A stretch of DNA of 64,000 nucleotides from IMG/VR virus record IMGVR_UViG_3300042885_001472. One strand, given 5' to 3'. The DNA comes from a virus (lineage: Duplodnaviria; Caudoviricetes). Below, one piece after another: positions 1 to 64,000 of this stretch. The notes under the pieces were generated by a model that did not search any database, was not told where the DNA came from, and was given only the letters and a program-made list of their open reading frames with translations. The position numbers and the translations under genes were made by a program. How positions within the stretch are numbered: the first letter of the stretch is position 1; each line of letters opens with the position of its first letter.

Positions 1-2
1 AT

Positions 3-611
3 ATGTATCAAATACCTCAACCAGTACCAATTAATTTAACTTATGAAGTTAGATTTTTTTGTAGTAAAATGAGAGATCTTAACCTTTTGAATAGTAAGAT
101 AATGAGAACATTTAAATCGTTACAAGCTTACATTAAAGTAAATGGACACCCAATGCCATTGATATTGGAATCAATTGGTGACGAAAGTCAAATTGAAGAT
201 TTTGAATCAAAAAGATATTATGTTCAACTTTATGAAATTAAATTACAAGGATATCTTTTATGTGAAGATGATTTTAAAGTTATCCCTGCGATAACAAGAA
301 ATATGAATTTAGTGGAATTAGATGAAAAAGTTAGTAATGTATTACTTAGTAAGAAATTTTTACCAGATGGTGTTTCAATAATGTTAAACATTGTTTTTAG
401 AACAAATAAGAATAGTGTTAATATAATTTTAAATGAATCCGCTACTTATAACGCGATTTCAACAGTAAATATTAATAGTTACACATTAAGTGTGAATGGT
501 ACACCAGTCACAGCCCCATTCCCAATAAATGCGGGTGACGAATTAGGTATTCATATAGTACGAAATACTAACTATGAAGCGACAATTACTTTAAATGGAT
601 TATTAATATGA
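3..611 (+). CDS. Probable tail completion/sheath-stabiliser (T4 gp15/gp3-like) protein, probably truncated at the window edge
   Basis: PVPINLTYEVRFF...ESIGDES...RYYVQLYEIKLQGYL resembles tail-terminator folds; lies at the start of a tail gene cluster; ORF begins at base 3. Confidence 0.45.
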   Translation: MYQIPQPVPINLTYEVRFFCSKMRDLNLLNSKIMRTFKSLQAYIKVNGHPMPLILESIGDESQIEDFESKRYYVQLYEIKLQGYLLCEDDFKVIPAITRNMNLVELDEKVSNVLLSKKFLPDGVSIMLNIVFRTNKNSVNIILNESATYNAISTVNINSYTLSVNGTPVTAPFPINAGDELGIHIVRNTNYEATITLNGLLI

Positions 612-964
612 GTAGTAACGGATGTGGTACTAATGGTGAAATAATTAAAACATATATTATTGATGATTACCCATCAGCTTGTGATGTAGTAAATACAGAT
701 GAAATTAATTCGTGTTCTTTAACTGGTATTACGTTTAGTGACTCATTATTACCCATTAACGATGGTATAATTGATTTAGGTACACCAAGTAGAAGATTTA
801 GAGATGTTAACACAGCTAGTGGGACAACTACAATATGGACAGCTACTGGGATAATTTATACACCAATTTTAGATTTAGGTTTAGATCTAAGTGGTAATAC
901 AAGACAAATAACAGCGGAAAATTCAATAATTCAAGACGATATTTTAAATGGCGGTACTTGGTAA
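608..964 (+). CDS. Small virion/fibre-associated protein
   Basis: ATGA overlap with upstream gene; DLGTPSRRFRDV fibre-type motif; C-terminal ILNGGTW resembles the RLDGGTY end of the next gene. Confidence 0.5.
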   Translation: MSSNGCGTNGEIIKTYIIDDYPSACDVVNTDEINSCSLTGITFSDSLLPINDGIIDLGTPSRRFRDVNTASGTTTIWTATGIIYTPILDLGLDLSGNTRQITAENSIIQDDILNGGTW

Positions 965-1000
965 AAATTAAAAATTAATGATATTTAAATAAAATAAACA

Positions 1001-2551
1001 ATGGCTATAAGGAAAACGACACACATATTAAAAAATACCCAAACAAATAATAAATCATTACCATCAAATGGTATTGAAATGGGTGAACCATTAGTAAATC
1101 TATTTAATGGTATATTATATTTCTCTGGAACAAGTGGTGGGAATTTCACACCAAGTGATAATAATTCAACTTATTTTGAAGTTGGTTCTAATATCAATAA
1201 TTTAGTTATTAGGGATCAAATAACTTCTTATAGTGGTGTTACCAATTTAACCGGTAAATTTTTATCAGGATCAACAAATGGTTTTGTTTTAGCGGATATA
1301 ACATCAATCGCTGGTGTGGATAGTTACGTTACAGGTGTTACGTGGTCACCAAATACATTAACCATTAGTTTAAATAATGGTAAACCAAATGTACCGGTAA
1401 CTCTAAGTGCGTTCACTGATATTGATTTATATGGTAATAATGTTGTTAAAGGTAATTTAAATGTTACTGGTACAACTACACTTGAAAGTTTAAGTTATTA
1501 TAACCCCACAGTTTTAGGAACAAATCCATTAGAAATAACTAATGTTGGTTATTTAACTGGATATGTCAATACAAATGAAATTTATGTAACAGGTGGTACA
1601 GTTTCAGTACCAGCTACAAATAATACAAATTCAGCGACAATTGGATTATATTATAAAAATCTTAATATCCCACACACATTACCATTCCAAAATACCTATA
1701 CAACTGGTGGTACATATAATTCAGGTACATCTTCAATTGATTTTAAAAGAAATGATGGGGTAAATTATAGTGTAGATTTAAGTAATATAGATATAAATGA
1801 TACATATGTTACAGGTTTCACTTATAATGGAACTAATAATTCATTAACTATAAGTAGGAATCAGGGTGAACCAGATTTAACACAATATATAACATCATTT
1901 TCTGGTATATCTATTGGTAATTTAACTTCTGGTCAAGTTGTTTACGCGGGTGTTAGTGGAGAATTAAAAACTGATACTACCGGTGAATTCGCGTATGATG
2001 ATTCAACGAACACATTAACACTTGGAACTACTAGTGGTAACTTAGTTGTTAATAACGGACTTTCTGATGGTCCGGTAAAATTTGGACAAGGTGGTTTAAC
2101 TATTGGTTCAAACGGATCAATTAGTACCCCTGGTATTGGGGACTTAATAGTCCATGGTAATTTTATAGTATTTGGTACTGGTACAACTGTAGCTACAAAT
2201 GAATTATATGTTGAAGACCCACAAATAACATTAAACTATAATCCAACTGGTGACACTTCAATAACATCTTTAGCCTCTGGTATTAGAATTCAAAATGGAG
2301 CTGGATTACTATCCGGTATAACCTCTGGTGACACTTATTTTACTATCACCCAATTAAACACTTTAACTGGTTTAACAGGGACACAAATACCTGATGTTAC
2401 AGAATACACTGGTAGTGAAGGTTATAATAATAGGGGTTGGTTAACACAATTAAATGATATCGTTATTAGAAATACTAATTTTAACAATGGAGCTCCGAAT
2501 GGGGTAAGGGTCTTATGCGAATGGGATCGACTCGATGGGGGAACCTATTAA
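1001..2551 (+). CDS. Tail fibre/whisker-like structural protein (Gly/Thr/Asn-rich, 516 aa)
   Basis: N-terminal GEPLVNLFNGILY motif (Mtd N-terminal-like, by eye); repeated DxY(V/T)TG(G/F/V)T(Y/W) modules; ends DGGTY. Confidence 0.6.
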   Translation: MAIRKTTHILKNTQTNNKSLPSNGIEMGEPLVNLFNGILYFSGTSGGNFTPSDNNSTYFEVGSNINNLVIRDQITSYSGVTNLTGKFLSGSTNGFVLADITSIAGVDSYVTGVTWSPNTLTISLNNGKPNVPVTLSAFTDIDLYGNNVVKGNLNVTGTTTLESLSYYNPTVLGTNPLEITNVGYLTGYVNTNEIYVTGGTVSVPATNNTNSATIGLYYKNLNIPHTLPFQNTYTTGGTYNSGTSSIDFKRNDGVNYSVDLSNIDINDTYVTGFTYNGTNNSLTISRNQGEPDLTQYITSFSGISIGNLTSGQVVYAGVSGELKTDTTGEFAYDDSTNTLTLGTTSGNLVVNNGLSDGPVKFGQGGLTIGSNGSISTPGIGDLIVHGNFIVFGTGTTVATNELYVEDPQITLNYNPTGDTSITSLASGIRIQNGAGLLSGITSGDTYFTITQLNTLTGLTGTQIPDVTEYTGSEGYNNRGWLTQLNDIVIRNTNFNNGAPNGVRVLCEWDRLDGGTY

Positions 2552-2581
2552 TGGTGGATACTATTAACTTTTTATTTTAAT

Positions 2582-2611
2582 AAAAGGATGGGTTATCTCA
2601 TCCTTTTTTTT
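2582..2611 (+). terminator. Rho-independent terminator
   Basis: AAAAGGATGGG-TTAT-CTCATCCTTTT stem (one G-U pair) followed by a T-run, just after the 516-aa gene. Confidence 0.8.
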
Positions 2612-2692
2612 ATTAAGACATATTTATCTTTAGGTTATATAACCATTAAAACATAAACTCTATATAGAGTAGAATTATTTTAAACCATCAAT

Positions 2693-3400
2693 ATGGCTGA
2701 TAAGATAAAAACACCTGTTATTTATAAAATAACAAATTTAATAACTAATAAAATCTATATTGGTAGTACTAATAATTTCCATCTTAGGAAATATACCCAT
2801 TTAAATCATTTACGGAATAATAAACATTGTAACAAAATATTACAAAATTCTTGGAATAAACATAGTGAAATTAATTTTAATTTTGAAATAATAGAACACA
2901 CTACACAAGATAATTTAATGATCTTAGAACAATATTATTTAGATTTATATAAACCATATAATAAAGATATTGGTTATAATATAGCTAAACTAGCTTGCCC
3001 TAATAATTCCGGTATAAAACATATTACTAAACAAATAGCTTGGAATAAGGGATTAAAATTACCGGCTTCTTGGAATAAAAATAAAAAATTAACTAAAGAA
3101 CATAAAGAAAAGTTGAGTATATCCGCTAAACTAAGGAAGAGATTACCTTGTTCTAATGAAACTAAAATTAAAATTAGTCTAAAACAGATAGGTAAAAATG
3201 GTAATAATTATGGTAAACCTACAAATAGAAAAAAAGTATATAAGTTTGATTTAAATAATAATTTAATTAAAGAATATGATTTTTTAAGTGAAGTAACCAA
3301 AGATGGTTTTAACTTTAAAAAAGTTAGTGCAGTTGCTTTAGGTAAGGGTAAAACACATAAAAATTATAAATGGTCTTACAACATTAACTATGAGTGTTAG
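2693..3400 (+). CDS. Free-standing GIY-YIG homing endonuclease with NUMOD3/NUMOD1-type DNA-binding tail
   Basis: VIYKITNLITNKIYIGST...R...H...N..LQNSWNK...E..LEQYY...GYN; C-terminal KKVYKFDLNNNLIKEY...KGKTHKNYKW. Confidence 0.9.
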   Translation: MADKIKTPVIYKITNLITNKIYIGSTNNFHLRKYTHLNHLRNNKHCNKILQNSWNKHSEINFNFEIIEHTTQDNLMILEQYYLDLYKPYNKDIGYNIAKLACPNNSGIKHITKQIAWNKGLKLPASWNKNKKLTKEHKEKLSISAKLRKRLPCSNETKIKISLKQIGKNGNNYGKPTNRKKVYKFDLNNNLIKEYDFLSEVTKDGFNFKKVSAVALGKGKTHKNYKWSYNINYEC

Positions 3401-5771
3401 GAAAAATAAATTATTATTAAAAGGTTCAAATGTACCAGGTAAAGTACCTAGTGATGGTGATTTAGAATTAAAAGAATTGGCACTAAATTTTGCTGATGTT
3501 ATTTTATACGCTTCTGGTACTACCGCAAATTCTATAATACCAATCGGATGGGATCGAGTAGCTAGAACTGGTGATATTATGACTGGCACTCTATACGTAC
3601 CAAGTATATCTGCCACAACAATTTCAGCGACAACTTTCTATGGTGACGGACAATATTTAACAGGTATTAATGATTATTATGTAACAGGTGGAACTTTTAG
3701 TGGGACTACCTTAACATTAAATAGACAAGATGGTTCTATATTAGTAACTGGTTTTACATCTACTTCAGTTGATACATACACAACTGGGTTTACATATTCA
3801 AACAATAATTTAACAATATTACAAAATAATAACCAATCCCCATTAAATGTAAATATATCATTAATGACTGGTTTAACGGTTAATGGGAATTCTAATTTTA
3901 ATGTAGTAACCGCGACATCAGTTAGTAATTTAAATTATATTATTTTTAATACTGGTACAACAAGTGGTACTACCCTACCAGGTACTGTTTATTTTGATAA
4001 TACTGAAAAAGCGTTATCGTATAACACATCAATTAATCAAGGTGTTACGGTAAATTTAGGTCAACAAAATTATATACGAGTTTTTAATAATAGTGGTGTA
4101 GATATACAAAGGGGTAAAGCGTTAGAAATATTATCAGCCTATAATGGTTTACCATCGGTAATCTTAGCGATAAATAAACATGAAGGTTTTAGTATCATAG
4201 GTATGTCCGCTGAAATAATTCCTAATAATACTGAAGGGATTGTTATCACTAGTGGTATTATTAGTAATATAGAATTAACTGGTATGACGGTTGGTTCACT
4301 GATGTACGCTTCAGATAGTATTCCTGGTAATATAGATGAGGCTAGTAAATATTTCACATTTCCTTTAACCGCTAGAACAAATAGTGTTGGTTATGTTATT
4401 CAAACAGGTAGTACTACCGGAAAGTTATTTGTTAATATAGAAAATGAAAATCCTATACTATCTTTTACCGATTTAGAGAGAAATGTATTAGAAGGTAATG
4501 TTATATCTACAGGTGTATTTGAGTTTAAAGGTATTTCAATATCAACCGGTAATACATTTAATGTTGGTAGTGTAGAAGCTTATATAGTAGACAATACATC
4601 AAATCCATTAAAACCAAACGCTTTATATGTACCATTTATCGGTCAAAGTGGTTTAACTACACCCTATCTAACAACTGATACCGAAACATATATTTTATTA
4701 ACAAGTGGTGGGACAATATCATTACAACCAACATTCCCAACACCACAACAAAGAAGATTATCCATTTATTTAGGTAAATTAGGTCATGGTAATAAAACAT
4801 CACTTATTAACGCTTTTAATGAACCAGATTTAGATATTTCACCATTATCACAACTTCGTGATGTGTTCTCACCAATTAAACTTATAAATGATGGGGTTGT
4901 AAGTAGTCCAAATGGTGTTAATTTAAATTTTAACACAAGTGCTGGTTATATTTGGGGGTTAGGTATTAATTTCGTTAACGATGTTTTAAATCCAAGTCGT
5001 TTTACCGTACCTTCTAATAGTCCAACAACATTTCAATATAGAACACGGACTGGAGGAACAGCTTCAAATACAACTCTAGTTATACCAGGTAGTTATGATC
5101 TAAATGGTGTCATTACACCTGTTGGAACGCCCGCAAAACAAGCTACAAACCAAAGGATATTCTTATTACAAAATGGTCAAATTAGGTTACAATATGGTCA
5201 ACAAAAATATATTGATTTACCCACAGCAATAGCTGCCACACAAAATGAAAATTTTACGACATTTGCTAATTTTAGAGATAACGCTATTCTTATAGGTGTT
5301 TTATCATTACGTTCAGACGCAACTAATTTATCAAGTACTAGTCAAGCTTTATTTCACATAGTATCTAAATTTGGTGAACTTGGTGGTGGTACTGCAGGTA
5401 TATCTACAACAACACTTCAACAAGCCTACAATAATTCATCTAACCCAGAGATTATAACAAACCCAACACAAAATAGTGTTCAATTTCGTGGTGGCACTGG
5501 TAATGATACAGATAAAACTATTACACTTGAAAATAACATAGGTACTCCAACAGCTTGGATTTTAGGTGATGGTGGTGCCACGTTTAGTTCAGTTTCAGCG
5601 ACAACTTATTATAATTTACCAACAACTGTTGATACATATACTACTGGATTTACCTATTCAAATAACAATCTAACCATAAGTCAAAATCAAGGTCAATCTC
5701 CATTAACAGTTAATATTTCATCTATAACAAACTCAGCTACAAACTTATTTAACTATTATAATTTTATATAA
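3390..5771 (+). CDS. Tail fibre-like structural protein (793 aa)
   Basis: N-terminal KVPSDGDLELKELALNFADVILY (Mtd N-terminal-like, paralogous to 1001..2551); Thr/Gly-rich; duplicated DTYTTGFTYSNNNLTI module. Confidence 0.6.
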   Translation: MSVRKNKLLLKGSNVPGKVPSDGDLELKELALNFADVILYASGTTANSIIPIGWDRVARTGDIMTGTLYVPSISATTISATTFYGDGQYLTGINDYYVTGGTFSGTTLTLNRQDGSILVTGFTSTSVDTYTTGFTYSNNNLTILQNNNQSPLNVNISLMTGLTVNGNSNFNVVTATSVSNLNYIIFNTGTTSGTTLPGTVYFDNTEKALSYNTSINQGVTVNLGQQNYIRVFNNSGVDIQRGKALEILSAYNGLPSVILAINKHEGFSIIGMSAEIIPNNTEGIVITSGIISNIELTGMTVGSLMYASDSIPGNIDEASKYFTFPLTARTNSVGYVIQTGSTTGKLFVNIENENPILSFTDLERNVLEGNVISTGVFEFKGISISTGNTFNVGSVEAYIVDNTSNPLKPNALYVPFIGQSGLTTPYLTTDTETYILLTSGGTISLQPTFPTPQQRRLSIYLGKLGHGNKTSLINAFNEPDLDISPLSQLRDVFSPIKLINDGVVSSPNGVNLNFNTSAGYIWGLGINFVNDVLNPSRFTVPSNSPTTFQYRTRTGGTASNTTLVIPGSYDLNGVITPVGTPAKQATNQRIFLLQNGQIRLQYGQQKYIDLPTAIAATQNENFTTFANFRDNAILIGVLSLRSDATNLSSTSQALFHIVSKFGELGGGTAGISTTTLQQAYNNSSNPEIITNPTQNSVQFRGGTGNDTDKTITLENNIGTPTAWILGDGGATFSSVSATTYYNLPTTVDTYTTGFTYSNNNLTISQNQGQSPLTVNISSITNSATNLFNYYNFI
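3768..3860 (+). repeat. Copy 1 of a 31-codon intragenic repeat (copy 2 at 5628..5720)
   Basis: VDTYTTGFTYSNNNLTILQNNNQSPLNVNIS vs VDTYTTGFTYSNNNLTISQNQGQSPLTVNIS; DNA differs mostly at third codon positions. Confidence 0.9.
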
Positions 5772-5793
5772 AAATAAAAAAAAACAAAAAAAT

Positions 5794-6051
5794 ATGATGA
5801 CTTACACAGCACCAGACGGAACAATAATAGAATCATTACCATATCCACAAGAGGTAAATTATACCTCAATATGTGAAGGAATAGTTGATGGTATTTATTA
5901 TTCAATGGAAACAACAGGAGCAGCAACTATTATTGGAATCCAACAAATTAAGATTAGAAGATTTGTTGAGAATAACAATATGGACTTATCAATCATAATG
6001 AGCTCTGACGCAGAGTTGATTGAATATCAAAATAATAATAAATTAATATAA
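5794..6051 (+). CDS. Small hypothetical protein (fibre-associated/chaperone candidate)
   Basis: 85-aa ORF with an A-rich leader, located between fibre genes. Confidence 0.5.
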   Translation: MMTYTAPDGTIIESLPYPQEVNYTSICEGIVDGIYYSMETTGAATIIGIQQIKIRRFVENNNMDLSIIMSSDAELIEYQNNNKLI

Positions 6052-6057
6052 TATAAC

Positions 6058-6477
6058 ATGGCAGCAAATACAGTCCCTATAATGATTCTTAATGGTAATT
6101 TTATACCTGGTAGAATAGCAGCAGCAAATACAGCTTCAGATGGTTCTGGAGCATTGGTAATAGTAGTAACAGGTGGAACTGAAGGTTCTAGAGTAGATGG
6201 AATAAGATTTACAAACTCATCAACAAGTGCCTCAACAGCAACCGCTAAAGTTTTTAAAATATTTTTATCAGATACTAGTGGAGCCAATTTTAAAATTATT
6301 GGTGAAGTTATAGCAGCAGCTGTAACAAGAAGTAATACGGTGGCTGGTCAAACGGCTATTTATACTTTTGACCAAGCAATTATTATGCAAAGTGGTCAAA
6401 TTATATCTGTATGCCAATCAGTATACACAACAGCAGCAGACCAAACAGATGCTATTGCATTTGCAGGAAATTATTAA
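6058..6477 (+). CDS. Small beta-rich virion/fibre-associated protein
   Basis: MAANTVPI...AANTASDGSG...GGTEGSRVDGIRF; Ala/Thr-rich; closely coupled to neighbouring ORFs. Confidence 0.55.
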   Translation: MAANTVPIMILNGNFIPGRIAAANTASDGSGALVIVVTGGTEGSRVDGIRFTNSSTSASTATAKVFKIFLSDTSGANFKIIGEVIAAAVTRSNTVAGQTAIYTFDQAIIMQSGQIISVCQSVYTTAADQTDAIAFAGNY

Positions 6478-6483
6478 TAGAAT

Positions 6484-8466
6484 ATGGCAGCTAGAACGGT
6501 TAGTATATTAGGTGGAAATTGGAATGCAACAGCAACTTGGGTTGGTGGTGTAGTTCCTCTTGTTGGAGATACAGTTGATTTTACAGCATTATCTGGACCT
6601 CTTGTTGTTAATATAGCAACGGTTATTTTAGCTGGTATAAATTTTACTAATTATGTTAATACAATTACTTTTAATAATATTATCCAATTAAATGGAAGTT
6701 TAAATTTAGGAACAGGTGGTTACACACAAGCTGGAGCAAGTGGATTATGGTTACTTGGTAACACAAGTATAAGTGGAACTACTGTTTGGACTAGAACATT
6801 TACAGTATCTATAGGCTCTGCTGTAACATTTACTTTATCAAATAACTTAAATTTAACTGATTTATCATTAACTGGTAATGGTGGTTTATTAAGTTTTATA
6901 TTAGGTGGAAATGTAGTATCAATATCTAATAATATATCTTTTTTTGGAAATGGTTCATTTACCTTAAATATTCCTAACGATTTACAAATAACCAATCTAT
7001 TACTTGGTGCTAATAATGCTCGTACTTGTGTTATAAATGGTTTTACTTTATCTATATCTGGTAATTTAACTCAAAGTCAAGGCATATTCATAACATCTGG
7101 TACGGCATCAATTTTATTAAATGGTACTGGAACTTGGAGTAATACTAGTACAGGAGCTTTAAGAAACAATTTAACAATTGATACTGCTGGAACAATTACA
7201 ATAAGTGGAACTGTATATTTTAATTCAGCAACAATTACCTATATTCAAGGGAATGTTATAACAACAGGAAGTACCTTGGTTATAGCTGGTATAACTACGT
7301 TAAATTGTGGAAATATGAATGATATAATTACAAATAAATGGAATAATATTGTTTCTGCGTCTGGAGCTTATGTGTTAATTAGTGATTTAAACTGTCAAAA
7401 TTTTACAGGAGGTGGTGGTGCTGTTACTTTTACTAATTCTGGAGGAAATATTTTTATCTCTGGTAATTTATTACATAATAGTAGTGGTGCTATATTAGGT
7501 ACAGCAAGTATTAATTTAATTGGTACAGGAACTTGGACTGATACAACTACAAATGACATAAGAAGTAACTTAAATATTAACACTACAGGAACAATTACTA
7601 TAGTTGGTAATATTGCTTATAGTGTAGGAACTTTAACATATATTTCTGGAACAGTAGTTACTACAAGTTCTACATTAACTCTTGGTAATGGAGCAATTTT
7701 AGATACAAATGGAATTACGTGGAATAATATTATTCCATCTGGGACTGTTACTTTGACAAGTGATTTATATTTTAGTGGTTTATTTGCAAATTCAGCAGCT
7801 AGTGCTTTTAATATAAATGGTTCTAATATTTATTGTATGAGTGGAAAATTACAAGGTTTAGGTAATGGTATTATATTTTCAGGAACTTCTACTTTTATTT
7901 TTAAAGGTGATTCAAGTTTTTTTACACAATATTCAGGATTTAATCTTGCTTTAAATACAATAATAGATTGTAATACACTCACTTTAGCAAGTAATAATAC
8001 AACTCAATTTTCATCATTTAGTACAAAAACATTAACTTATGTTAGCGGTAAAATAAATAAAAGAGCATATTTACAATTACTTTCAAATTGTACATTAATT
8101 AATTTTAATAAATGTATAATAGATAATATTGTAATAACAACTGGACAAATTATAACTATGAATGAGTTTTTTAGTGGTAATCCAAGTAAAATTATAAAAT
8201 TAACATCAACAAGTCTATCAACAAATTATACAATAGCCTTTCAAAATGGTTTTGAAAAAATAGCAAAATTTGTTGATATTAATAATTGTACATTATCAAA
8301 ACCACTACAATTATTGGTTATTACTAATAGTCCAAGAAATTCAACTAATAGAGGTATAAGATACATCAATCAAAGTCCAAATGGGATAGCTAAAAATAAT
8401 CCAAGTATTAATGTTCCTATGACATTTGGTGCAGGGGGATTATTATCTGATCCAAATATGAGGTAA
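6484..8466 (+). CDS. Putative beta-helix/beta-solenoid receptor-binding or tailspike-like protein (660 aa)
   Basis: GGNWNATATWVGGVVP N-terminus (G8/autotransporter-like); repeated LNGTGTW...NLTINTxGTITI.G units; almost no charged residues. Confidence 0.5.
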   Translation: MAARTVSILGGNWNATATWVGGVVPLVGDTVDFTALSGPLVVNIATVILAGINFTNYVNTITFNNIIQLNGSLNLGTGGYTQAGASGLWLLGNTSISGTTVWTRTFTVSIGSAVTFTLSNNLNLTDLSLTGNGGLLSFILGGNVVSISNNISFFGNGSFTLNIPNDLQITNLLLGANNARTCVINGFTLSISGNLTQSQGIFITSGTASILLNGTGTWSNTSTGALRNNLTIDTAGTITISGTVYFNSATITYIQGNVITTGSTLVIAGITTLNCGNMNDIITNKWNNIVSASGAYVLISDLNCQNFTGGGGAVTFTNSGGNIFISGNLLHNSSGAILGTASINLIGTGTWTDTTTNDIRSNLNINTTGTITIVGNIAYSVGTLTYISGTVVTTSSTLTLGNGAILDTNGITWNNIIPSGTVTLTSDLYFSGLFANSAASAFNINGSNIYCMSGKLQGLGNGIIFSGTSTFIFKGDSSFFTQYSGFNLALNTIIDCNTLTLASNNTTQFSSFSTKTLTYVSGKINKRAYLQLLSNCTLINFNKCIIDNIVITTGQIITMNEFFSGNPSKIIKLTSTSLSTNYTIAFQNGFEKIAKFVDINNCTLSKPLQLLVITNSPRNSTNRGIRYINQSPNGIAKNNPSINVPMTFGAGGLLSDPNMR

Positions 8467-8528
8467 AAGTATCTAATTACAAATAATTCTTTAAATTTTC
8501 AATAAAAAAGTTCTTTCTGTTTACTCTA

Positions 8529-8537
8529 TATATTTAT
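8529..8537 (+). promoter_or_regulatory. NATATTTAT putative phage (late) promoter element before the sheath gene; representative of about 16 copies
   Basis: Same motif 5-70 nt upstream of starts at 980, 2619, 11424, 14651, 15245, 16956, 19988, 23214, 30859, 31851, 36504, 42200, 44443, 44870, 61139. Confidence 0.6.
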
Positions 8538-8573
8538 TATTAAAACAATAATATTTAAACAAAAAAATTAATA

Positions 8574-11363
8574 ATGGCAGGAAATAGAGTATTTGTAAGT
8601 CCGGGTGTCTATACATCAGAACTTGATTTAAGTTTTATCGCTAGACAAGTTGGGGTAACAACCCTAGGGATAGTGGGTGAAACACCTAAAGGACCGGCGT
8701 TTGAACCGGTTTTCATAAGTAGTTATGATGAATATCAAACAATTTTCGGTGGTTTAAACCCCGAATTGTTCAGAGCAACTGGTTATCCAAAGTATGAGAC
8801 CAATTATATCGCAAAAGGATATTTAACACAATCAAGTCAATTGTTTGTGACGAGAGTTTTAGGTTTATCTGGTTATGACGCGGGTGACGCTTGGTCAATT
8901 AAAATTGACGCGGCTTTAGATACATCAACCGTAGTTTGTTATTCAACTGGTGTTACTACATCAACTTTTAGTGTAACTACTGGTGGTACTATAAATTCAT
9001 TTGTATTTTCTGGTCATGGTGATACTGAATTAAACGCTGTTTATAATGATGGGTTATTTAACTCTTATTTAGTTGGATTAGAAGATTCAACCATGTTAAC
9101 AACACTTACCGCGAGTACGGAATATGTTAAAACTGGTTCTGTTTATAATGGTGGTAATTTTGATTTATTAGTAACTTCTGTTGGTTCAGATGGTTTAGGT
9201 AATATTACTGGTTCAACTACAGGTACATCTGTTATTTGTAGTGGTACTTCTTACGCGGATGTTGATGGTATGGTTATCGCAACATTACGTTCTGAAGCTA
9301 CTTATGATGTGAATGAATTAATTACATTCTCAGTTGTTAACCCAGGTATCACATTTGATACCTCAGTTACTGACGCTGAATATGATCCTTATGGTACATT
9401 TGTAGTTAGTGGTAACACAACCGCTGGTGATTCAATTTATTTTGAAGCGTCAATGGATAAAACTAAGAAAAATTATTTAATTAGAGTATTAGGTCAAGCA
9501 CCATTCCAAAATCAACAACCTTTATTTGTAGAAGAGATTTATGATAATATGTTCGCATCTCTTGTTGAACAAGGTAAAGTTAAAGGTATACAATTAGGTT
9601 TTGAATATGTAACTAATTTAGATAATTATTTAACTGAATACAGATCAGCTGTAACCCCTTGGGTTGTTTCTGAGGTTAGAGGTAATAAAGTATTTAGATT
9701 ATTTAGATTTATCACGATTTCTGATGGTGATGGAGCTAATAAAGAAATAAAAATTTCTGTACAAAATATTAACCTTGAAGATTTAGAATTTGATATCGTA
9801 ATTAGAGATTTTTATGATACAGACGCGAGTCCTTCTATCTTAGAAAGATTTAGTAAATGTTCAATGGATTCTACTAGTACAAATTATATCGCAAGAAGAA
9901 TTGGTACAAATGATGGGTTCTTCCCATTAAGAAGTAGTCGTGTTATGGTTGAGATGGCTGAAAATCTTGTAGAAGACGCAATTCCGGCTGGATTTGAAGG
10001 ATTCTTAACAAGAGAATACAATACAACATTACCTCCAATTATGACTTACAAAACTGATTACTTAATTACTGAAAAAGTAAGAAAAGTGTATCTTGGTGTT
10101 TCTAACACTGTGGGTATTGATCAGGATATGTTTGATTTCAAAGGTTTACAAAGTAATGTTGGTGGTTCTGAATGGACTGGTGTAACTAAAGGATTCCATA
10201 TGGATGTTAACGCTACTGGTGTTACTGTTGATGGTCAAAGTTCAGCTATTACATTTGATGTTGGATGTTGTCCAATGCAAACACCAGCGTCAGTTGTTAA
10301 TACAGCTTACGAAAAAATACAAGCTAGAAAGTTCACATTCGCACCATTTGGTGGGTTTGATGGATGGGATATCTATAGATCAAGAAGAACGAATAGAGAT
10401 ACTTACAAAGCTACCGGTACTAAAGGTGTGGCTGGAGTAACTTCAGGGATCTTTACAACTAGACCAACAAGTGATGGTCAAAATGGTATCACTTCTGATT
10501 ACTACGCTTATTATGAAGGTATTAAAACTTTCTCTAACCCAGAATCTGTTAACATTAACGTATTCACTACCCCAGGTATCGATACTGTTGATAATAATGA
10601 TTTAGTTGGTGAAGCTATTGATATGGTAGAAACTGAACGTTGTGATTCATTATATATTGTTACTACTCCAGATACTTCTGGAACTGGAACAGATGTTTAC
10701 ACTCCAGAAGATATCGCGGATACATTATATGGTGAATTTGATAGTAATTATACAGCGACTTACTGGCCTTGGTTACAAATGAATGATACGGAGAATAATG
10801 TATATATTTGGTTACCACCAACCGGTGAAGTTGTAAGAAATATCGCTTTAACTGACAATGTAGCTTTCCCTTGGTTTGCGACAGCAGGTCTTAATAGAGG
10901 TGTTACTAACGCGATTAAAGCTCGTTTAAAACTTAAACTTTCTGATAGAGATGGTTTATATGATAATAGAATTAATCCAATGGCGACATTCTCTGAAGAG
11001 GGAGTAGTAATTTGGGGTAATAAAACATTACAAATTAAAGATTCAGCTCTTAACCGAATCAATGTAAGACGTTTATTATTACAAGCTAGAAAATTAATTT
11101 CAGCAGTATCAATTAGATTATTATTTGAACAAAACGATCAGATTGTTAGAAATCAATTCTTAACATTAGTTAACCCAATTCTTGAGAATATCAGAAAAGA
11201 AAGAGGTTTAACAGACTTTAGAGTTCAATTAAATGATACTCCAGAGTCAATTGACAGAAATGAGTTGAATGGTAGAATTTTCTTAAAACCTACACGTTCA
11301 TTAGAATTTATCTTTATAGAATTCGTTGTAACCCCAACAGGAGCTTCTTTTGAAAACTTGTAA
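8574..11363 (+). CDS. Contractile tail sheath protein (T4 gp18-like)
   Basis: FVSPGVYTSELDLS N-terminus; YTATYWPW; VVIWGNKTLQ...LNRINVRRLL; IDRNELNGRIFLKPTRSLEFIFIEF C-terminus. Confidence 0.97.
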   Translation: MAGNRVFVSPGVYTSELDLSFIARQVGVTTLGIVGETPKGPAFEPVFISSYDEYQTIFGGLNPELFRATGYPKYETNYIAKGYLTQSSQLFVTRVLGLSGYDAGDAWSIKIDAALDTSTVVCYSTGVTTSTFSVTTGGTINSFVFSGHGDTELNAVYNDGLFNSYLVGLEDSTMLTTLTASTEYVKTGSVYNGGNFDLLVTSVGSDGLGNITGSTTGTSVICSGTSYADVDGMVIATLRSEATYDVNELITFSVVNPGITFDTSVTDAEYDPYGTFVVSGNTTAGDSIYFEASMDKTKKNYLIRVLGQAPFQNQQPLFVEEIYDNMFASLVEQGKVKGIQLGFEYVTNLDNYLTEYRSAVTPWVVSEVRGNKVFRLFRFITISDGDGANKEIKISVQNINLEDLEFDIVIRDFYDTDASPSILERFSKCSMDSTSTNYIARRIGTNDGFFPLRSSRVMVEMAENLVEDAIPAGFEGFLTREYNTTLPPIMTYKTDYLITEKVRKVYLGVSNTVGIDQDMFDFKGLQSNVGGSEWTGVTKGFHMDVNATGVTVDGQSSAITFDVGCCPMQTPASVVNTAYEKIQARKFTFAPFGGFDGWDIYRSRRTNRDTYKATGTKGVAGVTSGIFTTRPTSDGQNGITSDYYAYYEGIKTFSNPESVNINVFTTPGIDTVDNNDLVGEAIDMVETERCDSLYIVTTPDTSGTGTDVYTPEDIADTLYGEFDSNYTATYWPWLQMNDTENNVYIWLPPTGEVVRNIALTDNVAFPWFATAGLNRGVTNAIKARLKLKLSDRDGLYDNRINPMATFSEEGVVIWGNKTLQIKDSALNRINVRRLLLQARKLISAVSIRLLFEQNDQIVRNQFLTLVNPILENIRKERGLTDFRVQLNDTPESIDRNELNGRIFLKPTRSLEFIFIEFVVTPTGASFENL

Positions 11364-11377
11364 GATAATAACACATA

Positions 11378-11420
11378 AAAATATAAAAGAGATACTCAAA
11401 AGGTATCTCTTTTATATTTT
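11378..11420. terminator. Strong, probably bidirectional terminator hairpin
   Basis: Perfect 18-bp inverted repeat AAAATATAAAAGAGATAC-tcaaaag-GTATCTCTTTTATATTTT just after the sheath gene. Confidence 0.85.
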
Positions 11421-11444
11421 ACACATATTTATTAATAAATTAAA

Positions 11445-12200
11445 ATGATGGAAAAAAGAAATAAATTGGTTGAGACTAAATTACGAAATACAATAAAAAA
11501 AGTTGTACTTAAAGAAAGTAAGGTAATTACCAATGATAGTAAGTTAATAACTGAAGGTAAAAAGATTATTGTAAATTTTCATAAAATAAAAAAACGAAAA
11601 TTAAAAGAGGGTTATAGTAAACAAGAAATTAATGAAGATTTTACTGATTGGTTAAAATCATTATTCACTAGTGATGATGAAGAAACTCCATCAAATGATA
11701 ATAATTCAATGGTTGATGATTCAGAAGATGGTGAAAAAAGTGGTGATATGAAAAAAACTTTAGTTGATACCGCTAGTCAATGGATGATTGGTTATATTTT
11801 AGAACAATTAGGTGTTACTGGTGAGTTAAATAGAATTTTAAAAATAGCTTTATCAGATATTGATATTACAGACTATCCTAAGTTACTAGATCCAGTGGAT
11901 AATTGTAAATGGTTATCTGATGTATTATTTGATGGTATTATGGAATATATCGTACAAGTAGCTTCTGAATCAATGTTAGGTTTAAAAAATAGTGGTGGTA
12001 GTATCGTAAGTACTTCCTTCTCAAAAGCGTTCGCTAATTTAACTTCTAATAGTCAATTTAAGACAGATATGAAACGTTATGTTAGTATGGCCATTTGTGA
12101 CGCTTTAGGTGGTCAATCTGGTGAATTTGAGTTATCTAGTGAACTTGGTCGTTCAGATTTAGATCCGGAAATGGTGAGTGGAATTAGAGAAAAATTATAA
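11445..12200 (+). CDS. Hypothetical protein with N-terminal LxE motifs (candidate processed internal head protein)
   Basis: VLKES, LITEG, KLKEG, INED in a basic N-terminus, followed by an acidic linker and a helical domain. Confidence 0.5.
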   Translation: MMEKRNKLVETKLRNTIKKVVLKESKVITNDSKLITEGKKIIVNFHKIKKRKLKEGYSKQEINEDFTDWLKSLFTSDDEETPSNDNNSMVDDSEDGEKSGDMKKTLVDTASQWMIGYILEQLGVTGELNRILKIALSDIDITDYPKLLDPVDNCKWLSDVLFDGIMEYIVQVASESMLGLKNSGGSIVSTSFSKAFANLTSNSQFKTDMKRYVSMAICDALGGQSGEFELSSELGRSDLDPEMVSGIREKL

Positions 12201-12226
12201 TATTTTTTTATATTAAAAAAAACCCC

Positions 12227-12234
12227 TATATTTG
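12227..12234 (+). promoter_or_regulatory. Bacteroidota-type -7 promoter element (TAnnTTTG)
   Basis: TATATTTG 26 nt upstream of the HAD gene; same 8-mer at 32842 before the SSB gene. Confidence 0.55.
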
Positions 12235-12260
12235 TTGTATTAATTTAAAATAATATAACA

Positions 12261-13031
12261 ATGGGGTTTAATATAAACTTAGATACTTTCAAGAAAAAAT
12301 TCTTTCTATTAGATTGGGATGATAATATATTAGTTATGCCAACTAAGATTACTTTAGATAAAGTAGTAAAAAATAAATTAATTAAAGTTGATGTTGATTC
12401 TCATCAATTCCGTAGAATAAGAAGTAAAATTGGTTCTACCTATATGGTTAGATCAGATAGTTTCACAAAGTTTGTTAACCCCACCCAATTTAAAGAAGAT
12501 GTTTTATACTCAATCAAAAATAATAATTTTGGTCCGGTATATAATAAATTCATCACAGCGTTAGTTAATGGTCATGATTTCGCCATTATTACCGCCAGAG
12601 GTCATTCCCCTAAAATAATTAAAGATGGGATTAAACTTATTATAAACAATAATTTAACATTAAAACAAAAGAAAGATATTACCATAAATCTTAATGGTGA
12701 AACCATAACCAAATATTTAAACAGACAAAAATATTATACAGTTTCATCCAAGGAGTTTATTAAAGAGTTTAAATTAGATAGTACAACACAGAACCCAGAG
12801 AATGGTAAAAAATTGGCGATAATTGATTATGTTGAGAATGTCGTTAAACTATATGGTAAAAAATTTAAAAACATTAGTATTGGGTTTAGTGATGATGATT
12901 TAGGTAATATTAAAGTGGTGGAAGATATAATTAGATCTGTACTTAAAATTAAGTTTCCAAACATACATTTCGTCATATACGATACATCTAATCCAAAGAA
13001 AATTAAAAAGATTAGAATTTATATGGCTTAA
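12261..13031 (+). CDS. HAD-superfamily phosphatase/nucleotidase
   Basis: Motif I LLDWDDNI, motif II AIITARGH, motif IV GFSDDD. Confidence 0.75.
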   Translation: MGFNINLDTFKKKFFLLDWDDNILVMPTKITLDKVVKNKLIKVDVDSHQFRRIRSKIGSTYMVRSDSFTKFVNPTQFKEDVLYSIKNNNFGPVYNKFITALVNGHDFAIITARGHSPKIIKDGIKLIINNNLTLKQKKDITINLNGETITKYLNRQKYYTVSSKEFIKEFKLDSTTQNPENGKKLAIIDYVENVVKLYGKKFKNISIGFSDDDLGNIKVVEDIIRSVLKIKFPNIHFVIYDTSNPKKIKKIRIYMA

Positions 13032-14653
13032 GTGGTGACATTATTATAACACCATTTCTTACAACCACAATCATATATTCTTAATAACCCCATCTCTTCA
13101 GTTATTTCTCGTTCACTCTTATTCTTATCATACCCCATAGATACTAACACATCCTTTCTATAGTTAAATCTATTAATTCTTTTACCACCTTTAATATAGT
13201 GATAATTGGATTTAGTTTCACCATTAAATGTAAATCCCAATTTTTCATATAAATCTCCGGTAAAGTACCTACTATCTGAAAAGGATATGATATCGGAGGG
13301 TTGATAAGTTTTTAAAAAGTATCTAAATAGTTTTGATCCACCACCAATCACTTTACTATTTTTTAAATTACAGAATCTAACCATTTCATATGATCCATCA
13401 ACACTCTTCATACCGAGGGATTTTCTTAAAGAACCAAATGTCATGACAGATACCAATTTATCATTATAGAATAATCCAATCTTTATTTTTGAATTATGAT
13501 GTCCTTGTATATGATTTTGATCAACAAATTCTTTACACATCTTACTATCAATCTCTTTAATAACACACTTCCTACCATAAATCACCTGATCAAATATATT
13601 GAAGTTTGTATTTAAAATTGATTTAACAATTTCTTTTTTATGTAACCACTCATCCTCAAATATCTGTATGAGTTTAATGTTTTGTTCAGAACATTTTTTA
13701 TATTTTTTAAAATGATAATCATTACTAACCTTATAAGATGAGTGCCAAAACAATCCATTATATTCTATACCAATATTTTTATTTGGTATTAATACATCTA
13801 TCTCCTGGGGGTAAATTACTTTCCTATCTTTCTCTTTAATCTCTTCTAGTGGTAATAGTTCTTTAATATAATTTAACACCTCACTCTCACTATAACTAAT
13901 GGAGTTTGTAACTGGATTACAGAGTGTACAAACTTCTACATCCATACTATTCCTATTGTAGAGTACTGATCGATTAATAATAAAATTATTATGACATTTA
14001 TCACATAAAATTTTAATATCGTCCCCTTCATCTGATAGTATATTAAATCTTTCATACTTTTCTCTAAAAATTTTTCTTTTAGTTTCCAACGATTTGTATT
14101 GAGATTCTTTCGTTAGTAGATTAGAAACTAAACCAATTTTTTTAATATTAGTATCTTTTATTTTATCTGATACACCTTCAACCGCCCATACACCGGGGAC
14201 ATTATATTTTTCTATGAACTTATCTTGTATTAAATCTTTTCGTTTAAAGAAATTATCAACACCAAAATTTTTTAAAGTTGTGTTTTTAATTTTATCATTA
14301 ATACTTTCCGATGATGTACCTTGACCACCATACTTTTTATCATTTGTTTCTTTTACTTTTTTAATATGTTCTTCACATTGATTAGTACATTCTCTTGAAC
14401 AATACACACCATAACCCTCAGAAAGACTACGCTTAAATTTTAATTCCTTATCACATTTTTTACATAAAATTTTTGTATCAACATTATGTATGTAGTGCCA
14501 AATTTTTTCTTTGAATGAAATTTCATTAAGATTTTTTTTATTAAAATGAATTATTTTTTTATGTAAATCATTAAAATTGTCTTTTAAATAAGATTCTTGA
14601 CTTCTTTTACCATTTTTATTTTCAATAATAAAAAACTTTTCCAAATTCACCAT
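13028..14653 (-). CDS. Hef-like/Vsr-type PD-(D/E)xK putative homing endonuclease with Zn-finger, KYG repeats and a GNAT-like C-terminal domain (copy A)
   Basis: CxxC motifs (CKKC, CSREC, CDKC, CTLC); EIDVLIPNKNIGIEYNGLFWHS...LIQIFEDEW; IYGRKC...NHIQG...YEMVRFC...GGGSKL...ISFSDSR; the only long minus-strand gene. Confidence 0.75.
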   Translation of the reverse strand: MVNLEKFFIIENKNGKRSQESYLKDNFNDLHKKIIHFNKKNLNEISFKEKIWHYIHNVDTKILCKKCDKELKFKRSLSEGYGVYCSRECTNQCEEHIKKVKETNDKKYGGQGTSSESINDKIKNTTLKNFGVDNFFKRKDLIQDKFIEKYNVPGVWAVEGVSDKIKDTNIKKIGLVSNLLTKESQYKSLETKRKIFREKYERFNILSDEGDDIKILCDKCHNNFIINRSVLYNRNSMDVEVCTLCNPVTNSISYSESEVLNYIKELLPLEEIKEKDRKVIYPQEIDVLIPNKNIGIEYNGLFWHSSYKVSNDYHFKKYKKCSEQNIKLIQIFEDEWLHKKEIVKSILNTNFNIFDQVIYGRKCVIKEIDSKMCKEFVDQNHIQGHHNSKIKIGLFYNDKLVSVMTFGSLRKSLGMKSVDGSYEMVRFCNLKNSKVIGGGSKLFRYFLKTYQPSDIISFSDSRYFTGDLYEKLGFTFNGETKSNYHYIKGGKRINRFNYRKDVLVSMGYDKNKSEREITEEMGLLRIYDCGCKKWCYNNVTT

Positions 14654-14719
14654 ATTTATAATTAAAGTAATATATTTTTATGTTACTAATATAATAATAA
14701 ATATTTTAAAAAACAAAAA

Positions 14720-15211
14720 ATGGCTGATTTATTACTGCGTATGCCTATGCCATACGAACCTAAAAAGAAAAATAGATGGATACTTAGATTTCCAGCTGAA
14801 TTAGGTATTCAAGAATGGTGGTTAGGTTCTGCCGCTAGACCCTCAATTACACAAGCTGAAGTTGTTATACCTTTTCTAAATACTGAAACTTATGTTTTGG
14901 GTAAATATAATTGGAATCCAATTAGTGTGACTTTTAGAGATCCTATTGGTCCATCCGCATCTCAAGCGATTATGGAGTGGGTGCGTTTACATTCAGAATC
15001 TGTAACTGGTAGACAAGGTTATGCCGCTGGGTACAAAAAAGATGTTGAACTTGAAATGTTAGATCCGACCGGAGTTGTAATTGAAAAATGGAGATTAGTT
15101 AACACTTGGTTAAGTGGTGATATTAATTTTGGTGATTTAAGTTACGAAAGTGGTGATTTAGCTGACATCGCGGCTTCATTAAGATTTGATTACGCTGTAT
15201 TATTATTCTAA
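14720..15211 (+). CDS. Tail tube protein (T4 gp19-like)
   Basis: YEPKKKNRWILRF...ARPS...GKYNWNPISVTFRDPI...MEW...YKKDVELEMLDPTGVVIEKW...GDLSY...LRFDYA. Confidence 0.93.
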   Translation: MADLLLRMPMPYEPKKKNRWILRFPAELGIQEWWLGSAARPSITQAEVVIPFLNTETYVLGKYNWNPISVTFRDPIGPSASQAIMEWVRLHSESVTGRQGYAAGYKKDVELEMLDPTGVVIEKWRLVNTWLSGDINFGDLSYESGDLADIAASLRFDYAVLLF

Positions 15212-15221
15212 TTAAATATCC

Positions 15222-15253
15222 TTGACATCCTACTGAAAAATTCATATATTTAT
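15222..15253 (+). promoter_or_regulatory. TTGACA-N17-TATATT(TAT) promoter of endonuclease copy B
   Basis: TTGACA at 15222-15227, 17-nt spacer, TATATT at 15245-15250, ATG at 15259. Confidence 0.7.
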
Positions 15254-15258
15254 AGTAT

Positions 15259-16926
15259 ATGAATTTTTCTTTTTTCCTTGAGAACAATACCTCTGGCCAT
15301 AAAACCAGAGAAGTTTGGTTTAATAAAAACCATAAAGATGTTTATGATAAAATCATACATCATTCAAAAACATATGATTTAGATAATCATTCATTCAAAG
15401 AAAAAATTTGGAACTATTTCCATAATATTACCACAAAACCAAAGTGTGGTGGTTGTGATAATATTGTAACCTTCACAGATAGATTTGATAGGGGTTACAA
15501 TAAATTTTGTTCATTAGATTGTGCCAACAATAGTGGTAAACTACTTGATTTAGTTAAAATAAAAATGAAGGAAACTTGGGGTGTTGAATACTTTTCACAA
15601 CATAGTACATTCAAAGAAAAAGTTAAAGAAACTAAACTAAAACGATATGGTGATGAAAATTACACTAATTCAGTAAAATCAAAAAAAACTAGATTAAAAA
15701 AATATGGTGATGAAAATTATGTTAATAAAGAAAAAGCGGTTGAAACATCTTTAAAAAAATATGGTGTAAGTAACCCTTCAAAATCTAAAATAATTAAAGA
15801 TAAGATTGTTGAGAACAACTTATCTAAGTGGGGATTTAAATCACCTTCATTACATCCGGATATTATATTAAAAAAAGAAAAGACTACATTACAAAATATT
15901 AAAAACAGATTTAAAGAAAATGAATTTATTTCATACGATACCAACATAAAAGAATTTACATTGTTATGTGATAAATGTAATCAAAATTATAAAATATTTA
16001 GTCCACTTTATAATGAGAGAAGAAGATTGGGTTATGAAACTTGTATTAATTGTAATCCAATAAATTCTTTATCATCACATAGAGAAAAAGAAGTTTACGA
16101 TTACCTTTTAGAATTGGGTATTAGTAATATTGAAAGAAACACAAGAAAAATAATATCACCATTAGAATTAGATTTATACTTACCAGAACATAATATAGGG
16201 ATTGAATTTAATGGGTTATATTATCATAGTGATTTATTTAAATCAGAAAATTATCATTTAAACAAATATAATAGGTGTTTAGAATTGGGAGTTGAATTAA
16301 TTCAGATTTTTGAGGATGAATGGTTATTTAAAAAAGATATTGTAAAATCTATCATAAAAAATCGTTTCGGTATGATTGAAAATAAAATATATGGTAGAAA
16401 ATGTGTTATAAAAGAAATTAGTAAAAAAGTTAGTTCAGAATTTTTACTTAATAATCATATCCAGGGTGATTGTTTGTCAAAGGTCAAATTAGGTTTATAT
16501 CATAATGAGGTTCTAGTTTCAGTTATGACATTTGGCACTAGAAGTGGTGTTGGTAATTATAAAGATGATTTTTCAGAACTATTACGTTTTTCTAATTTAA
16601 TTAATTATAATGTCATTGGTGGTGGATCAAAATTATTCAATTACTATATTAAAAATTATAACCCAAAAATGATTTTAAGTTATTCAGATAATAGATTATT
16701 TGGTGGGGGATTGTATAAAAATCTCGGTTTTGAATACATCCATAAATCAAAACCCAATTATTATTACATTAAAAATGAATTAAGATTTCATCGTTTGAAT
16801 TTTAAGAAAAAAAATCTTATTAAAAGTGGTTTTGATAAAAATAAGACTGAAAAATTAATTATGTCAGAAAGAGGTTTTAATAGAATATATGATTGTGGGG
16901 TAACTCGTTGGGAGTGGAAAATGTAA
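15259..16926 (+). CDS. Hef-like/Vsr-type putative homing endonuclease (copy B, paralog of 13028..14653)
   Basis: FKEKIWNYFHNI (copy A: FKEKIWHYIHNV); CGGC/CSLDC/CDKC/CINC; ELDLYLPEHNIGIEFNGLYYHS; IYGRKC...NHIQG...LLRFS...GGGSKL...SYSDNR. Confidence 0.75.
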   Translation: MNFSFFLENNTSGHKTREVWFNKNHKDVYDKIIHHSKTYDLDNHSFKEKIWNYFHNITTKPKCGGCDNIVTFTDRFDRGYNKFCSLDCANNSGKLLDLVKIKMKETWGVEYFSQHSTFKEKVKETKLKRYGDENYTNSVKSKKTRLKKYGDENYVNKEKAVETSLKKYGVSNPSKSKIIKDKIVENNLSKWGFKSPSLHPDIILKKEKTTLQNIKNRFKENEFISYDTNIKEFTLLCDKCNQNYKIFSPLYNERRRLGYETCINCNPINSLSSHREKEVYDYLLELGISNIERNTRKIISPLELDLYLPEHNIGIEFNGLYYHSDLFKSENYHLNKYNRCLELGVELIQIFEDEWLFKKDIVKSIIKNRFGMIENKIYGRKCVIKEISKKVSSEFLLNNHIQGDCLSKVKLGLYHNEVLVSVMTFGTRSGVGNYKDDFSELLRFSNLINYNVIGGGSKLFNYYIKNYNPKMILSYSDNRLFGGGLYKNLGFEYIHKSKPNYYYIKNELRFHRLNFKKKNLIKSGFDKNKTEKLIMSERGFNRIYDCGVTRWEWKM

Positions 16927-16969
16927 TAAAAATTAATTTTTTTTAGTAATTTCAATATATTTATAATTA

Positions 16970-17350
16970 ATGTTTAAAACTAAAGAAGATCAATATAATA
17001 GAATTTTTCAACTTTTTGAAAGGGTTGAAAATCCATATGAATCACTATTATTAGAAGGTAGTGGTGGACCAAGTGGTTTTGAAGATAAATGGTTTGATAG
17101 TACTACTGGTAAGTTATATGAGGATGTATCAAAAACAACTGAAGTTAAAACTTTCAATATAATCGCTAACGCGAATACTGAAGTTCGTGAACTGTCAAGG
17201 GGTGGTGGTCAACATTTATACTGGAATTATTGGATTGTTGGTTTAAATGAAAAAAAATATGTTTTGGTTGTAGAACCAGATGAAGATGTTAATAATAGAA
17301 AATCTGGTTCTGGTATTGTACGAGATGTTTACTATATCCACGTTAAATAA
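16970..17350 (+). CDS. Hypothetical protein (LxE family)
   Basis: EDQYNRIFQLFE...LLLEG N-terminus; own upstream TATATTTAT. Confidence 0.5.
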   Translation: MFKTKEDQYNRIFQLFERVENPYESLLLEGSGGPSGFEDKWFDSTTGKLYEDVSKTTEVKTFNIIANANTEVRELSRGGGQHLYWNYWIVGLNEKKYVLVVEPDEDVNNRKSGSGIVRDVYYIHVK

Positions 17351-18331
17351 ATGGAAGAGATGAAATTACATACTATATTTTTAGAACAAACAATCAATAA
17401 ACCTCAACCGGTTTCTGATCCGTCTACATTAAGAGCTGTACCAACATCCCCATCTAGTGTCGTTCAATTAGATGATCCTAATTATAAGGGTAAAAGAAGG
17501 GGTGATGAAATTTCTAATTTTATTGAGACATTTGATTTAGATACACACGAAGCTTTAGAGGTTGTGGGATTGGTGGCGATTTTTTTCCCACCAATTGGGA
17601 CAGCTATATCTGTAGCCGCTGGTTTAGTTAATGCGGGGTTATACGCTAAAGAGGGTGATAATTATAGTGCTGGATTAAATCTTATGTTTTCAACACTACC
17701 ATTAATTGGACCAATAGTGAATAAAATACCTGGTTTAAAAACATGGTCTAAAAAAGCTCTAATAACTTTAGGGGAAAAAATTAAATTAAAACAAGCCTTA
17801 ACTAAAGGTGAAAAATTACTTGCTGATCAATTAATTTTAAATAAAGATTTTATTAAAACAGAAGTAAACAATTTAATTGTTAAGAGTAAGGATAAAATCC
17901 TAAAATCAGCTTTAGATGGTAGAACAAAACAATTTATAATAAAAACCGCTGAGAAAGGTGGTGATTTAGTTAAAGCTGGCACTAAAATTACCGGTAATGT
18001 TACAACTACTGGTGCTAGTATACTAATCCCTGGTGAAATTATGGTATCAGGATATGATAAATTATATGGTATAGTTCAATCAGATACACCTAGAAGTGTT
18101 GCTGAAAAAATGGGGTATGATTGGGAAGAACTTAAAGATGAATTTGGTAGTTCTAACACACCGGAAGATAATATAAAATTAAAAAACGCATTACTAACTG
18201 GTTGGAATCCAAGTGAGGATGAAGTACCAAAAATTTATAGAACTGAACTTTACGCTGAACGTTTACAAACACCGAAAACACTTAGTAAAGAAGAATTAGA
18301 AAATGAAATTAATAAAGCACTTGATATATAA
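17351..18331 (+). CDS. Hypothetical protein with a hydrophobic pre-toxin-TG-like helical segment (LxE family)
   Basis: IFLEQ N-terminus; LEVVGLVAIFFPPIGTAISVAAGLVNAGLYAKEGDNYSAGLNLMFSTLPLIG. Confidence 0.5.
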   Translation: MEEMKLHTIFLEQTINKPQPVSDPSTLRAVPTSPSSVVQLDDPNYKGKRRGDEISNFIETFDLDTHEALEVVGLVAIFFPPIGTAISVAAGLVNAGLYAKEGDNYSAGLNLMFSTLPLIGPIVNKIPGLKTWSKKALITLGEKIKLKQALTKGEKLLADQLILNKDFIKTEVNNLIVKSKDKILKSALDGRTKQFIIKTAEKGGDLVKAGTKITGNVTTTGASILIPGEIMVSGYDKLYGIVQSDTPRSVAEKMGYDWEELKDEFGSSNTPEDNIKLKNALLTGWNPSEDEVPKIYRTELYAERLQTPKTLSKEELENEINKALDI

Positions 18332-18351
18332 TAAAAATAAAGAATAATAGT

Positions 18352-19605
18352 ATGGTCATTAAAATTACAGAATCTCAATTAAAAGTATTAGAAAATTATT
18401 TAAATAATAATATTTTAACAGAAGCACCAATAACGGGTCCTAAAGTTAAAGGTAAAACTAAAGGTAAAACTAAAGGTAAATTTAGTGGTGTTAATTATAA
18501 AAAAATTAAAAAATTTACCACACCAAAATTTTTCGGTAGTGCTACACCAGAAGAACTTATGACTGGTCTTGACCAAGCATTTGAAGGTTTAAAGAAAAAA
18601 TGGCAATTACCAACTATTTTAGAAAAACAAAAAACTTTATTAATAAAAAATGCTTTTGATAAAGGTAAATCTAATTTAGATTATAAAGAAATGACTGATA
18701 GATTAAGTAAATCTATGGACGCTATAGCTAAAGACGCTAAACTAATGGAAAATCCAGAGATTAAAAATTTCTATGGGAAAGTAAAAACTTGGTTAGCTAA
18801 ACCTGGTCGTGAACGTTTGAATACAACCGGTAACCTTATCGTTACAGCTTTACTTGGTAGTGGACTTGACATCTTAATTGAACTCCCTTTTAGAGATAGT
18901 ATTAAAGATGTTACAGTGGCTAAACCATTCCTTAAAACATGGCCTATTGAAAAAAAATTACTTGAGTTATTGAGGACTGAAGGTAGTGAAATAATGATTG
19001 ATGGTACACCAACAACAATAAATTCAGATGACGCTAATAGTAATGCTGAATCAGATATTAAAGTAACAATAACAAAAAGTGGTGAAATTTTTGTTATTGT
19101 TTTAAACCCACCAGCACAAATTGATATGAAACCATTTTCACCATTAAAGTATAATGGTGAAACTTTTTATTATGAAACACCCTCTAATATTAAAATTAAG
19201 ACTTTATTAACCACAGTTGGTAGTAGTATTGAAATTAAAGGTAAAGGTCTACAACAAATAACTGATGAAGATATTAAACATAATAATACTTTAATCCCAA
19301 AAGATATTAATGTCGCTAAAACTATTGTTAAAATAGGAGTTGGGGCTAAAATTAATGGTGTTATTTATAATAATTTTATATGGAATAAAACTACGGAAGA
19401 TTTAACTGCTATAGAAAATAGTAAGTTAACATTTGAAAATACAATAGAAGGTTTTAAAAAATGGCTTATAACACCACAATCTGAAGGTGGTGCTGGTCAA
19501 TCAGAAGATATAGGTAAACCTAGTGGTGAAAAAGATAATTTTATACTTACTTTTAGTGATGGTAAAAAAGAAACTTTTGAATATAAGGATGGTAATTTTA
19601 AATAA
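18352..19605 (+). CDS. Hypothetical protein (LxE family, 417 aa)
   Basis: MVIKITESQLKVLE...ILTEA N-terminus; KGKTKGKTKGK encoded by a 12-bp tandem repeat at 18447-18480. Confidence 0.55.
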   Translation: MVIKITESQLKVLENYLNNNILTEAPITGPKVKGKTKGKTKGKFSGVNYKKIKKFTTPKFFGSATPEELMTGLDQAFEGLKKKWQLPTILEKQKTLLIKNAFDKGKSNLDYKEMTDRLSKSMDAIAKDAKLMENPEIKNFYGKVKTWLAKPGRERLNTTGNLIVTALLGSGLDILIELPFRDSIKDVTVAKPFLKTWPIEKKLLELLRTEGSEIMIDGTPTTINSDDANSNAESDIKVTITKSGEIFVIVLNPPAQIDMKPFSPLKYNGETFYYETPSNIKIKTLLTTVGSSIEIKGKGLQQITDEDIKHNNTLIPKDINVAKTIVKIGVGAKINGVIYNNFIWNKTTEDLTAIENSKLTFENTIEGFKKWLITPQSEGGAGQSEDIGKPSGEKDNFILTFSDGKKETFEYKDGNFK

Positions 19606-19606
19606 T

Positions 19607-19951
19607 ATGGATAAATTATTAGAACAATCAAATACTCTGTCTAAAGAAACATCTGATAAATTTTCTAAACATCAGACTAAAAAACCTTCTACACCTAATG
19701 ATGGGGATAAATTTTCTAAGCATAAGGATAAAAAACCCTCCACCGATAAAACAACTATACCCCCATCACCAGATGGAACGAGTAAGGTAGATCAGAAACC
19801 GACTGTTAAACAGACTCCAAAAACTATGGATGATTATAGACTTTGGATACAATGGTCTCCCACATCTGATGAATTTGAAGATCTTGGTTTCGCAAGAGCA
19901 ATTGAAAAGGCTTATTTTAGTAATGATACTAAACAAGATTATTACAAATAG
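19607..19951 (+). CDS. Small Pro/Lys-rich hypothetical protein (LxE family); ATG 19607 preferred over 19523
   Basis: MDKLLEQ start 1 nt after the upstream stop; DKFSKHxxKKPST duplicated with a 51-nt period (19655, 19706). Confidence 0.5.
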   Translation: MDKLLEQSNTLSKETSDKFSKHQTKKPSTPNDGDKFSKHKDKKPSTDKTTIPPSPDGTSKVDQKPTVKQTPKTMDDYRLWIQWSPTSDEFEDLGFARAIEKAYFSNDTKQDYYK

Positions 19952-20035
19952 GTGTTTTTTTAATATTTACTAAAAAATTTTAATAAGTATATTTATCCTA
20001 CATAATAAATAATATAAAATTAAAGTTTTTAGTAA

Positions 20036-20803
20036 ATGGATCATTTAAAACCAGAAAATCAATTTCAAGAAGAATTAACATCTTATGATGTTATAGAGTT
20101 ACCATCTAATGGTATTCTATATAAAAATAAAATCTCAAAAGCTAAAGTTAGTTATCTTAACGCTTTAGATGAATCAATTCTTACCTCTCCAAATATTATG
20201 AAGAATGGTAAGTTTATTGACATTTTAATCAAACGAAAAGTTAAAGATTTGGGTGGTTTAGATCCATTAGATTTATTATCCGGAGACAGAATGGCCATCA
20301 TTTTATTTTTACGTACAACCGGTTTTGGTCCAATTTATAAAGTTCCAATCACATTAACTGACGGTTCAGATAGAACCGTAATGGGTGAAATTGATTTAAG
20401 TTTAATAAAACCAAAACAATTATTGGCCAAACCAGATGAGAATGGTGAATTTGAATATAAATTACCTATGAGTGGTAAGTTAGTTAAATTTAGACTTTTA
20501 ACCGGTAAAGATGAAAGTGATATTGATTTAAAAGACGAAGCCCATTCAGAGTTTAGTACTGATGGTATTTCTGAAAAATCTAAATTCAGATTAGAATCTA
20601 TGGTTATGGAAATTGATGGTATTAGAGATAAGTTAAAAATTTCTTCTATGTTCCATAAAATACCTTTGGGTGATTCGTTATCCTTAAAAACATATTATAA
20701 TGAAATTGAACCTGGACTAGATTTAAATGTTGAAGTTAGGATTCCCGGGGGTGAGTCCATTAGGAGCTTTCTTCCCATCGGAGCTAATTTTTTCTGGATT
20801 TAA
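20036..20803 (+). CDS. Baseplate hub assembly/tail assembly chaperone (T4 gp26-like; G-type)
   Basis: YDVIELPSNGILY...LLSGDRMAIILFLR...LPMSGKLVKFRLLTGKDE...PIGANFFW; directly upstream of the tape measure. Confidence 0.7.
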   Translation: MDHLKPENQFQEELTSYDVIELPSNGILYKNKISKAKVSYLNALDESILTSPNIMKNGKFIDILIKRKVKDLGGLDPLDLLSGDRMAIILFLRTTGFGPIYKVPITLTDGSDRTVMGEIDLSLIKPKQLLAKPDENGEFEYKLPMSGKLVKFRLLTGKDESDIDLKDEAHSEFSTDGISEKSKFRLESMVMEIDGIRDKLKISSMFHKIPLGDSLSLKTYYNEIEPGLDLNVEVRIPGGESIRSFLPIGANFFWI

Positions 20804-20951
20804 TCTTAATTATCACCAACATTTATTGGATGAAATTTATATGTTGGTAAAACATTGTAATTTTAATTATTCAGATATTTATAAAATGCCTACATATCAA
20901 CGAAAATATTTTTTAGATAAGTTGATTGAGGAACATAATAAAGACGAATAA
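20727..20951 (+). CDS. Tail chaperone second segment (T4 gp51-like / T-type); start uncertain, possibly reached by frameshift
   Basis: LLDEIYMLVKH.NFNYSDIYKMPTYQRKYFLDKL; overlaps the previous ORF in the +1 frame; ends 11 nt before the tape measure. Confidence 0.6.
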   Translation: MLKLGFPGVSPLGAFFPSELIFSGFNLNYHQHLLDEIYMLVKHCNFNYSDIYKMPTYQRKYFLDKLIEEHNKDE

Positions 20952-20962
20952 ATTTAACACAT

Positions 20963-23047
20963 ATGGCAGCCACACCACCGGGAGGTTCAGCGTTTGACGC
21001 ATTAAGTAAATTAACAGATACTTTGGGGGCCGGAGCTACCGCAGTTGCTGGTACTATATCAACTATGGAAGGTACACTTAAAAAATTAATAGGTGCTGCT
21101 GGGAAATATTATAGTTATTGGGAAAAAGTTAATACGAGTACTTTAAATATCACTAAAAATTTTGGTGGTACTTTAAAAAGTTTTAGTACTGCTAATTCAT
21201 ATACAAGATTATTATCAAGTAACTTACAAGAAGCTGGTAGTGAACTAGAACGAATGGGTTCTAGTATAGCTAAATCCGCAGAAGCTATTGGTAAATTATC
21301 AGATAATAGTGGGACTTTTGTTGGTGTTACAACAGAAGCTATTAAAGGTTTTGCGGCATTAAGTGAAAAAATTGGTGACGCAACAGCTGGTGATTTAGCT
21401 AAAGACTTAATTAGTGTTGGTTATAGCCTAGAAAGTTCTAATGAAGTTGTCGCTCAAATGGTTGATAGTTCCCAAAAAATGGGGTTAAATTCTAAGAAAG
21501 TATCTGAAGCGGTTTCATCCAATTTTAAAGCTTTATCTAGGTATACTTTTAAAGGTGGTGCAACAGAAATGGCATCAATGGCACAAAGTTCTGTTATGTT
21601 AGGGGTTAATATGGGAGAAGCCACAAAAAAACTGAAAGATTTAAGAAGTCCAGAAAAAGCTATTGAATTTGCACAACAGATGCAAATGTATGGTGGTACA
21701 ATAGCTCAAGAATTAGGTGATGCTAATGAAATATTACGAATGAGTCATTCTGGGGCTGAAGGACTTAAAGAATATAATTTAAAATTAGCTAAATCAGCAG
21801 CTTCTTTAATGACAAATGTAGATGGGACTTTTCAACTTATTGGGGGAAATCAAGAAATAATGGATGGTCTTATTGAAAAATCTCAAATGACTGCAGATCA
21901 ATTTCAGGATATGGCTCAAAAAATGGCTAAACTTACTGAATTAAGTGGTAAATACAATTTAAATTTACCGACAGAAGATCTAAATGTATTACAAGGATTT
22001 ATTGATTTTAGTAAAAGTAGTGGTGGAAAAATTCAATTAACTGGCGTTGATAAATTAGACGAGCAATTTAAAAAAGACCGTGGTATAGATTCAAAAGGTA
22101 TGATTGATGCTAATAATATTACATCAGAAAATATGGGTGAATTAGTTAAAGCGTTAAAAGAATCCACTAAAGAAAAAGAAAGTAAAGAACCTAAAGACGC
22201 TGTACAAGGAATTAAAGATCAGGTTACAGCGTCAATTAACTTGACAGATCAATTAAGTCGTTTGGGTGGTCAAATTATAGCTTTAACACCAAATGTTGCA
22301 ACCCTAGCTAATAACTCCAAAGTCAATACTGATATAAAAGAAGGTATGAGTTCAATTAAAAAAATTCTTGAAGATACTAAATCTAAAGAAGCCGCCACAG
22401 GACTTATAGATAAAGGTATTAAAGGATTTGAAACAGTAACCACTACTCTAAACACAAGTCTTTCAATAATTGCCGAAAAAATCGCTACCGGTGGTTTTAC
22501 TTTTACAACCGCAGTGACCGCGATGGAAAAAATAGTGACTAAATTTTTAGATATTAAAGCTAAAGGTGGTATGGTTGAATATGGTGATGGAGGTCTTTTT
22601 AATGGTCCCTCCCATAAACAAGGTGGTATTCCGGTAACAACTAAAGGTTCTGGTAACATGTTTGAAGTTGAAGGTGGTGAAGCCATAATCAATAAAAAAT
22701 CCACATCAATGTTTAAACCCCTATTATCTTCAATTAATGAATTAGGTGGTGGAGTTAAATTCGCTAATGGTGGGATATCTTCACCAATGGCCTCCAGAAG
22801 TACCCAAATGGGCTCTAATGGGACTTCTAACATAAATGTAGGTTCTAGTACCCCAATCAATATAAATGTTAATGTAAATGGATCTGTGGCGATTGATGGT
22901 AAAAATTTTAATATTTCTGACGAAGAGAAAGAAAAATTATCAATTAGTATAAAAAATACTTTTATGAGTGAAGTTTTCAGTAATATCACCAAAGGAGAAG
23001 CTTTTACCGGTAAAAAAACTAAACCAAATTACATTTTTAACTCTTAA
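20963..23047 (+). CDS. Tape measure protein (694 aa)
   Basis: Ala/Gly/Ser/Lys-rich helical sequence after the chaperone genes; C-terminal GGLFNGPSHKQGGIPV...EVEGGEAIINKKST motif. Confidence 0.8.
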   Translation: MAATPPGGSAFDALSKLTDTLGAGATAVAGTISTMEGTLKKLIGAAGKYYSYWEKVNTSTLNITKNFGGTLKSFSTANSYTRLLSSNLQEAGSELERMGSSIAKSAEAIGKLSDNSGTFVGVTTEAIKGFAALSEKIGDATAGDLAKDLISVGYSLESSNEVVAQMVDSSQKMGLNSKKVSEAVSSNFKALSRYTFKGGATEMASMAQSSVMLGVNMGEATKKLKDLRSPEKAIEFAQQMQMYGGTIAQELGDANEILRMSHSGAEGLKEYNLKLAKSAASLMTNVDGTFQLIGGNQEIMDGLIEKSQMTADQFQDMAQKMAKLTELSGKYNLNLPTEDLNVLQGFIDFSKSSGGKIQLTGVDKLDEQFKKDRGIDSKGMIDANNITSENMGELVKALKESTKEKESKEPKDAVQGIKDQVTASINLTDQLSRLGGQIIALTPNVATLANNSKVNTDIKEGMSSIKKILEDTKSKEAATGLIDKGIKGFETVTTTLNTSLSIIAEKIATGGFTFTTAVTAMEKIVTKFLDIKAKGGMVEYGDGGLFNGPSHKQGGIPVTTKGSGNMFEVEGGEAIINKKSTSMFKPLLSSINELGGGVKFANGGISSPMASRSTQMGSNGTSNINVGSSTPININVNVNGSVAIDGKNFNISDEEKEKLSISIKNTFMSEVFSNITKGEAFTGKKTKPNYIFNS

Positions 23048-23112
23048 TTTAAAAATTTATTTTTCAAATAGACTTTACTTAGGGTTTTTTGAATTTATAT
23101 ATGGTAAGTGGG

Positions 23113-23200
23113 TTATATAATATAATATTAAATATAATATTAAATGAAACTTTAAAATTAAATATATAATATTAAATGTAATATATAATATAATATGAAA
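23113..23200. repeat. Nearly pure-AT intergenic tract with direct repeats
   Basis: TATAATATTAAAT at 23121, 23133 and 23165; TATATAATATAATAT near 23114 and 23182; inside a 191-nt intergenic gap. Confidence 0.75.
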
Positions 23201-23238
23201 TTTTAAGGTCTTATATATTTATTATTAAATAATAAGAT

Positions 23239-25665
23239 ATGTCATTAAGTTTTTTAGATAGTTCAACAATAAAAGATATTCGGAAGAATATTTTAAAACT
23301 TAACTTAGGTGTTACATTTGACGCCTCTCAAATTGGTTTTGGACAATCTGTTTTTACAGATAGGAGTAAATTTACAACGGTTAATACATTAGATCCAAAT
23401 GTTGTTGATGAACCGAGGGCTCTCGATGATCAAGTTCCATTCAGTTTAAATTTATTAAGAAATAATAAATATCAATCTACTGTTGATGGTTATCGATTAG
23501 TTGATTTAAATTCAAATCCAATTGTTCCATTAGGTAATGAAGGTAAAATTGAATATACTGAATTAGTAGAACCCTATGTTGGAACTACAAATATATTTAA
23601 TGTTAAATCTTTAATTTTAAATAGTAAAATTGGTAGTTACAGAGATACACCAATTGGTTTAATTGGTATTACAGCTTTAGATGGATTATTAAAAGAAAAT
23701 ATCGCTAGTAACATTAATTCATCAACTATCGGTAGATATAATAAAGATCCACTTTCATTATTAAAGGGAAATAGTTTAATAATTCCAGATAGAACAATTA
23801 GTAAATTAGACCCTTCAATTAGTAATATGTTTAACCCCACAAATTTTTTACAGGCTGGGACTGAACTTGTTAATGAGTATTTAGGATATACATCTCCGGT
23901 TAGTACTATACCTAGATCAGCGATTGGTTGGAATGAATGGGTGGCTAAAAAAAGAAGAATTAAAGAACGTGGTAATAGTAAATTCGCCAATTTTTTAGAA
24001 GGTGTTGAAAAAACGACTAATAAATTTAAAGACGTGTTAAATAAACTCGGTGGTAATACTATAGTAAATCTTAGTACGGAAGCCAGAATGGAAGAGTTAT
24101 TGAAATATACTGGACAAGGACAAAAAGAGATTATATTTGAAAATTTATCTCAAAATATGTACCAACCAGGGTATTCATATAGACAATCACTTTTAAAAAA
24201 TAAAACTCTTTCTAATTTCCAGGCCAATAGTATTAAATCTAATTTAATTAATAGAGGTAAAAATGGAGATTCACCAGTATATGGTTTATTAGAAAATAAT
24301 GAACGTTATACTAAGTTTGGAATAAATGGTCTTAATCCAATAACGGATAATGATACTAAATCTGTTTTAAAATCTAATGGGATGGTTAGAATAGCCCCCA
24401 ATAAAGATAAACAAAGTTTAAAAAATTATATGTTTTCTATTGAAAACTTAGCGTGGGCGGATGTACCTGACGCCTTTATGTCCGAAGGGGAAAAAGGTAA
24501 TGGTGACCCAGCTACTGGGTTAAGAGGTAAGATGATGTGGTTTCCACCATATGAATTAAGTATCAGTGAAGATAGTTCAGCGTCTTGGGAACCTCAAGAT
24601 TTTATTGGTAGACCAGAACCAGTGTATAGTTATAACAATACAACTAGGGGTGGTTCATTATCATTTAAAATACTTGTGGATCATCCGTCAATTATTAATC
24701 TTGTTAGAGGGACTCAAGATGATATTTTAGAAAAATATTTTAGTGGTGAAATTGATTATACAACTTTTGATCCCTCAAAAGTTGATGGTTTAACTGAAGA
24801 TCAAAAAAGAAAGGGTCTTAAGGGTATATTTGGTGGTTTAAAAAGACCAAAACTTAATATGGATACACCAACCACTGGAAATGTTGGATTAGATTTCCAG
24901 ATAAATCAGGTCGCTAATTTAACTAAGACATTAGATAACTTAAATAAAAATAAAGCTAAAACAGAAACTAAACCAACGACTTTTTGGAGTGATGTTGAAA
25001 ATAAGTGGTTTAGTGAATTATCCCCTGATCAAAGTATAGCTTTTAAATATTTATCTGAAAAAATACAATATTTTCATCCAGCGTTTCATTCAACATCACC
25101 AGAAGGTTTTAATAGTAGGTTAACATTCTTACAACAATGTGTACGACAAGGACCATCTATAACGGAAAATTCAAGTAATAGTGGTAATTTAGCTTTTGGT
25201 AGACCACCAGTTTGTATATTACGAATAGGTGATTTTTATAATACTAAAATAATTATTGATAGTTTAGGTATTAAATATGATAATGATACTTGGGATTTAA
25301 ATCCGGATGGTATTGGGGTACAACCTATGTTAGCTACAATAACTCTTGGTATTAAATTTATTGGTGGTTCATCACTTACTGGCCCAATTAATAAATTACA
25401 AAACGCGGTTTCATTTAACTTCTTCGCTAACACTGAAGTTTATGAATCAAGATCTAATTTTTGGGCGGATCGTCCACCAGTTTCCGGAGATAAAAAAGCG
25501 GATAGTACCAAAATTTTAAAAAATAGTTTAAGTAATACTGACATAAACAAAGTGGAAATACCTAAAGCTAAATTGGGTGATTCACTTAAAGGTACATTCA
25601 CTGGGAATCAGACCGCACAATCTGACGCAAATTCAATAGCTAATTCTGGGGGTCAACTTTCATAA
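23239..25665 (+). CDS. Baseplate/tail-tube initiator-like protein (808 aa)
   Basis: Follows the tape measure; WFPPYELSISEDSSASW...IGRPEPVYSYNNTTR.GSLSFKILVDHP and GRPPVCILRIGDFYNTKIIIDSL tube-fold-like segments. Confidence 0.55.
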   Translation: MSLSFLDSSTIKDIRKNILKLNLGVTFDASQIGFGQSVFTDRSKFTTVNTLDPNVVDEPRALDDQVPFSLNLLRNNKYQSTVDGYRLVDLNSNPIVPLGNEGKIEYTELVEPYVGTTNIFNVKSLILNSKIGSYRDTPIGLIGITALDGLLKENIASNINSSTIGRYNKDPLSLLKGNSLIIPDRTISKLDPSISNMFNPTNFLQAGTELVNEYLGYTSPVSTIPRSAIGWNEWVAKKRRIKERGNSKFANFLEGVEKTTNKFKDVLNKLGGNTIVNLSTEARMEELLKYTGQGQKEIIFENLSQNMYQPGYSYRQSLLKNKTLSNFQANSIKSNLINRGKNGDSPVYGLLENNERYTKFGINGLNPITDNDTKSVLKSNGMVRIAPNKDKQSLKNYMFSIENLAWADVPDAFMSEGEKGNGDPATGLRGKMMWFPPYELSISEDSSASWEPQDFIGRPEPVYSYNNTTRGGSLSFKILVDHPSIINLVRGTQDDILEKYFSGEIDYTTFDPSKVDGLTEDQKRKGLKGIFGGLKRPKLNMDTPTTGNVGLDFQINQVANLTKTLDNLNKNKAKTETKPTTFWSDVENKWFSELSPDQSIAFKYLSEKIQYFHPAFHSTSPEGFNSRLTFLQQCVRQGPSITENSSNSGNLAFGRPPVCILRIGDFYNTKIIIDSLGIKYDNDTWDLNPDGIGVQPMLATITLGIKFIGGSSLTGPINKLQNAVSFNFFANTEVYESRSNFWADRPPVSGDKKADSTKILKNSLSNTDINKVEIPKAKLGDSLKGTFTGNQTAQSDANSIANSGGQLS

Positions 25666-25685
25666 AAAAATAAAAATAAATTTAA

Positions 25686-26006
25686 ATGGCTGAATATTAC
25701 GATAGATATAATAATTTTAAAATAAATGGTGAGGTAAAACCTTTACCATTCATTAAAATACAACCTAAAAGTACCGATAAAATAATTCCTTTCTTAAAAA
25801 ATAGAGATAGGATGGACAAATTGAGTTTAGCGTATTATAATAACCCATATTATGGTTGGTTAATTATGTCAGCTAACCCTACCTTTGGTGGGTTAGAATT
25901 TGACATACCAAATACTGAATTTATTAGGATACCATTTCCTTTGAATACTAGTATCCAACAATATACGGAACAAATTAATAATTATAAAAGATTAACAGGA
26001 ATTTAG
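25686..26006 (+). CDS. LysM-like baseplate protein (T4 gp53/P2 gpX-like)
   Basis: DRMDKLSLAYYNNPYYGWLIMSANP...IRIP; position before the hub gene. Confidence 0.75.
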   Translation: MAEYYDRYNNFKINGEVKPLPFIKIQPKSTDKIIPFLKNRDRMDKLSLAYYNNPYYGWLIMSANPTFGGLEFDIPNTEFIRIPFPLNTSIQQYTEQINNYKRLTGI

Positions 26007-26009
26007 TGA

Positions 26010-29000
26010 ATGGTTGAAGCTAGTAAAATAGGGGTTAGTAATGGTGCGTCAATAACAGTAGTTGATCCAAATCCAAGTGGAAGTGGGATTATACCTATGG
26101 AGGATTTATTCATTTACGTTAGTTTACGAATAAAACCAAAAAGTAGAAGTGTTTTAGAAGTTACTGGGAGAGTTAATGATATTAATAATGAAGAGGGTGT
26201 TGTTTTAAATCTTATTGGTACTAAAACTGATGATCCACTAAAAAATGAGTATATGACAACGGATTGGTCTAATACTGGTGGACCACTTGGGGGTAGAAAA
26301 AATAATGAAACATTTGGTATTAAAAGTATTAGTATTAGTTATGGTGCTGATTTATTACCAGTTGTTAATATGACATTTATTGATGTTAAAGGAGCTTCAT
26401 TTTTTGATGGTTTTGAAAAAACTAGTACTACCGGTATTAAATCAAATAATTCTGATTTTTCATCATTTTTTAAAATCCCATACCCAATATTTGAACTAAC
26501 AGTTAAAGGTTATTATGGCAAAGCTGTTAAATATTATCTTAATATGACTAAATGGACAGCCGCTTTTTCTGAAGGAAACTTTGAAATTAAGGCTAGCTTC
26601 CTTGGATATAGTACATCATTCTTTTCAGATATATTAATGGATCATGTTAGAGCTATTGTTGAAACAGATAGTGGACGAATTGAATTAAAAAAAGTTTTTA
26701 AAAATAAAGATGTTGTTACAATAAATGAAATGTTGAGAAACATTGGTAATGTTGGTAAATACCTTGAAGATATAAAAGCTAAAAATAATAAACAAAATGA
26801 CCAAGGGTATGGTGAATTAATTAATTTAAATGAAACCTTAAGTAGTTTATCAAACATTAGAAATAAAATTGGGATACCAATACAAAAGTTAACATCAAGT
26901 GATGTAGATTATTTTAAATTGGAAGGACCATATATTAGTTATGATGGGTTATCCCCAAGAAGTAATATATTCGCTTTTAGAGATATAATACTAATACCAA
27001 ATGGTAATGGTAAAACTTTAGAAACATATAATAAATTTAGGGATGATATTGTATCACAAATGAAAAAATATGATGAAAGTTTACAATTAATTGGTGGTGG
27101 TAAATATACTGATAGTTATGGTATATCAAAAAATAGCGGTAAAAAAATTGATGAAATTTTTCCTATTTTAAAAGAAAGTAATGAAGATGTTAAAACTGTT
27201 GTAACATCTATTAATAAAATTTTAGTTGAAGGTACTAATGGTAGACCAAAAGATGAGGGTTATATTAAAAGTGAAGAGTATTCAAAACCACCATTTGAAT
27301 TTACAGGAGTAACTGATACAATAAAAATTGACGAAAAAGCTAACATGTATGATTTTTATAAAATTAGAGATGTAGTTAACCAAATTTATAATAATTTAAT
27401 TGAAAAAAGGAAGAATTTTGCTGATGAGGTTACTGAGAAAATAAATAAAGAAATCAGTAAAAAAATTGGTTTCAATCCTTCTGTTGGGGATGTTTTTGAA
27501 ATTCTATGTAATAATGTTGAAGCTTATATAAATACAATTTATACTGTTTCTTTAAATGCTGAAAATAAAAATGATGGTAGGGTTGCTGCTTTTAATGGTA
27601 TTGAAAGTGATACTACTAGTAAAAGTGATAAAAACAATAAGGATAAAAGGATATATCCTTGGCCAATGGTTTATGTAGATGATGTTGAAAAATATATTGG
27701 TGATGTTAAAAATATTAGTTCTAAAGAAGAAGCCTTCCCAGAAATAATGTTTGTTGAAGAAATAATCGCCGCTCAAATAAAAGAAAATGATAAAACTAAT
27801 GAGATTGTAATACCATTACCTAATAGTAAAAGATCATTTCCAATTAATCCAGCGGATTTTGCGAATACGTTAGATCCATACCCATTTAATGTGTCAAATG
27901 CTAATCCAAGAGTTTTAGATAATTTATTATCAAGTATAATTAATAGAGCCGTAATTAGTTATGATTATAGTTGTTTAAAAGATAATATTAATGATATTGC
28001 TAAATTAGAAGCTGCAGCTCTATTTAGTAGTATTTTTGATAATATTGATAGAAATGCTATTAACAGATATTTGGAAAATAATAAATTGAATTATTTTGGA
28101 ATACCAACTGTTAAAAAAAATCTATCAATAACTAAAACTGGTTCAACATATTATTTTGGTGAAACATTAGATTTAAATGATACTTATAAAAATATTTCAA
28201 GTACAATTATAGATTCAAAAACTATATTTTTTGATACATCAATTAGTATTTCACCATTAACTAGTAGATTTTTAAATCAAAATAATTATGATTTAATAAC
28301 TAATGTTAAAAATAGTTTAGGTGAAAAAAATGTTAGTGATGTATTTACACCAAAAAAAGGTGACATGGAGTTTAATACAACTTATTATAGTGTTGAACAA
28401 AATTTAACAAAAATGTGTTGGGATGATTCTGTATTGGGTGGTAAATCATATCCCCAAACAGATAAACTTTTAGAATATGTTGGTAAAGTTAAAGATGGTA
28501 TAACACAAAAAATTTATAATTTATCTCAGTCACCTTCTTATTTAAACTATTCTTCAACTACAGTGACACAAACACTATATAATGATTTACCTGAAAATCA
28601 ATTTAAGGGTATGATGATATTATCAACTTACCCATTTAAAGGAATCGATAAATTAGTAGAAAATTTAACTGATATAAGTAAGGTTGTTAACGTACCATTC
28701 CCATATTTAGCGTGGATTGGGGCTCAAATGAAACGACAAGAATTATTTATTAAGAATAATGATGTTGATTTAATTAAGTCATGGTTTAATGTAAATAATG
28801 AGTTCTCCCCGGACCAAATAGGTGATAAAAACGATTATTTATGGTTAAGTAGTAAAACAAATAATAAAGGTAAATTACCAACACCATTTAATGATTATAC
28901 TTTATTTAACCCTAATATAAATCAAGTCTTTATTACTGTTTTTGAAAATTGGTGTACTTTAGCCAATGAGTGTGGTCTTATTGATTATTATGATGGTCCA

Positions 29001-30833
29001 ATATCTGTTACTGAACTTGGATCACAAACAGAACTGACTAAAATATTAAATTCAATTAATTATTTTTATACAAATGAATTGATAGAATTAGTATCCTATA
29101 CACCAAATTTTTGGAATTTAAAAACGGATAGTCAATTTAAAATTGAAGAAGAAGTTTTAAATAATTATTTAAATGTTTTTACTGAAAAATATAGTCAATT
29201 AAATAGTGTAACTGTTACAACAACATCAAATTATTTAACACCTAGAAAATTAGATGATAAAGATATTAAATTAGCTACATATAAAACAGTAAAAAATTTA
29301 TATGATAAATGGATAGGTGGTACATTAGATGGAAAACCATTTAATGTTGGTGTAAATACCAGTAAATCAAATCAGAATCCATCATTATATTCTAGTTTTA
29401 GATTTATTGATCAAGATTATAATGACATATCTAGTGACGCTAAAATTAATTTAAAATCTGTATTATCTATTTTAGATAATCCAAATATGAATTTTTTATC
29501 ACTTATATCTAAAATATTAACTGATAATAATTTTTTATTACATAAACTACCAGTTTATGTTGATTATTCAGATATTGAAAGTGTTAAAGATATTTTTAGA
29601 GTATTCCCATCTATCACAAATGTTAATAGTGGTGTGTCTTATATAGCGATGTATGGAACTGGAAATTCAAAGTTATTAGATATACAAACTGGTTTTGATT
29701 ATAAAGGTGATGGATATGATTTTATAAATAGTAATACCGATTCTTCAGCGTTACCAGGTAACGTAACAAAAGATGGTAAAGGTAAAAATTTAGTTGCCTT
29801 TAGAGTTGGATTTGGTGATGAAAATCAAAGTATATTTAAAAATATTAGAATAAGTCAAGAAGAAATGTCCGATACGGCAGAGTATTTTAAAGCGTTAAAC
29901 GATTTAACAAGTGAAAAGGGTGCGACAAATAGAGTGTTAAAAGGGGTTGATTTATATCATTTAAATTCTATTAGATCATATAATGTTAATATGGATATGA
30001 TGGGTAATGCTATGATACAACCATTAATGTATTTACAATTAGATAATATACCAATGTTCCATGGGGCTTATAGTGTGATTAATATTAATCATGAGATTAC
30101 CCCCAATAAAATGAATACAACAATTAGAGCTGTAAAACAATCTAAATATAGGACACCAATTGTTACTGAATCAACCACATTTGTACCACTTGACTTGAGT
30201 AAAGGATTAAATTTAAACTCTGGGTTTAATATTGCCACTGTAACTAATATTCAGAGTGATGTTTTAAGTACTAATACTATAGATTCTTTTACCCCACCGG
30301 TTGATGGTGAAGTAAAAATAACTAGTAAGAAGGGACTTAGAAATGGTAAACAACATAATGGTATTGATATTGGTGTTGCCGTTGGGACACCAATTAAAGC
30401 GTCATGGGATGGTAAAGTAAATAAATTTCTTCAAGGACCTAACGGAACTGAGGGTTATGGTTTATATGCGATAATTGACCATTCACTTGATGGTAGACCT
30501 TTTGATGATGGGTTTTATTATTATACATTATATGGACATTTAAATCAATGTAATTTATCAACTAATACAATAGTAAAAGGTAAACAAGCTTTTAGTCTTT
30601 CTGGTGGTGAAAAGGGTGAAAATAATAGCGGTAATTCAGGGGGACCCCATTTACATTTTGAAATAAGACGTAGTAGTGAAAAATTAATTGATATACGAAA
30701 TGGTTATGGTAGATTATCCGGTTCAAATATTTTAAACCCTGAGGATTTTATTAAAAAATCTGATCAAAAAATTGTGAGTGGAGCACCTAATCATGGTCAA
30801 TTAGGTAGTACATCTAGTGGGGTTATAGCCTAA
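26010..30833 (+). CDS. Baseplate hub protein (gp27/VgrG-like) fused to a C-terminal M23 peptidase
   Basis: M23: HNGIDIG..VGTPIKA...GYG...IDH...YTLYGHL...GNSGGPHLHFEIR (about 30290-30750); hub-like FGIKSISISY...YPIFELTVKGYYG and MMGNAMIQPLMY...GAYSVININHEI. Confidence 0.8.
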   Translation: MVEASKIGVSNGASITVVDPNPSGSGIIPMEDLFIYVSLRIKPKSRSVLEVTGRVNDINNEEGVVLNLIGTKTDDPLKNEYMTTDWSNTGGPLGGRKNNETFGIKSISISYGADLLPVVNMTFIDVKGASFFDGFEKTSTTGIKSNNSDFSSFFKIPYPIFELTVKGYYGKAVKYYLNMTKWTAAFSEGNFEIKASFLGYSTSFFSDILMDHVRAIVETDSGRIELKKVFKNKDVVTINEMLRNIGNVGKYLEDIKAKNNKQNDQGYGELINLNETLSSLSNIRNKIGIPIQKLTSSDVDYFKLEGPYISYDGLSPRSNIFAFRDIILIPNGNGKTLETYNKFRDDIVSQMKKYDESLQLIGGGKYTDSYGISKNSGKKIDEIFPILKESNEDVKTVVTSINKILVEGTNGRPKDEGYIKSEEYSKPPFEFTGVTDTIKIDEKANMYDFYKIRDVVNQIYNNLIEKRKNFADEVTEKINKEISKKIGFNPSVGDVFEILCNNVEAYINTIYTVSLNAENKNDGRVAAFNGIESDTTSKSDKNNKDKRIYPWPMVYVDDVEKYIGDVKNISSKEEAFPEIMFVEEIIAAQIKENDKTNEIVIPLPNSKRSFPINPADFANTLDPYPFNVSNANPRVLDNLLSSIINRAVISYDYSCLKDNINDIAKLEAAALFSSIFDNIDRNAINRYLENNKLNYFGIPTVKKNLSITKTGSTYYFGETLDLNDTYKNISSTIIDSKTIFFDTSISISPLTSRFLNQNNYDLITNVKNSLGEKNVSDVFTPKKGDMEFNTTYYSVEQNLTKMCWDDSVLGGKSYPQTDKLLEYVGKVKDGITQKIYNLSQSPSYLNYSSTTVTQTLYNDLPENQFKGMMILSTYPFKGIDKLVENLTDISKVVNVPFPYLAWIGAQMKRQELFIKNNDVDLIKSWFNVNNEFSPDQIGDKNDYLWLSSKTNNKGKLPTPFNDYTLFNPNINQVFITVFENWCTLANECGLIDYYDGPISVTELGSQTELTKILNSINYFYTNELIELVSYTPNFWNLKTDSQFKIEEEVLNNYLNVFTEKYSQLNSVTVTTTSNYLTPRKLDDKDIKLATYKTVKNLYDKWIGGTLDGKPFNVGVNTSKSNQNPSLYSSFRFIDQDYNDISSDAKINLKSVLSILDNPNMNFLSLISKILTDNNFLLHKLPVYVDYSDIESVKDIFRVFPSITNVNSGVSYIAMYGTGNSKLLDIQTGFDYKGDGYDFINSNTDSSALPGNVTKDGKGKNLVAFRVGFGDENQSIFKNIRISQEEMSDTAEYFKALNDLTSEKGATNRVLKGVDLYHLNSIRSYNVNMDMMGNAMIQPLMYLQLDNIPMFHGAYSVININHEITPNKMNTTIRAVKQSKYRTPIVTESTTFVPLDLSKGLNLNSGFNIATVTNIQSDVLSTNTIDSFTPPVDGEVKITSKKGLRNGKQHNGIDIGVAVGTPIKASWDGKVNKFLQGPNGTEGYGLYAIIDHSLDGRPFDDGFYYYTLYGHLNQCNLSTNTIVKGKQAFSLSGGEKGENNSGNSGGPHLHFEIRRSSEKLIDIRNGYGRLSGSNILNPEDFIKKSDQKIVSGAPNHGQLGSTSSGVIA

Positions 30834-30870
30834 GGTTGTTATTATAAAAAATAATTACTATATTTAGTGT

Positions 30871-31488
30871 ATGGTATTAGGTTATATTATTTCAGAGGAA
30901 AAGATAGAAGTTGAAAATTTTGTCAATTTAAATTCATTAATTGATATTGATGATGAATTACCAAGATTAATTGTTGGTAGAGAATTTAGTAAAACTTTAG
31001 GTTTGAAACCATCTATTTTAAATAAAAAGATGAGTAAGTATAGTTACTGGACATATTCCTCTACCGAGAAGAAGTCTGAATATACTGATGATTTAGAGTT
31101 ATTTAAAAAAATATCTATAGATTTATTTCTAAGTAAAGTAAAATATTTTTACATAGATCCATTCAATTTAACCTTAACACAAATAAAACGATTGATAACC
31201 AAAGTTAATGGTGTTACCAATGGTTTAATTTATTATGATACAAAAATGTGTTATGTTTTTTATGATGGTATGACTTATGGTATTAATTGGGATGTTATGG
31301 AGTATTTAGGGTTGGGGAAACAAAGGTTAATAAATTACTTAAAAGATAAAAATTTTAAGATTTTACATAAAGATGAAATATTTAATAAGTGTATGTTTGA
31401 GACTAATAATATTAAGGTTTTACCGTACTTACACTATTTAAAAACATATGAACAACAAGATCTTATTAGCGTCCTTCATCACAGTTAA
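30871..31488 (+). CDS. Hypothetical protein
   Basis: 205-aa ORF with its own TTGTTA-N17-TATATT upstream element. Confidence 0.55.
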   Translation: MVLGYIISEEKIEVENFVNLNSLIDIDDELPRLIVGREFSKTLGLKPSILNKKMSKYSYWTYSSTEKKSEYTDDLELFKKISIDLFLSKVKYFYIDPFNLTLTQIKRLITKVNGVTNGLIYYDTKMCYVFYDGMTYGINWDVMEYLGLGKQRLINYLKDKNFKILHKDEIFNKCMFETNNIKVLPYLHYLKTYEQQDLISVLHHS

Positions 31489-31843
31489 ACAATCTGACGA
31501 TTTCTTTAATAAATTAGACACTTTATTTTCAATAAAAAAAGATAAGACATTCATTTTTAGTTTAGGTGAAAATTTAATGGTCACTTTTAAATTAACCTCA
31601 ACAAATGATTTAAAAGAAGTTATTAAGACTAAATTAAAAAACACGATACAAATCCACAAAAAGAGTAATAGTTTTTACACAATAAACGCTTTGAATAAAT
31701 TAATCCAAAGAGATTTTAATTTGGTGGATGGTAATATAGATTATAAATCTTATTCCATTGATTGGGATAAATACCAAGATAAGTTATTTTTACTAAAAGA
31801 GGGTGAATTACTAATTCAAGATATAAAAAAAGTAATTTTATGA
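31448..31843 (+). CDS. Hypothetical protein
   Basis: 131-aa ORF overlapping the upstream gene; IHKKSNSFYTINALN motif. Confidence 0.55.
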   Translation: MNNKILLASFITVKQSDDFFNKLDTLFSIKKDKTFIFSLGENLMVTFKLTSTNDLKEVIKTKLKNTIQIHKKSNSFYTINALNKLIQRDFNLVDGNIDYKSYSIDWDKYQDKLFLLKEGELLIQDIKKVIL

Positions 31844-31889
31844 TTTAACAGATATTTATAATGAAATAAGATTACTAATATATAAAAAT

Positions 31890-32081
31890 ATGGATAATAA
31901 TAAAAAAAATGTTGATGAAAAAGGGATTGTTAACACCCTTGAAAACTTCTTATCTAATGATAAAAGTGATAAAAATGTTGAATGTACTGGTGACGTTTGT
32001 TATGTAAATGATGGTAAAGAACTTGTAGAACGAATTGAAAAAAAATTAGTTACCAGTGATGGTAGAAGATTGTTAATATAA
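31890..32081 (+). CDS. Small hypothetical protein
   Basis: 63 aa, CxxxxC and VERIEKKLVTSDGRRLL; preceded by GATATTTAT. Confidence 0.5.
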   Translation: MDNNKKNVDEKGIVNTLENFLSNDKSDKNVECTGDVCYVNDGKELVERIEKKLVTSDGRRLLI

Positions 32082-32102
32082 TAAGAATTAATCATATACC
32101 AA

Positions 32103-32789
32103 ATGTCAAAAAATTTAAAATCAGATTTATCAGAAACTCTAAAGAGATATAACTTATTAACAGAATATAAATTCTATGTCCCTCGTATGGATGAAGAAAA
32201 TTATGACCAAGATGATATATTCTTAGATGAACAAGATGTCCCTATGGATGATGTTCCAACTGAAGAAGTACCTACTGAAGATGTTCCAATGGAAGAACCA
32301 ACAACCCCAGAGATGGGTGTGACACCAGAACCAACTATGGATACGACAACTCCCCCTATGGGTGGTGAAGTTGAAGTGGATGTAACAGATATCGTAAAAG
32401 ATACTAAAGAAACTAAAGACGCGGTTAATAGTGGTAATCAAAAAGTTGATGAGTTATTAAATAAATTAAAAGATTTAGAAACTAAATTAGCGTCAATGGA
32501 TAGTTTAACAGCTAAAATTGATAATTTAGAAAGTGAGTTTGAAAAAAGAAATCCTACACCAGAAGAAAAATTGGAAATGAGATCATTAGATTCTTTTCCA
32601 TATAATCTTAAATTAACTGATTATTGGGCTGGTAAAGAAGGAGCTTACAATGTTTTAAATAATGATAATAACAATTTAACTTCAATGGGTAAACAACCCG
32701 CTGAAAAAGAATATGTATTAACACGAGATGAAATAGAAAAAGATTACAGTGAAGGTGATGTTTCTGATTCATTTTATCCGGAAGATTAA
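32103..32789 (+). CDS. Acidic coiled-coil protein, candidate prohead core/scaffold-type
   Basis: LSETLKRYNLLTEY N-terminus; (D/E)VP(M/T)(D/E) x4 repeat; heptad region VDELLNKLKDLETKLASMDSLTAKIDNLE. Confidence 0.45.
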   Translation: MSKNLKSDLSETLKRYNLLTEYKFYVPRMDEENYDQDDIFLDEQDVPMDDVPTEEVPTEDVPMEEPTTPEMGVTPEPTMDTTTPPMGGEVEVDVTDIVKDTKETKDAVNSGNQKVDELLNKLKDLETKLASMDSLTAKIDNLESEFEKRNPTPEEKLEMRSLDSFPYNLKLTDYWAGKEGAYNVLNNDNNNLTSMGKQPAEKEYVLTRDEIEKDYSEGDVSDSFYPED

Positions 32790-32810
32790 TAATTTTTTAA
32801 AAAAAAGACT

Positions 32811-32840
32811 AAGGGGACTTTACAGTCTCCTTTTTTTTTA
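32811..32840 (+). terminator. Rho-independent terminator
   Basis: AAGGGGAC-TTTACA-GTCTCCTT stem followed by a long T-run. Confidence 0.8.
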
Positions 32841-32849
32841 CTATATTTG
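32819..32849 (+). promoter_or_regulatory. Host-type promoter of the SSB-RecA-exonuclease operon
   Basis: TTTACA (32819)-N17-TATATTTG (32842); fits TAnnTTTG (-7) with an upstream -33/-35 element. Confidence 0.65.
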
Positions 32850-32886
32850 TTGAAATAGAATGTTTAATTAATTAAAATTAGTAAAA

Positions 32887-33810
32887 ATGTCAGAAAAAAC
32901 AAGTTCATTACAATCGATTCTCGATCAGTATGAAAAAAACAAGTCATCACAAAGTGGTGGAGGATTTGAAAGAAAGGAAGTAGATCTTACCAAGTATTTC
33001 TCCGAAAAATTAAGAGAAGGTCAAAAATCAGATGAGAAACGAGTGAGAATCTTACCTACAAAAGATGGTTCACCTTTCACTGAAGCTCATTGGCACGAAC
33101 TTCAAATTAACAAACAGTATAGTAAAATTTATTGTACTAAGAAAAATGATGGCACTAGATGTCCATTATGTGAGGCTCATGAAGCTTTAAAAATGACTGG
33201 TAACGCGACAGACAAAGAACTCGCTAAACAGTTCGCACCAAGATTATTCTACATCACTAAAGTGATTGATAGAGATAAAGAATCTGAAGGTGTTAAATTT
33301 TGGAGATTCAAACATTATTATAATGGTGAGGGTGTATTTGATAAATTAATCCCAATCATTAAAAAAAGAGGTGACATCCAAGACGCTAGAACAGGTAGAG
33401 ATATCACTATGACTTTGGAGAGAGATTCAAAAGGTAGAAGTAAATTAACTTCAATTATGGATGAAGATCCTTCTTTATTAACAGATCCTAAATCTGAGTA
33501 CGCAAAAGTTTGGATGACGAATGAAGAAACATATAAAGATGTTTATCGTCCAAAAAGTATTGAGTATATGGAAATCATCGCAAAAGGTTTAGAACCAGTT
33601 TGGGATAAGGAACAAAAGAAATTTGTTTCTAAAGATGATTTAGATAGTAAACCAGGTGGGAGTTTAGAATCTGAAATTAAAATGATGACTTCTGGTACTA
33701 AAAGTACACCGGTAGTTAAAAAACCAAGTCCAGTTGTTGATGAGGTTAGTGAGGAAGAAGTAGATTTAGTTGAAACTGAAGCTACTGATGATGATGAATT
33801 ACCATTTTAA
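32887..33810 (+). CDS. ssb: Single-stranded DNA-binding protein (T4 gp32-like)
   Basis: VRILP...PF...HWH...YC..K.DG..CPLCE Zn motif; GVKFWRF; IQDARTGRDI; acidic tail ending DDDELPF. Confidence 0.85.
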   Translation: MSEKTSSLQSILDQYEKNKSSQSGGGFERKEVDLTKYFSEKLREGQKSDEKRVRILPTKDGSPFTEAHWHELQINKQYSKIYCTKKNDGTRCPLCEAHEALKMTGNATDKELAKQFAPRLFYITKVIDRDKESEGVKFWRFKHYYNGEGVFDKLIPIIKKRGDIQDARTGRDITMTLERDSKGRSKLTSIMDEDPSLLTDPKSEYAKVWMTNEETYKDVYRPKSIEYMEIIAKGLEPVWDKEQKKFVSKDDLDSKPGGSLESEIKMMTSGTKSTPVVKKPSPVVDEVSEEEVDLVETEATDDDELPF

Positions 33811-33836
33811 TTTTAAAAATATAAAAATATAAAAAT

Positions 33837-34952
33837 ATGTCAGTCGAAAAAAGACCTAAAAAATCCACTAGTGGAATAAAAAAACAAGAATTTAATCTAA
33901 CCGAATTTAAAAAAGGTGTCGGTTTAAATTCATCTGTTAAAGATAAAGAATTGAGTTGGATTCCATTTTCACCAGCTTTTCACGAAGCTACAGGTGTACC
34001 TGGAATTCCTAAAGGATACGTGTCATTGAGTAGAGGTTTCAGTAATACTGGTAAATCAACCTCTATTTATGAAGCGGTTGTTTCTTGTCAAAAAATAGGT
34101 ATCTTACCTATTATTATTGACACTGAGAATAACTGGAGTTGGGATCACGCTAAATGTATTGGTGTTGATTTTAATGAAGTCGCTGATGAGAATGGTGAAG
34201 TTGTTGATTATGAAGGTTTTTTTATGTTCATCAACAATAAAACATTATTTGATAAGTACGGTAAGTTTCACCACGATGAAGGTGTTTACAAACAAAAAGA
34301 ATTCCGTAGAAAAGCTTGTATTGAAGATATTTCTTTATTCATTGAAGACTTATTAGATTTACAACAAAAAGAAGAGTTACCATATGAATTATGTTTTTTA
34401 TGGGATTCTATTGGAACTATTGATTGTTTTAGATCTGTTGTCGCCAAAACTAAGAATAATATGTGGAACGCAGGGGCATTGGAAACCGCGTTTAAAGGTA
34501 TCTTAAATAATGATATACCTTCTTCACGAAAAGAAGATTCAAAATATACTAACACATTCTTAGCGGTTCAAAAGATTTGGATTGATAATATGAATGGTGG
34601 TGGTGTTAAACACAAAGGTGGTGAAGGATTCTTTTACGGAGCTCGTTTTATTTTACACTTTGGTGGTGTTATTGGTCACGGAACTGAAACATTAACCGCA
34701 AGTAAAGGTGATAAAAAATATGGATTTGGTGTTCAATCTAAAGTTAAAGTTTGGAAAAACCAAGTTAATGGCATCACGTTTGAAGGTAAAATATGTTCAG
34801 TACCACATGGTTTCTGGAGTCCGGACAAGTTAAACGAATATAAAGATAAATATAAACCTTACTTACTTGAAAAATTAGGTATGGAATATGGTGACTTTAA
34901 TATCGAAACTGAACTAGTTTCAGACGCATCAGGATTATACGCAGAAGATTAA
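33837..34952 (+). CDS. recA: RecA/UvsX-like recombinase
   Basis: GVPGIPKGYVSLSRGFSNTGKST (Walker A); IIIDTEN; FLWDSIG (Walker B); GGEGFFYGAR; KVKVWKNQV. Confidence 0.88.
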   Translation: MSVEKRPKKSTSGIKKQEFNLTEFKKGVGLNSSVKDKELSWIPFSPAFHEATGVPGIPKGYVSLSRGFSNTGKSTSIYEAVVSCQKIGILPIIIDTENNWSWDHAKCIGVDFNEVADENGEVVDYEGFFMFINNKTLFDKYGKFHHDEGVYKQKEFRRKACIEDISLFIEDLLDLQQKEELPYELCFLWDSIGTIDCFRSVVAKTKNNMWNAGALETAFKGILNNDIPSSRKEDSKYTNTFLAVQKIWIDNMNGGGVKHKGGEGFFYGARFILHFGGVIGHGTETLTASKGDKKYGFGVQSKVKVWKNQVNGITFEGKICSVPHGFWSPDKLNEYKDKYKPYLLEKLGMEYGDFNIETELVSDASGLYAED

Positions 34953-34978
34953 TTATTTAACCATTTAACACTTTAAAA

Positions 34979-36034
34979 GTGAAAAGACCACCGAGGTACA
35001 AAGACAAAATTGAAATTAAAGTACCTGAAACTATACTTGTAGATGGTAACGCACTATTAAATGTGGCGTATCATGGAGCTAAAAATCTATATAATAGTGA
35101 TGGTATTCACATTGGTGGGTTATTTCAATTCTTTACAATTCTTAGGAAAATAGTATTGGATCAAGAACCAAGTAAATTATTTGTATTTTGGGATGGTATG
35201 TGTAGTGGTAGATTGAGGTATGAAATCTATAAAGATTATAAGGCTAATAGGGAAAAGAATTTTGAATACCATTTAGATTCTGATGATCCAATTAGAGAGT
35301 CTCAAAAATTAAGAATTAAACAATACGCTGAGGAACTTTTTATTAGACAATACCAAGATGATATCGTTGAAGCTGATGATTGTATTGCTTATTATTGTAA
35401 TACAATGTCACCATACGAAAAGATTACGATCTGTACTGGAGATAAGGATCTTTGTCAACTAATAGATGACAATGTTAGAATTTATTTTTTATCAAAGAAA
35501 AAATTTATAACAAAAGAAAATTATCTCTCAGTATTTGATCATCATCAAGAAAATGCTACTTTAGTTAAAGTTATTACTGGAGATTCTTCTGATAATATTA
35601 AAGGTGTTAAAGGAGTACAAGAAAAAACTTTAATAAAATTAATTCCGGGTATTATACAAAAAAAAGTGACTATTGACGAAATTTTTACTATACTTAAGGA
35701 AGAACAAAGTAAAAGGAAAAAACCGCTTAAAGTTATTGATAATATTCTAAATGGGATAACCGATGGTATCCAGGGAGACAAATTATATGAAATAAACCAA
35801 AAAATAATAAATTTAAAAGAACCATTACTAACAGAAAAAGTGATTAACGAAATTAATGATTTAATAGATTCACCAATTGATCCTGAAGGTAGAGATAATA
35901 AAAATTTATTTAGAATGATGAGTGAAGATAAATTTTTAAAAGAAATACCTGGGAAAGAAAATGGATATATTGAATATTTTAAACCGTTTTTAAAATTAAT
36001 AAAAAAAGAAAAAGAATTATTTAACAACAATTAA
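34979..36034 (+). CDS. 5'-3' exonuclease/flap endonuclease (Pol I N-terminal / T4 RNase H family), GTG start
   Basis: LVDGNAL; VFWDG; RYEIYKDYKANR; EADDCIA; TGDKDLCQL; GDSSDNIKGVKGV. Confidence 0.93.
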   Translation: MKRPPRYKDKIEIKVPETILVDGNALLNVAYHGAKNLYNSDGIHIGGLFQFFTILRKIVLDQEPSKLFVFWDGMCSGRLRYEIYKDYKANREKNFEYHLDSDDPIRESQKLRIKQYAEELFIRQYQDDIVEADDCIAYYCNTMSPYEKITICTGDKDLCQLIDDNVRIYFLSKKKFITKENYLSVFDHHQENATLVKVITGDSSDNIKGVKGVQEKTLIKLIPGIIQKKVTIDEIFTILKEEQSKRKKPLKVIDNILNGITDGIQGDKLYEINQKIINLKEPLLTEKVINEINDLIDSPIDPEGRDNKNLFRMMSEDKFLKEIPGKENGYIEYFKPFLKLIKKEKELFNNN

Positions 36035-36035
36035 T

Positions 36036-36494
36036 ATGAAAAAAGAAATCGAAAAACTACCTTACGAATTTATTCTGTACATTAACAATAATATTGTATG
36101 TCAAAGATACTTCAATGTTAAAGGATTTAACCATAAATCAATAAATTCATATGAAATTAGAGAAGTCATTGAAGACTCTTGTGATATCATCAAAAGAGAT
36201 TTGAAAAAGAAAACTTTAGAATATCTTTGGAAGTTTTTCAACTCTTATGTTGAACAAAAAACTGAAGAAATTGATAGAAGAAATGTCTATGAAAATGAAG
36301 ATTTCTTTGATTTAGAGATAAAATTTGATGATAATGGCGACCGAAAAACAATTGCTATGCAACGATTCACTGGGAATGTTTATCCACCAAAAGTACGTTA
36401 CTCTGTGGATATCAGAGAGTTAATACCAAGTATTATTTCAAATATTCAAGAAGGTTTGAGTAGAAAAAATTACAATGTAATAGAAACCATATAG
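36036..36494 (+). CDS. Hypothetical protein between exonuclease and helicase
   Basis: 152-aa ORF coupled by TAATATG; YPPKVRYSVDIR motif. Confidence 0.6.
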   Translation: MKKEIEKLPYEFILYINNNIVCQRYFNVKGFNHKSINSYEIREVIEDSCDIIKRDLKKKTLEYLWKFFNSYVEQKTEEIDRRNVYENEDFFDLEIKFDDNGDRKTIAMQRFTGNVYPPKVRYSVDIRELIPSIISNIQEGLSRKNYNVIETI

Positions 36495-36530
36495 TAAAAA
36501 CAAGATATTTATAATAAAATAAGTTTTAAA

Positions 36531-37931
36531 ATGACAAATAAAAGTACAGACAGTTTAGGTTATTTAGGTCACACATTTCAATTAAAATTATTAAATCAGA
36601 TATTATTAGATGATAAGTTTTCATCAACGATAATCGATGTTTTAGATCCAACTTATTTTGATAATGAATACCTTAGATTAATTTCTAGTAAAATTAAAGA
36701 TTACCACGAAAAGTATGAAACAATACCAGAGGTTAACACTTTAGAACAAATGTTAATCGTTGAGATTAAAAGAGAAGTTACCAGACAACATACTTTAGAC
36801 TTATTAAATGAGGTTAAAGATATATCTCAAAAAGATAGTATTTATACCCAAGAAACTGGGTTGATGTTTTGTAAACAACAGGAGTTAAAAAAAGCTACTA
36901 AGAAAATTCAAAAAATTCTTGATATGGGTGATTTTGATCGATACCAAGAATGTGAAGAAATACTTAAACAAGCTTTAACTGTTGGTAATTTAAAAGATAA
37001 TGGGGTTGATATTTTTAGTGGTATTGATGATGTATTATCTGATGACTTCAGAAATCCAATCCCAACCGGTATTCATGGGTTAGACAATCTAATGGATGGT
37101 GGTTTATCTAAAGGTGAGTTAGGTGTTATATTAGCCCCATTTGGTGTTGGTAAAACAACTATGGTAACTAAGTTAGCTAATACAGCGTATAACTTAGGAT
37201 TTAATGTAGTCCAAATATTCTTTGAGGATAATCCTAAAGTAATACAGAGAAAACATTTTACGTGTTGGACTGGTGTTGAGTTAAATAAATTAAATGAAGA
37301 AAGAGAACGAGTTAAGTTTGAGGTTGAGAGTATTAAAGAAAATTCAACCGGAAACCTAATTTTAAAGAAATTCCCAAGTGATGGTACGACAATACCACAC
37401 ATCAAACAATACCTTAGAAAATTAACATCTGATGGGATTAGACCAGATATCGTATTACTTGATTATATTGATTGTGTACAACCATCTAAACGAGTTGATG
37501 ATGTAAACGTTGGTGAAGGTAATGTGATGAGAGAATTTGAATCTATGATTGATGAGTTAAGTCTTGTTGGTTGGACTGCGATACAAGGTAATAGAGGTTC
37601 AATTGGTGCTCAAGTAGTTGAAGCTAATATGATTGGTGGTTCTATTAAGAAAGGTCAGATTGGTCACTTTATAGTTTCTATAGCTAAAACATTAGATCAA
37701 AAAGAAGAGGGTAGAGCTACTATGGCGATTCTTAAATCTAGATTTGGTAAAGATGGTGTTATATTTGAAGATATTGTTTTTGATAATGGAACAATTTGTA
37801 TTGATACTACATCTTCAAGTGATGTTTCTTTCTTAAGTTTTGAGAAGGGGTTAGATAAAAAGAAATCAAATAGAATACAAGATGCTCTTAAACTAAGAGA
37901 AGAGTTTTTAAATAAAAATAAAAGTAATTAA
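36531..37931 (+). CDS. dnaB: DnaB/T4 gp41-like replicative helicase
   Basis: [35 protein letters not shown] (Walker A); FFED; IVLLDYID (Walker B); WTAIQGNR; ILKSRFG. Confidence 0.92.
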
Positions 37932-37932
37932 T

Positions 37933-38883
37933 ATGGAACCAATACTAGTAACAAATCCTGATAGGTTTGTATTATTCCCAATTGAACATCAAGATTTGTG
38001 GGAATACTACAATATTGAAAAAGCTGCGATGTGGACAGCTGAAGAATTAGATTTATCAAAAGATATTGATCATTGGGAAAACAAATTAACTGATAATGAA
38101 AGATTTTTCATTAAAAATGTATTGGCTTTTTTCGCCGCGTCTGATGGTATTGTAAATGAAAATTTAGCTATCAATTTTTTAAATGAAGTACAATATACTG
38201 AAGCTAAGTTTTTTTATGGGTTTCAAATTATGATGGAGAATATACATAGTCATGTGTATTCTTTATTGATTGACACTTATATAAAGGATATTAAAGAAAG
38301 ACATAAATGTTTTAAGGCTATTGAGTACATGCCACCGGTTAAGAAGAAGGCTGATTGGGCTTTGAAATGGATTGAATCAGAATCATTTGTTGAAAGACTA
38401 TTAGCTTTTGTGGCGGTAGAAGGTATATTTTTTAGTGGTTCTTTTTGTAGTATATTCTATTTAAAGTCTAGAGGATTAATGCCGGGGTTATGTGATAGTA
38501 ACGCTTTCATATCAAGAGATGAAGCCTTACATTGTGATTTCGCGATACATTTATTAAACAATCATATTGTTAATAAACCATCTAAAGAAAAAATAAAGGA
38601 GATATTATTATCTGCGTTAGATATTGAAAAAGAATTTATATTAGAATCATTACCAGTATCACTTATTGGTATGAACGCTGATTTAATGAAACAATATTTG
38701 GAGTTTGTTGTTGATGGTTTACTATCAACACTCAATTGTGAAAAAGTATTTAACACAAAAAATCCATTTGAATTTATGAATCAAATTGCGTTAAAAACAA
38801 AACAAAACTTTTTTGAGGGGAGATCTACAGAATATAAAGCCGCTGATTTATCAGGACCAATATCATTTGACGAAGAAATTTAA
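37933..38883 (+). CDS. nrdB: Ribonucleotide reductase class Ia beta subunit
   Basis: FVLFPI...[11 protein letters not shown]...[12 protein letters not shown]...MENIHS..Y...EGIFFSGSF...ISRDEALH...NFFE. Confidence 0.97.
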
Positions 38884-38903
38884 ATTTTAAAAAAAATAAT
38901 TAT

Positions 38904-40469
38904 ATGCGAGTAATAAAAAGAAATGGGTCTAAGATTGATTTCAACCCAAATAAAATTTTAACTAGAATAAAAAAACAAGCGGAAGGGTTAAAAATAAATG
39001 CTGATGAAGTATTTCTTAAAGTTACTCAAGGTATTGCTGATAATATGACAACCGATGAAGTTGATGATTTAATTTCAGTTGTGTCAGAATCATTAGCTAT
39101 GAATCATCCAGACTATTCTAAGTTGGCCGCTAACATATCAATTAGTAAATTACATAAAGAAACTGAAGATTCTTTTATGAAGGCTACTAAAAGATTATAT
39201 AACGCTGGTTTATTAAATGATTTCTATTATAATAAAGTAAAAGAAAATATTGATCTGATTGAATCAGTAATTGATTATAAAAGAGATTATAGATTTGATT
39301 ATTTTGGATGGTGTTCACTTAAAGATATCTACTTATTAAAAATTGGTGATGAAATAACAGAAAGACCACAACACCTATACATTAGAGTAGCTTTAATGGT
39401 GACTAATAACCCTACTGATTTTAAAGAAAAGTATGAAGATTTAAGTTTACAAAGGGAATCTCCAGCTACGCCTATAAAAATTAATATTGGTACTAATATA
39501 GGACAAATTGCGTCATGTAATTTATCTATAGTTCCGGATGACTCAACTGAGGGGTTATTAAGTATGTTAAATAGAATATCAGTATCATCATCTAAAGCTG
39601 AAGGTATTGGTTTAGCTATATCTAACATTCGTTCAAAGGAAAGTAATGTTGGACAATCAAATGGTAAAGCTGGTGGTATTTTAAAATATTTAAAAGTTGT
39701 AAATGAAGCTTTAAGATTTTGGAATCAAAGAGGTAAACGACCTGGATCTTGCGCTGTTTATATTGAACCTTGGCATAAAGATGTATTTGATATTTTGGAT
39801 ATTAGAAAGAAAACTGGTGATGAAACACTTAGAGCACGAGATTTATTTTCAGCGTTATGGATACCGGATAACTTTATGAGAGCTGTTGAATCAAATGGGG
39901 ATTGGTATTTGTTTTGTCCTAATGACATTAAACAAGCTGGTTTAAAACCATTTTATGATATCTATGGTGAAGAATATGAGTTAGAATATAATAAGGCTGT
40001 TGAGATGGGTTTAGGTACTAAAATCAAAGCTCACGATTTGTGGTTAAGAATTATTGAATCACAAATTGAAAGTGGTATGCCTTATATGTGTTTTAAAGAT
40101 CATGCGAATAATAAATCAAATCAAAAGAATTTTGGTGTTATACATTCAAGTAACCTATGTTGTTTACATAGTGACACATTAATTACGATTATGTATGGTA
40201 ATGGTGAGATTAGAGAAGTAACTATGAAAAATGTTGTTGAAGAAATTAAAAAGGATAAAAATATAAAAGTTTTAAGTCAAGATAATATTTTTAGACCAAT
40301 GTTGGCTGCTGCGAAAATGAAATCAAACGCTGAAATTATAGAAGTTAGTGATGATGAGTTAGGGGTAAAAATAGTTTGTACACCAGATCACCAAATATTA
40401 ACAAAAAACAGAGGGTATGTTATGGCCGGTGAATTAAATGAAAATGATGAATTAATTATTAATAAATAA
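38904..40469 (+). CDS. nrdA: RNR class Ia alpha, fragment 1: N-extein (419 aa) + split-intein IntN1
   Basis: ATP cone MRVIKRNG; IASCNL; GIG..IS.IR; QRGKRPGSCAVYIEPWHKDV; ...SSNLC then intein sequence to the stop. Confidence 0.95.
   Translation: MRVIKRNGSKIDFNPNKILTRIKKQAEGLKINADEVFLKVTQGIADNMTTDEVDDLISVVSESLAMNHPDYSKLAANISISKLHKETEDSFMKATKRLYNAGLLNDFYYNKVKENIDLIESVIDYKRDYRFDYFGWCSLKDIYLLKIGDEITERPQHLYIRVALMVTNNPTDFKEKYEDLSLQRESPATPIKINIGTNIGQIASCNLSIVPDDSTEGLLSMLNRISVSSSKAEGIGLAISNIRSKESNVGQSNGKAGGILKYLKVVNEALRFWNQRGKRPGSCAVYIEPWHKDVFDILDIRKKTGDETLRARDLFSALWIPDNFMRAVESNGDWYLFCPNDIKQAGLKPFYDIYGEEYELEYNKAVEMGLGTKIKAHDLWLRIIESQIESGMPYMCFKDHANNKSNQKNFGVIHSSNLCCLHSDTLITIMYGNGEIREVTMKNVVEEIKKDKNIKVLSQDNIFRPMLAAAKMKSNAEIIEVSDDELGVKIVCTPDHQILTKNRGYVMAGELNENDELIINK
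40161..40469 (+). mobile_element. Split intein 1, N-half (102 aa)
   Basis: Block A CLHSDTLIT; block B IVCTPDHQIL; TKNRGYV..ELNENDEL then TAA; no endonuclease domain. Confidence 0.93.
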
Positions 40470-40470
40470 G

Positions 40471-40569
40471 ATGATAAAAATAAAAAAATTAGAAGAAAAA
40501 ATTGATGTATATGATATACAAGTAGAAGAAACTAGTAATTTCTTTGCTAATAATATATTAGTACATAAT
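40471..40569 (+). mobile_element. Split intein 1, C-half (33 aa)
   Basis: MIKIKK...block F VYDIQVEETSNFFAN, block G ILVHN, +1 Ser (TCC at 40570). Confidence 0.93.
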
Positions 40570-41457
40570 TCCGAAATTATGGAGGTAACTGATAAAGAAA
40601 CCACCGCCATCTGTACGCTAACGTCAATACCGGTTCAAAAATTTGTCATAGATAATGAGTATGATTTTAATGAATTAGGTCGTGTTACACGATCAATAAC
40701 AAAATCACTTAATATTGCGATAGATGTTAATGAATATTCAACTAAAGAAGGTAGAAAAGGTGGTTTAGAACAAAGAGCTTTAGGTATTGGTATCCAAGGA
40801 TTAGCTGACACTTTCGCTATGTTACGATTACCATTTGTATCTGAAGAAGCTAGATCATTAAATAAAAAAATATTTGAAACAATTTATTATAACGCTTTAA
40901 GACAATCTTGTGATTTAGCGAAAGAAACTGGATTAACTTATGATTTTTATGAAGGATCTCCAATTTCAAAAGGTATTTTCCAATGGGAAATGTGGGGTGT
41001 TGATGAATCTGAATTGAGTGGTATGTTTGATTGGAAACAATTAAGAAAAGATATTAAAAAATATGGTGTTAGAAACTCACTTGTCACGACCTGTCCGCCA
41101 ACCGCAAGTTGTCAAGTTATTGATACTAGAATACATACTGAAAATGGTGTTAAATCATTTAAAGATTTACTAGTTGAAAATGGTGTTGATTATGTTAAAT
41201 TAGAAGAATCTAATGAACAACAATGGGTTGAATTTAAAACACCTATAAAAGTAAAAACTTATAATGGGTATGAAGATGTAAGTCAAATAAAATATAATGG
41301 TCATTCTGAAGTTTATAAAATTGAAATGGAAGATGGTTCTATATTTGAAGCAACACCTAACCATAAATTTAGGATTAAAAGAGGTGATACTGAAATTTGG
41401 GTTAAAGTTGAGGATTTATTAACTACGGACGATATTATAAATATTTTTGAAAAATAA
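40471..41457 (+). CDS. nrdA: RNR alpha, fragment 2: IntC1 + middle extein (180 aa) + IntN2
   Basis: SEIMEV...AICTL...RALGIGIQGLAD...GVRNSL.TT.PPTAS flanked by intein halves. Confidence 0.93.
   Translation: MIKIKKLEEKIDVYDIQVEETSNFFANNILVHNSEIMEVTDKETTAICTLTSIPVQKFVIDNEYDFNELGRVTRSITKSLNIAIDVNEYSTKEGRKGGLEQRALGIGIQGLADTFAMLRLPFVSEEARSLNKKIFETIYYNALRQSCDLAKETGLTYDFYEGSPISKGIFQWEMWGVDESELSGMFDWKQLRKDIKKYGVRNSLVTTCPPTASCQVIDTRIHTENGVKSFKDLLVENGVDYVKLEESNEQQWVEFKTPIKVKTYNGYEDVSQIKYNGHSEVYKIEMEDGSIFEATPNHKFRIKRGDTEIWVKVEDLLTTDDIINIFEK
41110..41457 (+). mobile_element. Split intein 2, N-half (115 aa)
   Basis: Block A CQVIDTRIHT; block B FEATPNHKF; WVKVEDL...DDI then TAA. Confidence 0.88.
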
Positions 41458-41488
41458 AATAAGTAATCTAATAAAAACAAAAAATAAA

Positions 41489-41593
41489 ATGAAAATAAAA
41501 AGTATAATTAAAAACGGAGTTAAACCAACTTGGGATATTGAAGTACCAAATGTTCATCATTATATAATGGAAAATGGTTGTGTTAGTCATAAT
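41489..41593 (+). mobile_element. Split intein 2, C-half (35 aa)
   Basis: MKIKSI...block F TWDIEVPNVHHY, block G VSHN, +1 Ser (TCG at 41594). Confidence 0.88.
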
Positions 41594-42106
41594 TCGGCCC
41601 GTGTCATAGGTTCTAATGAAGCTTTTGAACCGTTTACTTCTAATTTATATGTTCGTAAGGTAACTGGTGGTGAATTCGCTATGGTTAATAAACATTTGGT
41701 TAAAGATTTAGAATTAGAAGGGTTATGGAATAGGGACATTCTTAATGAATTGATAAAAAATGATGGTAGCGTTCAATCAATCCCAGTTATTAGTCAAGAA
41801 ATGAAGGAAAGATATAAAACTGTTTGGGAGATATCACAAAAATCTCTTATTGAAATGTCGGCCGAAAGAGCTCCATTCATTGATCAATCTCAAAGTCTTA
41901 ACATATTTTTCGCCACACCAACGGTTGGTAAATTAACTACCTCACACACATTAGCTTGGAAGTTAGGTTTAAAAACTGGTCAATACTACCTAAGAAGTCA
42001 ACCGGTAGAAATGAAAGGTAAACATTTAGCTATTGATATGGGTAAACAAATTAAACCTGAGAAACCTACTGATAGTCAATTTGAATGTTATGGTTGTAGT
42101 GCGTAA
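41489..42106 (+). CDS. nrdA: RNR alpha, fragment 3: IntC2 + C-extein (170 aa); ATG 41489 preferred over TTG 41447
   Basis: SARVIGSNEAFEP; IDQSQSLN; GLKTGQYYLR; C-terminal CYGCSA redox pair. Confidence 0.92.
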   Translation: MKIKSIIKNGVKPTWDIEVPNVHHYIMENGCVSHNSARVIGSNEAFEPFTSNLYVRKVTGGEFAMVNKHLVKDLELEGLWNRDILNELIKNDGSVQSIPVISQEMKERYKTVWEISQKSLIEMSAERAPFIDQSQSLNIFFATPTVGKLTTSHTLAWKLGLKTGQYYLRSQPVEMKGKHLAIDMGKQIKPEKPTDSQFECYGCSA

Positions 42107-42137
42107 CTAAAATAGTTAAATTTTATATAAAATAGTT

Positions 42138-42172
42138 AAACTAGGGAAAATATCTCTAGTTTTTCTTTTTTT
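42138..42172 (+). terminator. Rho-independent terminator after nrdA
   Basis: AAACTAGGG-AAAATAT-CTCTAGTTT followed by a T-rich tract. Confidence 0.7.
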
Positions 42173-42212
42173 AAAAATATACAAATATTTTTTATTGTAT
42201 ATATTTATAGTA

Positions 42213-42593
42213 ATGGCTAAACAGTTTATTAACATAAGATACCCCTTTATAAATAGTCCGGAAGGATTTTTCTTAGATTTAACGACAACAACTATTGATG
42301 CGGTTAAATCTGATTTACAACATCTTTTATTAACTGAAAAGGGTGAGAGATTTTATTTACCAGATTTTGGAACAAATTTAAAAAGATTTTTATTTGATCC
42401 AAGTGACGAAAAAACATTGGCAGATATTGAAGATGACCTTAAAGTAACGGTTACTAAATATTTACCAGGATTAACTATAACCGGAGTAAAATTATACTCT
42501 GAAGATGATCAAAAAGGTGTCGCTGTTAGAGTTCATTTTACCATTGGTGATGGTATTTTCTCTAGTAGTGATTTCATAGAAATTAACGTATAA
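42213..42593 (+). CDS. Baseplate wedge protein, gp25/GpW-like (ATG 42213 preferred)
   Basis: VKSDLQHLLLTEKGERFYLPDFGTNLKRFLFDP. Confidence 0.9.
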   Translation: MAKQFINIRYPFINSPEGFFLDLTTTTIDAVKSDLQHLLLTEKGERFYLPDFGTNLKRFLFDPSDEKTLADIEDDLKVTVTKYLPGLTITGVKLYSEDDQKGVAVRVHFTIGDGIFSSSDFIEINV

Positions 42594-42594
42594 T

Positions 42595-44415
42595 ATGGCA
42601 TATCAAACAAACTATTCAGCTAGAAATTTCGCTGACATAAGATTAGAATTATTAAATTATGTAAAACAATATTATCCTGATATATTCAGTGATTTTAATG
42701 ACGCGTCTGTGGGTACAATGTTACTTGAATTAAACGCGGCCACAGCTGATATTTTATCGTATCATACTGATAGGATGTTTCAAGAAACTCAAATTGATTA
42801 CGCTTATGAAAGAAGTTCATTACTTTCATTGGGGAGAACATTAGGTGTTAAAATACCTAACACAAGACCCAGTGTTAGCGTGGTTAATTGGTCGGTAGTA
42901 GTGCCGGTTAATGGTGCTACATTTGATCTTGACTATTGTCCAATAATTAAAAGAGGTTCACAAGCTACTGGTGCTGGTAAAATATTTGAAGTTTTAAATG
43001 ATATTGATTTTACATCAAGATATAATAATTTAGGTATACCTAATAGAACTATAGTACCTAATACTAATTCTAATGGTTCAATACAAAACTATACTATAGT
43101 TAAACAAGAAATTGTATTTAATGGTTATACTAAGGTTTTTAGTAAAGTATTAACTGAAGCTAATTCAGTACCATTCTTAGAAATTATACTACCAGAAGAT
43201 GATGTCTTATCTGTTGAAAATTTAATAATATTACCTGGGACTAATTATACTACTATACCAACATTATCTCAATTTTTAGATGTTAATAACGCTTGGTATG
43301 AGGTAGAGTCTTTAGCCGAAAATAAAATATTCATTGAAGATACAAATGTAACTACCATTACAAATGGTGTTAGAAAAGGTATTTGGAAAAATATTAGTAA
43401 AAAATTTATTAGAGAATACACTGATCAGGGTTTTTCTAAATTAACATTTGGTTCTGGTTATAAAGATATTAGTTTTACTAGTGAGTTTGATGAAAATTGT
43501 AAATTTTTAGTAGAGAAAATTGGTGATTTTATTAATAATACGGCTTTAGGTGAGATACCACCTTCTAATAGTACTATGTTTATTAGATATAGAGTTGGTG
43601 GTGGTGCGGACACTAATCTAGGTCCAAATACTATTACTGAATTGGGTATTGTTGATATTATTGTTGATGGACCAGATAACGCTAAGAATAACGCGGTTAG
43701 ACAATCATTAGAAGTTAATAATCCAATCCCAGCTACTGGTGGTGCTGATCAACCTGGTACTGAAGAATTAAGAGGATTAATAAAGTATAATTTTTCATCA
43801 CAAAATAGATGTGTAACTATAAAAGATTATAAGTCAAGAATAACTTTAATGCCGGGTAATTTTGGTGCTCCATTCAGAACTAATGTATGGGAAGAACAAA
43901 ATAAAATTGTAGCCGCTATTATGACATTAGATGAAAATAGTAACTTAAGTAATATAACAAATACTATCTTAAATCAAAATATCTCAGAATATCTATCAGA
44001 TTATAGAATGTTAAATGATTATATAGTGGTTAGACCAGCGAGGATTTTTAATTTAGGTTTTGATATTGATTTATTTGTTGATAAGAGTGTAACTAAATCA
44101 GAAATAATCGGTAATGTTATAGAAATTGTTAAGAATTATTTTGATATTTCAAAACAAGAAATGGCTCAAAATATTTATTTAGCTCAATTAGTTGAACAAA
44201 TTAATAATGTAGCTGGAGTATTAAATGTAATTGATATTAAAGTATTTAATAAAGTTGGTGGTGGTTCTTATTCATTAAATGAAGTTAGTCAACCATATAT
44301 TGATTCAACAACAAGACAGATTAATTTAATGGGATTATTTACATTATTCGCTGATCCAGATAGTATGTTTGAAATAAAATATCCGGAGAAAGATATTAGA
44401 GTTAGTATACGATAA
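42595..44415 (+). CDS. Baseplate wedge protein, T4 gp6/baseplate J-like
   Basis: RNFADIRLEL..Y....DFNDASVG.MLLEL; YRVGGG...N; NPIPATGGAD; QNRCVT..DY. Confidence 0.88.
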   Translation: MAYQTNYSARNFADIRLELLNYVKQYYPDIFSDFNDASVGTMLLELNAATADILSYHTDRMFQETQIDYAYERSSLLSLGRTLGVKIPNTRPSVSVVNWSVVVPVNGATFDLDYCPIIKRGSQATGAGKIFEVLNDIDFTSRYNNLGIPNRTIVPNTNSNGSIQNYTIVKQEIVFNGYTKVFSKVLTEANSVPFLEIILPEDDVLSVENLIILPGTNYTTIPTLSQFLDVNNAWYEVESLAENKIFIEDTNVTTITNGVRKGIWKNISKKFIREYTDQGFSKLTFGSGYKDISFTSEFDENCKFLVEKIGDFINNTALGEIPPSNSTMFIRYRVGGGADTNLGPNTITELGIVDIIVDGPDNAKNNAVRQSLEVNNPIPATGGADQPGTEELRGLIKYNFSSQNRCVTIKDYKSRITLMPGNFGAPFRTNVWEEQNKIVAAIMTLDENSNLSNITNTILNQNISEYLSDYRMLNDYIVVRPARIFNLGFDIDLFVDKSVTKSEIIGNVIEIVKNYFDISKQEMAQNIYLAQLVEQINNVAGVLNVIDIKVFNKVGGGSYSLNEVSQPYIDSTTRQINLMGLFTLFADPDSMFEIKYPEKDIRVSIR

Positions 44416-44465
44416 TATCTTTACTAATTTAAAATTATAGTTAATATTTAAATAAAAAAATTAAT

Positions 44466-44867
44466 ATGGGGTGTGGTTGTAAATCAAACAAAAATAGTGG
44501 TACACAAAATGAATTAATGGAAAATGCCTTGGCCGATATGAGTGGTAAAGGTATGAGTTCAATTATTAATAATAATTTAATCGTTAGGTTATTATATTTT
44601 TCAGTGGCTTTACCATTGGTAATCTTATTATTACCAATAGTTTTTATCATTTTATTTAATCATTTAGTTATGGGTAAATCGGTTGATTTAAGTAGTTTAT
44701 TAAAAAAAGTATTTTTAATTGATTTCTATAATAAAATGAAGAAAAAAAGGGAAGATAAACTTGATGAGGAAGAATATGATGAAGAGGAAGAAGATGATGA
44801 TGAGTATGAATATGAAGATGTTTATGTTACACCAATTGAAAAAATAGATTCCAAAGAAATTAAATAA
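44466..44867 (+). CDS. Small membrane protein
   Basis: MGCGCK start; hydrophobic LLYFSVALPLVILLLPIVFIILF; basic then strongly acidic tail. Confidence 0.55.
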   Translation: MGCGCKSNKNSGTQNELMENALADMSGKGMSSIINNNLIVRLLYFSVALPLVILLLPIVFIILFNHLVMGKSVDLSSLLKKVFLIDFYNKMKKKREDKLDEEEYDEEEEDDDEYEYEDVYVTPIEKIDSKEIK

Positions 44868-44893
44868 TAGATATTTATCATTAAAAGAATTTT

Positions 44894-47800
44894 ATGTCTA
44901 AATCCATTAGGATAAATACAACACCTCTAGGGAATGATAAACACTTAAAAGTAAAAATTGATCAAGATTTTGATTTTTTAGAGATTTTAAGTTTAAAAAT
45001 AACCCAAACTGAAGCGTACACTAAGTATTGTTCGGATTATGGTGTTGTAGTTGGTAGAGTTGTAGTTAATAACGGATTTGGTATTCCAAACGCTAAAATT
45101 TCTATTTTCATCCCATTAGCGGAAGAAGATAAATCAAGACCAGAGATTAATGGGTTATATCCATTTGAAACTATTTACACTAAAGATTATAAGGGGATTA
45201 GATATAATTTATTAAGTAATGAACCAAGACCAGATGATGAATGTCACGTTGCGGTAGGTACTTTCCCAGATAAACGACAAGTTTTAGATTGTGGTACAAC
45301 TTTGGAAGTATTTGAAAAATATTATAAGTTTACTACTACTACTAATAGTGCGGGTGATTATATGATATTCGGTGCTCCAGTTGGAGAACATACAATTCAT
45401 ATTGATGTTGATTTAAGTGATATAGGATTTATTAGTCAAAAACCTTATGAATTAATTGGTCAAGGTTTTAGTAAAAATTTATTTGCGAGTAATAGTCAAT
45501 TTAAAACAGGACAAAATTTAGATGTATTAAGTCAAATAAAAAGTAGAAATACTAGTGCGAGTGTAATTCCATTTTGGGGTGATTTAGAAGAATGTGAAGT
45601 TGGTATTACAAGAGTAGATTTTGATTTAAATTATGATATAATACCCACAGCGATTTTTATTGGGAATATTTTTGGTGATAATGAAAAAAATAGTGTTAAT
45701 AAAAGATGTAGACCTAGAAGAAAATTAGGAAATCTTTGTGAAACTGTTACCGGTGAAGGGACTATTGAAATGATTAGAAAAACACCGGAAGGACTTATAG
45801 AAAAGTTTTCGGTGGATGGTGATAATTTAATTAATGAAAATGGTGTTTGGTGTTATCAAATACCAATGAACTTAGATAAGTTAGTTACTGATGAGTTTGG
45901 TAATTTAGTACCATCAGAAGATCCGGAAAAGGGTGTACCAAGTAACGCTAAAGTTAGATTTAGAGTTGCTATGAATGAAACTGGTGATACTGGTAGAATA
46001 CGTTCTAGAGCTAAATTTTTAATACCGAATAGAGGTCTTGATTATAATTTTGATGATTCAACACCAGATACTGAATTCGCTGATTTAAGGTGGAAAAAAG
46101 TGTATACTGTTAGACAATTTATTGCTCGGTATCAAAAATATTGTGAGACAAAAGTTTGTGGAACTAAAAGATCTTTTATTGGTATAAAGGATGTTGATGA
46201 TTGTGGTGATCATACACCATTCCCATACAATAGAATTGATACTGATTTAAATCCGTTATATAGTATTATATGTTTAATCGTAACTATATTAATGACATTA
46301 ATAGAATTAATTAATGTAAGTTTAATTAGATTACTTAACATTGTTATAGGTGCTTTAAATGCTATACTTTGTTTTATTTGTAATATTATCTACGGATTAG
46401 GTCAATTTATTGACTCTATTGTTAGTGCCATTAATGGTCTTATCCCTGGTAACGGACCATTAAGTTTTAATGTTTGTAATTTTTGTATTGGTACTGGTTG
46501 TTGTACTTGTGGAAGTATAATGAATTATATGTCATGTATTTCTATTAAGTGTGATGAAAAATCATTCGCACCAGGGTGTTATAAACCATCATCATGTTCT
46601 TTACCAAGTGGTTGTAGTATACCATCAGATGTAGATAAACTTGGATGGTGTACGGCTAATAGTGGTCAACCACCAGAAAACTATCCTGGCGATGGTGTTA
46701 CTAATCAAATTGATTGTGGATCATATAACGCGAGTGATGCTCATGGGTGTTGTGGTCCCGCGGGAAGTGGTTTTATTCCATTCGCTGGCGCTATGGATTG
46801 TATTGAAATACAATTAGCGAGAGCTCTAAATGTTTTTAAATTTGATTTTTATAATGATTGGATTAATGGTAGTCTTTACGCTTTTTTATTCAAATATAAA
46901 GTTAGAAGAAAAAAGAGTAAAAAAAGAACTGTAGAAAAGTTTTGTGAATATGATTGTCACGACACGTATGAAAGTGATACAGATTCACCGGAACATAAGT
47001 ATAATAAGTGTAGAGATAATTTATTCTTAGTTGATACTTGTGTTGCTAACGATAATAACCCTATTAGTTTTAATAAGGTTGGTATAGATGAAGGTATTAT
47101 AAAAGAACATAAAGATGAATTATATTATGCTGCGATGACACATGATACCGCCAACTTATTATACGCTACAGATATAACTTGTCTTGGTAGTGCGGTTAAT
47201 TGTGATATTGATGGTAGACAAAAAATAGTTACTTATTTAGTTAACACTTCATATAAAATGCCACCAGATACAGCTGAATTAGATAGTAATAATGTTTTGG
47301 AAACTACCGCGATAGACCCATTATTATTATCTTTAAATTGTTTTAGGGTTAAAGTTGAAGATTATAATTGTAAAAATATTAAAAGAATTTGTGAAATTGG
47401 TATTGGTTTGGATGAAAATAGAGTTGATGATACACCACCGGGGGTAGCCGCTAATTGTAATATTGAAATATTTGATAGTCCAATTACTATCGCCACAACG
47501 GAAGAATTAGAAGGTGAATTTTTAAGAAATGAATTAGGTTCTTGTGCTACTGGAATTTATCAGTTTGATTGTACACAAGAACAAACAGATTACAATATAT
47601 TTAGAGGGTATAATAATCCAAACCCATTGGGGCTACCAACAGAAAATTCATATTTTTATTATTTTGGGATTAATCCTGGTAAGAGTGCGTTGGATTGTGC
47701 TATGGCCTCATATTTTGTCCCTTGTAAGCGAGATAAACAAAATCAAATCCCAGCTCAAATTACAACTATAGATAATACTTGTAATAATCAAAACGCTGGT

Positions 47801-49378
47801 TCTGTTACCGTTAATCTATTAGGTGGTAAAGAACCATTTACGTACACATTTGCTGATACTAATTCTAATTCAATATTAGGAAGTCCTTCATCACCAACAA
47901 CATCTAATTTTATATCATTCACTAATCTATTTGCTGGTTCATATCAATTAAGTGTGACCGATAAATATGGTGATAATTCATTATACAATATCAATATCAA
48001 TGAACCATTAAGTTTAATTGCTGTACCAACAAGTGTACAAAATACAACATCACCTATTTTAAGTAATGGTAGTATAGATATTAATGTATTTGGTGGTAAT
48101 CCACCTTACACATATCTTTGGTCGCCAGGTGGACAAACAACACAAGATTTGTCTGGAATTGGTGTTGGTGTTTACAATGTAACCATTAAAGATACTGCGA
48201 CACCTACTTGTAGTCAACAGACTATAACATTAACTGGGTTAACTATAGCATCACCTTCTGCGTTGAATTTTAATTATACAACAGTACCATCTAGTTGTTA
48301 TAATCAAGGTGATGCACAAATAGTGTTATCAAATATTACCGGTGGAACTTCTCCATATACAATATTTATTAATGGAACATTAACTACAAGTAGTATTGGT
48401 AATTTAACTGGTAATACTAGTGGTATACCATATACAATAACAGTTTATGACTCAACATCAGCACAAACTGTGACACAAATTGTTACTTTAACATCACCAC
48501 CTTTATTAACAGCAACAGCAGTACCTGGTACTATTTTATGTAATGGTTGTACCACTAATATTACTGTTAACCCTAATGGTGGAACATCACCATATACTTA
48601 CAAATGGAATGATTCAAATAATCAAACTACACAAACAGCCCTTAATTTATCTGAAGGTACTTATGTGTGTATGATAAAAGACGCTAAAGATTGTGAATAT
48701 AAAGTTACAACTACAATCACAGCACCACCAAAATTAGATATAAATAATGTATTTGTAACTAATGCGGTTTGCTTTAATGGCACAGCTCAAGTTAGTTTTA
48801 ATCTTGCTGGCGGTACTGGTAATTTAAGTTATGCTATATACAATGCCGCATTAAATACAACTTTAACACCGACTTGTAATAATTGTAATACACCAACAAG
48901 TACACCATGTACTTCATCTTGTGTATCATCACCTGGTACATTAGCGCAACCAATAACTAGTAATGTAACACCTGGGACTTATACATTTAATATACCGCAT
49001 ATTATGATTAGTAAACAATATTATATGGTGGTAACTGATACTAATGGTTGTAAAACTTGTACAACATTTATTGTAACATCACCACCACAATTATCTGGTT
49101 TATTTACATATAATTTAACTAATAGTATACCGTTTAAACAATATTCATTAAATATTACTGGTATAGGTGGGACTTTAACTACATCGTATACTATTAATTT
49201 ATATAATAGTGTTTTAGGTAATACTAATTGTAATCTTAGTACAACTCCAATAACACCTAATAGTTTTACACCAACAACTAAAGATTACATAAATTTAGGT
49301 AGTGGTGAATATATAATACAAATAAAAGATGATAATAATTGTCTATGGTGTAGTTCAACGTTCACTTTACCCTCATAA
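44894..49378 (+). CDS. Large Cys-rich baseplate/fibre-associated protein with SprB-type repeats
   Basis: N-terminal carboxypeptidase-regulatory-like VVVGRVVVNNGFGIPNAKISIF / TNSAGDYMIFGAPVG; C-terminal GGNPPYTYLWS and GGTSPYTYKWND repeats. Confidence 0.6.
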   Translation: MSKSIRINTTPLGNDKHLKVKIDQDFDFLEILSLKITQTEAYTKYCSDYGVVVGRVVVNNGFGIPNAKISIFIPLAEEDKSRPEINGLYPFETIYTKDYKGIRYNLLSNEPRPDDECHVAVGTFPDKRQVLDCGTTLEVFEKYYKFTTTTNSAGDYMIFGAPVGEHTIHIDVDLSDIGFISQKPYELIGQGFSKNLFASNSQFKTGQNLDVLSQIKSRNTSASVIPFWGDLEECEVGITRVDFDLNYDIIPTAIFIGNIFGDNEKNSVNKRCRPRRKLGNLCETVTGEGTIEMIRKTPEGLIEKFSVDGDNLINENGVWCYQIPMNLDKLVTDEFGNLVPSEDPEKGVPSNAKVRFRVAMNETGDTGRIRSRAKFLIPNRGLDYNFDDSTPDTEFADLRWKKVYTVRQFIARYQKYCETKVCGTKRSFIGIKDVDDCGDHTPFPYNRIDTDLNPLYSIICLIVTILMTLIELINVSLIRLLNIVIGALNAILCFICNIIYGLGQFIDSIVSAINGLIPGNGPLSFNVCNFCIGTGCCTCGSIMNYMSCISIKCDEKSFAPGCYKPSSCSLPSGCSIPSDVDKLGWCTANSGQPPENYPGDGVTNQIDCGSYNASDAHGCCGPAGSGFIPFAGAMDCIEIQLARALNVFKFDFYNDWINGSLYAFLFKYKVRRKKSKKRTVEKFCEYDCHDTYESDTDSPEHKYNKCRDNLFLVDTCVANDNNPISFNKVGIDEGIIKEHKDELYYAAMTHDTANLLYATDITCLGSAVNCDIDGRQKIVTYLVNTSYKMPPDTAELDSNNVLETTAIDPLLLSLNCFRVKVEDYNCKNIKRICEIGIGLDENRVDDTPPGVAANCNIEIFDSPITIATTEELEGEFLRNELGSCATGIYQFDCTQEQTDYNIFRGYNNPNPLGLPTENSYFYYFGINPGKSALDCAMASYFVPCKRDKQNQIPAQITTIDNTCNNQNAGSVTVNLLGGKEPFTYTFADTNSNSILGSPSSPTTSNFISFTNLFAGSYQLSVTDKYGDNSLYNININEPLSLIAVPTSVQNTTSPILSNGSIDINVFGGNPPYTYLWSPGGQTTQDLSGIGVGVYNVTIKDTATPTCSQQTITLTGLTIASPSALNFNYTTVPSSCYNQGDAQIVLSNITGGTSPYTIFINGTLTTSSIGNLTGNTSGIPYTITVYDSTSAQTVTQIVTLTSPPLLTATAVPGTILCNGCTTNITVNPNGGTSPYTYKWNDSNNQTTQTALNLSEGTYVCMIKDAKDCEYKVTTTITAPPKLDINNVFVTNAVCFNGTAQVSFNLAGGTGNLSYAIYNAALNTTLTPTCNNCNTPTSTPCTSSCVSSPGTLAQPITSNVTPGTYTFNIPHIMISKQYYMVVTDTNGCKTCTTFIVTSPPQLSGLFTYNLTNSIPFKQYSLNITGIGGTLTTSYTINLYNSVLGNTNCNLSTTPITPNSFTPTTKDYINLGSGEYIIQIKDDNNCLWCSSTFTLPS

Positions 49379-50961
49379 TGAATACTGAAAGATTATATAA
49401 AATATTAGATTCACAGATTTCAAAAAAGTCTGTGAATAAAGATTTTAATATTAACATTGGGTTAAGTAATACTAATAAACCATTACCACTCAATCAAATT
49501 GATAGTGTTGTTGATCAATCCCAAGTCTTTGAAGATGAAAGAAATGTTAGTAATTTATATAGATTTTTAGGTTCAATTAGACCATTAATATCAAATGTTT
49601 TATTTGATATCACAGGTCCGGATTCATTACAAACTATTAATAGTATTATATCTTTATCAGATGAACAATTTTCACAAGTGAATCAACTATTAATTGAACA
49701 AAATGGTTGGTTTGGTTATTTCGTTCAAAATGGTAATAATTTATGTGAATTCGTTGATTTATACCCTAAAAAAAAAGATTTATTAATTGTTAAAGATGGT
49801 GTAAAAGATAACTGGTCATTAAAGATAACTTACCCTTATACCGGTTTATCTAATACAGTTTATTTTAACGCTAATAATGATCCATTACGACCAATTTATT
49901 TAAGTGATGGTATCGCGATTAGTTCTGTTTATCAAACAAAAGTTGGTGATGTTGATATGACTGGGTTTAAAATACCAATTTCACATGGTTTAAATGTGGG
50001 TGATGAGGTTAAGATTACCGGAGGAACTTTATATGATGGTATACATACAGTGATTTTATTGGGTGATAATGTTAATAATGAGTTTATAATTAACACTTTT
50101 ATTACTGGTTCAACTAGTGGTATTACATTTACAAACGCGTCAATGAAAAGAGTGGTTAATAATGTAGAATCAAAATATTATGCGAGATACTTTAGTGCGA
50201 TCACACAAACTAATGAAATAGATTTTTATCCAACAGCGTTTAGTACAACCATTTTTGGTGATGAAGTCATAGGTTTCAATACCAATAATAATATAGATAT
50301 ATCATTATATAGGGATTATTTAGATAGACCTATTACCGAAGTATATTTAACGATGGTTAAAACAAAAACATCCTCAAATTATTGGGGTAATTTAAAAGTT
50401 GGATTAGAAACAAAAGTTGATTTAGTTAATTATGACATAAAACAAATAAATGATCAACCCTACCCATTACCTGATTTAGGTATAATTAGTTCGACTAATA
50501 ATGTTTTCTTCGGTGATATTATTGATTACAACGATGAAAATATTAGTGAGATAATATTAGAAGGGGCTAGACATAGATTCAATTCTAATAATAGAAATAC
50601 TAACTCATATTATGAGGGGTATTATTATAAACCACATTATAAAATAGTTACACAATATTATTCAAGTCAAGTGGAATATAGTGATCCTAATATACCAACT
50701 ATTAATATACCAGATTACGCTTTATTTTCTAATGGTAGATATAGATGGAGAGATATATTAACAAAGGGATACTTTGATGAAACTAATAGAGGTGTTAATT
50801 ATCCATTTTTAAATGGGGTTACATATATCCACGAGAATTATTTTTTAAGTTTAAAGCGTCAAGATCCTACACTTTCGTATGATCATGGAACTTCATCAAT
50901 TAATGGTGCGACTTGTTCAAGTACACAACAATTTACAATAAACGATAACGATGTTTGTTAA
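49378..50961 (+). CDS. Structural (baseplate-region) protein, 527 aa
   Basis: TAATG coupling; FEDERN...YRFLGSI; EGYYYKPHY; YRWRDIL. Confidence 0.5.
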   Translation: MNTERLYKILDSQISKKSVNKDFNINIGLSNTNKPLPLNQIDSVVDQSQVFEDERNVSNLYRFLGSIRPLISNVLFDITGPDSLQTINSIISLSDEQFSQVNQLLIEQNGWFGYFVQNGNNLCEFVDLYPKKKDLLIVKDGVKDNWSLKITYPYTGLSNTVYFNANNDPLRPIYLSDGIAISSVYQTKVGDVDMTGFKIPISHGLNVGDEVKITGGTLYDGIHTVILLGDNVNNEFIINTFITGSTSGITFTNASMKRVVNNVESKYYARYFSAITQTNEIDFYPTAFSTTIFGDEVIGFNTNNNIDISLYRDYLDRPITEVYLTMVKTKTSSNYWGNLKVGLETKVDLVNYDIKQINDQPYPLPDLGIISSTNNVFFGDIIDYNDENISEIILEGARHRFNSNNRNTNSYYEGYYYKPHYKIVTQYYSSQVEYSDPNIPTINIPDYALFSNGRYRWRDILTKGYFDETNRGVNYPFLNGVTYIHENYFLSLKRQDPTLSYDHGTSSINGATCSSTQQFTINDNDVC

Positions 50962-51808
50962 TAGGTATAGAATATTAGCCGGTAGTTTACCGGATACGAG
51001 TGGTACGACTATGGTAGTACCATTTTCATTAGATTTTTTTCCGGTGGATAATTCTGAATTAATCCAAACTAATTTCGTTGATATGGAGACGGAAAAAGCG
51101 ATTAACCCTATCATTGATTATGAAAAATCAAGATTTTTACCATTTGTTAGTGGGGGTACACAAATTAGTGAAATTAAATATAAATTATTTAATGGACCAG
51201 GTTCTCCACTATATTACTCTGATTTAGGGATAACAGATGATGACGTTAAATTTAGAAGAAATAGATATTTAAACACTTTTTTAAAGTTATCATTTTATGA
51301 TTCTGATGAGGTAACAAATAGTAACTTCTTATTCTCAATTGACCACTTTAGTCAATTAGGGGATGATCAAGTTGATTTAACTGGATGTCCACCAGCTAGT
51401 AGTAGTTGTACTGGACCTATTAATGTTAATTATGGTAAACCAAAAGTAGTAACTTCAATGCCAGTATCTTATTTAAGTAGTGATCCAATTTCATTACCAA
51501 AAAAAATGGCTGAAGGATATTATATTTATTGGTTATTAAAAGATGTAATAAATAAACCAAAAGATATTTATGTTAGGGCGACTTTGAATAACGCTGTAAC
51601 TGGTAAAATTACCCAATTTTATGGTGTTTTAGATTTGTACCCATTAGAATACGACTCATCTATGTTTAAGAAAAGAAATATTAAATGTAAAATTTTTAAA
51701 GACCCAGTAGATGGGATTTTTAAATATAATATTGATGACACTGATAGATCAATATCTATTAACCAATTATTAACAACAATAAATCTTTATAAATTAATTG
51801 TTAAATAA
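50951..51808 (+). CDS. Structural (baseplate-region) protein, 285 aa
   Basis: Overlapping start; KAINPIIDYEK, FLKLSFYDS motifs; operon context. Confidence 0.5.
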   Translation: MFVNRYRILAGSLPDTSGTTMVVPFSLDFFPVDNSELIQTNFVDMETEKAINPIIDYEKSRFLPFVSGGTQISEIKYKLFNGPGSPLYYSDLGITDDDVKFRRNRYLNTFLKLSFYDSDEVTNSNFLFSIDHFSQLGDDQVDLTGCPPASSSCTGPINVNYGKPKVVTSMPVSYLSSDPISLPKKMAEGYYIYWLLKDVINKPKDIYVRATLNNAVTGKITQFYGVLDLYPLEYDSSMFKKRNIKCKIFKDPVDGIFKYNIDDTDRSISINQLLTTINLYKLIVK

Positions 51809-52734
51809 TGGAAATAATAAATAGGATAGTACCTTTAGAAGATTTAATTAGTAGAAAATCACCATTAAATTTGGATGGTAAAACTATTTCATTGGGTGGT
51901 AATAATTGTATTGTTATTCAAACTAAAGATATTATTTTAGAAAACGCCATTGATATTAGTTTTAATTGGGGTGAAATTATAGCTGAATCTTTTAGTATTA
52001 ACATTTTTTTAACTCAAAACATTGATGATATTGGTATTTATAAAGATATTGATAGTGTTGATGAAACACCTGATTATAGTATATTAGAGGGTTATTATAA
52101 TTATTATTTAACTGGTCTAACTTGGACAACCCCTTTACCACATGATGTAGTATTTACAGGACCCTACACAATTGATCAAACTTTATTATATCGATTAAGA
52201 GGTCAAACAGCCGTTGACCATTATTTTAGTGGTGGTACAGTGACAGGGTTAACTAGTAGTTTAATAGATACGGTTAAAACATATAAAAAAGCTACCCCAT
52301 ATCAAGTTGGGACTAATCTTAACACAGAACCTACACAATACTTTACTGGTATATTATCTTTAACAACCGGTAGTACTAGTTATGTTTTGGACGCGTCAAT
52401 TACAGATATTTTTAATACTGGTATTCGTTATGTAGATGATAATACCAAAAGAACTGTGTATGATGATACATTTAACATTGATATTATTATAAATAAAACT
52501 ACATTTGAATATAGTGCTCTTGGGTGGGATAGTTCAAATACTTCACTTTCGGCCTTAACAAAAGAAGAGTTAGATTTAGGAATAGTTTTTCCTCACAAAA
52601 TATATAATGATGTATTTATAGATAGGAGTGAAATATCGGTAGAAGAAACTCAAATGAAGTTATCTGAAATTGATACATTAGCTCAATTAATAAGATATGG
52701 GAATAAATTTTATAACATTAAAACACAAGATTAA
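51808..52734 (+). CDS. Structural (baseplate-region) protein, 308 aa
   Basis: TAATG coupling; NDVFIDRS...LSEIDTL.QL.RYG C-terminus. Confidence 0.5.
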   Translation: MEIINRIVPLEDLISRKSPLNLDGKTISLGGNNCIVIQTKDIILENAIDISFNWGEIIAESFSINIFLTQNIDDIGIYKDIDSVDETPDYSILEGYYNYYLTGLTWTTPLPHDVVFTGPYTIDQTLLYRLRGQTAVDHYFSGGTVTGLTSSLIDTVKTYKKATPYQVGTNLNTEPTQYFTGILSLTTGSTSYVLDASITDIFNTGIRYVDDNTKRTVYDDTFNIDIIINKTTFEYSALGWDSSNTSLSALTKEELDLGIVFPHKIYNDVFIDRSEISVEETQMKLSEIDTLAQLIRYGNKFYNIKTQD

Positions 52735-52737
52735 GTA

Positions 52738-53649
52738 ATGGCAACAGGCGTATATGGAACAATAAGACCAACAGATGTATCACCAAATGATATGGAAATT
52801 TACTATCATTATAGTCCATCTAGATCTACAACTGGTAATGTGGATTTAATTAAAATTAGTGACCCTAATGAAATTATTAAGAAAGTTGATGATCCTAGTA
52901 ACCCTGGACAAATTTTTGGTGGGATGTATACACTTACATTACCAACAACTATTTTTAATTTAAAGGGGATTTATAGTATTATTATTAGACCAAAACAAAT
53001 TAAGACTACTATAATGGATTGTGGAATTTTATCCGCGTTTCCAGATATAAAAGGTATTGTTCTTGATTCTAGTACAATTTTACCGGAAGATATTAGTAAG
53101 TTTGAAAACCAAGGTTTAGTTGGATTTAGGGTAGAGTACTTATCAACGAATCCTACCGCTAATGAGAAGAAAGTTCAAAATGTATTTAGAATTGTTACAT
53201 CAAATAACAAATGTGAACCAGTTTTAGGTAATCAGAATAATACATCACAAAAATCAACTACATATAGATTTAACGATAATTCAACAACCGTATTTTGTAC
53301 ATTAACACCTAGCTCAGCTCCAAATGTAAAACCAAACGCTTTACCATTTATTGGTGTTCCAGGTCAAAAAGTTATTATAACTAATACTTTTTTCAATCCA
53401 GTTATGATTGAAATTGAGATGGTTGAAAATGATTTTGATACATTAGCTAATGGGTTATTTGGTAATCAAACTAAATCAGACGCTGATGGTGTTTATACCA
53501 TTTACAATAATAGTAATGAAATTTATAAACAATATAATCTTTTTGAAATTAAAGATGAATTCGGTAAACCACTTTATGAAGTTAGAGAGGAGAGAACTAA
53601 TATTGATTTCACAAAAGACTTTAATCAAATTATTACCGGTGTTCAATAA
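52738..53649 (+). CDS. Conserved-looking structural protein, 303 aa
   Basis: MATGVYGTIRP; GMYTLTLP; LVGFRVEY; FFNPVMIEIEMVE; YKQYNLFEIKD. Confidence 0.55.
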   Translation: MATGVYGTIRPTDVSPNDMEIYYHYSPSRSTTGNVDLIKISDPNEIIKKVDDPSNPGQIFGGMYTLTLPTTIFNLKGIYSIIIRPKQIKTTIMDCGILSAFPDIKGIVLDSSTILPEDISKFENQGLVGFRVEYLSTNPTANEKKVQNVFRIVTSNNKCEPVLGNQNNTSQKSTTYRFNDNSTTVFCTLTPSSAPNVKPNALPFIGVPGQKVIITNTFFNPVMIEIEMVENDFDTLANGLFGNQTKSDADGVYTIYNNSNEIYKQYNLFEIKDEFGKPLYEVREERTNIDFTKDFNQIITGVQ

Positions 53650-56600
53650 TGGCGACAAAATATAAAGTAATTGGGAATAATTTTAATGAATCGTTAGTTG
53701 GATTACAATTCGCAGCTGAAAATGGAACACCCTTGTTTACCATAGGTAATTTTCAGTTAGAAACAACACTTACTGAAAAAGAGAATAAAACTTATAATAT
53801 AGGTGAGGCTTCTGATTATTATACTTTAACTGATTTAGGTGAAACAACTCAGGAAGATAATACATTAAGAAAAAATAAGACAAGATTAAATTTAAACCCA
53901 GATTATACAAATCCTAAAAGTTATTCGTATTTTGGTTCTATTAAAGAATATTTTAGGGTTAATGTTGAAGGTATTATACAACAATGGCCAGCGTCAATTT
54001 ATGTTGACAAAGTTTTTAATAATACAACCGGTAACACCGTAGAAAATTATACTTATAATCCAATATTAAAAAAATCTAATTTTAAAGTTAATAATAATTA
54101 CTTTAATAATACCTTTGATATTAAATATACTAGTCAATATACTACTAGTAGTAATCTTGATAATAAGTTAAGAAATTTAAATGTTGAATATGGTAGATAT
54201 ACAATTTTTTATGAAGGTATAGAATACCCTATTACAAATTTTACTGGATCAACATTATTCTCAAATGATTATGTTTATTTTGAGGTTGATGGGAATCCAT
54301 TTCCATTAGTTACAGGAACAACATTGTCGAGTAATTATCATATCAAACCTAATAGTGTTGAAGTAGAAACTTTCTTTTCATCATTATCAGATTTATCTTA
54401 TGAATTATTAAATAGGTATGTAGTACCGGTGAATACAATTAAGTTTACTTACATTAGTGAATCAACCGGTGGACCATTTGACGTTGTTGTTAATAGGGAA
54501 TACACTTGGCCAGTAGTTGATGGTTATAATATTGACATAACCACAACTTTATTTGATACCTATTTAACATCAATTTATGAGTTTTGTGATTATTTTGATG
54601 AGAATGACACTAACATTATGAATAGAATGTTGGTAGCTGATTCTATTAATAAGTTAAATACTATTAGAAGAGGTGATGGTAGTGAAGATGAGAATGACGC
54701 TGAAAAGGTATCTAAATTAATTAATATCTACGCTAGAGAATTTGATGAAGTAAAAAAATATATGGATGGGATTTCTACTATTAGAAATGTCACTTATAAT
54801 AAAAACGCTAATACACCGGATAGTTTAGTTAAAGATGTGGCTAAAACATTTGGTTGGGAATTATTAACACCAATGTCAGATGTTAATTTAATATCAAGTT
54901 TTATTCCAACTAAATCTGTATACTCTGGTTATACTATAAATTATTCAAAATATGATGCTGAAGTAGAATTTTGGAGAAGACTAATTATGAATACCACCCA
55001 CTTATGGAAAAGTAAGGGTAGTAGAAAAGCGATAGAATTTTTATTTCAATATATTGGATCACCAGAACAGTTAGTTAGTTTTAATGAATATGTCTATGTC
55101 GCTAAAAAACCACTTAATGTTGAATTATTTAAAGTAATTATAAAACAACTTACAGGTACTGATGATATTAGTATATATAATTTAGATGAAGAAGGTTTCC
55201 CTAAAATATTACCAGAAACTCCATACAATTATTACCAATCAAATGGTTTATGGTATAGAGAGACTAGTGGTAATAACGCGGGTATAGATATATTAGATGG
55301 TAATAATCCACATACTGGTCCGTATGACGCGGGTAAAAATTATTTAAACCAATTTAGGTCATTAATCGGATCATTTAGTTCTTATACACAAAATAATGGT
55401 TCTACAATTAGAATCACTAATGAGTATATTGAATTTAGTAATTTATTTAAAAACTATTCCAATGGATTAATTAATGATTATTCTGGACAAGTTTATTTAG
55501 AAGATTATAATGTGGATGGGAAACCAAATTTATGTTTTAGTGTTAGTGGTACAGTAATTACTGACCCTGACCCTCAGTATGTTTTAGGTATATGTGGTTG
55601 TCCAATTGGTGTTAGTGATCACGCTTTAATGTTAGGTTTCAAAAAAGAAACTACTTTAAAACCTTGTGTGGTACAAAGTACTGGTGAAACTGTATCAATG
55701 GGTAGATGTCAATTTGAATATCAAACAATAACTAATGAACCACCAATTATATTATTTTCTAGTACAACTAACTCATCGGTATCATTAGTGGCGAGGGAAT
55801 GTTGTACATCAACAGTGATACCATTAAAGGGTAATGTTCAAACATCACCACCAACATGGATTAGTGTTGGGGAGGGTTTGGGTTATTGTTATTGGGATAA
55901 AACTTGTGGCGAATTAACTATATACGCTGTTGATGATGATAATAAAATTATTTTTATTAATGGTAATGGTATTATTGGTACTACTAGTGCTGAGTTACAA
56001 CAAAATGAAGGTGGAATTTTTAATTGTTGTAGTTATTTTGGTGGTACTTATGACTCAAAATCTGATACTTGTAATTTAAGTATAGTAACAACTACTACTG
56101 ATAGTACTACCGGTGCGACATGTCAATTAAACATTATAAAAGATATTAATGATGATATAATTTTAAACACTGATGGCACAGTTTCTTTTACTGATGGTCA
56201 AGGTGGTATCGTAGCTGGTAATTTAGAATGTTGTAGATACAATAGTACAAATATAACACCACTAACTTTTTGTGGTGGAAATTGTTATTGGAGTAATCCA
56301 TCAAAAGATTGTGATTACTATAATGATATTAAAGTTACTCTCGGTGTTGACGGGTCTGATGGTATTTATATACTATCTGGTTCAAATGAAAATTGTTATT
56401 TTCAAGTTGAATTTGATATGTTAATAAATTTTGATTGTACAAATTTATTAAATTGTATTGGTAATAATAGTATATTGGAAAGTTTAAGTGCGTTTACGAT
56501 TGACGCTACCGTGGAGTCTGCCACTGGGACTACCCCAACCACATTACAAGTATTTCCAGCTTATCAGTTCAATATAGATAATAAACCAACCGGTATTTAT

Positions 56601-59456
56601 TTTACTGGACGAGAAAGTAATTGTAATAGTTTAAATAATCAAATACTAATAGAGTTAAGTGGTAATTGTGATACGGTTACTAGTGAAACATTTAGTGCTA
56701 AATGGGTTACGGTTAAATTTAATATAAATGATTATATTGTTGGACAAAAAATAAAATTAGGGTTTAATTTTAATAATGTACCTTGTGAATTTAATTTTTT
56801 AGTTGATAATATAAAGATAGATAGACTTTGTGTCGTTACCAATGAAGATATATTAAACTTAACAAATTCACCTGGATTTGATATCACAAGGATTGTAGAT
56901 AACAAAAAATCTTGGGATTATACAGAAACTATGGTTAAACGTACCGTAGATTATTTAGATTTTAGAGAAACGTCTTATTATGAAAAAGATAGTAGATTAT
57001 TACTTAATTCAAAAGAAGTTGACTTAACATTAGATGCGGCTCAAGCGATTGATAACGATGTGTTATGTTATATAAGAAAAAATGATTGTTTTTTTACCGG
57101 CAACACAGGTACAACAATTAGTGATCCTTACCTTAACGTATTTAAAACAGAAATTGATGTTATTGATGATGTTAATGAGTTTAAAAATTTTGTTTTAACA
57201 AGATTAATAGACCCAAAAAGTAGACAAGTAATTAGATCATACCCATTATTGAGATATCTTTTTGATAAGTATTTAAATCTTTGTGGTATGAATACTTGTG
57301 ATAATTTAGGTAATCAATATAATTACGATTCATTACAAAATTTTATTGATTTAATTGGTGATTATTGGATTAATTTGGTGGAACAATTAGTACCATCAAC
57401 AAGTATATGGAAAGGTGCTACTAGGTATTATAGAAATACGGTATTTGATCAACCAAAATATAAATATAAAAATTATTCTTTATCATTTGATTGTAACCCA
57501 GATTGTGAAACAATATCTAGTCCCGGTTATGATTGTCAATTAACAATACCTGAAAGTAGTTTTAATGGAATTGTTAAAAACATTTACGCGTTAAGTAGTC
57601 CTAAAACATATGAGAGTTTAATTTATACTTGTTGGGGTAATAGTTATGGTTATTCTACACCGAAGGGTGAAGTAGCTGTAGCAGTCCCCGCTATTAGAGG
57701 TAGATATGGTTATAATGATATAACCGATGAACCAATATTATTAACCCCAGATCAATATGGTGTGATTGACGCTAGTTATGCTAGTGGAGTTGGAATTACT
57801 ACTAGACCCATTAAATTTGTTAAAAGTCAATATGAGGGTGGTGGATTGTATTATACATTACCTGATCCAATCCTTAGTTGTCTAAGTACTAGTGGTAAGA
57901 CATTAGACCTTGGGACAATAAGTGTTACCGGAGTAATTGATGATGGACTTTCTGGTATAACTATATTTAATGAATTAGTTCTTACTGGTCAAACTATAAA
58001 TGAACTAACTAATGTTGATTATAATGACATTTATAATTCAATGATAAATGGATTCACTAATATTGGGTATACTATTACATATAGTGGTACTAGTTTAATT
58101 GTAACATCTAATAATGATAATGATTGTGGTAAAGATTTAAGTATTAATGTGTGTATTGATATTGATCTTTCATGTACATCTGGTGGTACTGATCCATCAT
58201 GTGTACCTTACACATATATTGATACTATTAATTTTGATCCTAAATTACCACCAAAGTATGGTGCTTATTCACCTGTAAATAATTGTACATATGTAATATC
58301 AGATAACGCTTTAACTATTATAAGTGGTGGGACTAATGTCGGTATAATTAGTAGTGTGTTTAGTACTACTATTATGGCTGATATTATATATTGTCCAACT
58401 AATGATTCAGTCTATGTTTTAGAAACGTCACCGGCTTTTAAAGTTAGTGTAACGGATTGTACAACGAATACGATAACAAGTGTAATATCATTATCACCTA
58501 ATTCGCCAGTGAGTAATATTATTTCTAATAGAATGGTTTATAATTCAACTGATAATTTAATTTTTGTTAGTCATTATTCTGGTGTCTTAACCATTGATTG
58601 TAACACAAATACTATTGTTAATGTTATCAATAAAACTACAATACCTTATAAGGGTTTTCAAATGACACATAATACATTAAATAACACCATTTATATTTCT
58701 AATGGTCTTGGTGGTATTGATACTGTATTTGGTACTACTTATACTGAAAATGTAATATTAGTACCAAATAATAATGGGGGTGTTGGGTATAATCCAACAA
58801 ATAATCTATTGTATAGTACTTCCGTAAGTTTAGGTAACCCAATCACAATCATAGATGGTACTACAAATTCAATCTTAAATACTATTTATCCTACCGGTAC
58901 TACCACTTACTCTGAAACTCTTTATAATCCTTTAAATGATGATATGGTGTTTGTGGGTTACAAGAGTATAAATTATTCAGTTTTATCAACATCAAATGTA
59001 TTAGAGGTTAAAACTTTAATAAATAATTATAATCCTTTAGGTACTCAGTTAACTAGTTTTGTTTACAATAGTACTGATGAAGTTTTATATGGTATATTAA
59101 AAGATAGAACTGTACCGTCTGTAGAAATTATATGTTTAGGTGGTGTTAGTTCAACTGGTGGGACTATTGATACAATCACAACTAGTTGTATTAAATGTAT
59201 CCCTTTATTGGAATTAACTTTTGAACAGATTAATGTTTCCGGTACACCTATTTTTGATTGTAATAAATGTGTTGGTTACCAAGATAGTGGTGTTGAAATT
59301 ATTATTGAACCACTAACAATACCATATGGTACTGGTGTAACAACCACAAGTTGTATTGAAGTAAATAATTCAACAACATGTTCAAACATATACATTAAAA
59401 GTATCAATGATGATGTCACTTTTAGTGGAAAATATAACAACATATTTATAAGATAA
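53649..59456 (+). CDS. Very large baseplate wedge protein (P2 gpI/T4 gp7-like core) with Cys-rich insert and YVTN-like beta-propeller
   Basis: TPDSLVKDVAKTFGWE...WRRL..N..HLWKSKGSRKAIEFL; about 40-aa (Y/H)NxxNNxxY repeats at about 58230-59130. Confidence 0.65.
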   Translation: MATKYKVIGNNFNESLVGLQFAAENGTPLFTIGNFQLETTLTEKENKTYNIGEASDYYTLTDLGETTQEDNTLRKNKTRLNLNPDYTNPKSYSYFGSIKEYFRVNVEGIIQQWPASIYVDKVFNNTTGNTVENYTYNPILKKSNFKVNNNYFNNTFDIKYTSQYTTSSNLDNKLRNLNVEYGRYTIFYEGIEYPITNFTGSTLFSNDYVYFEVDGNPFPLVTGTTLSSNYHIKPNSVEVETFFSSLSDLSYELLNRYVVPVNTIKFTYISESTGGPFDVVVNREYTWPVVDGYNIDITTTLFDTYLTSIYEFCDYFDENDTNIMNRMLVADSINKLNTIRRGDGSEDENDAEKVSKLINIYAREFDEVKKYMDGISTIRNVTYNKNANTPDSLVKDVAKTFGWELLTPMSDVNLISSFIPTKSVYSGYTINYSKYDAEVEFWRRLIMNTTHLWKSKGSRKAIEFLFQYIGSPEQLVSFNEYVYVAKKPLNVELFKVIIKQLTGTDDISIYNLDEEGFPKILPETPYNYYQSNGLWYRETSGNNAGIDILDGNNPHTGPYDAGKNYLNQFRSLIGSFSSYTQNNGSTIRITNEYIEFSNLFKNYSNGLINDYSGQVYLEDYNVDGKPNLCFSVSGTVITDPDPQYVLGICGCPIGVSDHALMLGFKKETTLKPCVVQSTGETVSMGRCQFEYQTITNEPPIILFSSTTNSSVSLVARECCTSTVIPLKGNVQTSPPTWISVGEGLGYCYWDKTCGELTIYAVDDDNKIIFINGNGIIGTTSAELQQNEGGIFNCCSYFGGTYDSKSDTCNLSIVTTTTDSTTGATCQLNIIKDINDDIILNTDGTVSFTDGQGGIVAGNLECCRYNSTNITPLTFCGGNCYWSNPSKDCDYYNDIKVTLGVDGSDGIYILSGSNENCYFQVEFDMLINFDCTNLLNCIGNNSILESLSAFTIDATVESATGTTPTTLQVFPAYQFNIDNKPTGIYFTGRESNCNSLNNQILIELSGNCDTVTSETFSAKWVTVKFNINDYIVGQKIKLGFNFNNVPCEFNFLVDNIKIDRLCVVTNEDILNLTNSPGFDITRIVDNKKSWDYTETMVKRTVDYLDFRETSYYEKDSRLLLNSKEVDLTLDAAQAIDNDVLCYIRKNDCFFTGNTGTTISDPYLNVFKTEIDVIDDVNEFKNFVLTRLIDPKSRQVIRSYPLLRYLFDKYLNLCGMNTCDNLGNQYNYDSLQNFIDLIGDYWINLVEQLVPSTSIWKGATRYYRNTVFDQPKYKYKNYSLSFDCNPDCETISSPGYDCQLTIPESSFNGIVKNIYALSSPKTYESLIYTCWGNSYGYSTPKGEVAVAVPAIRGRYGYNDITDEPILLTPDQYGVIDASYASGVGITTRPIKFVKSQYEGGGLYYTLPDPILSCLSTSGKTLDLGTISVTGVIDDGLSGITIFNELVLTGQTINELTNVDYNDIYNSMINGFTNIGYTITYSGTSLIVTSNNDNDCGKDLSINVCIDIDLSCTSGGTDPSCVPYTYIDTINFDPKLPPKYGAYSPVNNCTYVISDNALTIISGGTNVGIISSVFSTTIMADIIYCPTNDSVYVLETSPAFKVSVTDCTTNTITSVISLSPNSPVSNIISNRMVYNSTDNLIFVSHYSGVLTIDCNTNTIVNVINKTTIPYKGFQMTHNTLNNTIYISNGLGGIDTVFGTTYTENVILVPNNNGGVGYNPTNNLLYSTSVSLGNPITIIDGTTNSILNTIYPTGTTTYSETLYNPLNDDMVFVGYKSINYSVLSTSNVLEVKTLINNYNPLGTQLTSFVYNSTDEVLYGILKDRTVPSVEIICLGGVSSTGGTIDTITTSCIKCIPLLELTFEQINVSGTPIFDCNKCVGYQDSGVEIIIEPLTIPYGTGVTTTSCIEVNNSTTCSNIYIKSINDDVTFSGKYNNIFIR

Positions 59457-59458
59457 CA

Positions 59459-61126
59459 ATGCAATTATTAGATACAAGTACAAATACAATATTTCCTTAT
59501 ATAACATCCACTGAATTTATAGATGTTAAAACATTGTTTGCTGATGGTTCTTGGATTAGTCTACCTAATTATAATGCTAGTTGGGTAGATTTTGGTAATA
59601 TACTTGATACTGAAGAAATGGTGTTACCACCTTATTTTGGTTCTGTTTTTACTAACAAAATTACTTATGATTTTACTACCGAATCATCTAATGTACAATA
59701 TAATGAGGAATTAACTTTTGATGTTAGACCTAACAATGTGGAAAATAATGTAAAAATTATGAGATCTGCCTATTGTTTATTTGAGTCACCATATTATGAT
59801 GTTAGTAGAGTTGGTAAGGTAATGACCGGTTTAACTAGTGGTAGTACTGGGATATTATTAACAGGTAATTTAGGTGGTGAAGAACCACTTACATTTACTT
59901 TTTCCGGTAGTGTTAGTTACATTAGTGGGACTAGTGCTAATTTTGATTATAATGTTTATAAATATTATCCGAGTTATTATAACTTTTTAAAACCAGAGGT
60001 TATTAGAAATAGTGTTGATTATACTGTGTATGAAAATAGTCTTTTCTTTTATGTTAATTTAGATTTAACAAATTATGTTGATAATGAATTTTTAATTAAA
60101 GGTGGTTACACATTCTCTAATTGTACTCCTGGTGCGAAATTATTAGGTCTTAAAACATCTACAATGTCTATTAATCCGTTAATTAATTATGCGGAATATG
60201 ATTCAAAACAAGATTGGTATTTCGCCTATATTTTATCCGCGTTAACACCAGAGGTTAAAAGTGTGGTTAGTTTAGGTCAACCAAATGGTGTTTTTAAAGT
60301 AGAGTCATTGATACCTCAAACATTAACTAATGTGTATTACCCAACAGCTTCAGCTTCAGGGTATTATTTAGTTCATATTAATGGGGTTGCTTTAGAAAGG
60401 GGTGTTGAATATACATCTAGTTTAGATAGTTTCACGTTATTAGTTTCGATTTTAAGTACTGATGTATTAACAGTGGCTTATGTTGCTGACAATCTTAATG
60501 GTACTGCCGCGTTAGTATCAAGTGAAAGTTATTTAGTACCAAGTACAATACCAAATGGGACAACTATCTCTGTTGGACAAAAGATGTTATATAATACATC
60601 CACCAATAAATATGAATATTGGTTAGATAGTGAAGCCAGTAATAATGTAATTTTTTTAGTGAATGGTATTCAACAGTCAAGTGGTGAATATATTGTTTCA
60701 AGTAGTAATAAAAGGAGAGTTATCTTATTTTTTACACCAACATTTAATGATATAATAGAAGTATTTTATGGTGCGGTAGTACCTAGAGTTCAAGGTATTG
60801 GTGGTAACACTGTTGAGGCGGTATTTACGATATCAATACCTCCATCAAAAATTAATGGTTATTTTACCGTTAATTTCTATGATGTTACAGATATAACTTT
60901 ATCAACACCTTTATTTAGTGAAACTATTGATTATATTATAGGTCAGGGTAGTTATAAAACAAATATTTTAATACCAACAACTTATAGTATTGGTCAACAA
61001 TTTTTGTGGAGAGTAACTAATACTAAAAATTTTAAATTAGAGGTTACAGGTGATATCATAACAACTGTAGCTAATAGTGAAGTATATAACGCAACATTAA
61101 CAAGTAATCAAAATAATAATTACTAA
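59459..61126 (+). CDS. Structural/fibre-associated protein, 555 aa
   Basis: Two small beta-sandwich repeats VHINGVALERGVEY / FLVNGIQQSSGEY. Confidence 0.5.
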   Translation: MQLLDTSTNTIFPYITSTEFIDVKTLFADGSWISLPNYNASWVDFGNILDTEEMVLPPYFGSVFTNKITYDFTTESSNVQYNEELTFDVRPNNVENNVKIMRSAYCLFESPYYDVSRVGKVMTGLTSGSTGILLTGNLGGEEPLTFTFSGSVSYISGTSANFDYNVYKYYPSYYNFLKPEVIRNSVDYTVYENSLFFYVNLDLTNYVDNEFLIKGGYTFSNCTPGAKLLGLKTSTMSINPLINYAEYDSKQDWYFAYILSALTPEVKSVVSLGQPNGVFKVESLIPQTLTNVYYPTASASGYYLVHINGVALERGVEYTSSLDSFTLLVSILSTDVLTVAYVADNLNGTAALVSSESYLVPSTIPNGTTISVGQKMLYNTSTNKYEYWLDSEASNNVIFLVNGIQQSSGEYIVSSSNKRRVILFFTPTFNDIIEVFYGAVVPRVQGIGGNTVEAVFTISIPPSKINGYFTVNFYDVTDITLSTPLFSETIDYIIGQGSYKTNILIPTTYSIGQQFLWRVTNTKNFKLEVTGDIITTVANSEVYNATLTSNQNNNY

Positions 61127-61166
61127 AAGTAAAATAATAATATTTATATAATAAAAAAACATAGAA

Positions 61167-63260
61167 ATGAGTTATATTTTAAAACAAAATGATCCAATGA
61201 TTAATGTAAAACTTACCGAAACTGGTAGGAAAAAATTGGCATCTGGACTATTAAACTTCGCTAGTTGGGGTGTAGGTGATTCTGAGATCGATTATGGGTA
61301 TATGTCACCTAATACACCTGGGGTTGACGCTAAAATCCTTAGACCTAAAGATAGAAATCCTAATATAAAAACATTCCTAAAAAATTCTAATGGAACTTTT
61401 TTACAAACAGTAACGCCAGCTGTATTAAATTTACTATCATTGACAGTAAATAATGCTGCTGATGAGAGAGGGTTTTTTAATTCAACTAGTGGTGTGACTA
61501 CCGGTTGGACTGTGATGACATCTACAACCTATGTGAATAGTACTGGATTTTTAGATATTTCATCATTTACTGGTGGTACTACTATTGATTTAGGTATTAC
61601 TGGGTTAACTAATTGTGACTTAATTGAATTTGTGTTTACAAATCCGGTTTTAGGTCAATTAACACCTAATGTCACTAATGAAGCGACACCTTGGTTATGG
61701 TATAAAGTACAAGGTCAAACTGGAACTACAATAGAAGTTGATAGAACATTACCTAACATCCCAGCTCAATATACTGGTTCGACAGGTATTAATGTACAAT
61801 ATTTTACTTACAATAATTGTAATAATAATAATGGTTGTTACACATCTGGTTGTACTTCAGCGTATTGGAATACCGGTACTTTAGAGTTTAATAGTAGTTG
61901 TGATATTTCCATTACAGATGTACCATTTTGGTGTCAAAATAATGTGTGGTGTGAGGAATTAGCTGGATTGAGTGCTACAACATATCAAGGATATGAATTA
62001 TTTGGTTCAATGGATTATATTGGACAAAAACAATATTTAGGATATACATGTGAATGTACACCAAGTGGAACTTCAATTAACCTTTGTGCTGATCAAAAAT
62101 CTTTTGATGATGACGTAGTAAAAGCGATTGCGATTACACATTACACTAATAATACAATTTCAAATTTTTATGGTGAATTTTTCTATATTGATACATTAAC
62201 TAATAAATTATTACAAGTTGATTATCCTACAGTGATGTGGGATAGAAGATCAGGATTTTCCGGATCAACAACTGGTACTTATATGGGTATGTCATTCGTT
62301 TCAAGTGGAGATGTTAAAACCGTAGGATTAAGTTCAATAGAATATTATGATTTGATGGAACATCCAGATATGACTATTGATCCATCAAATCCATTAGTTG
62401 TGGGTAGAGTTTATCCTCAATTAAAAATATTTACTATTCACGATGAAGAGTTGTTAGCGGCTTTGAGTTATAAATCAAATAGGAATTGGACATTACCAAA
62501 ACTAAACGCGACACTTTCTAACCCAGCGACTGGTACTAATACTGGTGTTTTACCACCAAACAGTACTATGTTTTTAACTTATCAATTAGATACTGATAGT
62601 GGTTTTACATCAACATTACCTTGTCAAAAATATGTTAAAATTATTAACACAACAAGTAGTAGTAAAGATGTACAATTTAGTATAGAAAATTTAGGTTTAT
62701 TACCTTATATGAGACAAGTTGAATCTAGTACTTATGATGGTAGAGGGTTTTACGCTCATAACTTTAATTTACTTTCACAAATAGTTAGTGATACAGATTG
62801 TAGACCTTTACCAACAGAATGGAGACAAGTTACCTGGGGTGGTTTATCTGGACAAACAATTGACCCATTAACATTGGAAGATCAAAATCCAATTATAAAT
62901 GATTTCATATTAACAAATGTGAGATATACTGGTGCGTCTATTTTTGATTTATCTTATTTAGGTTTACCAACTATAGCTCAATCAGATGTTTTAAATTTTG
63001 GTGATGAAAGATTTATGTATGGTAATATAAACACTTGGATTGGGGCTAGAATATTTAAAACAATTTTTAATATGACAGTTGATGGTAATTATTATACAAC
63101 TACTGATAACCCAACTAAAGATACCGCTACAACTTTATACTTTAATGAAGTCGCTATCTACGATAATGTAGGTGACTTAGTAATCATAGGTAAATTTAGT
63201 ACACCAATAAAATTAGCACCAGGGTTAACCGTGGGTGTGGAATTAACATTAGACTTTTAA
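61167..63260 (+). CDS. Baseplate/tail-collar fibre-attachment-like protein (DUF3751-like ends)
   Basis: KLTETGRKKLASG...GVGDSEIDY N-terminus; NEVAIYDNVGDLVIIGKFSTPIK C-terminus. Confidence 0.5.
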   Translation: MSYILKQNDPMINVKLTETGRKKLASGLLNFASWGVGDSEIDYGYMSPNTPGVDAKILRPKDRNPNIKTFLKNSNGTFLQTVTPAVLNLLSLTVNNAADERGFFNSTSGVTTGWTVMTSTTYVNSTGFLDISSFTGGTTIDLGITGLTNCDLIEFVFTNPVLGQLTPNVTNEATPWLWYKVQGQTGTTIEVDRTLPNIPAQYTGSTGINVQYFTYNNCNNNNGCYTSGCTSAYWNTGTLEFNSSCDISITDVPFWCQNNVWCEELAGLSATTYQGYELFGSMDYIGQKQYLGYTCECTPSGTSINLCADQKSFDDDVVKAIAITHYTNNTISNFYGEFFYIDTLTNKLLQVDYPTVMWDRRSGFSGSTTGTYMGMSFVSSGDVKTVGLSSIEYYDLMEHPDMTIDPSNPLVVGRVYPQLKIFTIHDEELLAALSYKSNRNWTLPKLNATLSNPATGTNTGVLPPNSTMFLTYQLDTDSGFTSTLPCQKYVKIINTTSSSKDVQFSIENLGLLPYMRQVESSTYDGRGFYAHNFNLLSQIVSDTDCRPLPTEWRQVTWGGLSGQTIDPLTLEDQNPIINDFILTNVRYTGASIFDLSYLGLPTIAQSDVLNFGDERFMYGNINTWIGARIFKTIFNMTVDGNYYTTTDNPTKDTATTLYFNEVAIYDNVGDLVIIGKFSTPIKLAPGLTVGVELTLDF

Positions 63261-63271
63261 AAACTTAAAAA

Positions 63272-64000
63272 ATGGCTTTTCAAAATAATTTAATACCCTT
63301 TCAAGTAGATTTCTACCCAACAACAGTTGGGGCTACAACACTTTTAAATGGTGGTATATCAAAATTTAAATATTATTCGTTATGTGATAGATACGCTTTT
63401 TATCCGTCAGATGAAAGTCAATTTGTACCTTCATTAGTTGGTTCAGCGTCATTTGATGGCTTTACCCAGACAATTATACCTAATGAATTAATGAATAGTT
63501 CTATCAATCAAGTTCCGGTATCAAGTGGTACTAACTTTAAAGATGAATTGTTTTTAGTTGGAGATGGTAAATTAAATACTAGTAAAATTAGTAGTGGATT
63601 TTTAAATTATAATAGTGCGTTAGTTGATTATAATTTAATTAGTACGACAGCCACAACTAATAGTTTTTTAGGTGTTCTTAATGGATTTGGTTTTCCATTA
63701 ACATCAACTGTTGCCAATAAATGGAATTTTACACCATCTCAAGGTGGGTATAAAGATTCAGCTGTTAGTGGTATGAATACAAGTAATTATTTAATGTTAT
63801 CGGTAAATAAAGATTTTTGTGCGATAGCCAATGGTAATACTGTTAAAATTGAAATACCGGTTAATAGTGGTAGTGGTGACACTTTAGTACAAATGTACGG
63901 AAGTCAAACTAATACTGGTTTAAATTTAAGTAGTTATGATTTAAATGACTGGGATAATTCACCAGAAATGTTATCATTATTTAATAATAATAAAGCGATT
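63272..64000 (+). CDS. Partial ORF running off the window end (not in the ORF track); structural protein
   Basis: ATG 63272 MAFQNNLIPF..., open for 243 codons to base 64000; LLNGGISKFKYYSLCD resembles the start of the 61167 gene. Confidence 0.7.
   Translation, partial: MAFQNNLIPFQVDFYPTTVGATTLLNGGISKFKYYSLCDRYAFYPSDESQFVPSLVGSASFDGFTQTIIPNELMNSSINQVPVSSGTNFKDELFLVGDGKLNTSKISSGFLNYNSALVDYNLISTTATTNSFLGVLNGFGFPLTSTVANKWNFTPSQGGYKDSAVSGMNTSNYLMLSVNKDFCAIANGNTVKIEIPVNSGSGDTLVQMYGSQTNTGLNLSSYDLNDWDNSPEMLSLFNNNKAI

Follow-up and report, generated by a model that had tools for sequence, protein, structure and literature searches.

A class Ia ribonucleotide reductase gene in three pieces with matching halves of two split inteins at its breaks in a large lake-water phage

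We report here a class Ia nrdA gene that is carried by a large lake-water phage as three separate open reading frames. Because the ends of the encoded pieces bear matching halves of two split inteins, we consider it likely, with a probability of roughly 0.85 on the sequence evidence, that NrdA is joined from three polypeptides by these inteins, and that the gene is a doubly "fractured gene" from which both homing-endonuclease genes have since been lost. We infer trans-splicing of both inteins from homology to the NrdJ-1 intein and from the conservation of splicing residues.

Results

The window, the whole stretch of 64,000 nucleotides analyzed, contains nrdA as three plus-strand ORFs at 38904-40469, 40471-41457 and 41489-42106, all in different frames, which encode pieces of 521, 328 and 205 aa, respectively. 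The features of the locus are as follows.

37933-38883, + strand: nrdB (RNR small subunit), directly upstream of the nrdA pieces; Pfam Ribonuc_red_sm, E 1.3e-102
38904-40160, + strand: extein 1 of NrdA, 419 aa; Pfam ATP-cone, Ribonuc_red_lgN and lgC positions 1-213
40161-40469, + strand: IntN1, TAA included (40161-40466 encode 102 aa); Cys1, block B TPDH
40471-40569, + strand: IntC1, 33 aa, ending in LVHN; Pfam Intein_splicing positions 124-155
40570-41109, + strand: extein 2 of NrdA, 180 aa, starting with SEIME and ending with PPTAS; Pfam lgC positions 213-396
41110-41457, + strand: IntN2, TAA included (41110-41454 encode 115 aa); Cys1, block B TPNH
41458-41488, + strand: A-rich spacer of 31 nt between pieces 2 and 3, from the junction DNA
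41489-41593, + strand: IntC2, 35 aa, MKIK...CVSHN; identified from IntC2 of relatives and alignment with Npu DnaE IntC
41594-42106, + strand: extein 3 of NrdA, 170 aa plus stop, starting with SARV; Pfam lgC positions 393-523
42138-42172, + strand: terminator-like hairpin with T-run just after piece 3, from a consensus scan

At junction 1 the DNA reads AAA TAA G ATG, which leaves a 1-nt spacer between pieces 1 and 2, and at junction 2 a TAA is followed by the 31-nt spacer and the ATG at 41489. An alternative start of piece 3 at TTG 41447 (219 aa) was discarded in favor of this ATG (205 aa), because IntC2, which is 69-94% identical in nine relatives, begins in all of them at the same aligned Met, and because most relatives have a stop a few codons upstream. 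There are no stops or frameshifts inside the exteins or intein halves of the window nrdA. The order of nrdB followed by the nrdA pieces is common to the window and five relatives (L003, L004, L087, L089 and L091), and the consensus scan found no terminator-like site between the three pieces, the only one being that after piece 3. The nrdB gene and the nrdA pieces are probably in one operon. When the 64-kb window was searched by tblastn using the four halves as queries, no further intein copies were found.

Intein 1 is inserted after the thiyl-radical Cys (SNLC/SEI, with the slash marking the insertion point). When joined with one X at the break, IntN1 and IntC1 match the NrdJ-1 intein (PDB 8ubs) with an E value of 1.6e-23, and in this alignment the break occupies the same position as the junction of the NrdJ-1 halves. 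Cys1 and the block B His of IntN1 are retained in eight relatives, and the C-terminal end of the intein reads LVHN/S.

Intein 2 is inserted at PTAS/SAR. IntN2 and IntC2, joined in the same way, match the Npu and Ssp DnaE inteins (E 5e-6), and the Npu DnaE alignment crosses the break and reaches the terminal Asn of IntC; the break lies near the natural DnaE split position. The PDB alignments place both breaks in the stretch that separates the block B region from the C-terminal blocks. Both nrdA breaks coincide with the canonical split position, and the two HINT inteins are unrelated to each other. Cys1 and the block B His of IntN2 are invariant in 28 sequences, and the block B Thr position is Thr or Ser in relatives. 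The C-terminal end is SHN/S, and SHN is followed by Ser or Thr in those relatives that were read past the junction. IntC2 was not detected in a Pfam profile search. For an AlphaFold2 (AF2) model of intein 2 we used as input an alignment (A3) bridged by a contiguous allele, the metagenome protein P0033. The model has a mean pLDDT of 69, with values below 50 over IntC2, and its top 50 PDB matches are HINT proteins only (intein or hedgehog). [quoted passage not shown] At the same site, intein 2 is present as a contiguous allele in P0033 and in Campylobacter phage PC14, the DNA of which is 75% identical to the window in IntC2.

Inteins 1 and 2 are only 23% identical to one another. The net charges of the halves are -4 (IntN1), -2 (IntC1), -8 (IntN2) and +1 (IntC2), and these charges alone provide no obvious basis for partner specificity. 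A preliminary description of this DNA had proposed two split inteins in nrdA, and their halves, the Cys1 residues, the TPDH and TPNH motifs and the terminal HN followed by Ser were all confirmed here.

Once the intein halves are removed, the exteins form a seamless product of 419+180+170 = 769 aa (87.3 kDa) with the junctions SNLC-SEI and PTAS-SAR, at which intein-free relatives such as L014 and L004 are identical. In PDB alignments the exteins cover residues 1-428, 430-610 and 612-748 of yeast Rnr1; exteins 2 and 3 correspond to residues 431-606 and 608-745 of human RRM1, and extein 1 aligns to residues 7-439 of E. coli R1, with the alignment ending at residue 439. Together with the Pfam lgC matches, the yeast and human R1 alignments thus agree with the seamless 769-aa NrdA put forward earlier. 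Extein 1 comprises the ATP-cone, the all-alpha domain and the initial portion of the barrel and terminates in the thiyl-radical Cys (SSNLC). All features of a class Ia NrdA are present, namely the ATP-cone, the all-alpha domain, the ten-stranded barrel with the NxCxE loop, the YY pair, the C-terminal CxxC and the partner NrdB. By motif position, and in E. coli numbering, piece 1 holds the equivalents of C225 (ASCNL), N437 and C439, and piece 2 those of E441 (at the SEIME start) and C462 (AICTL). The equivalents of C439 and E441 form the RNR active site. The YY pair (GQYYLR) is in piece 3, as is the C-terminal CxxC. The motif positions in the spliced product bear out the earlier statement that essential residues are distributed over all three polypeptides, and both junction peptides predicted for mass spectrometry are tryptic when checked on this product.

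Three-part nrdA loci, for which the preliminary description had suggested a search of phage metagenomes, were found in numbers. Among the best 120 matches, with one sequence taken per 90%-identity cluster, 43 middle-piece clusters have the IntC-extein-IntN layout, down to 43% identity. All 43 retain the terminal HN, a Cys or Ser at +1, the IntN2 Cys1 and the block B His, and the splicing residues of IntN1 and IntC2 are likewise kept in the loci examined. In unsaturated comparisons with relatives, the intein halves have a dN/dS of 0.15-0.30 and the exteins one of about 0.07, and dS is lower in the inteins than in the exteins. On these comparisons both intein halves are under purifying selection. 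With its recurrence in the 43 clusters, the three-piece nrdA layout exceeds what chance would give. An nrdA with two split inteins is not singular; many large uncultured phages have it.

Relatives whose exteins are 81-99% identical cover all states, with neither intein, intein 1 alone, intein 2 alone, or the two together, and the state with both inteins requires at least five changes on the extein tree. We read both inteins as mobile. The ORF between the intein halves varies as well, being GIY-YIG, other, or absent. Site 1 of L004, L087, L089 and L091 has a GIY-YIG/NUMOD ORF between the halves. At site 2, L003, L006, L087, L089 and L091 have an ORF of 1.1-1.5 kb exactly where the window has its 31-nt spacer, and L001 has a phrog_3339 homing endonuclease. 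The site-2 ORFs of L003, L087 and L091 belong to no Pfam family and match only phrog_22677, whose function is unassigned, and that of L003 has no PDB match; a label as homing endonuclease is thus unproven for these three. In the window, a nuclease gene between the split-intein halves is absent at both sites (spacers of 1 nt and 31 nt), the spacer at junction 2 being too short for a gene and thus for a homing endonuclease. In L001/L002 and P0078 there is a third split HINT element at VDQ/GGG, which cannot undergo canonical splicing, as it has Gly at +1.

Discussion

According to our proposal, the three ORFs would probably be co-transcribed with nrdB, and translation of piece 2 would probably start by termination-reinitiation at TAA-G-ATG. 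After translation, IntN1 of piece 1 would pair with IntC1 at the N terminus of piece 2, and IntN2 at the C terminus of piece 2 would pair with IntC2 on piece 3. Each HINT domain would undergo canonical class 1 splicing, that is the acyl shift at Cys1, attack by the +1 Ser and cyclization of the terminal Asn, to yield a single 769-aa NrdA in which the junctions read SNLC-SEI and PTAS-SAR, as in the native protein. The unspliced pieces would presumably be inactive and the two inteins orthogonal; since a cross-reaction would lead to piece 2 being cyclized or skipped, the two must stay non-cross-reacting. It is possible, but in our view doubtful, that the two trans-splicing steps are, besides selfish DNA, a post-translational gate on dNTP synthesis, with the inteins as a co-evolved orthogonal pair. 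RNR would then become active once all three pieces accumulate and conditions permit splicing. For example, the two adjacent cysteines of junction 1, the catalytic one at -1 and Cys1 of the intein, could trap the precursor under oxidizing conditions.

Alternatively, the intein halves could serve as non-covalent docking modules, with the three chains forming an active RNR unspliced, in a manner like that of Aeromonas phage Aeh1. The NrdA of this phage works as two chains, as stated in the introduction of Dassa 2009 (PMC2677866), and the VDQ/GGG element with Gly at +1 suggests that association-only HINT halves may exist in the gene family. However, docking has no need of Cys1, the block B His, the terminal Asn or the +1 nucleophile, all four of which are kept in the 43 clusters, and the nearest solved homolog, NrdJ-1, is a fast trans-splicer. 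An unspliced domain of 135 aa would also separate the C439 and E441 equivalents, with presumable steric consequences, and we regard unspliced activity as quite improbable. Still less credit is given here to a decaying pseudogene broken up by selfish elements, which is how Dwivedi 2013 (PMC3653736) reads the interrupted nrdA genes of Campylobacter phages, and the record of phage CPt10 annotates its nrdA as disrupted. This reading is very hard to reconcile with an extein dN/dS as low as that found versus relatives, with catalytic motifs that are all intact, with exteins and intein halves free of stops and frameshifts, and with the intact nrdB that adjoins the nrdA pieces.

The breaks themselves could be artefacts or sites of recoding, namely contiguous mini-inteins with homopolymer errors or, at break 2, a +1 programmed frameshift. 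There are A/T-rich runs at both junctions, intein 2 is known as a contiguous allele (P0033), and the frame of piece 3 in the window is open upstream as far as 41441, overlapping the end of piece 2, so that one +1 shift in this region could produce a fusion of pieces 2 and 3. One low-depth contig (run X10) is also one base short at 40489; a joint of 40457 to 41434 in the same run was set aside as repeat-like, with 21 letters on its shorter side. Yet each junction combines a stop, a change of frame and a new ATG, and across both junctions there is no difference between the window and Logan assembled contigs of four runs, which stem from lake metagenomes of the years 2016, 2020 and 2024. At least two of the runs derive from samples that carry no flag as a possible origin of this DNA, and the window's own middle piece is recorded on 13 contigs. 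In L010, two stops shut the IntC2 frame ahead of its ATG, the frame of one ORF relative to the other is not the same in L009 as in L010, and other relatives have the 1.1-1.5 kb ORF exactly at the break points. We thus consider artefact or recoding highly improbable. In a single metatranscriptome run, 6% of the sampled words were present.

If trans-splicing is confirmed, dozens of diverged intein pairs that are obliged to avoid cross-reaction within one protein would constitute a source of compatible ligation tools. Intein 1 is akin to NrdJ-1, which is among the fastest inteins known. Empty, singly and doubly invaded alleles in close relatives, with and without nuclease genes, provide a view of the homing cycle.

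NrdJ-1 is a naturally split, ultrafast intein with fast trans-splicing (Pinto 2020, PMC7090010). Dassa 2009 (Dassa, London, Stoddard, Schueler-Furman and Pietrokovski; PMC2677866) locates the NrdJ insertion one residue past the classic NrdA site and gives Ser as the +1 residue, and intein 1 shares both the insertion point and this Ser. By contrast, the host of NrdJ-1 is class II NrdJ, whereas intein 1, with an IntC1 of 33 aa, resides in a class Ia NrdA. For intein 2, the closest relatives of solved structure are the split inteins of Npu and Ssp DnaE (PDB 2keq, 4kl5 and 1zd7), which also have Cys1 but are distant and have Pol III alpha as their host. The genes for the two DnaE halves lie at distant positions of a cellular chromosome.

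The fractured genes described in Dassa 2009 (NrdA-1 to -7, NrdJ-1/-2, gp41-1 to -8 and IMPDH) resemble the window locus in being phage-type genes of DNA metabolism, with a split intein inserted in the thiyl-Cys loop of RNR, and their free-standing nuclease genes between the halves have counterparts, GIY-YIG or other, in the window's relatives; gp41-7 is a nuclease-less variant like the window. As given there, these loci have one fracture each, whereas the window nrdA has two and hence a middle polypeptide of the IntC-extein-IntN type. In Campylobacter phages PC14, CPt10 and vB_CcoM-IBB_35 and in P0033, members of the intein 2 family at the same site (PTA followed by S or T) are contiguous and would splice in cis. 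We considered these phages as earlier double-split examples and rejected them: CPt10 and IBB_35 have one split intein each beside contiguous ones, so that only one trans-splicing step would be needed, and intein 2 of PC14 is contiguous. In phage Aeh1, too, a mobile nuclease (mobE insertion) has divided nrdA into several genes, but no intein is involved and the pieces stay separate chains, whereas the window pieces carry intein halves. The split Aeh1 NrdA was reportedly the subject of a study by Crona in 2010 (PMC3045599).

A cultured counterpart is Klebsiella phage KP13-7 (OP617745, Alcyoneusvirus), in which split inteins occupy these two sites as well and which has an IntC1-extein-IntN2 middle piece that is only 29% identical to that of the window. 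An additional break in its nrdA lacks an intein but contains an ORF in which an HNH-like motif was recognized by eye, and between its intein halves there are ORFs of GIY-YIG-like and HNH-like type, where the window has none. The KP13-7 pieces are annotated as hypothetical proteins and the inteins are unannotated. Since this locus and that of CPt10 are labelled hypothetical or pseudogene, surveys of phage RNRs probably undercount functional genes. As KP13-7 is cultured, the trans-splicing claim is directly testable.

A full-text search of the open-access literature found no description of a natural gene with two split inteins, and within that literature the earlier impression that no such protein had been described holds. 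The layout of three segments and two split inteins was found described for engineered proteins only, yet it is common in phage metagenomes. Engineered tandem trans-splicing (Pinto 2020, PMC7090010; Humberg 2025, PMC12707363) follows the same logic, with at least three segments, two orthogonal split inteins and a middle segment that has IntC at one end and IntN at the other. Those systems are laboratory-built, whereas the window nrdA is a natural locus kept by selection and, if confirmed, would be the natural counterpart, in an essential enzyme, of the three-segment technique with two split inteins.

Results

The nrdA gene occupies 38904-42106 on the + strand as three ORFs (pieces 1 to 3), each in a different frame in the ORF listing of the window. 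Intein 1 is formed by IntN1 and IntC1 and lies at site 1 (SNLC-SEI), and intein 2 by IntN2 and IntC2 at site 2 (PTAS-SAR).

Features of the three-piece nrdA
38904-40469, + strand: piece 1, 521 aa; ATP-cone, all-alpha domain and positions 1-213 of Pfam Ribonuc_red_lgC
End of piece 1, + strand: IntN1, 102 residues, the first a Cys, with TPDH inside
40471-41457, + strand: piece 2, 328 aa; middle part covering Ribonuc_red_lgC positions 213-396
Start of piece 2, + strand: IntC1, 33 residues, the last four LVHN
End of piece 2, + strand: IntN2, 115 residues, the first a Cys, with TPNH inside
From ATG 41489, + strand: piece 3; 35-residue head (IntC2) with SHN at its end, then Ribonuc_red_lgC positions 393-523

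In the window DNA, junction 1 reads TAA-G-ATG, and junction 2 consists of TAA, a 31-nt A-rich spacer and the ATG at 41489. The ORF lister placed the start of piece 3 at an upstream TTG (41447), which is unlikely because the aligned Met (MKIK...) starts the piece in nine relatives, most of which have a stop just upstream of it.

Removal of the four intein parts leaves 419+180+170 = 769 aa (87.3 kDa), as the preliminary description had proposed, and the computed product contains both of the junction peptides given there. The exteins align to residues 1-428, 430-610 and 612-748 of yeast Rnr1, and likewise to human RRM1, with neither gap nor overlap, and piece 1 aligns to E. coli R1 as far as residue 439. 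Because of these alignments, the earlier assertion that essential residues are spread over all three pieces holds.

Intein 1 and intein 2 share 23% identity. Joined through one X at the break, IntN1+IntC1 match the structure of the NrdJ-1 split intein (8ubs; E 1.6e-23), and the break coincides with the junction of the NrdJ-1 halves in the alignment. Intein 1 follows the thiyl-radical Cys, and its +1 residue is Ser. Joined IntN2+IntC2 match the Npu and Ssp DnaE inteins (E 5e-6) in an alignment that crosses the break and reaches the terminal Asn. An AF2 model of intein 2 is of moderate quality (mean pLDDT 69, C-half poor), and each of its 50 best PDB matches is a HINT domain, from an intein or a hedgehog protein.

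Homologous intein-1 alleles use two adjacent points, NL-C(A/S)EI versus NLC-SEI or NLC-CEI (window 40146-40581 and loci L009/L010, L001 and L003), the +1 residue of the former being the catalytic Cys. The insertion point of intein 2 is also displaced by one residue (TAS-S versus PVA-SS). In one relative protein (P0033:212-364), intein 2 is contiguous, a mini-intein of 153 aa in which a short linker replaces the stop, gene and start of the others; this sequence shows that split and contiguous forms interconvert within the family.

Relatives with 81-99% identical exteins display every intein state.

Intein states of nrdA in relative loci
Neither intein: many loci in IMG/VR
Intein 2 alone, with about 1.1 kb inserted: L005-L008, L013
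Intein 1 alone, plus a GIY-YIG gene: L004 (99% identical)
Both inteins, a gene in each gap: L087; also L089, L090 and L091, which are more distant (exteins 44-55% identical)
Both inteins, a gene in one gap: L009; also the more distant L003
Both inteins, gaps without genes, as in the window: L010-L012

On the extein tree, well-supported branches force at least five changes for the state with both inteins, a count to be read with caution since those loci that come from assemblies were picked for having the middle piece. Inserts at site 1 are GIY-YIG/NUMOD nucleases, and those at site 2 are a phrog_3339 homing endonuclease (L001) or phrog_22677 ORFs of unknown function. Site-2 gap ORFs of 426-494 aa (L003:6048-7529, L087:5030-6412, L089:5041-6525 and L091:4990-6270) matched no Pfam family, and a PHROGs scan of those of L003, L087 and L091 returned phrog_22677 only. 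By eye, their C-terminal part resembles a Vsr-like nuclease motif. Placed where a homing endonuclease is expected, these ORFs may represent a homing-endonuclease family not yet characterised.

A third split HINT element interrupts nrdA at VDQ-GGG in a 252-kb relative (L001:1527-4106) and in L002. Its IntN closes piece 1, and its IntC is on a 68-aa ORF that continues only with GGGK and a stop, followed by a 285-nt gap and a next piece starting MKRKGS; in protein P0078 the same IntC is fused in frame to GGGRRKGS. A Gly rather than Cys, Ser or Thr follows the terminal HN, so canonical splicing is impossible, and this HINT domain may serve only for docking or only for cleavage. Elsewhere, an IS605 OrfB/TnpB-like gene with a Cas12f1-like_TNB domain lies directly 3' of piece 3 (L089:7349-8593, on a 163-kb phage-like contig). 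A gene upstream of nrdB with LAGLIDADG/Hom_end matches (L089:1-241 and L091:1-261; product 814-841 aa) probably encodes a contiguous intein in a DnaB-like helicase; the window helicase (36531-37931, 466 aa) is intein-free.

The GC content is 29%; among phages, those of Tenacibaculum and Cellulophaga give the nearest DNA matches. A baseplate gp25-like gene follows nrdA in relatives, and ORF 42195-42593 of the window is assigned to it by synteny only. Downstream (3') of the baseplate genes, 44894-49378 encodes a 1494-aa protein with SprB-type repeats, which hints at a Bacteroidota host; its L004 counterpart has a weak Pfam SprB match. The window's own middle piece lies on contigs of up to 294,686 bases. 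Together, these features suggest a large phage of freshwater Bacteroidota.

Discussion

The anatomy, homology, conservation, selection and polymorphism observed at this locus are best accounted for by two independent canonical trans-splicing reactions that would join three polypeptides into NrdA. Because piece 2 bears IntC1 at its N terminus and IntN2 at its C terminus, the two inteins would have to be orthogonal; we infer both splicing and orthogonality. A terminator-like site occurs only after piece 3, from which co-transcription of the three pieces is presumed, and pieces 1 and 2 may be translationally coupled at their 1-nt spacer.

That the breaks are an artefact or frameshift is very unlikely. 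The window's own middle piece is recorded on 13 contigs, the stretch turns up in no fewer than 23 metagenome runs of freshwater or lake origin, dated 2016 to 2024, and contigs from four runs read through both junctions without difference, at least two of them coming from samples that are not flagged as a possible source. In L010, two stops close the IntC2 frame ahead of its ATG, and L009 differs from L010 in how the frames of pieces 2 and 3 relate to each other; therefore, neither homopolymer error nor a conserved programmed frameshift explains break 2. One contig of metagenome run X10 joins 40457 to 41434, skipping 976 bases, which would delete the middle piece. The shorter side of this joint spans 21 letters, which is weak support, so the probable explanation is a repeat-like mis-join at the similar ends of the two IntN halves.

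With piece 2 as the query, 496 proteins were found, and among the best 120 the full IntC-extein-IntN layout was found in 43, down to 43% identity, each representing one 90%-identity cluster. None of the 43 lacks the terminal HN, a Cys or Ser at +1, Cys1 of IntN2 or the block B His, and conservation of IntN1 and IntC2 is just as good in the loci examined. In non-saturated comparisons, dN/dS is 0.15-0.30 for intein halves and about 0.07 for exteins, and dS is lower in inteins than in exteins (0.04 versus 0.26 against L004), which fits elements moving between genomes yet selected to work. Docking of the intein halves without splicing is improbable, if somewhat less so than an artefact or frameshift: the unspliced pieces are expected to be inactive, since a 135-aa domain would otherwise separate the residues equivalent to C439 and E441. 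We consider it least probable of all that nrdA is a pseudogene.

Joining protein segments by engineered tandem trans-splicing is a well-established technique (PMC7090010, PMC12707363). Full-text searches of an open-access library turned up no natural gene described as having two split inteins. The locus belongs among the fractured genes of Dassa 2009 (PMC2677866), broken by a split intein with a nuclease gene between the halves, in the nuclease-less form exemplified by gp41-7. The genes described there appear to have one fracture each, whereas the nrdA of the window has two.

Of the cultured phages, KP13-7, a jumbo phage of Klebsiella, carries split inteins at both nrdA sites used in the window but differs in an additional intein-less break; its nrdA pieces are annotated as hypothetical proteins. 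In the Campylobacter phage PC14, a Fletchervirus, intein 2 is present in contiguous form. Three paralogous 'Hef' homing-endonuclease genes of PC14, resembling by eye the 498-aa ORF between the L001 intein-2 halves, surround a truncated nrdA piece that begins after site 1 without any IntC (L085:1837-5091 and 6520-7602). The Campylobacter Firehammerviruses CPt10 and vB_CcoM-IBB_35 carry one split intein together with contiguous ones; their nrdA had been interpreted as disrupted or degenerating.

Follow-up and report, generated by a model that had tools for sequence, protein, structure and literature searches.

A phage nrdA gene broken into three reading frames by two apparently unrelated split inteins: a likely case of natural tandem trans-splicing

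In a stretch of viral DNA 64,000 nucleotides long (IMG/VR record IMGVR_UViG_3300042885_001472, hereafter the window), the RNR gene nrdA is spread over three neighbouring open reading frames (ORFs), the middle one of which opens with the C-terminal half of one intein and closes with the N-terminal half of another. The question that such an IntC-extein-IntN polypeptide raises is whether a complete NrdA can be put together from three chains and, if so, what would keep the middle chain from closing on itself, or the outer two from being joined without it. The source of the window is a freshwater (lake-water) jumbo, or giant, phage, and the exact sequence of the middle ORF is present on 13 contigs, the longest of 294,686 bp.

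Anatomy of the divided gene

The three nrdA ORFs lie on the + strand at 38904-42106, each in another frame (Table 1). ORF1 (38904-40469) is a 419-aa extein, ending in SSNLC with the thiyl-radical Cys, followed by the 102-aa IntN1; ORF2 (40471-41457) is composed of IntC1 (33 aa), an extein of 180 aa and IntN2 (115 aa); and in ORF3 the 35-aa IntC2 precedes an extein of 170 aa. The layout of ORF2 proposed in the initial annotation, which was made from the sequence alone, is exact in coordinates and in composition, and the +1 Ser that it read for both inteins is there (VHN-S and SHN-S). It had also considered that ORF2 and ORF3 might prove to be one frame, with intein 2 an ordinary cis mini-intein; in this genome they are separate ORFs. 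An ORF-finding program puts the start of ORF3 at a TTG codon at 41447, but the true start is the ATG at 41489, because all relatives begin with MKI at that point.

The RNR barrel profile of Pfam (PF02867) is covered at positions 1-213 by ORF1, 213-396 by ORF2 and 393-523 by ORF3, and the intein profile PF14890 matches at the ORF ends. RNR catalytic motifs are distributed across all three chains, which between them and the neighbouring gene have the whole set of class Ia NrdA features: ATP-cone, all-alpha and barrel domains, NxCxE, the YY pair, CxxC, and nrdB. In particular, the adjoining nrdB marks the enzyme as class Ia. The three nrdA ORFs are probably co-transcribed; a consensus scan of the + strand gave no terminator-like sites between them. 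A tblastn search of the 64-kb window with eight intein halves found no further inteins.

Table 1. Features of the nrdB-nrdA region of the window (coordinates are those of the whole stretch).
Feature	Position	Strand	Basis and remarks
nrdB, RNR small subunit	37933..38883	+	PF00268, E 1e-102; immediately 5' of nrdA
NrdA extein 1, 419 aa	38904..40160	+	ATP-cone, all-alpha, initial part of barrel; Pfam; colinear with intein-free homologues
IntN1, 102 aa, CLHSDT...	40161..40466	+	Cys1, block B TPDH; 8UBS/9OMB, E 6.3e-17; PF14890
Junction 1, TAA-g-ATG	40467..40473	+	+1 frame change; without homing endonuclease gene
IntC1, 33 aa, ...ILVHN, then +1 Ser	40471..40569	+	PF14890 positions 124-155; NrdJ-1, E 4.8e-5
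NrdA extein 2, 180 aa, SEIMEV...PPTAS	40570..41109	+	Pfam; colinear homologues; RRM1 alignment
IntN2, 115 aa, CQVIDT...	41110..41454	+	Cys1, block B TPNH; intein profile
Junction 2	41455..41488	+	TAA and 31-nt A-rich non-coding spacer, then ATG
IntC2, 35 aa, ...CVSHN, then +1 Ser	41489..41593	+	Sequence, homologues
NrdA extein 3, SARVIG..., 170 aa and stop	41594..42106	+	YY pair, C-terminal CxxC; Pfam, homologues, RRM1 alignment
Whole intein 2 element, 484 nt	41110..41593	+	Precisely missing from near-identical strain variant
Terminator-like hairpin and T run	42138..42172	+	3' of ORF3; consensus scan only

Both breaks between the ORFs are real. The frames at junction 1 would be joined by a single indel within 40456-40466, and those at junction 2 by one within the T5/A5 runs of 41444-41454; the breaks might then be frameshifts of sequencing or assembly, or be bypassed by programmed frameshifting, in which case both inteins would be ordinary cis mini-inteins. 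However, four lake metagenome runs of different years (2016, 2020 and 2024) yielded contigs in which both junctions recur with 0 differences and 0 gaps; two of these runs (X4 and X1) may represent the source sample, which leaves X10 and X12 as independent support. The stretch occurs in lake or freshwater runs from 24 different studies. Relatives, moreover, differ in sequence, spacer and frame, and yet their breaks still have a stop codon followed by a fresh ATG. This is so at both breaks in the loci L005-L008, which have the same three-ORF layout and are 74% identical in ORF2; junction 1 of L006 likewise reads TAA-n-ATG, and the spacer of junction 2 is 52 or 53 nt long in these relatives, against 31 nt in the window. 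Complete endonuclease genes stand between intein halves in close relatives (see below), and both IntC halves open with a conserved Met. Since the junctions are reproduced, the breaks are kept in relatives, and endonuclease genes are interposed there, sequencing error and programmed frameshifting are excluded for practical purposes, and we assign them a negligible probability.

The two inteins and their boundaries

The limits of the exteins can be read from uninterrupted homologues, with which they are colinear. In more than 40 related loci free of inteins, among them L010-L056 with 82-90% extein identity, the three exteins abut in one frame, with neither gap nor overlap. At a shorter evolutionary distance, a strain variant 92-96% identical to the window in nucleotide sequence (L083) precisely lacks window positions 41111-41589 in the blastn alignment. 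The protein P0013 from that contig matches ORF2 at 98% identity along IntC1 and extein 2, and reads PPTAS-SARVIG through the empty intein 2 site. Alignment with human RRM1 puts the +1 Ser of intein 1 beside the radical Cys and passes through the site of intein 2, which by count lies between Ser606 and Thr607.

NrdJ-1 (8UBS, 9OMB) is the best PDB match for both halves of intein 1 (E values in Table 1), and intein 1 can be placed by sequence in the NrdJ-1 family of split inteins. It sits at NLC^SEI, one residue after the thiyl-radical Cys, and shares with NrdJ-1 the insertion point, the SEI C-extein, Cys1 and the +1 Ser. NrdJ-1 is experimentally known as a fast split intein (Pinto 2020, PMC7090010). 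The hosts differ, NrdJ-1 residing in a class II NrdJ, whereas intein 1 resides in a class Ia NrdA with an ATP-cone and a neighbouring nrdB; intein 1 has also diverged from NrdJ-1 and shares its gene with a second split intein. Among relatives, the intein 1 homologue is found at NL^C, with +1 Cys, in L005-L008, in L081 and in clusters with the C-extein CAEI, CSEI or CTEI, and at NLC^C in L084, in the Klebsiella phage KP13-7 and in a Campylobacter phage.

Intein 2 is inserted in a loop, at PTAS^S, and has weak matches to the DnaE, DnaX and GyrA inteins (E 2e-3 to 0.07); it represents a lineage without a close characterised relative, unrelated to intein 1. IntN2 lacks the TKNRGYV motif found in the C-terminal half of IntN1 and conserved in NrdJ-1 as well as in every intein 1 allele.

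Both inteins have the features of class 1, namely Cys1, the TxxH of block B, terminal His-Asn and +1 Ser. They also have the anatomy of naturally split inteins, with halves on separate ORFs, a split at the endonuclease-insertion point and an IntC of about 35 aa with its own Met. In the alignment of the middle piece from 42 clusters, H32 and N33 of IntC1 and C214 and H298 of IntN2 are invariant, and across the same clusters the +1 residue of both inteins is invariably Ser, Cys or Thr.

Both inteins are under purifying selection. Pairwise dN/dS ranges over 0.08-0.32 in IntC1, IntN2 and IntC2 and over 0.06-0.23 in the exteins, also where two doubly split alleles are compared; between the window and the doubly split L006, the extein values are 0.06-0.11. 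The value of 0.66 for IntN1 in the same comparison is disregarded, the two inteins there occupying adjacent different sites and being about 40% identical.

Probable assembly of NrdA from three chains

In the window, a class Ia nrdA gene is fractured into three ORFs by two unrelated split mini-inteins, and we propose the following route to a complete product. IntN1, at the tail of the first piece, would pair with IntC1 at the head of the second, and IntN2, at the tail of the second piece, would pair with IntC2 at the head of the third. Two protein trans-splicing reactions, relying on Cys1, TxxH, terminal His-Asn and +1 Ser, would then ligate segments of 419, 180 and 170 residues into an NrdA of 769 aa, while the non-cognate pairs (IntC1 with IntN2, and IntN1 with IntC2) would not react enough to matter. 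Tandem trans-splicing of this kind, with non-cognate reaction negligible, is the best explanation of the locus, and we consider it likely. We infer splicing, as well as its order and yield, from sequence, and regard it as the most likely fate of the three chains.

Two other readings deny that NrdA is ligated. RNR is auxiliary for many phages, and the loci related to the window are dense with inteins, introns and endonuclease genes, so that nrdA here could be a decaying pseudogene, overrun by selfish elements and giving no functional enzyme. Decay by selfish elements has been suggested for the nrdA of a Campylobacter phage (Dwivedi 2013), and that of phage CPt10 is annotated as disrupted. In the window, however, the three ORFs are intact, the RNR catalytic residues and the intein splicing residues are complete, and the layout is kept between lineages with no more than about 45-55% extein identity. 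The low dN/dS of the exteins, best seen in the comparison with the doubly split L006, and of the intein halves likewise indicates that the gene is not decaying, and we regard a pseudogene as very improbable.

The other reading retains the enzyme and dispenses with the ligation, the intein halves serving as mere association domains for chains that assemble non-covalently. A further intein of a relative with three split inteins (L081) has a Gly at +1, and +1 Gly is incompatible with standard splicing. There is also the precedent of an active fragmented phage NrdA, that of Aeromonas phage Aeh1 (PMC3045599), which, as described in Dassa 2009, assembles without splicing. The Aeh1 gene was split by invasion of a homing endonuclease (mobE) and still yields enzyme, and the splitting of the gene is shared with the window; yet in Aeh1 no intein is involved and the chains stay unligated, whereas complete split inteins are present at every break in the window. 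Against assembly without ligation stands the invariance, across 42 clusters, of Cys1, the block B His, terminal His-Asn and the +1 Ser, Cys or Thr, which would not be expected unless the splicing chemistry is used. In addition, inteins left in place would lie within the active site, one beside the radical Cys and the other in the PTAS loop. We therefore take non-covalent assembly to be improbable.

If trans-splicing does assemble NrdA, the two inteins have to be kept apart. The initial annotation reasoned that IntC1 must not react with IntN2, which would cyclise the extein, nor IntN1 with IntC2, which would skip the middle piece, and this need is supported by the arrangement of the locus: the cognate partners are on the flanking ORFs, and otherwise no working NrdA would result. 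That the two inteins are orthogonal is, as far as sequence can tell, a sound and reasonable inference, because a productive enzyme requires that they do not cross-react, because doubly split alleles are frequent (at least 47 clusters) and their exteins constrained (with the dN/dS given above for L006), and because one carrier, KP13-7, grows in culture.

The same annotation saw in the divergence of the inteins a sign of selection for orthogonality. The divergence is evident, at 23% identity; the selection need not be invoked, since a separate origin of two mobile elements suffices. The inteins come from different lineages, and close relatives may have either one without the other, which argues that they were acquired separately; they behave as mobile elements in their own right, each with an endonuclease gene of its own. 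Split inteins of unrelated origin mostly prove orthogonal in published matrices (Pinto 2020, PMC7090010), which makes selection in place unnecessary, and cross-reaction of canonically split inteins is mainly seen between close homologues (Pinto 2020, PMC7090010; Beyer 2019).

Charge complementarity, suggested there as a check, does not separate the two inteins, which have the same polarity: charges of -4 and -8 make the IntN halves acidic, and in each IntC half the first strand is basic. A charge-swap basis of orthogonality is ruled out by this common polarity. The strands at the split site are also alike (DELIINK / MIKIKKL for intein 1 vs DDIINIFEK / MKIKSII for intein 2). As polarity and junction strands are shared, cross-talk between inteins 1 and 2 may occur at the level of association.

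From here it is a short step to a reading in which trans-splicing is real but orthogonality incomplete, so that appreciable amounts of extein 2 cyclised head to tail, or of an Ext1-Ext3 product without the middle piece, are formed and are tolerated, or limited by kinetics and translational coupling. The common polarity and the similar split-site strands are in its favour, as is the report that charge networks alone do not set orthogonality (Beyer 2019 preprint). It has to contend with the low identity and separate lineages of the inteins, with the lack of TKNRGYV in IntN2, with reports of cross-reaction mainly between close homologues, and with the frequency of doubly split alleles, and we judge it unlikely. 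An AlphaFold2 model of ORF2 (42-row alignment) leaves IntC1 unplaced, with pLDDT of 25-42. This is a weak test, given the positive control: for intein 2 as it naturally occurs in cis (P0033), the first IntC strand alone is predicted with confidence and the remainder is below 50.

Relatives, endonuclease genes and known systems

The doubly split layout recurs. When the best 120 clusters (90% identity) were sorted by their parts, with full-length nrdA alleles left out by a length filter, 47 turned out to be IntC1-extein-IntN2 middle pieces, 43-80% identical to ORF2, so that there are at least 47 of them. A further 55 of the 120 have intein 1 only (IntC1-extein2-extein3), about nine have only the N-half of intein 2, and one (P0033) has intein 2 in cis. 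A more distant locus, L084, about 55% identical, has the gene order of the window, with a helicase gene, nrdB, the nrdA ORFs (again three) and a gp25-like gene. The nrdA of L081, on a 251-kb contig, has three split inteins and a group I intron. A doubly split nrdA is also present in the cultured Klebsiella jumbo phage KP13-7 (OP617745.1), with GIY-YIG and HNH genes interposed between the intein halves; its record names the pieces merely as hypothetical proteins. A second IntC-X-IntN chain was considered in the helicase gene of L006 and rejected, the upstream intein there being in cis, inside a 773-aa open frame.

In the window, only 1 nt and 31 nt separate the halves of inteins 1 and 2, respectively, and a free-standing homing endonuclease gene is absent from both places. 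Close relatives still have such genes. Between IntN1 and IntC1, a GIY-YIG ORF of 396 aa is found in L083 and a GIY-YIG/NUMOD gene in L005, with none in L006-L008; between IntN2 and IntC2, endonuclease-like ORFs of 350-500 aa are found in L002, L009, L084 and L081, and KP13-7 likewise has a homing endonuclease gene at this junction. Both inteins of the window have thus lost an endonuclease gene that is kept in close relatives, and the window is an endonuclease-less derivative, like gp41-7. Among close relatives, the states include no intein, either intein alone, the endonuclease gene kept or lost, and intein 2 in cis or split, and together they give a population-level view of the stepwise fracture of a gene through gain and loss of homing endonucleases.

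Fractured phage genes with split inteins have been described, with one split per gene (Dassa 2009, PMC2677866). As in the window, phage genes of DNA metabolism are broken there at the endonuclease-insertion point of an intein, with the halves on consecutive ORFs of the same strand; a free-standing GIY-YIG or other endonuclease gene lies between the halves, as in the relatives of the window, and the gp41-7 locus, like the window, is without one. The RNR site next to the thiyl-radical Cys is among those covered in that study, and PTAS^S is not. The window differs in having two split inteins in one gene (three in L081), which is what produces an IntC-extein-IntN polypeptide.

That polypeptide has its counterparts in the laboratory. 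The initial annotation likened ORF2 to SICLOPPS, and the likeness is correct for the layout, but the middle fragment of engineered three-segment trans-splicing is the closer analogue. Both designs have an IntC-X-IntN fragment; in SICLOPPS the two halves are cognate, whereas in ORF2 they appear to be non-cognate, IntC1 being of NrdJ-1 type and IntN2 of another lineage. Engineered tandem trans-splicing likewise requires two split inteins that do not cross-react, as a guard against cyclisation and fragment skipping. Tandem trans-splicing and SICLOPPS are laboratory designs, for which the literature covered names no natural forerunner, whereas the layout of ORF2 is natural and conserved. In Humberg 2025, a paper on tandem trans-splicing with a co-author from the 2009 study, the joining of three segments is treated as an engineered scheme, and the words 'in nature' are absent from the text.

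Split-intein fractured genes, the endonuclease-less form (gp41-7) and NrdJ-1-type inteins are already known. In the openly accessible full-text literature, no gene was found to be divided naturally by more than one split intein, and no natural IntC-extein-IntN polypeptide was found either; the papers covered there regard three-segment tandem trans-splicing and the IntC-X-IntN fragment as products of the laboratory. The design nonetheless recurs naturally, in at least 47 clusters, in several jumbo-phage lineages and in one cultured Klebsiella phage. The balance tips slightly towards the view that natural tandem trans-splicing is routine in phages, with an essential-type enzyme made from three chains (four in L081), two or three co-resident split inteins that would not cross-react, and intein 2 as a putative new family. 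If this is true, the conserved IntC-extein-IntN polypeptide would be a natural, previously undescribed counterpart of the engineered middle fragment, and intein 2 would stand for a new family of split inteins, one whose compatibility with an intein of NrdJ-1 type nature has already validated. The locus also provides a natural test case of how co-resident split inteins escape cyclisation and fragment skipping, and an uncharacterised split intein, intein 2, that is presumably compatible with an NrdJ-1-type partner. Many orthogonal split-intein pairs already exist, so the gain for protein engineering is modest.

The Firehammerviruses of Campylobacter (vB_CcoM-IBB_35, CPt10) offer an instructive comparison. 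Their nrdA has homologous inteins at both sites, with intein 1 split at NLC^C; intein 2, however, is contiguous (cis), so that an IntC-extein-IntN piece ending in an unattached IntN is absent. In the sequence records, the nrdA genes of these phages are annotated as disrupted or as misc_feature.

Related nrdA genes in cultured and metagenomic phages

The doubly split nrdA of the window is also found in the cultured Klebsiella jumbo phage KP13-7 (OP617745.1), where it spans 1471-7001 and its pieces are labelled 'hypothetical protein' in the record. The order of the pieces and of the endonuclease genes between them is given in the table. A further break in the KP13-7 gene lies farther upstream, at 2350-3046, and contains an HNH ORF; this break also has a sub-threshold match to a group I intron (43 bits).

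Both intein sites are likewise occupied in the Campylobacter phages vB_CcoM-IBB_35 and CPt10, which differ from the window in that intein 2 is contiguous and not split, and in having an additional cis mini-intein upstream. The database records label nrdA of these phages as disrupted, and a survey took it to be degenerating (Dwivedi 2013). The splicing motifs of the inteins are complete, so that the gene may be functional.

In a 251-kb metagenomic contig (L081), nrdA (1488-8323) contains three split inteins and two or three endonuclease genes. For the first of these inteins, the IntC ORF has the ending VHN|GGGK; its +1 residue is Gly, which is incompatible with standard splicing.

Features of nrdA genes related to that of the window
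Feature	Location	Remark
KP13-7 IntN1	within 1471-7001	insertion at NLC|C
KP13-7 GIY-YIG gene	within 1471-7001	between IntN1 and middle ORF
KP13-7 middle ORF	within 1471-7001	IntC1-extein-IntN2, 341 aa
KP13-7 HNH gene	within 1471-7001	between middle ORF and IntC2
KP13-7 IntC2	within 1471-7001	+1 residue Thr
L081 group I intron, full-length	3030-3330	RF00028, 62 bits; inside nrdA
L083 GIY-YIG gene, 396 aa	2805-3995	exactly between IntN1 and IntC1; window counterpart 40469-40471

Variation among close relatives

A strain of the window phage (L083, 92-96% identical) has the GIY-YIG gene and lacks intein 2; both selfish elements are thus polymorphic for presence or absence inside one phage population.

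In the lake metagenome run X10, one contig connects 40457 with 41434 and skips the 976 nt between them; its depth is about 8, and on one side it covers no more than 21 nt. The join falls where the coding sequences of IntN1 and IntN2 resemble each other, at their 3' ends. Probably the contig was misassembled or comes from a relative; a genuine variant of this kind would lack the middle piece, ORF2. One low-depth X10 contig (2/16) has a one-base deletion at 40489, in an A7 run inside IntC1, which probably reflects an error or rare variation.

Helicase inteins and HINT symmetry

The DnaB-like helicase of another relative (L006 66-1394; G001 27278-30013) has a cis intein at the P-loop, within a 773-aa open frame, and a second intein that is split and charge-reversed (IntN +7, IntC -15). 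No intein is present in the helicase of the window itself (36531-37931).

In one alignment, MAFFT matched IntC2 to the YKIEMEDG...NH segment of IntN2. The HINT fold thus shows its pseudo-two-fold symmetry in the very sequence of intein 2.
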